From Zygophlyctis sp. KS116 (Eukaryota > Fungi > Chytridiomycota), in assembly GCA_054661495.1 (NCBI GenBank), contig BAAFSQ010000002.1, forward strand, positions 86,162-118,161: DNA of 32,000 bases, given 5' to 3'. How positions within the stretch are numbered: the first letter of the stretch is position 1; each line of letters starts with the position of its first letter. A model generated the notes under the pieces. That model was not told where the DNA came from, searched no databases, and was given only the letters and a program-made list of their open reading frames with translations. Of the stretch, positions 1-32,000 are shown piece by piece. Position numbers and translations under genes: made by a program.

Positions 1-755
1 TCTTCAAATTTCTTTAGTATTTCTTCAAGTTTTTTGACCATCTGTTGAATAATAGAATCAATCTCCTCGGTTCGGGGTAAGTTAGAGAGAATCTATAATT
101 AATCTTGGAAAAGGCATACATCAATAGCATCAATCAGCTGATTTGAATAATAATCGTAATCTTCTGTCATTTGTTGCAACGCCGATTGTTGCTCGACACA
201 TAATCTGAAGCTATTCCGATATTCTTTACTAAATTCATTTTTAAACGTTAGAGTGGACTTTATCATGAAATATAAAGAATTACAGTTCTATAAGGATATT
301 TCAATTGAATAATGACATTCGATGTTACATCTTGTTGTGTCTATGAAATAATTATGATGCGATTGTACCACTGGCTTATTCTTTTTAAACACGTAGAGAG
401 AGCGGCTCTTCCAATCAGAATTTTTATCCTATCAGTTGAATCATGTAATGGCTCTTACAGAATCTTTTGGGAAACGAAATTTCTTTGAGATTTTTGACCA
501 GTTGGATCGGATAGACGAGGCGAAGCTGAACTTTGCCGAATTTACTGAAATATCTGAGCTGGCAGTTTTCCCTTTTCTTGGAATAATTATTTCATCAGAC
601 GTGGAGTAGTCATTGGCGGAATTTATGCCATCTTGTGATTTATGTTCTTCGCATTGGATCGTTTTATTATCTAGCTGAGATGATGCATGCCCATCATGCT
701 TGGAGTGGAAAGAACCAATTAAGCCTAGACTTTTCTTTGTCTTTAAGAATGTCAT
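1..755 (-). CDS. Hypothetical protein, 3' end runs off the window; at least 5 exons
   Basis: ATG at 755. Removing four GT-AG introns (429-458, 341-368, 288-316, 93-119; 30/28/29/27 nt, all phase 0) keeps one open frame: ...FPKDS|DKNSDWKSRSLYVFKKNKPV|TQQDVTSN|NCNSLYF...LIDAID|ILSNLPRTEEIDSIIQQMVKKLEEILKKFE. No family recognised; the C-terminal part looks helical. Confidence 0.6.
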
Positions 756-1055
756 AATAGGCTCTTATTGGCGCGAGTTGATTTCGGACGTATCGCGTGA
801 ATTCTTAATGATATCATCCCTCAACCGATGCAACTCTACAAAAAATCACTCTGGAGATGGATCATTGAGACGGAGCATTGATCTTTATCTTAATCTGAGG
901 CCGCCATTATATTATTATTTTATATTTGAAAATGGTTTTTAATGATGTTGATAATTCTCGCCTCTTGTGATTTCTTTCTTTGAAAAATCTCATTGAATGA
1001 ATTTGGATTTTTAAAATTCTAAAAAGTAAAAAGTATTATTTCTCCAGATTAATCT

Positions 1056-2943
1056 TTAAGATGCCCCATATGGTGGAACAATGCCTACGCTAGGTGGCGG
1101 GGGAGGTGGTGCCATTGGTCCTGGTGGTCCAACAGGAGGTGGTGGTCCTAAAGGTCCTGGTCCACCAGCTATTAAAGGCGGAGGTGCAGAAGCATATCCG
1201 GGTCCAACGGGAGGTGGCGGCCCTGGAGGAGGTGGTGGTACAAAATCAGGTCCGATTTGAGGCCCTGGAGGAGGTGGTGGAGGGGGTGGCCCTGGAGGAA
1301 TCACTCTTGGTCTGCATCTGCGTGGAGGGGGGCCCATAGGTCCAACTGGAGGTCCAAAATCAGGGCCCATAGGTGGAGGAGGTGGTGGTCCCATAGGTCC
1401 AGAAGGAGGTAGAGGAGGACCATAAGTAGATCCAGCATTAGGACCCAACATTGGTGGTGGGGGTGGAGGAGGCGCTATTGGACCATAGTCTGGTCCCATA
1501 GGTGGTGGTGGGGGTGGTGGAGGTGGAATAGCAGGAAGAGGCATACTATTATCTGGTCCCATAGGTGGCGGTGGTCCGATTGGTGGTAATGGCGCACCGT
1601 ATCCTGGTCCAACTGAAGGCCCCATAGGAGGTGGTGGTCCCATAGGCATAGGCGGGGGAGGAGGAGGTCCAACAGGAAGGGGGAAGCTATTATCTGGCCC
1701 CATAGGAAGTGGTGGTCCAATAGGTGGCAATGGCGCACCGTATCCTGGTCCAGCTGGTGGTGGTGGTCCTACAGGCATTGGTAGACTGTTATCCGGGAAT
1801 GGTGGTGGCGGAGGAGGTCCCATTGGTTGCGGTTCCATAGGTGGTGGCCCCATAGGCGGTGGTGGTGGTCCCATAGGCGGTGGTGGTGGCCCCATAGGTG
1901 GCGGTGGTGGTACAATAGGAGTATCTGGACATGGAACTGGACCAGCAGGGGGTGGCATCATATCAGGACCAGGCATCACCGGTGCAGGCATTGGAGGCGG
2001 AGGGGGAGGAGCCATAATTGGAGTGTCCGGGCATGGAGGCGGGATTGGAGGAATCTGAGAATCCGGGCATGGTACAACTCCAATTGGAGCTGGAGGTATC
2101 AGATTACCATCTAATAATTTAGAAAAACAATAGCTTACATGAAGGCGGAGGCAGTGAATCCGGGCATGGACCTGGAGGCACTGGCCCAACTGGAGGTGGC
2201 ATACCTGGAGGTCCTTGAGGTGGCATGCCTGGTGGTGGCATACCTGGAGGTCCTTGAGGTGACATACCCGGAGGTGGCATACCTGGTGGTCCTTGAGGTG
2301 ACATACCCGGAGGTGGCAAAGATGGGGGTGGCGGTATTTCAGGCCCACCAATCATATCAAATGAAGGTCCAGAATCCGGATCACCATTAATTGAAGAAAC
2401 AGGAGTTCCTGGCGGAATACCTGCAGATTCAAACCGAGAAGTTTGACACTTATTAATATTGATAATTGATCTCCCTGAAGGATTGTTTCTATCGATCCAG
2501 CGATTTATGGGAAAGTACCATTGTTGGACTCCGTCCGAAATCAAGACAAATTCTAGATACCATGAATTACCAAATAGCTTATCAGTATGACCAATTACTA
2601 ATGAGCAAACTGTCCCTAAACGGCGGTCGGAATCTATTTTAAAAGTCGACATTGAATTTCTTCCAAAGTTTAGAAAATTGTTTGGCAAGAAAGAATTAAC
2701 ATTCCCACCATGGTCATCACCAAACTGTAGAAAAACCTTCCCGCGGGCGCCAGCGCCAAACTTGTCTCCAGTCTTAATCATAATTTGATATTGAGTTGGC
2801 TGAATGATATTTTGATTGTTATCAGGCATTGTCATTATCGGACCCATTGGTCCATCTAATCCAGAATTAGGATGAATCCCTAGCGGAGCTTGAGCAAAAG
2901 ATACCTGAAGACCTGCAAGTAACCCAAATACTGAGAGGATCAT
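1056..2943 (-). CDS. Secreted PLAT/LH2-domain protein with a very long Pro/Gly-rich tail (~619 aa)
   Basis: Hydrophobic N-terminus (MILSVFGLLAGLQVSFA). PLAT signature YQIMIKTGDKFGAG...VFLQFGD...NFGRNSMSTF...LVIGH...WYLEFV...YFPINRWI. A 28-nt intron at 2111-2138 (gtaagc...ttattag) joins ORF 2119-2943 to the polyproline frame of ORF 1056-2351. Confidence 0.85.
2191..2318 (-). repeat. Coding tandem repeat, 39-nt unit x~3 (PPPGM[S/P]PQGPPGM)
   Basis: Three near-identical copies of ggtggcatacctgg[a/t]ggtccttgaggtg[g/a]cat... Confidence 0.85.
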
Positions 2944-3152
2944 TATTATTTTTTAAAGATTTGTGTTTCATCGACTCTTGGTTTTAGATGCAAATTTTGC
3001 GTTTTAAGATCTCATGAAACCAACCGTCCCTGAAACACATGTATCAGAAAATTTTCATTATTATGAATCAGACCATGAAGCTGAGAGCATGCATGGCTCA
3101 CTACTAGGAGAATATATGTCCTTGTATTGTCCAAATGATTTCACAACAATAA

Positions 3153-4404
3153 ATGCCTAGGTTTAAGTCAAGGAATTTGATGAGTTTGCTATTTCGTTCG
3201 TCTTTAATGAGGATGGGGGCCCGCAGTCTATCAATGCAGGTTCCTGTCAATGCTAATTCCATCTTGAAGATGAGGATAAGCTCTGGCCCTCCTCCGGAAT
3301 GGAGAAGTGCTGTCAAACAGCTGAGAAGAGTGGTCAAAGAAGCAGAAACAAATCAGGCGAGGCATAGTGTCCTTTTGGAATCTCAAAAAGTAGTCGGCCT
3401 GGCAATTATAAGTAATGGCTGTTTATTTACTGGTAAAATGTACGCTGCGGTTCAATCTGGATCATCATCAATGTTTTCAGAGGCGTTACATTCACTAGCG
3501 GATATGTTGAATGAAACTCTTTTGATGTGGGGTATATGGAGATCGCTAAAGGAACCTGATAAATCTCATCCATATGGTTTTTTTAGTGAAAGATATGCAT
3601 GGGCATTGGTGTCTGGAGTTGGAGTTTTATTTTTAGGTGGCGGAGTGTCTCTTTATCATGGAGTTGTAGGATTAATCAATGTGAGTCCTTTGGGAGACTT
3701 GACATATGCTGCAGTAGCTTTGGGAGCTTCATTAGTTTTTGAAGGAGGTAAATACATGTAGAATTTAGGAAATAGTTACAATTTGTTATGCATATAAGCA
3801 GCTTTCAAAGGCTGCTAAAGAGGCTCAAGTTTCTTTTTTACAATATTTAAAAAAAGGAGCTGATCCTACAACTACTCAAGTGTTTTTAGAAGATTGTGCC
3901 TCTATTACTGGAATATCAATTGCTGCATCATGTTTAACACTTTCTCATTACTTTTCTATGCCGATATTTGATTCTATTGGTAGTATAGCTATTGGATGTC
4001 TTTTATCAATTGTTGCCTCTTTTCTAATTAAACGAAACGTAGCTGGTCTCGTTGCAGCATCAATGCCATTAAATAGACAAACGGAAATAGTTTCCATCTT
4101 GGAAAATGATCCTGTGGTTTTATCAGTTCATGATGTCAAATCCACTACTTTGGGCCCAGATTTTGCCCGTTTTAAAGCAGAAGTATGCTTCAATGGTGAG
4201 GAAGTTACAAGAAGATATATTTCAAGAAACCCATCCACTTTATCGGATATTTCTAAAATAAGAACTCCTCGGGACTTTGAGGCATGTTTGTGCATCCATG
4301 GAGGAAAGATCATATCAACTTTGGGATCAGAGATTGATAGGCTTGAAAGGAAGATTGCAAATCGCAGGCCGGAAGTGAAACATATAGATTTAGAAGTTTT
4401 GTAA
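3153..4404 (+). CDS. SLC30A9: Cation diffusion facilitator, ZnT9/SLC30A9-like zinc transporter
   Basis: Motifs SGSSSMFSEALHSLAD, PDKSHPYGF..ERY.WALVSGVG, DPTTTQVFLED, FDSIGSIAIG, SVHDVK, LGSEIDRLE, PEVKHIDLEVL. One 28-nt intron at 3748-3775 restores the frame. The Arg/Ser-rich N-terminus resembles a mitochondrial presequence. Confidence 0.88.
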
Positions 4405-4429
4405 CAGATTTGAAATTTGAAATTTTGCA

Positions 4430-6001
4430 ATGGAATGTACAAATGTCTGGCAATCAGATAATAAATGCTTATATGTCCAGCAGCACTGCTTGAATGATGA
4501 CAGGGTGACATATCTGCTTCTACGATTTACTTGCAGTGATGGACTTCCACTGGGGATTCTTGAACTGATCTTAATCTTTGTCATGTTTGGCCGAGCCGCA
4601 ACTGAATATCTATCCCCCAATCTAGCATCGATATCACATTTCTTAAAACTGCCTCAATCCATTGCCGGAGTCACACTCGCTGCTTTTGGAAATGGTGCCC
4701 CCGATCTGTTTAGTACAGTTGCTGCAATACAGGCCGGATCGCTTCAAATGGCTCTTGGGGAGCTATTCGGAGCTGCAAACTTTATTATCTGTATTGTCGT
4801 TGGAAGTATTGCCATTCTTAATCCATGCGTTATCTCAAAATGGCCATTTATTAGGGATGTGATTTCATTCATTATAGTATCTTTAATACTACTCATATTT
4901 CTAATCATTGGACAGATCAACTTCTTTGGATGCATAGCTTTGATGATTTATTATCTCACTTATGTTGCAATTGTAGTATTTTTTATCCCGAGTAAGATTA
5001 CTGTACAAATACCCGAATATTCTATAGATGCTGATCAAGAATCACAAGTACAGGAAGAAATAGAACCACTTCTAAATCAAGATTCTACTTCTCTTTTGGA
5101 AATTGACACAAACATGTATATAAACCGATCACTGGAAATAATATCTGAAGAAAATCTCTCACCATTAAGGGACAGAACCTATAAGTTTCAGCAAATGCTC
5201 TTCCCAATTGTAGATTTATGGAAATATGCGAATGTATTTGAAAAATTATATCTCTTGATTGGAATTCCAGGGGACTTTATCTTTGGTCTTACAATACCGG
5301 TTGTACTTTATCCAAAGTCTGAAGAAACTATGAAGGATCTTAATCCATGGAGATCTCTCTTACACTTGATAACTTATCCTATGGTAATATTCTTTATAAT
5401 TCCTGAATTGGCATTAATTCTATCTATTATGGGATGTGGGATTATTTTGTTTATAATTTTACTTTTATTAAAAGTACCGAATAGCATGTTTATGGTGACT
5501 ATTGGATTTTCATGCTCTTGTATCTGGATTTATATATTATCAAATGAATTAGTCTCTTTATTACAGGCCCTTGGAATTCTATTTTCAATTTCAGAGTCAT
5601 TATTAGGTTCTACTATATTTGCATTAGGAAATTCTTTATTAGATTTCCTTACAAATATCAAGATTGCACAATTGGTATTTTCCTATTCTTTAATTTTATA
5701 GCATTTACCAATTATGGCGTTTGGAGCCTGTTATGGATCACCGATGCTTAATATTGTAATTGGAATGTCTGTTGGAATTTCACTATCTCTTTTAGGATCT
5801 AGCAATGGGTTATGGAAATCTGTTTTTATTTTCCACCCATTATCTGTTAGAGTTATATTTTGCCTCTGCTGGCTAGTGTTTAATCTCCTACTAACATTGA
5901 TTTATGTTATCAGGAATTCATACAAGGCTGATTTCAGATTAGGTATAATGCTCTATGTCAGTTATTTTGTGTTTGGAGTAGTTAACTTGTTGATTGAGTA
6001 G
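4430..6001 (+). CDS. Cation/Ca2+ exchanger, CCX/NCLX (Na_Ca_ex) family
   Basis: Alpha-1 repeat AGVTLAAFGNGAPDLFS and alpha-2 repeat LGSTIFALGNSLLDF...MAFGACYGSPMLN, with many TM segments. One 27-nt intron at 5675-5701. Confidence 0.92.
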
Positions 6002-6028
6002 GGCGTGAGCGGCAACTTTGGTCTAAGA

Positions 6029-7043
<1,015 letters not shown>

Positions 7044-7099
7044 TTCATATGCAAGTTTTAGAAAGTATTACATCTTTTACAATTTTGTTTAAAAAGTCT

Positions 7100-10000
7100 T
7101 CAAGTACGCAATTCTCTGATTTGAGCTATTGCATTTTGGTAAACATCAGTCTTTATCGCTTCGAATTGAGGGAATTCTCGGTAAATCGCTTCTGATATAT
7201 CAATTGCATCAGTATAGTTTTTAGCCTTTAGGTGATTAAAAGCAAGTTTGTAGCCCAAAGATGGACTTTTATTGAATGAAAAGGCCAATTTATAGTAATC
7301 GCAGGCATCTGCATATGATGCCTCTTTTTCCATTACATAGCCTAAATATTCAAATGCTTTAAAACAGGACTTGTTAAAACTGATGACCTTTTTAAGTAAT
7401 TCAAGAGCGATATCGTATTTCCCGCCCTATTGAATAAATTTATGCAATAAATTACCTGAATATACAAATCTGCTAATAAAATATAACAATTTTCAAATTC
7501 GGTAGCAAATTTACTCGAGTATTCCATTTTAGATACTCTCTTTAGGTAATTTCTTGCTTTTGGAGGCTGTTTCTGGCTGAGATATGCAAGACTGAGTGTA
7601 TATAGAGCAGGGATATAGTCAGGATTGTCCTTGAGGATATTACTACATTTTTCAATGGCTTGATCAGGGTGATTTGATCGTATTAAAAATTGGCATTCAA
7701 AGATCTGTCCAATTAGACTCACCGTGCCGAGCTCCTATACAATTTAAAATATAAAGGTATTACATAAATCAATTTTTTGGCCATATCAAGTCCCGTTATT
7801 TCATTTTCTGTTGGTTTTTCCGATCCCAAAGCATCGCCTCCAAGAGTTTTATTTTCTGGATTCAAAAATAGAGTAATCAAGGAAAGTAACGATTTTTCTC
7901 CCCAGATTCTGTCCCTTCTGCACTGTACATATTCTCTGACTGCAGCATTGTGTTGATTTATAGATCTTTATAGTCATCAAATCAAAAATTACTTAAAATA
8001 AAAGCCTTTACAAAAGTGATAACCTGCTTCTAGCTGCACATTTGGATTATTTTCTAATTTTTTAAACATTCCTTCCGCCTCTTCTAGTTTTCCATGGCGC
8101 TGCATTAATTGAAGATAATTAAGCAACGCAGAAAAATTGGGAGGCCCTTCCAGCACAATAGATTTGAAATGTTTTGCTGATTCTTCATATGAAGAAGCTA
8201 CGAAATCTAAGTCGACCATAATTAGCGCTGCTTCATCAACACAAATGTCGAGTTTGATCATTTTGGAGCATATAGCTTGGCATGATGAGACATCTCCTTT
8301 ACACTTATACAGTTTTGCTAATGATACCAATGATTTCTTATGGCAATCATAATTTTGTAATGCTTCATTGTAACTACTGAGGGCTTGTTCATTGTCTTGT
8401 AGGCTTTCAGCAGTCCGGCCAATCTCATAGCAAATATCTGACATGGTCTGCTTTGAAGAAATATCAGCTTGCCTGGAACAGATGCTATTATAAATCATAA
8501 GTTAAAGAATACTGTAGTTGTGAGTCTCTCGCCAAATTTAAATGTTGAAGTGCTTGATCATTCTTTCCAGATGAGCAGAGTGATTTTGCAAACAATACTT
8601 GACATTTTACATGAAAATTCAACGAGCTCAGCTCGTCAGCTAATTGTTAGCCACTATGAATTTACAGTCCGGATCCATAATCGCAAGCGAAATGACTCGC
8701 TGGCAATTAGAGTAATTTTTCAACTTAAAATAAAGCAATGCTAAATCATATATCAATTCCGTGGGGATTTCCTTAGATTTTGAAATTGCGCCTTCGTAAT
8801 ACGCAATAGCCTTTTTATTGAGAGCTTGATAAATACCTTTTTGTAATTATGTGTCTTTATGAGAGACTTGCCTATTTTACCATGTAAGGATACTTCTTTC
8901 GGAAAGACTTCAAGAGCCGATTTGTACACTTCGGCAGCAAGTTCAGGCTCCTCTATATTTAGATACGCATCACCCAATAGTAGGAAGGAATCAAGACTGG
9001 GATATACATCAACAATTTCTTTATAGCATCGCGCATAATTTTGGCGGTCATTTAGAGCTTTTAGATATATGTCAGCCATAGTCTTTTTTGCTTCTAAGTA
9101 ATAACTAGTATAAAGTTTCATTCTCTTACTGTTGATTATTAGAGACAGAAGAAAGTTGGTTCAATGCCGCGGTAATATCTCCAGAGGCTGTTAAGATATT
9201 AGCATTAATTATAATCATTTTTCCTTCTAGCTCTGTTCCTGAAAATATGCTGATTGCATTTTTCATAACAGATGCCGCTTTTTCCTTTTGAATTATTCTG
9301 GTAAATTTACAAGTTGGGTATCAAGACGGTAGCAGTCTGCTAATTCAACAAATATAGACACACAATCAGAAACCTTTATATCTGAGTTCGGCATTGATTC
9401 ATGTATTTTCATTTGATAATCTAGTATAAACCCAAAAACATCTTACTTGAGATAAGTTCCTTGACTTTACCATCATTCATCAATTTTGATAGCAAAGCTA
9501 TTGCCTCTTCATACTTTGACTGTCCTTTTAAAACCCTGCTTTTTAACAGAATGTATCTCATGTTATTACAGATAGAAAAGTCTTGACTTAATGCAGTTTC
9601 CAAAGAATCAAAGGCTGGTTGAATAAGATTATTCTGCAGATTAATTTCTGCAATCATCATGTGAGTAATAGGATCATTCGGATTTAGTCTATTGCTGGAA
9701 ATCAGGTACTTTTCAGCTGAAAGAGTTTCACCCAATCCAAATTTAACAAAGCCAAGTAATTTGTATGGTACTGAAGATCCCGAAAATATAGATGTCAGCT
9801 TTATTAGCAGGGAATCAGCTAGTTTAAGTATGATTGTCTTGTCTTCTGAAGTATTATTAGAATTTTTAGAGATTACCTTTTGATGAAGGAAAATTATTAT
9901 CAAAGTAATACTGAATAATTTCAATTAAAAGAGGTGGATTCAGTGAATAAATTGATTCAAGCCTTTAAATTAGCAAAAATATATATTACCCAGTCGTAAT

Positions 10001-11476
10001 AGAATTATAATTTTCCAGCATAACATAGAGTGCATCATGAATATATACAGAGCCCTGTTTTTCATTTTGAATTTTTTCTTTTGAGAGAACTGCGTTGGCA
10101 AATGCCAACTCTACTGATTTCTCTAATTTTTAGACATAATAATATACCCATCGTATCTTGCAACTCATTAAAAATTTCAATCTCCTCAATAGCCTTTTCA
10201 AAATCCCGCTTAGCCAGTGCAACCAATATAATCCCATAAAGAGCTGTTAGATTTGTTGAATCCATTTCAGAAGCTTCAGTAAATGCATTTTTTGATTCAT
10301 CCAACTTTTCTAAAGATTAAATAATAATAATTTTACTTGCAAGATAAGTGGCATTTCCATATTCCATTTTATATGCACTGTTTAATGGAGACAATTGAAT
10401 TGCATGCTTAATAAATGTAATGCATATTTCCAATATTCTATAATTTTTAACTAAATAAAGTACTTTTGATCAAGATTGCAAATACGAGAACAAATCTTAC
10501 AAACATTGAAGTAAAACTCATGACTACGTGGTTCTTTTCTTTCAACAGATAGTCTTAGTTCCTGTAAATATTCATAAGCTTTTTCTGGATCTCCCTTTAC
10601 AAGCAAATAATATGATGAAAGTACGAATAGCATATCCATTTGATCATTTTCTAAACCTTGAATCTGCATGCAAGTATCAAAGACGACATCCCATTTACCT
10701 AATTCGCTCTGAGCATACATCTGTTCAATAATCCCAGGAACAAATCCTTTATAATAACTAGAAATTTGAATCGCAACATCAACCGCCATTGAGTATTTTT
10801 TCAAAGATTTCAATACCTTTATAAATTATTCTAGATCAAAATACTTGTAATTTTCCCATCAATGCATCCAAATCTCTAGGTGCCTTGTCTAGGACAATCT
10901 CAAAATACTTTATACTAGGATTTGATTGCAGATCTATCCATCCAAGTATACACTTTCCTTGACTAGAATTAGGATTTGATTCTATTAGTCTATTAGCATA
11001 TTCCTTTGCAAGATCTAATCTATCCATATAGTAATATACTTGAGACGTGTATAACAGAGATCTATCTGATAACGATGCCGACGATACTATTGTAATTCTA
11101 GCCTTTAACTCTTCTACTGCCTCTATGTCTACATGAACACATGACGTATGAGCTTCCACCATCATTAATAGTGTCGGTAATTGCCAATCCCTCTTATCAG
11201 TAAAAATTTGAAAATCCCTCAACGCCTCTGTATAATTCCCTAATATGTAAATACATGGCGAATATGTATGCGAATTATGTATGAAATTTTAAGGAATAGT
11301 TGGTGAAATCCATGTTTGGATAAATTATCGGACATACCATCAGCAAAGCCTGCAAACGCCCTCCAAAACAAAAAGTTTAAATCGTGGAATCTGCTTTTTA
11401 GTGCTTGGTCGCAGAATTTTATTGCTTGGCTAAAGTATTTGCGTCTAAGCAGGTAATGAAGATTTGCGTCTTCCAT
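7100..11476 (-). CDS. TTC21B: Tetratricopeptide repeat protein 21B / IFT139 (IFT-A subunit), ~16 introns
   Basis: TPR repeats throughout, with segments I recognise from TTC21B: DGNYTEALRDF, HTSCVHVDIEAVEELKARI, AKKTMADIYL...YARCYKE, HGKIGKSLIKTHNYKKAIAYYE, QKQPPKARNYLKR, NKSCFKAFEYLGYVMEKEASYADA, SLGYKLAFNHLKAK. First intron is 11240-11337; the others are about 25-31 nt. Confidence 0.92.
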
Positions 11477-11576
11477 TCCAATCACTCGGTTCTCGGTCGT
11501 AGGAAAAAAGCTTAAAATTTTTCGCGGAATTCAAAAAAATTCAAGTGCAAGGTCAATTTCTAGGCTTCAAGTTTTT
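11477..11576. promoter_or_regulatory. Putative 100-nt bidirectional promoter (TTC21B / TilS-like)
   Basis: Head-to-head ATGs at 11476 (-) and 11577 (+). Contains TTTTTCGCGG (CGCG at 11523-11526) and GTGCAAGG (11545-11552). Confidence 0.6.
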
Positions 11577-13274
11577 ATGTCTGCACTAGTTATCAGGAAG
11601 AGTGATTTTCAGAATTTACTATTCAATGCAATCAATCCTAGTAGGCTTAATAGATCCAACAAATTGGGGATCGCTGTCAATCATAAACCGGAATCGTTGG
11701 CCTTGGTCGGTCTGCTCAGGGACTGTTTGCCAAGCGACCATTTGCATGCAATTTCAATTGACTTAAAAATTAATGATCAAATTTCTAGGCAGATCCTTCA
11801 AATTTCAGACAAGGTGTCGAATCTAGGAGTCAAGATAAATTCACTGGATTGTGACTGTAAGGTGCCACAATTTGTTTTAGGATCGAAACTTGATCAGCAA
11901 AAATCAAGTAGAAAACTCTCAAAATATAGGATTGATTCAATGCTTATGCAGGAATGCAAAAATAATAATATTTCAATTCTTGCTTTTGGAGATACACTAG
12001 AGGATTATTTAGTCGCTCTTTTAAAGGAGATATCTTCAGAAAAGGTTGGATATGTGCATGGGTTGGATGTGCTTGGGAGTTTAAGTGTAGGCGGTGATCG
12101 AGTAATGGCTTTAAGACCATTGTTAAAGTATAATATGGTATGTAAATTCTACTAAATGATTCTTTTGGTTTTTGAAACTAGAGGATCAGGAATAATTTTA
12201 TATTTTTAATAATTTAGAAACAAATTTTAGCTACATGTGAAGAATATCAATTATATCCAGAAAACAGTGAAAAGTTTAGTCATGATTTAGAACCTGTTAT
12301 TCCAGTAAAGAAAATGATTAAGAAAGCGTTTGATTCAGAGTCTCAGCAGATTGGTGATACTTTTTTAACAGTTCCTAGTCTTTTAGATCTTGGATTTCAC
12401 ATGTTTGATCATAGAATGGAAGTTTGGAAAACTGGTATTATTTTTTAGGTCTAATAATCAAGTTTCAGGAATTTTCAAGAGAGATATAAGATGTGATCAA
12501 GCTTTGGGGCTTTATTTTATTAAAATTGACATTTCAAGAGAAGATTATGCACATCATTGGATGAATGATATGGAAATTACGCATACAATTTTTAGGATTC
12601 TTTTAGCAATGATAAATGGAGCAGATCCAGTAGACGCTAAATATAGTATTGAAATTCTAGAAAGTTTTAGAAATACTTTACTAAATAATTCATTCAAAAG
12701 GAAACCTATATCAGTCGCAAAAGGATTATTAAATCCTCCACGTGCATCAGAGACTGGAAGAGGAGTATGGATCTTTGGACGTCAACCTTTAACAAGGCCT
12801 GAAATCAAGGAATTAACATATTCTTTTAAATCTGGAGATTTAGTTTTCTGGGATAATAGGTTCAAAATTTCTGTTACTTGTGATAAACCTGAAAAATCTT
12901 TTCTGATTAGGCCTTTTACAACTAGTGATTTTACTAGTTTTGAAAATCATTTACAGAATATGCGTCTTCCTATTGATGCAGCCTATGAATTCAAGGAAAG
13001 ATTGAATATTTTCAAGACTAGAACCCCTGTAACTCTTCGCCAATGCCTACCATGTATTGAATTAGACGGCAAGATTATTAGCATACCTTCACTTGACATA
13101 CACTTTGATGATGGCATAAAAGTTGATTTCAAGTATTGTGGTTATAATTCTGCATTTGGAAAGGTTATCGGACTGACACAAGAAAGTTTTGAAGATCCAG
13201 ACTCTACATATTCCGATCCAGAACCTGAATCACCTCCTGAACCAAATTATGATTATCTGCATTTCGAAGAATAG
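11577..13274 (+). CDS. Divergent TilS-like (tRNA-Ile lysidine synthase / PP-loop fold) protein with degenerate catalytic motifs
   Basis: TilS-like motif order: LGIAV....ESLAL..LL, LHAISID, SKYR...L.QECK..NI..LAFG..LED, LRPLL....KQILATC, then C-terminal WDNRF and LPCI. Introns at 12138-12217 (80 nt) and 12435-12462 (28 nt) keep the frame. Confidence 0.65.
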
Positions 13275-13445
13275 GTTAATAGATTTCTTTTTGTATTTTC
13301 TTTATCATTGCTGATGACTGTTTGGATCTCTGCTGATACTAAAATCTAATAGTTTTGATCAGAGTTTAACAATGTAATGATATTGCTTATTTTAGACTGA
13401 AAGAACGCAAAAGAGTGCGCGTGTTCGTCGCGTTGTAAGAAGCAA

Positions 13446-14154
13446 ATGATTAGAGGAGACGGCGACTTTGATGATTCAAGCCTGAAAATTCATAGAAAGT
13501 TAGTAATCGTTGGAGATGGAGAGTGCGGAAAGACTTCCTTGTTAGCGGTTCAGGTAATTTTGTTGCATTAAGTTTATAGTCTGGCCTTCCATTCCCTGAA
13601 GATTACATTCCAACTATTTTTGAAAATTACACTTCTAGCATCCCTGTCGGCAATAAGAATGTTGAATTAAGTCTTTGGGATACTGCCGGACAAGAAGATT
13701 ATGATCGCCTAAGACCGTTATCTTATCCAGACTCAAACGTCATTGGTAATTTACTAAACTTACAAAAGTCTTTGCATTTTCAATTACAAATCGGGAAAGT
13801 TATGATAATGTTTTGGCAAGAGTAAGGTATTTTTATTAATCAAAAGTGGCATCCTGAAATTAAACATTTTCTACCAAATGTTCCAAGAATTCTTGTAGCA
13901 ACTAAAAAGGATTTGAGACAAGATTCAAAAACAATTGCACTATTATCGGAAAAAGCGTCAAAACCAATCACATATGAACAGGTATAATCAATTAACAATA
14001 ATCATAGGGAGTTGCATTAATGCAAGATATAGGGGCAGTAAAATATTTTGAGACTTCTGCAAAGACGTTGGAAGGTGTTAAAGAACTTTTTGCATGTGCG
14101 GCAAAAGTATCATTAAAGAACAAGGCTAAATTCCAAAAATGTAGAATATTATAA
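13446..14154 (+). CDS. Rho-family small GTPase (absent from the ORF track), 5 exons
   Basis: Spliced product has [66 protein letters not shown] and the CAAX end CRIL*. Introns: 13554-13579, 13746-13768, 13822-13846, 13982-14007 (26/23/25/26 nt). Confidence 0.95.
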
Positions 14155-14162
14155 TAAATATA

Positions 14163-14220
14163 TTTTGAATCTATTGATCGGTTTTAAATCTATTGATCGG
14201 TTTTAAATCTATTTGATCGT
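14163..14220. repeat. Intergenic tandem repeat, 19-nt unit x3
   Basis: ttttgaatctattgatcgg / ttttaaatctattgatcgg / ttttaaatctatttgatcgt. Confidence 0.9.
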
Positions 14221-14240
14221 TGATTTTACGTGTTTTCAGA

Positions 14241-17200
14241 ATGAAGGTATCATCCAATCTATTAAAGATAGCAAGTTTTTGATTTGAATTTTAAAAGCGC
14301 AAACGTTTCCGTCAAATGGCAATATACTCAAAGTTTAATTGCGATAAAGTAATTTCTTAATATTAATAAAAGAACGGATGACAAGGTGTTCGTGTCTGAT
14401 AAGTTTGGTGATATCAAGGAAACTATACATGGGTATCAAACGGCATTCTAAATTTAAGACAGTCAAAGGCAATAGAATGGTCGCCAAATGATAAAATTCT
14501 AGCATTATTGTTACCTGCATTAGCCCAGTTGATGTTATGGAATTCGGACAAAACCCAAACTTTTGATGTTAAAATGAAGCATGCAGACTTTTTATTATTT
14601 TCAGCAGACTCTAATCATGTAGTAGTTGGAAATGACAAAGGAAATTTAATGTTTTTGGATTTAATTGGCAAAAATGAATCAATGGTGATTGTTGGAAAAC
14701 ATTCAAAATCAATTATATCTGGTGCATCTTGGAATGATCAGATTGCTCTTGGATCAGAAGATAAATCTATTTCCATTTCAAATTATAGTGGTGATACATT
14801 ACGTATTATTTCTGGACTTAAGGGGGCACCAAGTAACTTGAATGTAATATTTTTTGATTTCATTTTGTTAGTGGAAAACGATAAATGATACTGATATTAT
14901 GAATTTGACAGCTTTGATTAATGATAAATCTATCTTGTTTCACACAGCAAATGGTGATAAAGAAATCACTTTAAATAGTAAATATGGATCTGCTATTAAA
15001 TATCATTGGACAAATTCTGATCAAATCATTGTTGGATATGACTCGGGATGGGTGTCTATTCTTTCATGTGGTAAATAATCACTTTAATGAATAAAGGCGC
15101 CTCTGATTTTGGAAGTGAAGTATTTGCAGCCAAGAATCATAAGGACTCTTTAAGTGACTTGGCAGTATCTAAATCTCTTAATTATTATGGAACCTGCGGG
15201 GATGGAGTAGTTAAAGTACATGATTTGTCCGATCCAAAAGTATTATATTTCAAGCTCATTATAGGATACATGTCACATTATAACTCTAGATGAAGAAAGA
15301 GGAAATTTACAGACTCTTGTTTGGTCTAACGACGGCCAATTCATGACTATAACAACAAAGAGGTGAATTTATTAAATATTTAGTATATAGTGGGAAAGTT
15401 AAAACATTCTTATCCAAATTGCCTGCACTTTATGGACTTTCAAATGACCGCATTGCATATTTATCATCAATTAACCAAATAACAATTGCAAGCTTATCCA
15501 ACCCAGAAAACTCGATTAAGCAATCATTAGAAATTGAGCCTTCGATTATTGGATTATATGATAATAATTTGGCTTTTGGTATGAATAATAAGATTCAATT
15601 TAATTCTGTCGACAAAGAAAGTACTGCTCCAGATATAGTTCGAAAGGTATATTGATTATGGAATTGATTATTTATCATAGGATTATGTTTCGACAGTCAA
15701 AAATATTTTTCTAAATTCAAATTATGCAGCTGCTCTTTTGACTGATGGAAGAATACAGATACATGAAATAGTCAGAAGTCCTTCATCTAAAGGAGATTTG
15801 ATTCTTTCTGGGCTAAACAGTAATGATTTCATTTCTGATGCATCTTTGACATCAATATCTTTGGTGCTAGGTACCGAAGAGGGCAACATTCGCTACTATG
15901 GATGTGAAGAATGGGGAATCTTATACGTATACAAGCACTCTGTAATTAAAAGTGCAGGCTAACTATAGTGTGGAATAAAAATGATTTCCCCCCAACTTCA
16001 AAATGGAGTTAAATCAATTTTTATAGATTCTATGAATCATGCATATCTTTTAAATCCTGTAACAAAAGCAGTATTTCAAATTTCAGACTGGCCGGGTAAA
16101 TCATCACTGTAAAATTCATATCTAGACAAAACTAGTGGTGTTATTTGGAATCTTAAAAAATTATCCATTTTTGTCGCTTGGAATGAACATACCATAAATG
16201 TGTACAGCTATCATCAACACAGTTTGAAAGGTACTAAATGTGATCTGGTTGACTCGATACGTACCCCTTTTGGACTAAGGCCAGTTTCATTTATAGACCA
16301 TAAACTATATTGTTTGGTATTTTTTTGAACGATTAATAATAGACACCTTCTGGTAGATTAGATGTAGTTGAACTAGTGAAATTTAAAAATTGTCAGGCTA
16401 TTATGAAGAAAGACTCTGATGAGTCCCAGATAAATCAATTACGAGCCCTTTATCACTATGGGCTTTTTGGAGAACTTTGGGAAGCTTCAAAGCAAATAAA
16501 ATCTAGGAGAGTTTGGACAGCAGTAGCTGAGACTGCGTTAGAATTACTTGATTTGAATGTAGCTGCTAGAATTTATCAGCAAATTCTTTCAGACGCTAGC
16601 GTTGCTATCACTATTGATCGATTAAGGAAAATTGAAGACAGAAATGAGCTTTTGGGTCATATTGCAGTTATTTTCAAGAATTTTGATTTGGCACAGGTAT
16701 ATTTTTGTAAAGCAATTGATAATTCTAGAAGTTTTTTTTATCCAGTAATAATCCAAAAGAAGCTTTGATAATGAGACATGATTTGTGTCATTGGGATCAG
16801 GCCCTTATTTTGGCCAAATCATTTGCAATTGAAGAAATATCAATAATTGCGAGAGACTTCGGAAATCAACTGGAAATGGATGGTAAATCAGCACTTTAAT
16901 AAAATCCTAGGAAAATATTCAGAATCATTAGCGATGTATGAATTAGGAATCTCCAATTTAAAATCATGCACTATTTCCGAGGAATCTGCATCCAATTTGA
17001 AGCGTTCAATTGTGGTGGGCTTATCCAGAACTCTTCTTCATATGGGTGATATATCAAAAGGAATGAGATTGATAGCCAACGTTAGCGATGCTAATTTTTT
17101 GCAGGAATGTGCGTCAATTCTTGAAAGACTAAAACAATACTCAGAAGCAGCGGGTCTTCTCGAAAAAATTGCAAAATGGAATAATGCAGCACAAATATGG

Positions 17201-19053
17201 GTAAAAGGTAAGAAGGTTCCTTTATCTAATTCAAGCGAAAAACTGGGATCGCATAGGATCTATCTTAGACAAAATAACCAATATCAACGTTCTAACACAG
17301 TATGCTCGCGCAAAAGAAAGTAACTCGTATTGTTATTTTTAATCACAATAGGTGAAAAGTCTTATAAAGAAGCTGTGGCCGGATATAGTAAAGCCCAGGA
17401 TTATGAAAATCTAGTGCGAGTTCTTCTTGAGAATCTGCATGATGTAGATACTGCTATTAAAGTTATCAGAAAAACACATTCAAGAGATTCTGCAAAGCTT
17501 ATCGTTTCGTATCTTCAGGAAAAATCTGATTTTAAATCCGTCATTGAATTTTGTTTGATGGCTGGAATGGAGAAAGAGGCATATGAAATCGCACATGTAA
17601 TTTTGAAGTGTATTTTTAATATCAGCTGAGAGATCTTATGGAGTATTATGCCGAGTTGGTAAAAGATGACGCCAATTATGAAGATTGTAAACAGTTAAGC
17701 TATTTAACGCATAGTGATAGACATATCGACATATTTTGAGAAAAAAGGACAATTTAATCTTGCTGGTAAATATATGCTGCTGACTGGAAATTATTCTAAA
17801 TCCTTGAAATTAATCCTTCGTAGCTCATCTTTGGATACTGCAGGTATGGAATTAGCGATTACAACAATTGGACAGGCTAAAAGCGAGACTCTGACAAATG
17901 AATTTATTTCATACTTGATGGGTGATATTGATGGTGTACCTAAAGTATGGATGATATAATTATATTAATAATATATAGGATGCAAAATATATATTCAAGC
18001 TTTACATGTCTTTGGGGCAATATAAAGAGGCTGCCAAAACTGCAATAGTTATAGCTAGAGAAGAACAAACAATTGGTATTTTTTGAGTTTAAAGAATATT
18101 AGGAAATTATCGTGCTGCTCATGATTTACTGCTTGAAAATTATATCCAACTGCGGTCATTCAGTTGTAAAATTCCTTATGAAATGGATAGAATGCTAATG
18201 CTGGTTCATAGCTATATAATAGTTAAAGTAAGAAGTTATGTACGTTTGAAATTTTAGCTTCTGGTTAAAAGTGATGATCATATAAAGGCAGCTAGAATGC
18301 TAGTAAGGATATCTGCGAATATTTCCAAATTCCCTGCACATGCTGTTCAAATTTTAACTTCGACTGTTGTAGAGTGCTACAGATCTGGTCTCAAAAAGCT
18401 AGCATTTGATCATGCAGCTACTTTGATGCGTCCCGAATATCGACAGCAGATAGATCCAAAGTTCAAAAGGAAAATCGAGCAGATAATTAGGTATTTCATA
18501 GAATTTGTTGAGACACTAGGAGGCCCGAAAATGACGATTTCGAAGAAGCTGCATCACCATGCCCATATTGCTGCACCATGGTAAAGGAGACTGATCTTAA
18601 ATGTGATGATTGCAAGAACGTAATACCATATTGCATCGCAACAGTACATTATTTATTTTTCATTGAAAGGGCTATCATATGACATTAAAAGACTGGACGC
18701 AATGCGATTTTTGTCTCTTCCCTGCACGTTACAGCTTCTTTAAAGAATACATTAAAGGAAACGATTGCCCAATGTGCACTCACAAAATTGTTGCCTCTGA
18801 TATTAAACTTATTCCGGAAGAAAGGGTAATGGGGATTCTGAAAGGGAAGCTGGAATCCATCGAACATACTGAAGATTTGGCCCATGAAGAGATGTCAGTT
18901 GGAATGAAGCGTTCTTCGATCAAAATATCGGATGAATCAAATTTACTACTTATGCCTCCAGCAACCAGCGATAGTTACATAAATGGATATGATCAGGGGG
19001 AAAACCTTCTTCCCCCAGGGGTTATAAGTGGCTCTGGAGGCATGGCAATTTAA
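14241..19053 (+). CDS. WDR19: WD repeat protein 19 / IFT144 (IFT-A subunit), ~22 introns
   Basis: 6-nt first coding exon (ATG AAG, then intron 14247-14271). WD40 region with [21 protein letters not shown], followed by [73 protein letters not shown], and the C-terminal Zn-binding CPYC...IPYCIATG...CPMC. Confidence 0.94.
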
Positions 19054-19093
19054 ATATGACTTTAAAAACGACTAAATGTTGTTATTAATAACT

Positions 19094-21635
19094 TTAAGCA
19101 TTCCATTTTTTCATATCTTCAAGAGATATGTTTAAATTGATCATTTTTTTGTTCCCTTTCTGACTTTTCTTCTCAATCTTTTTATTTGAAATTGGGGCTT
19201 TCAATGATTTGCTCTTATTGGCTTTCTGAGGAATATCATTTTTTCTCTTGGGCGTCTTATTGGCTTTCTGAGGAATATCATTTTTTGTCTTGGGCGCAGT
19301 TTTCAATTTTTTTTCAGCAACTGGTTCATTCTTTTTAGATTTCTGATATTTGCTTTTTACTGCTTCCTTAGACTTTGATGGTATATCTTTAATCTTTTTT
19401 GATCGTTTCTGCTCACTAGTATCATCTTCTATCTTTCTCTTTTTATTTCCAGGCGCTGTCTTTGGATTATTTCTTTCAGTTCTTCGTTTTAAAACTAGTT
19501 TGTTTTCAACAGCAAACTCCACGATAGGTCTGTGACGATTGCCTTTTTCTTTAACTTCTTCCTGAGCATCTGGAAGAGTGAACGCATTTGGGTTATTATT
19601 CATCCATCTCAAACACGCTAAAGCGTCACAATGATGAAGAAACTCCACAAATCCATAACCTTTAGAGCGACCCAGTTTAGATTCTGTTTCAATTCTATCT
19701 TTACTACGCAGGATCTTTGCCTATGTATTAAGATCAAAAAACCGTACCTGCTTCACCCAGACTTTCTTTTTCCCAATTGGGCTGTACTTAGCTTGTTTGG
19801 CCTCTTCCATAACTTCAGGCTCCAAGCTTTCACGGGTTCCTTCCTGTATCTCCTCCCAAAAACAGCGAACTGCATTTTGGGCAGCACTCTGTAATAATTT
19901 ATCATCAACCTTCAGATTCAAATTTCGGATACTCAATCGGGTTTTTGACATGAACAAATTCGGATTGAGAGCTAACAGGCGTTTTCTTTCAGAATAGCTT
20001 TTTTGTCTTCTTGAGACTTCAGAGGGAGACATTCCTTTCGCAGCATCAGAATCAGGTAATATCACACCTTCAGTCATCAAATACATATTTCGTTTATCTT
20101 CTGCTCTTCTTTTTGCCTTTCCATCTTTTGCAGCTTGAGTTGCGTCTGATCTACTCAACGCCCAAGAAATATTTAATAAACGACCACTTAAAAAGAATGG
20201 TGAATTTATCAGATCCTTCGTGGGTTCCGGAGTAAGAGAAGAAACTGCCTTTTTCCCTCCTTTACCCGAGAATTGACTTTCCTTCCATTCATCTACAGCA
20301 GATGTATGCATAAATTCTTGATAAGAGTTGTAACATGCCTTTGCATCTTCTTCTTCAAAAAAGCATACAAAACCTGTACCACGAGAATGACCAGTCTCCA
20401 AATCCATTGTGATTCGACAATACCTTAGTTTTCCAAATACACCAAGGCATTTTTCCAAATCATCTTGAGTGACCTCGTACGACAGATTACGAATAAATAG
20501 AGTTGTTTCTTCCATAAATTTATTTGGTTTCTTTTTTTGATCGTTTGATTGAACTTTCTCATCATCATTAACTTGGGAGTTGGGCAGACTTATTTCTTCA
20601 TGAGCACTTTCTTCTTCAAAATCCTCAGGATCTGAATCATCGTCATCATTTTGTGAGTCATTATCAGCATTAAGAGACTCATCAATTAGTATAGAATTGT
20701 CATTATTCAATTCAGATTCGTCCTTTACTTGCGAAATAACCGCAGAGTCTTGAGTTTTGGTTTGATTTTTACCCGATTCCAATTCAACAACTAAAAATTA
20801 CAATTTATGAATTACATTCTTTTTTGGATACAGCCCAATCAATAATCATTTCTCTGCCTCGAATTTTCTTTCCTTTTAAACCCAAAATTGCCTTTTCGCA
20901 GTCTTCCTTTGAATTATACTCTAAAAATGCAAATCCTTTCCCTCTAGTTTCACTTTTAGAAGGTACCGAAATGTCTTTTACATCTCCAAACTCTGCTGCG
21001 ACTTTTCTAATGTCATTTTCCGTGCACTGAAAATGCAAATTTTTCAAAAACAATCTGTATCTCTGCTTTTTTGCTAATTCAGCCTTAATCTTGACACCTT
21101 TAAACACATGATCATTAAGATGTTTGAATGCATTAGCTGCTTCTTCATTAGAATTGTAATCTACTATTGCGGTTTTAGCCCCTTCGGAATACTTTATAGA
21201 TGATACTGTACCATACTTTTTGACCTTTTTATAAAGTTGTTTTTGGGTAATGCAAGCTGGTAAATCACTAATAAGCAGAGATTTCATTGATCTCGAAGCC
21301 ATTCCCTCAATCTTTTGTATCTTTGGACTAATTTCTTCCTTTTCTTTTTGATCAGATGGAGATTCGGCAGTCTGACGATCATTTGGCTTTCGGGCAAATT
21401 GTATTTTAAGAAATCTGAGATCCATAAACTTTTTTTTCTTGAGCGCTGGGATTGCCTTTGCTGCATCATCAGCCAAAACAAAAGTAACAAACCCAGTTCC
21501 TGCATTCTTGGAGGGATCGGTCTTATCTTGGACTACAAAGCATGATCGCAAAGGTCCAACTTCAGAGCAGAAGGTTTCCAGATCTTTAGAGGTTGCTGAA
21601 TATGGGAGAGTTGAGACAAATAGAGTATTTTCCAT
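19094..21635 (-). CDS. NOP4: Nucleolar multi-RRM protein Nop4 / RBM28
   Basis: Multiple RRMs (TLFVSTLPY, GKGFAFLEY, TLFIRNLSY..SRGTGFVCF), an acidic linker, and EDKRNMYLMTEG, NPNLFMSKTRLSIRNL, GRSKGYGFVEF, ALACLRWMNNNP, RPIVEFAVEN. Introns at 20791-20815 and 19721-19747. First ATG at 21635. Confidence 0.92.
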
Positions 21636-21781
21636 TAGGGCCGTAAAAGGGATCCTTGCACACGAATGTCCGAAATTTTTCACCCGTTCAGACAATTTTA
21701 CATCGCTCAATCTAATAAAATATTTTTTTAGTTTAAATTACATATGACAACAAAACAATTAAAAACTTGATCCGAATAACT

Positions 21782-23631
21782 CTAACGATTCATTGGTAGA
21801 GTAGAATTTTCTGAAGCAAATTCTAAGCTTGAGTTATATTTTAGACTTGAGATTTGGTTATAAAGGACTGAAAGGACCTGTGAGTTTCGGGTAACACTAT
21901 AATCTACTAATGTATGATTGCAAATTGGATCATTATATGTAAGATCAGAAAGCATCACTGCTTTTATCAAAACGTATTTCTAAAAATAAATAATCAAAAA
22001 TATACCTTTAAAACAAAAGGATTGAATATTTGAGAGAACCAGGTTGATTTGATTAAAAGCTCTGACTCACCTGCTGATTCAACATAGTAAGCTGCCCCAG
22101 CATCCCAAAGGATCAGTGGCTTCTTCTTTTTGGCAACATATGTATCATATAGATTTACATTTCCTCCTGTGAGTTGCTGTTCAAAGGAAATTCCAAAGGG
22201 ATTTTTAGAATCAATCAAGGTTTTGGGAGGTAACACGTTGAGCGTATCATTTAATTCCATAGAAGAATTGGTAAATGTTGAGTTGGCAGAATAGGACATA
22301 TTGACAAATGGATTAGGATTAATAATGCCCCTGAAAATTGAAGATAAACCAATCCAATCAACTAATATAAAAAAATATAATATTACCAACATCATCACCA
22401 GGATAGTATGGTGAAAAAGGATCATCATTACTATCAAACACACCATCCTTGTTTGTATCTAAAAGCTTAAAACTAGAGCTATTCTTTAAAATAGCTTCTG
22501 CTCTGCCAAATGGATATCCAGTAGCCTTTAAATTTAATTTAATTTAAAATCATACAGGTGCCGGAGACCAAACCATTGCTGTATGATTAGTCCTGTTTTT
22601 AATACTCAAACTTAGATATCTAAACCATGAAACAAAAATTTGTGGGTTTTGTCCAAAAGACCACCAATTCCCTAAAAATTTAGTAAATTCTATTTACCAT
22701 TCATGTCTGGAGCAAATCTTATTAGAATGCTTAAATTCATATTATTCAATTTGATAACTTGATCAGAAAATTTCTTTAGTAAATTTTGAGAAATATTCCC
22801 TATTGGCAACACATCTATTCCCATAATCGCACCTGTTCCTTTTATAAGATTAGCCTGCCATTCTAAAACATTTGGAATTGAATGCAATATTCCTATAAAA
22901 TTTAAAAATGTGATATTACCACTTGAATTAACTTTTCCAGACAAATTTAAAACATCTCCCATATCAACATTAAGAATAACCTTTACGCCAAAAATAGCAT
23001 TCTTAATATTCAAAATTCGATTTATATATTGTGGATCATCAATTGACCAATCGAAATCCATTCCAAAATAAGTAGAATGATTTGTTAAATTGTTTAGACG
23101 CACTGGAAGTCCCATGTTTGAATGATCACTAGGCTTACCACCATGCGGACCTAAAGTCCCATCAAAATCACTTGATGTAGGAGTTACATAGTACATACAA
23201 GATATGATGATTATAAAGCATGTTAGAAAAAATATGAGAATAAGCGGTTTCAGCCTACATCTCCCCAAATACTTTGAGTAGAAAAAGGAACAATTCCTAT
23301 GAGATTTTGGATATTCAGCCGATAACAACTCTCTCCTCGAAGAAAATTCATACCCCCAAGCATCGGTAAACGGCACCTCTACAGATTCATTGAGTGACGC
23401 TAAACTTGTTTCAGTCATTGCAATTATTCCAGCACTTGTATTTATTTGCGGTTTCCTATTTTCTCTCTTGACAATGTATGGCTTGATGGATTGAAGATTT
23501 ATTGTTTTTTCCGATAATGATTTAGGAAGTATGGTAGAAAGATTCTTTTCCAAGAGAGCATGATCTTTGAGTCTATCTGAACCAAGACTGCATATATCAG
23601 GGTGCCACATCTCCATCTGAACTTGAGCCAT
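21782..23631 (-). CDS. Single-TM GH26-like protein, probably catalytically altered; 4 introns
   Basis: Cytosolic N-terminus, then TM segment LILIFFLTCFIIIISCMYYV. GH26-type motifs after splicing: IRFAPDMNGNW, MVWSPAPATGYPF, LDTNKDG..DSNDDPFSPYYPGDDVVDWIGLS, KKPLILWDAGA, TWFSQIFN...KY..IKAV. Confidence 0.8.
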
Positions 23632-23681
23632 CAAAATTAACGCCAAAATCACTCAAATTTTCGCGTTTTTGAGATCCGCAA
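23632..23681. promoter_or_regulatory. Putative 50-nt bidirectional promoter (GH26-like / NCA2)
   Basis: Head-to-head ATGs at 23631 (-) and 23682 (+), with AAATTTTCGCGTTTT between them. Confidence 0.55.
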
Positions 23682-25044
23682 ATGGACTCGGGTGGCACTT
23701 ATACTACTTATCATACTACTGCTGATAAAGCTTTGACAGAGTCGGGACCTTTTAAAATCATGTCTAAAGATGTAGATAAAGCATACAGTAAATTATTGGA
23801 ATTTGCGATTGAATTACCAGAACAGATAACTTACTGGAATCAAATTTCAGTTTGGCGCCTTGGCACGTTTTATTCTAGTGAGGATATTAATGAGAAAATT
23901 AGAATCATCAATTCATACTATAATACTACACTCTCGATACTCGGACATTTGTATCAGCTAAAAAGGAATAATTTAAAATCCTCACAAAAAATGATAAATC
24001 TCTTAAATTCATTTTTTAGGGAATCGGACAGATCAATGAAGTCTTTAGAATCAATGACTCTTTTGGAAAAATTGGATCAATTACCTAAAATCATTCAAAA
24101 AGTTCAAAAGAAATACTTTAAGCCGTCATATTTAAAAAGAAATTGGATATCTCTACTTTTAATATCTACAATAGGAAGTTGGGCATTTATAAAAGTTTAT
24201 AAAAGTAGAAATGTTATTTATCTGGCTCTCAAGGAATTCAAAAGTACAGGATCACAATTGATTAAAGTTTGGATTTGGGAACCAATTATTAGGATTTATG
24301 AGACAATAAGGTATAAAGACTCAAAATTGAAAGTGATGGGAGCAGAGTCATTATCATCAGATTTAGATTCTTTAGAAAGAATGGTTCTGAGTTTTGCTAA
24401 AGATTCTGGAGTTTCTAATCCTCAAGATTTAAAAATGATTGGTAATAGAGCTTTAGAAGGGGATCTTAAATTCGTATTAGAATCTTATGAAGAGGATTTA
24501 AGACATCCTATTTATAGTATTAGTACTGGAGCATTAATTAGACCATTACTTATACAAATTCAAAAGGCAAAAGTTGATGCAGCACTTGCATTGTCTGCTC
24601 TGGATACTCTATTAAGATCAAATGAACTTAATTTTGCTTTTTTGGCGGTTTTACCTCTTGTTGGGGTTTTAGGAATTGGAGCAAGCTGGATGCGTGGAAG
24701 ATGGATTTATTGGTCAGGCGCAGGAAAGACAAGTCTAAAACTCTTAATGCAAAAAAGTCTAAGATCTATTGAAAAAGAATTTAACAGGAATCATCATTCA
24801 TCAAATCATATGCATCCTGAAAGTTATGGTCACATATTAGTTGACTTGTCACTGTTAAAAAGAACTGCAGCAAAGTTTTTCCACCCGATTAATTTCAAGG
24901 AATTTTTAAGTGATTTAGAGCAATTAGAAGAATGTTTTACTGACAAATGGACAGTAGGACAGGGATTAGAAACGGTATTGTAAAATATCTAAATTATAGT
25001 GTGCAAGGCTGTGTAGAACTTATCCTTGTTTAGTTCCAAGGTGA
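23682..25044 (+). CDS. NCA2: Nuclear control of ATPase protein 2 (NCA2 family)
   Basis: Motifs WIWEPI..IYETIR, SLSSDLDSLERMV, YEEDLRHPI.SI..G.LIRPLLIQIQKAKVD..LALSALD.LLRSNELNF. A terminal 25-nt intron (24975-24999) gives the C-terminus CARLCRTYPCLVPR*; without it the stop is at 24983. Confidence 0.88.
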
Positions 25045-25063
25045 AAGTGCAAGGGTCTTTATT

Positions 25064-26364
25064 ATGCTACAAGCCATCAGGTACTCTTTGGGTATGAATG
25101 TAATAAAATGATAAATTTCAGGATCTTTAGAAATCTTAAATCAGCTTCTTCTTCCCTTTGAAAGCGTTTACGAGGAGTTAAAATCTACTGCAGATGCACA
25201 TGCTGCAATCAAAACAATGAAGGTAATCATTAGTCTGAATATTTTAAACGATTCCCTAAAATATCTAATCACAAGGTAAGGGGAGCTCCTGCGATCGCAC
25301 TTGTTGCGGTTTTATCGTTGGCTGTAGAATTGCATGTGGAGGCACATCATCGATCGGTTTCCCCATTCAAAAATGCATCACAAGTGGCTCTCTACATTCA
25401 TGAAAAGTTGGAGTATCTGAAAACATCTCGACCGACTGCAGTCAATCTTTTTGAAGCGGCTGATCGACTCGATAAACTAGTGCAAAAAGCTGCGTCTACT
25501 TTTGCTGATCCTATTCATGTTTTGTCTGTTTATATAGAAGCTGCCGAAGCAATGATGGATAAAGACTTAAAAGATAATCAGAGTATCGGTTCCTTTGGAG
25601 CGGATTTCATTTTATCATACGCTAAAAGTCAAAATGTTTGCATCTTAACTCATTGTAACACTGGATCTTTAGCAACTTCCGGATGGGGTACAGCATTAGG
25701 AATTATTAGAGAATTGAATTCAAGGAAACAATTGACTAGAGCATTTTGTACAGAGACTAGACCATATAATCAAGGCTCTAGATTAACTGCTTTTGAATTA
25801 GTATACGAGTCTATTCCATCTACGCTCATATGCGATAGTATGGTATCTGCTTTACTAAAGGATCAAAAAATAGATGCAATCGTTGTTGGAGCGGATCGGT
25901 AAGATTTTATGCCATATTAATTCAAAGAGTTGCTGCAAATGGTGATACAGCAAATAAAATTGTAAGTTGTATTTAGTTAATTTCAGGGAACTTATCAAAT
26001 GGCGATTTCTGCTAAATATCACAATATTCCATTTATTGTTGCTGCTCCTTGCACTTCTATTGATTTATCTATAAAATCTGGACAAGAAATCAAAATCGAA
26101 CAAAGGCCTGGAATTGAAGTAACTCAAGTTCGCGGTTTAGAAGTACAAGATGAAGCTAATTTAAAAGAGCCATTTTTCAATCCAAAAACAACTAATGTTT
26201 TGACAGCTGCTGAAGGAATAGATATATGGAATCCTGCATTTGATGTAAGCATTTATTATATTAAGAATTAGGTAACTCCATACGAGCTGATTTCAGCAAT
26301 TGTTACAGAAAAGGGTGTGTTTACTCCAGGAGATGATGGTAAATTCAAGTTGCTATGGGATTAG
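25064..26364 (+). CDS. MRI1: Methylthioribose-1-phosphate isomerase (methionine salvage), 6 exons
   Basis: [106 protein letters not shown]. Confidence 0.96.
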
Positions 26365-26877
26365 CATGGATTTGAACTTTGATAATTTTGATGGGATTTA
26401 AAGGCTTATTTTTCTTATTGACTTCCACTTGTTCAATTAAATCAAGAGTCCCGAATCCATCTATTACTCTGAAATTAGCATTAATAATATTACCTTCCAA
26501 ACACTGTATATTTTCCATCTAAATGCGCTTGACGACCATAAGTTATAAAAAACTGCGATCCGTTGGTGTTTGGACCTTTGTTAGCCATTGATAATATTCC
26601 TCTACAATCATGCTTCAATGAGTCTACAATTTCATCTTCGAATGTATTTCCATAAATTGATTCTCCTTCCTTCCCTGTTCCTGATGGATCTCCCGTCTGA
26701 ACCATAAAGCCCTTCATATTCCTTTCTTTAATCATATAATCATTACCGATGAAATAGGTTATCATCATAGTATCCTGATGCAGCCAATGCTAAAAAGTTT
26801 TTGGCGGTCTTGGGCACTGCTTCACAAAACACTTCAATCTTTAGTTTACCGAGATCAGTAACAAGAGTCAACGACAT
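26345..26877 (-). CDS. PPIL3: Cyclophilin-type PPIase, PPIL3/Cyp10-like, 3 exons
   Basis: [92 protein letters not shown]. Two 25-nt introns. Confidence 0.93.
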
Positions 26878-26967
26878 TTGCTTTCCTAGACCTCAAATGT
26901 CAGTTCTCAGTGCCAAAAGTGAATCAACAAATATCTTATTACATACCATTCCTAAATTGATGCACAT

Positions 26968-28552
26968 TTAAGCTGCATATTTGCATAGATTTAGCCTATG
27001 ATCTGGAAGTTCTTCATGGATTTCATAATATGAGCCACAAGATTCGCAGAGTGATTCCTTTCCATTTGGTCCCAATTTTATAAATCCTGCCTCCTCTCTT
27101 GAGCATAGACAATGAATGCAATTCCAAATTTGATCTATTAATAATTATATTTCTAATTCATACCAGAATCTTCTTCTGAAGGTTTAGCAGATGAGTCCGT
27201 ACCATATCTTCTTCTAGTACTTTTCATTTCTCGCCTTTGAGCTCTAAAATGCTTAATTCTCTTTCATATACCTTCTAGATCTATCTCTACCAGATTTCAT
27301 AAAGTCAATATCTTCCTCTCCAACAGCTTCCAAAGTAGGACACCAGCCTCTGGCTTCTTCATCCCCTCTATGCCTAGATTCTAAAGCAAAAGGGTTGTAT
27401 AATTCACCCTCTTGTTTTATCTTAAATATCTGTTCCCGAATATTATGTGAAATAATAGTCACAAATTCCGAACTTACTCCCAAATCATTCACCAGAATTT
27501 GTGCAAACTCTTCTGGAGACATTGAAGATGATAGGTCCCATTCAAAACGATCGCGTAATCTTAGTTTACCAATTCTTAAATCCAATATTATTGGAACTCT
27601 AGAGTCCAAAGGTGGAGCAATATCAGAACCTAAAAGGTACTTTTTGTATTCTGATACTTGACTCTTTATTGCTGCACTTATTTGTGATCCATGAATACTT
27701 GTAGAAAGATCTAAATCTATACAAAGATATTCTGCAAACTTTTCCGGTGTCAGTAATTGCTCTAAAACTGTCAAAATCATTAAATTTACCATTCATGTTC
27801 CATGTAAAACTATCACACAATTTATAACCTTCTACATCCAAGTCTAGTCTAATTGGAACCAATACTTCTGGTATAGAGCTTAATTCCGGATTTTTAGCAG
27901 CATATAACTTTGCATAATCATGATGTTTTGTTTGCCTGATTGCTCTTTTCCGAGGTATAGCAACTTCTTTAGGAGGGGGTGGATTTGGCTTTGAAACCAT
28001 TTGTTCCTGAAGCTTTCTCATTTTTCTACGTCTTCTTCTTCCCTCTTCATCAGAATCATCAGTATACGACTCCTGATCAGAGTCTACCACAGACTCTGAG
28101 CCAGATCTTGCTTCTTCTTCTTCCTCCTCCTCTTCTTCTTCTTCAGATTCCACCAGAGGCAAATCTATAATTTTCTTTCTCTTTCGAGTAGGAAGTGTTT
28201 GTAACAGGCTACTTGATCCAGATTTAATCCTGGAAACATATGTATTTATAGCAGGCAAAAGCGGCAGAGGTTTTTTGCCATCTTGCGGTTGTTGACCATA
28301 TCCCACCGATGGTCGAACAGGAGCCCCAGGACGCATGCCTCTTGATCGCATGGAATTTAGTTGTTGCTGGTAATTGAATAAAACCATTTTAAATTGCTGC
28401 GGGGTCAGAGTTTGTTGTAATTGTAAGAGCTGAGGAGGGAGCCTGAACTGCTGCTGCTGTGGTCGAATCATTGCCGGTCTTCCTATTCTAGACTGCGCAG
28501 TCTGTAAAGCTGAGAATGTGGCGGTTGGTTGCCCAGAGTCGAACCGAGACAT
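26968..28552 (-). CDS. SFH1: SNF5-family RSC subunit Sfh1 with C-terminal GATA-like zinc finger, 4 exons
   Basis: SNF5 repeats LVPIRLDLD...DSFTWNMNE..LTPEKFA and LRDRFEWDL...SPEEFA..L..DLG...EF. The last exon encodes WNCIHC-x20-CESCG. Gln-rich N-terminus and a poly-Glu tract (~28111-28144). Confidence 0.88.
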
Positions 28553-28614
28553 TTTTTTCAGACAATAGTATTAGGTAATATTACAGACTCAAATGGGTTA
28601 TTAGGCTATATTAT

Positions 28615-29980
28615 TCAGACTACAAAAAGCATAAATGCATTAGCCAAAATATTCACAAATAATCTGGATCCGCTGCTGGCCTGCTGATTAGGGGGTACAG
28701 GTACAGACTCGGTAGAATTCTTACTTGGCTCAATATTGGATAGTTTCAAAGAAGACCACATAATCATTGAATCAATGTTGGGGTCTCTTAGATCTTGTTG
28801 TAGCGCAAATAAAGTAGTTCCATCTTGTGCAGCACCATCATTTCCAATAGGAGAATCACGTCCAGTTCCAGTATCGCCCATAATTGTGAAATCTCTCCAT
28901 GTGGTTTCTTCAGGTTTGATAAATTCAAAAGTAGATACAGCCTTCAATTTAGGATATTTTTGTAGTAATGTAGAATTCAAATATTGCCTCCACCAGCTTT
29001 GTCTCATGGCTACTCTACCAGGCTAAAATATTATTTAAAGAAGGCTTACACCAGGAGGAATAGGAGTATTTTGACCGTTTCTAACCATATGTACAGTAGC
29101 TGCAGTTTCAGTAACCATAAACGGTTTCCCAGAAGATGAATTTCCAGAATATAATTGATACAATGAGAATGCACCTTGTCCGGATAATACATTCTCAAAA
29201 AATCCAGGAGTAGGAATTTCATTATCTTCCCATGGCCACTTTGGTCCGAACCAGTAGACTGATAATCCAACCCAATCTACCCATTCATCACCTTCAAAAT
29301 TAAATAAGAGTTATACCTGGATAGTATGGAGAAAAGGGATCATCATTACTATCAACCTTTCCATCTCCATTAGTGTCCAAGGGAGTTGTAATTGCATCTA
29401 GAATCTGAATTCCTCCTTAAAATTAGAAAAGGTTCAAAATACCTCCCCATGGATAGTTTGTTCCTCCATTGGGTGCCCAGATCGCGGCTAAATTAGGAGA
29501 ATTTCCTGTTGCATCCTTGATTCTTCCAATCACTCTTTTCCAAGAGGCAATAAAAGACACAGGTTGCCGACCATACACAAACCAATTACCATTCATTTCT
29601 GATCCATATCTTAGAAATATACGATGTCCTTTCTGGATTTGAGATGCCAAGATACCAGAGACTTGACTTATTGCACCATCAGTTACGTTGTCGAAACCCT
29701 GTATCGGATATAGTGTGACATAAGCAATAGCATCGGTCCCCGAATCATCCAGTTGTTGGAAAAACTGATTCATGGCCTCAGGCTGGCAGTCTGAAGTAAG
29801 ATTAAAGTCCGATTGGAAAAACGACCATGGCTTATGGTTTACCCTTTGTATGATGGAAGTTATTGTGTCTCCGTCTAGTCGATCGTACCAAGGCCCCATA
29901 TATAGCTTACCCTCATCAGCAAACTCAAGAGGAGCCAAGGCAAATATTAAGCTGAAGAATGTGAGCAATATAAACATCAT
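28615..29980 (-). CDS. Secreted GH26-family glycoside hydrolase, possibly GPI-anchored; 3 introns
   Basis: Signal peptide MMFILLTFFSLIFA. Motifs FLRYGSEMNGNW (acid/base Glu), IWAPNG, DPFSPYYPGDEWVDWVGLS, KPFMVTETAA (nucleophile Glu), WWRQ..KYPKLKAV..FE. Ser/Pro linker followed by a hydrophobic C-terminus. Confidence 0.88.
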
Positions 29981-30057
29981 GGCGAGAGCGCAGGGTGTGA
30001 CCCCTTGTATGATCGTTATCGGTAAGTTAAAAAGATGCATCACTTATGATTTATTTC

Positions 30058-30910
30058 TCAATTCTTTCCTATAGCAGTAGGCTTGGCCTGTGTTGCCTTT
30101 TTTTTCGATGCTGTCTTTTTAGTCCCAGATGATGTCTGCGTAGAAGATGTCTTAGTCTTTTTCTTGGATGCAGACTGAGTCTTCTTATCAGATGATGTCT
30201 CAGTCTTTTTCTTGGATGCAGACTGAGTCTTCTTATCAGATGATGTCTTAGACTTTTTATGATTTAAAGTTTTACGCCATTTGGAATATAAAGAAGTCAT
30301 CGTCTCTGTCTTGGTTGCGTTAATTATACATTTGGTGCAGCCTTTTGGAATGATGCAAGATTCGTCTCCTTTTTTGCCGTAGGCATTACCTTCTGAATCA
30401 TAATCGGGATTAGTAACACGTTCAGTACAGCAGGGGAAGCCATACATTTTTCCATAGCAAAATCCTTGAACACACTTACTGCATTGTTTGGGAACAATCT
30501 AATTCATCATTAACTATAGAGAACTTACACACGATTTGTTATTTTCGGTTCCATAAGGGTAACCATTTGCATCATATTCAGGATTTGAAACAACCTTTTG
30601 GCAGCAAGGGAAACCATACAAACTGCCAATGCAGAATCCTTTATCATTGTACTTTATTAATGTATCATTTTTGACACAAGATAGGCAATCTTTTGGTACA
30701 ATCTATTATTAATGATAAGTTACGACTTACACAAGATGTGCCGTTTTCCGTTCCGTATGGGTAGCCATTCGAATCGTATTCGGGATCGGACACAGTTTTG
30801 GTACAGCATGAATAACCATTCAATTCTCCTGAGCAGAATCCTAATCCGTATACATTAGCAAGCAAAGTCAAGTTAATCACAACAACAATCAAATCAGTCA
30901 ATCGAACCAT
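30058..30910 (-). CDS. Secreted protein: 3 Cys-rich CBM10/fungal-dockerin-like repeats plus a Lys/Ser/Thr-rich tail
   Basis: Signal peptide (MVRLTDLIVVVINLTLLANVYG), then three units of GFCxGxxxG[YF]xCCxxxVxxP[ED]YDxxGxxYGxxxxxSCI[VI]PKxCxxC. Phase-0 introns at 30703-30730 and 30499-30528. Confidence 0.8.
30146..30257 (-). repeat. Coding 48-nt tandem repeat x~2.3 (KTSSDKKTQSASKKKT)
   Basis: gatgtct[t/c]ag.. recurs at 30146, 30194 and 30242 with near-identical units. Confidence 0.88.
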
Positions 30911-31178
30911 TTTCTTTCAATTTCGGACGTGTGCAAACGCGAAAGTATCGCGTCACCGTGTTTTTGGCTATAGAATATGACGTCAATGATCGGCTTCTAG
31001 AATGGTCGGATAATAATCGTATCACTGTTGCAGATTATTAGTTGATCTACCGGTTCTATGTGAATTCAAATTTCATAAAAATTTTAACCCCACAAAAAAA
31101 TATGTCGCTTGCAATTTGGGCTATGATCTACATGGACTGGTCATACGAAGAATCGATGCTTCATTGATGTTTTATTTC
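30911..31178. promoter_or_regulatory. Spacer and putative promoter of the 30910 gene
   Basis: ACGCGAAA (CGCG at 30938-30941), TCGCGTCA (CGCG at 30949-30952) and the palindrome TGACGTCA (30978-30985) lie within 75 nt of the ATG. Confidence 0.45.
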
Positions 31179-32000
31179 TTACTCCGCCACTGTTGCAGTA
31201 GGAAAAATAGTAGCTGCGGTTGAAGTCATATACACTGTGCTAGTGAAATATGTGATTTTGTCAATCACGTCAGCTTTAATCACACACTTTGTGCAGCCTT
31301 TTGGAATGATGCAAGATTCGTCTCCTTTTTTGCCGTAGGCATTACCTTCTGAATCATAATCGGGATTAGTAACACGTTCAGTACAACAGGGGAAGCCATG
31401 CATTCTTCCGTGGCAAAATCCTTGAACACAGTTTTTGCATTGCTTTGGTACAATCTAAATTATCTTAATAGTATGGATCTTACGCATGATTTTCCATTTT
31501 CAGTTCCGTAAGGGTAGCCATTTGAATCATATTCCGGATTTGAAACAACTCTTGTACAGCATGGATATCCAAACATACTTCCAATGCAAAATCCTTTATC
31601 ATTGTACTTTTTAGTTTTGGTCTTTTTAATGCATGATTTACAATTCTTTGGAACAATCTGTAGAGATTAACTGTACAGAACTTACGCAAGATTTTCCATT
31701 TTCTGTTCCGTATGGGTAACCATTTGAATCATATTCAGGATTGGTCACGACTTTCTTACAGCAAGTGAATCCGTACAATTTTCCCGTGCAGAAGCCATTA
31801 CTGGCAGTGGATGAACTATCAGTCGTGGAGGGTGTTGATTCCTTTTTAATGCATGATTTACAATTCTTTGGAACAATCTGTAGAGATTAACTGTACAGAA
31901 CTTACGCAAGATTTTCCATTTTCTGTTCCGTATGGGTAACCATTTGAATCATATTCAGGATTGGTCACGACTTTCTTACAGCAAGTGAATCCGTACAATT
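31179..32000 (-). CDS. Paralogous protein with at least 4 Cys-rich CBM10/dockerin-like repeats and a Thr-rich tail; 5' end outside the window
   Basis: Same repeat unit, e.g. GFCTGKLYGFTCCKKVVTNPEYDSNGYPYGTENGKSC|IVPKNCKSC. Phase-0 introns at 31878-31905, 31658-31685 and 31455-31483. Confidence 0.8.
31622..32000. repeat. Direct duplication with 220-nt period, identical over the visible 159 nt
   Basis: 31622-31780 is identical to 31842-32000, including the 28-nt intron. 220 nt = 192 coding nt (64 aa) + 28-nt intron. Confidence 0.93.

Follow-up and report, generated by a model that had tools for sequence, protein, structure and literature searches.

In the literature surveyed, the CBM_10/dockerin domain is regarded as a hallmark of anaerobic gut fungi, and it has been listed among the Pfam domains unique to them when compared with other chytrids (Wang et al., 2019; PMC6712302). 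Two adjoining genes at the end of the window (the whole 32,000-nt stretch of DNA analysed here) encode repeats which an earlier note, made by reading the letters, had likened to that domain. The locus raises the question of whether these repeats are indeed related to CBM10 and the fungal dockerin, whether their host is a gut fungus, and what proteins composed of such repeats might do.

Two tandem genes encoding six-cysteine modules

Genes A and B and a GH26-like neighbour all lie on the minus strand, and the contig stops at the window end, within gene B. The features are as follows.

Gene A, 30910-30058, minus strand: three exons, 264 aa.
Gene A exon 1, 30731-30910, minus strand: start codon, signal-peptide-like N-terminus and module 1 core as far as ...SC; Pfam CBM_10 14.6 bits, E 0.049.
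Gene A intron 1, 30703-30730, minus strand: 28 nt, GTAAGT..TAG, phase 0, splitting the module core (..SC) from its tail (IVPKxCxxC).
Gene A exon 2, 30529-30702, minus strand: CxxC tail of module 1, followed by a short linker and the module 2 core; Pfam CBM_10 15.9 bits, E 0.018.
Gene A intron 2, 30499-30528, minus strand: 30 nt, at the same within-module position as intron 1.
Gene A exon 3, 30058-30498, minus strand: module 2 tail, the full module 3 (YGKKG variant), an 86-aa Lys/Ser/Thr-rich tail and a TGA stop.
Tandem repeat, 30142-30258, minus strand: 2.4 copies of 48 nt in the part of gene A that encodes its basic tail.
Gene B, 31179 to the contig end, minus strand: at least four modules.
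Gene B partial exon, 31906-32000, minus strand: module core that is truncated where the contig stops and continues on contig C373.
Gene B exon, 31686-31877, minus strand: Ser/Thr linker and FCTGKLYGFTCC module core, with introns 31658-31685 and 31878-31905 on either side.
Gene B exon, 31484-31657, minus strand: FCIGSMFGYPCC module core, with introns 31455-31483 and 31658-31685 on either side.
Gene B last exon, 31179-31454, minus strand: tail of the preceding module, the last module (YGKKG variant), a 31-aa acidic Thr/Ala-rich tail and a TAA stop.
GH26-like gene, 28615-29980, minus strand: 428 aa, exons 29980-29443, 29415-29317, 29291-29050 and 29022-28615.

The spliced ORF of gene A (795 nt; exons 30910-30731, 30702-30529 and 30498-30058) encodes a signal-peptide-like hydrophobic N-terminus, three six-Cys modules and a Lys/Ser/Thr tail with a pI of 10.6; the orthologous tail (P0002, contig L015) is shorter. 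All three modules fit the pattern C-x5-G[YF]xCC-x8-YD-x2-G-x2-YG-x3-x2-SC-I-x4-C-x2-C, with TEN in modules 1 and 2 at the place where module 3 is a KKG variant. Gene B comprises three complete modules and one truncated by the contig end, and its first exon, with the Met, signal peptide and beginning of module 1, is carried by the end of contig C373. Given that the orthologue in a more distant relative (L017) has exactly four modules, the total in gene B is likely four. Taken together, the exon models, the contig end and C373 confirmed the earlier description of two paralogous genes with three and at least four six-Cys modules.

Profile searches and structure prediction for genes A and B and the GH26-like gene were performed exon by exon, rather than with the spliced proteins as queries. 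In agreement with the initial reading of the tandem genes as non-catalytic, Pfam detected no catalytic domain in either, and an Rfam search of the window gave no match.

An assembly or annotation artefact, or a set of decaying, functionless repeats, might be suspected here, as the contig end cuts gene B inside near-identical repeats and a run of N occupies the same place in the syntenic metagenome scaffold. However, the reading frames of both genes are intact, their introns are canonical (28-30 nt, GTAAG..AG) and intron positions are conserved, with intron 1 of gene A found at the same position in the L015 orthologue. Orthologues are present in independent assemblies, and synteny of genes A and B with all of their neighbours is retained in two metagenome contigs of relatives. 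Moreover, Ka/Ks values of 0.07-0.25 against the L017 orthologue argue that both reading frames are under purifying selection. We consider an artefactual origin barely credible.

The protein encoded next to gene A has a signal-peptide-like start and a GPI-signal-like hydrophobic C-terminus. Two of its exons, searched separately, matched colinear parts of the GH26 family PF02156 (13.1 and 16.4 bits, neither reaching the cut-off of 20.2 bits), and among the 30 ESM clusters closest to this gene, 18 carried PF02156 (0.92-0.93); a PDB sequence search returned no match for this gene. The colinear Pfam matches and the ESM features support the proposed identity of the neighbour as a GH26, probably a divergent one. 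Its ATG (29980) is situated 77 nt past the gene A TGA on the same strand, so that the close adjacency pointed out earlier is real, but it is no tighter than that of other neighbours. Spacers of 62-77 nt are usual in this stretch. Adjacency was rejected as evidence of co-regulation, given that the next same-strand gene pair is 62 nt apart and that synteny is kept with all neighbours.

Relationship of the module to CBM10 and fungal dockerins

At E<=10, Pfam CBM_10 (PF02013) was the sole family matched by the first two module exons, neither of which matched other Cys-rich carbohydrate modules (CBM18, CBM1, CBM52); assignment to another described family such as CBM18 or CBM52, named at the outset as an alternative, found no support. 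Modules 1 and 2 scored below the gathering cut-off of 23 bits (14.6 and 15.9 bits), and module 3 had no CBM_10 match, exon 3 of gene A yielding only weak matches to unrelated families (E>0.2), all of them at least partly within the low-complexity tail. A paralogue on contig C68 of the same genome reached 26.6 bits, above the cut-off, and six related proteins (P0009, P0010, P0021, P0023, P0025 and P0057) scored 23.8-56.7 bits. The family therefore straddles the Pfam threshold. For the module (gene A exon 2), the top three ESM clusters listed were all CBM_10 (0.88-0.89, 188-194 of 256 features). A search of 1.84 billion proteins with the module profile recovered 129 at E<=1e-3, and CBM_10 was present in 88 of the 127 that were scanned.

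By hhalign, the module matched both gut-fungal dockerins (Prob 94.6, E 7e-8; 39 columns aligned without a gap) and bacterial CBM10-type repeats (Prob 95.9, E 6e-9). The dockerin set used for this comparison matched PDB 2J4M (9e-24) and 1E8P (2.5e-16), and the bacterial set matched Cellvibrio CBM10 (1E8R/1QLD) at 0.0022; the module profile itself, when searched against PDB sequences, gave no match even at E<=10. The proposed comparison with PF02013 had a divided outcome, in that homology was established by hhalign and by the C68 paralogue, whereas the window modules remained under 23 bits. With Pfam, ESM, profile search and hhalign in agreement, the suspected homology is borne out, and the module is assigned on these grounds to the CBM10/fungal-dockerin superfamily as a divergent member. 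An AF2 model of gene A module 3 (pLDDT 88.6) comprised three strands and a short helix, which is how the dockerin fold has been described (PMC12120621). Structural searches with this model returned only SH3-like small beta folds and were non-discriminating, so that we give the fold no weight either way.

The module and the gut-fungal dockerin (Piromyces equi Cel45A, 1E8P/1E8Q; double dockerin 2J4M/2J4N; PF02013) have the same core length and Cys framework, C-x5-G-[YF]-x-CC ... [WY]G-x-EN-x2-C, and both occur in tandem. Such likeness invites the reading that the modules are true dockerins which bind a cohesin-like repeat or glycoprotein scaffold, the multi-module proteins being adaptors of an aerobic proto-cellulosome. 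Throughout the 39 gap-free columns, which take in G[YF]xCC, Y..D and [WY]GxEN, the core is isometric with that of gut-fungal dockerins; gut-fungal dockerins outscore bacterial CBM10 repeats on the module profile; and gut fungi as a rule have their dockerins in tandem, as doubles or triples (2J4M). However, the alignments also bore out the substitutions seen earlier. The CW, WGVEN and WC of dockerins correspond to FC or C, YGTEN and SC in the module, with Trp replaced throughout, and a dockerin has four Cys whereas the module has six, owing to an additional I-x4-C-x2-C tail. The Trp preceding the last core Cys, which reportedly matters for dockerin binding, is Ser in the module.

Bacterial forms (the CBM10 of Cellvibrio japonicus Xyn10A, 1QLD/1E8R, and FPxC..DxDGDGYGWENNxSCxV repeats) share with the module the core end G-x-EN-x2-SC-[IV], past which Cellvibrio CBM10 has a further Cys at four residues, and are likewise joined to polysaccharide-degrading enzymes. 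They differ in having one Cys where the fungal forms have CC, in being without the NPxYD segment, and in the aromatic residue of GWGWE/GYGWE at the position of Thr or Lys in the module. Cellvibrio CBM10 binds cellulose via three aromatic residues that form a planar strip. As we read the alignments, the module has Thr or Lys in place of the second Trp of GWGWE, which would leave this strip incomplete, and aromatic residues are retained at G[YF] and YG. We rejected an equation of the Y-P-Y of GYPYG with the W-G-W of bacterial CBM10, because the alignments place it two residues off.

An aerobic chytrid-like host and the distribution of the module

The assembly includes COX1 (E 1.6e-144), its size is 12.7 Mb at a GC content of ~35%, and NCA2 is present on the same contig as genes A and B, with a best named homologue (40% identity) in the aerobic chytrid Nowakowskiella. 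A syntenic contig was found in the ENA metagenome GROS21-1 METAG. These features show, as had been anticipated, that the organism is not a neocallimastigomycete, and we take it from them to be an uncultured aerobic freshwater chytrid-like fungus rather than a gut fungus. A ciliate or other non-fungal origin, a possibility raised by the 28-30 nt introns, was rejected on the basis of standard stops (TAA ends gene B), NCA2, and best matches to fungi and chytrids.

Single-domain scores against the module profile were 34-47 bits for named aerobic chytrids, 17-24 bits for gut-fungal dockerins and 10-19 bits for bacterial repeats, which places the nearest relatives of the module among those of aerobic chytrids. 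The nearest named relatives are CBM10-like modules of Rhizophlyctis rosea (KAJ3050376 / UniRef100_A0AAD5SD91), Blyttiomyces helicus (RKO88942), Kappamyces (KAJ3306373), Borealophlyctis, Cladochytrium, Nowakowskiella, Entophlyctis and Polyrhizophydium. They share the core G-F-P-x-C ... P-x-[YF]-D-x2-G-x2-YG-x-EN-x-SCI and, with this genome, a GH5 mannanase-type partner. Unlike the window modules, they mostly have two or three Cys (GFPVC type) without the CxxC tail, and occur singly, doubly or inserted in a GH5 domain. The Kappamyces enzyme, of the same GH5 family as that of this genome, has the module inserted as a stretch of 45 residues in a catalytic-domain loop. Other partners among kin are TrAA12-like proteins, GH12, esterases and the GH31-associated DUF5110, in addition to beta-mannanase-type GH5, and some are possibly expansin-like. 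UniProt automatically names some of these aerobic chytrid proteins "CBM10 domain-containing". Given related modules in so many aerobic chytrids, the notion of an undescribed family peculiar to this genome had to be abandoned. Among the proteins recovered by the module profile, tandem arrays of the six-Cys CxxC type that lack a catalytic domain came solely from this genome and its metagenome kin. These comparisons show that the CBM10/dockerin module extends beyond gut fungi; a sub-threshold sister family spans aerobic chytrids, on beta-mannanase-type GH5 and other carbohydrate-active partners, and in one uncultured lineage the module has been multiplied into non-catalytic six-Cys arrays.

Only five module-bearing genes were found in the 12.7-Mb assembly: gene A, gene B, another multi-module protein, a GPI-like stalk protein and a GH5 mannanase-type enzyme. 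The last, on contig C272, has the module fused N-terminally to its beta-mannanase-type domain and is the sole enzyme among the five, so that the suggested genome search for fusions to CAZymes produced one case (NCBIfam gave no useful match for the GH5 and GH26-like pieces). The stalk protein is the C68 paralogue, which has an N-terminal module, a Ser/Thr stalk and a GPI-like signal at its end.

This inventory bears on the dockerin reading. The apparently GPI-anchored module protein could act as an anchor, with adaptors joining the module-bearing GH5, this protein and perhaps the GH26-like enzyme in a small cell-surface complex. However, we know of no scaffoldin outside gut fungi, and the insertion of the module inside the GH5 catalytic domain of related chytrids suits substrate binding better than docking. 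The dockerin belongs to anaerobic hosts, where its genes number in the hundreds, whereas this aerobic organism has five module genes, one of them on an enzyme; for comparison, each gut-fungal strain has 91-316 secreted dockerin proteins (bioRxiv 10.1101/2023.08.25.554870). With so few module genes there was no sign of a dockerin-scaffoldin system, and we judge it quite unlikely that the modules are true dockerins.

Putative functions of the tandem proteins

On balance, we favour the reading of genes A and B as tandem paralogues encoding secreted, non-catalytic, multivalent adhesins or glycan binders rather than dockerins of a cellulosome, since the genome has just five module genes, one of which is a GH5 beta-mannanase-type enzyme. 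These two roles, both put forward at the outset, are still the likeliest. The module would be a small, disulfide-locked carbohydrate-binding module. A CBM-like role is suggested by its fusion to the C272 GH5 and its insertion in the Kappamyces GH5 catalytic loop, as well as by the carbohydrate-active partners in kin and the C68 stalk protein with its GPI-like end. Proteins with tandem repeats of the module may attach with high avidity to surfaces made of polysaccharide or glycan, and proteins A and B could act as adhesins, cross-linkers or substrate coats. Candidate ligands are mannan- or cellulose-type material, belonging to either a substrate or a host, and the wall of the fungus itself; the choice of mannan, cellulose or another glycan is a guess by analogy with the enzyme partners. 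The tails might confer different secondary attachment, that of A being strongly basic and Lys/Ser/Thr-rich, and that of B acidic and Thr-rich. Other non-catalytic multi-CBM proteins are, like A and B, secreted and composed only of repeated small disulfide-rich modules. Phytophthora CBEL (CBM1) and the chytrid CBM18 proteins are of this kind and act as adhesins or wall binders. Their module families are, however, unrelated to the present one, with no sequence similarity by Pfam.

A signal peptide, a repeated module, linkers of Ser/Thr and tails that are charged or rich in Thr would also suit structural or protective Cys-rich surface proteins, whose modules serve as disulfide knots or protein-protein units without specific carbohydrate recognition. 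The absence of a catalytic domain, the fast-evolving tails with their variable repeat number, and the partial retention of the aromatic strip of cellulose-binding CBM10 are all in keeping with such a role. Wall glycoproteins, zoospore or sporangium adhesives and host-interface effectors are the roles that come under this heading. We nevertheless regard it as unlikely, as conservation is focused on the positions shared with CBM10 and dockerins (the G[YF] aromatic, YD and YGxEN), and in kin the module is found repeatedly on glycoside hydrolases as well as on further carbohydrate-active partners.

Under the glycan-binder reading, the module probably began as a sugar-binding part, and the gut-fungal dockerin would be a derived use of an older chytrid module. 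The fungal dockerin may have been recruited from such a sugar-binding module, and recruitment can now be tested against de novo origin and late bacterial transfer. A bolder proposal, which we hold to be highly doubtful, combines two suppositions: that the cellulosome dockerin of gut fungi derives from a carbohydrate-binding module of ancestral chytrids that aerobic chytrids still widely possess, and that the multi-module proteins described here are already adaptors, tying the GH5 mannanase, the GPI-anchored module protein and a GPI-anchored GH26-like enzyme to a cell-surface glycan or protein scaffold as an aerobic proto-cellulosome. As a small, disulfide-locked, putative binding module, the repeat is also a candidate for characterisation, and its family is overlooked by Pfam and dbCAN counts that are made by threshold.

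Organization of the two module genes

The modules are encoded by two tandem paralogues, gene A and gene B, situated at the end of contig C2, of which the window forms the final 32 kb, as follows.

30058-32000, minus strand: the two module genes, with GTAAG..AG introns of 28-30 nt
30910-30731, 30702-30529 and 30498-30058, minus strand: exons of gene A (264 aa)
30142-30258: 48-nt tandem repeat, 2.4 copies, within the gene A tail
31179 (gene end) to 32000 (where it runs off the contig), minus strand: gene B

The six-Cys pattern and module counts recorded in the earlier note were correct: gene A encodes three modules, while gene B has three complete modules and one partial. In the gene A product, the modules follow a hydrophobic N-terminus and precede an 86-aa C-terminal tail (28% Lys, 40% Ser+Thr, pI 10.6), the Lys/Ser/Thr stretch of which is lengthened by the tandem repeat; the orthologous tail (P0002) is shorter on L015, a contig from the ENA metagenome record GROS21-1 METAG. 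A phase-0 intron splits every module of both genes at one common place, separating the core, C-x5-G[YF]xCC-x8-YD-x2-G-x2-YG-x-x-x-x2-SC, from the tail, I-x4-C-x2-C, indicating that the intron was carried along in module duplication.

The first exon of gene B was located on the end of contig C373, adjoining an Nse4-like gene. This arrangement agrees with L015, on which Nse4 is followed by genes B and A and then by the GH26-like, SNF5, cyclophilin and IF-2B genes, in the same order as in KS116. The assembly break falls within the gene B array of near-identical units of module plus intron (window 31658-32000; C373:1-156), and the syntenic L015 scaffold shows a stretch of N at the corresponding place.

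A word search yielded five close metagenome homologues. On a more distantly related metagenome contig, L017 (protein identity approximately 80%), a single four-module gene occupies the equivalent place, followed by the GH26-like gene; Ka/Ks values for the window genes against L017 were 0.07-0.25. The four module types of this single gene recur in gene B, its apparent orthologue; gene A resembles a copy from which the second module is missing. In one exon, the divergence between genes A and B about equals the depth of divergence from L017; the duplication may be younger than the L017 split, or a copy may have been lost in the L017 lineage.

Relationship of the module to CBM10 and fungal dockerins

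Searches were run exon by exon. Module 1 (14.6 bits) and module 2 (15.9 bits) matched Pfam CBM_10 (PF02013) and no other family, both scoring below the cut-off of 23 bits. By a six-frame PF02013 scan of the whole genome, a paralogue on contig C68 scored 26.6 bits and was the sole one above the cut-off. In a language-model search with module 2, the three nearest clusters shown were all CBM_10 (0.88-0.89; 188-194 of 256 shared features).

A 19-row module profile (A2), run against 1.84 billion representative proteins, matched 129 proteins at E<=1e-3, and CBM_10 was present at E<=1e-3 in 88 of the 127 matches scanned. Two comparison sets were cut from these matches: gut-fungal dockerins, which matched the Piromyces equi dockerin structures 2J4M (9e-24) and 1E8P (2.5e-16), and bacterial FPxC..DxDGDGYGWENNxSCxV repeats, which matched the Cellvibrio CBM10 structure 1E8R/1QLD (0.0022). 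By hhalign, the window modules aligned with the dockerins at 94.6% probability (E 7e-8, 39 ungapped columns) and with the bacterial repeats at 95.9% (E 6e-9), which, together with the sub-threshold Pfam matches, bears out the relatedness to dockerins and CBM10 that had been proposed from the sequence. In common with gut-fungal dockerins, the KS116 module has G[YF]xCC and the same spacing as far as [WY]GxEN-x2-C; the SC[IV] ending it has in common with the bacterial repeats, and a further Cys four residues on with Cellvibrio CBM10. One more Cys, giving CxxC, is its own. Scores against the module profile were distributed as follows.

Named aerobic chytrids: 34-47 bits per domain
Gut-fungal dockerins: 17-24 bits per domain
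Bacterial repeats: 10-19 bits per domain

The named relatives are hypothetical proteins of Kappamyces, Borealophlyctis, Rhizophlyctis rosea, Polyrhizophydium, Entophlyctis, Nowakowskiella, Cladochytrium and Blyttiomyces, several of which lie above and several below the Pfam cut-off. Among chytrids, CBM_10 has been treated as unique to gut fungi (PMC6712302), and no discussion of dockerin-like modules of aerobic chytrids was found in the open literature searched. The earlier proposal of a candidate undescribed system was nevertheless too strong, because databases already auto-label some aerobic-chytrid modules; two named relatives carry the UniRef name [quoted passage not shown]. We therefore rate the module as a variant of a known family. 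What appears to be new is a six-Cys CxxC subtype that forms non-catalytic tandem arrays in an uncultured aerobic lineage. Of broader and greater interest, the dockerin lineage is widespread among aerobic chytrids, and most of it goes undetected at Pfam thresholds.

Partner domains and proposed function

Even with a broad 77-row profile, only five module-bearing genes were found in the KS116 genome: genes A and B, a GH5 gene, a multi-module protein gene on contig C862 that adjoins a second GH5, and the C68 gene. In the C68 protein, a single module at the N-terminus is combined with a Ser/Thr stalk, a domain containing Cys and an end that resembles a GPI signal. In this gene (L001:1489-1700), a canonical-looking 25-nt intron after ..ESC throws the CxxC tail out of frame; the tail (..GCIKC) is in frame only with that intron retained and a second, weaker GTATTG intron used.

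The recurrent partner of the module belongs to a GH5 family; every PDB match of this family is a beta-mannanase (8GF3, 1.2e-15; 9M20; 3PZ9; 1RH9). Its KS116 member is as follows.

Contig C272, L012:3-770, minus strand: GH5 with an N-terminal module

In Kappamyces (P0066, KAJ3306373) and other chytrids, by comparison, the module takes the form of 45 residues inserted into a loop of the GH5 catalytic domain, close to the N-terminal end of that domain. These two placements on one family are a clear case of module shuffling. Further partners among the relatives are an AA12-like domain, GH12, esterases, GH31-associated domains and, possibly, expansin-like proteins.

On this sequence evidence, we consider it somewhat probable that the module is a carbohydrate-binding member of the CBM10 lineage, locked by disulfides, and that genes A and B encode secreted multivalent binders. 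Their three to four copies would confer avidity for a polysaccharide surface, and the basic tail of A and the acidic, Thr-rich tail of B, being opposite in character, would make different secondary contacts. The module might instead act as a dockerin, but such a role is disfavored by the small number of module genes, by its position inside a catalytic domain in relatives, by the putative adhesin-like display on a GPI-anchored stalk in the C68 protein, and by loss of the Trp before the last core Cys. We thus prefer a CBM-like binder, with the caution that the aromatic strip of the module is incomplete. For this binder, a mannan-type ligand is hinted at by GH5 and perhaps GH26, the partners of mannanase type; cellulose, another wall glycan or a glycoprotein could also serve.

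The GH26-like neighbor and the source organism

29980-28615, minus strand: GH26-like gene, four exons, 428 aa
23682-24980: NCA2 gene, on the same contig

Two exons of the neighboring gene aligned with Pfam GH26 in colinear segments (13.1 and 16.4 bits), and GH26 was carried by 18 of the 30 nearest language-model clusters of its product, making its designation in the earlier note as a GH26 reasonable, if divergent. The start of the protein resembles a signal peptide and its C-terminus a GPI signal, with a Ser-Gly-Ser site followed by a hydrophobic stretch (window 28615-28700); were this signal genuine, the enzyme would be held at the cell surface. The GH26-like ATG lies 77 nt past the gene A stop. 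Since SNF5, the next gene, likewise starts only 62 nt past the GH26-like stop, close spacing is the local norm and does not mark the genes as a unit. In L017 the two genes are again adjacent, but all surrounding synteny is conserved there as well. Introns of 25-30 nt (GTAAG...AG) were seen in window 28615-32000 and in L001, L012 and L014, and together with same-strand spacers of 62-77 nt these point to a very compact nuclear genome.

Mitochondrial COX1 is present in the assembly (E 1.6e-144; C172:6004-7341, piece L018). The match contains two in-frame TAG codons, which suggests a sense reading of TAG in the KS116 mitochondrion, a trait reported in some chytrids. The NCA2 product (nuclear control of ATP synthase) regulates those ATP synthase subunits that are encoded in the mitochondrion. 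Its best homologue overall (70%) is from a metagenome; the best named one, from the chytrid Nowakowskiella, is only 40% identical, and the genome thus has no close sequenced named relative. Taken together, COX1, NCA2, the assembly size of 12.7 Mb (1175 contigs), the GC content of approximately 35%, and closest relatives found only in metagenome assemblies exclude Neocallimastigomycota as the source group, in keeping with the initial view that the organism lies outside the gut fungi, and point to an uncultured aerobic zoosporic fungus. A GC-rich stretch (57%; window 1056-2943) contains Gly/Pro-coding tandem repeats on the minus strand.
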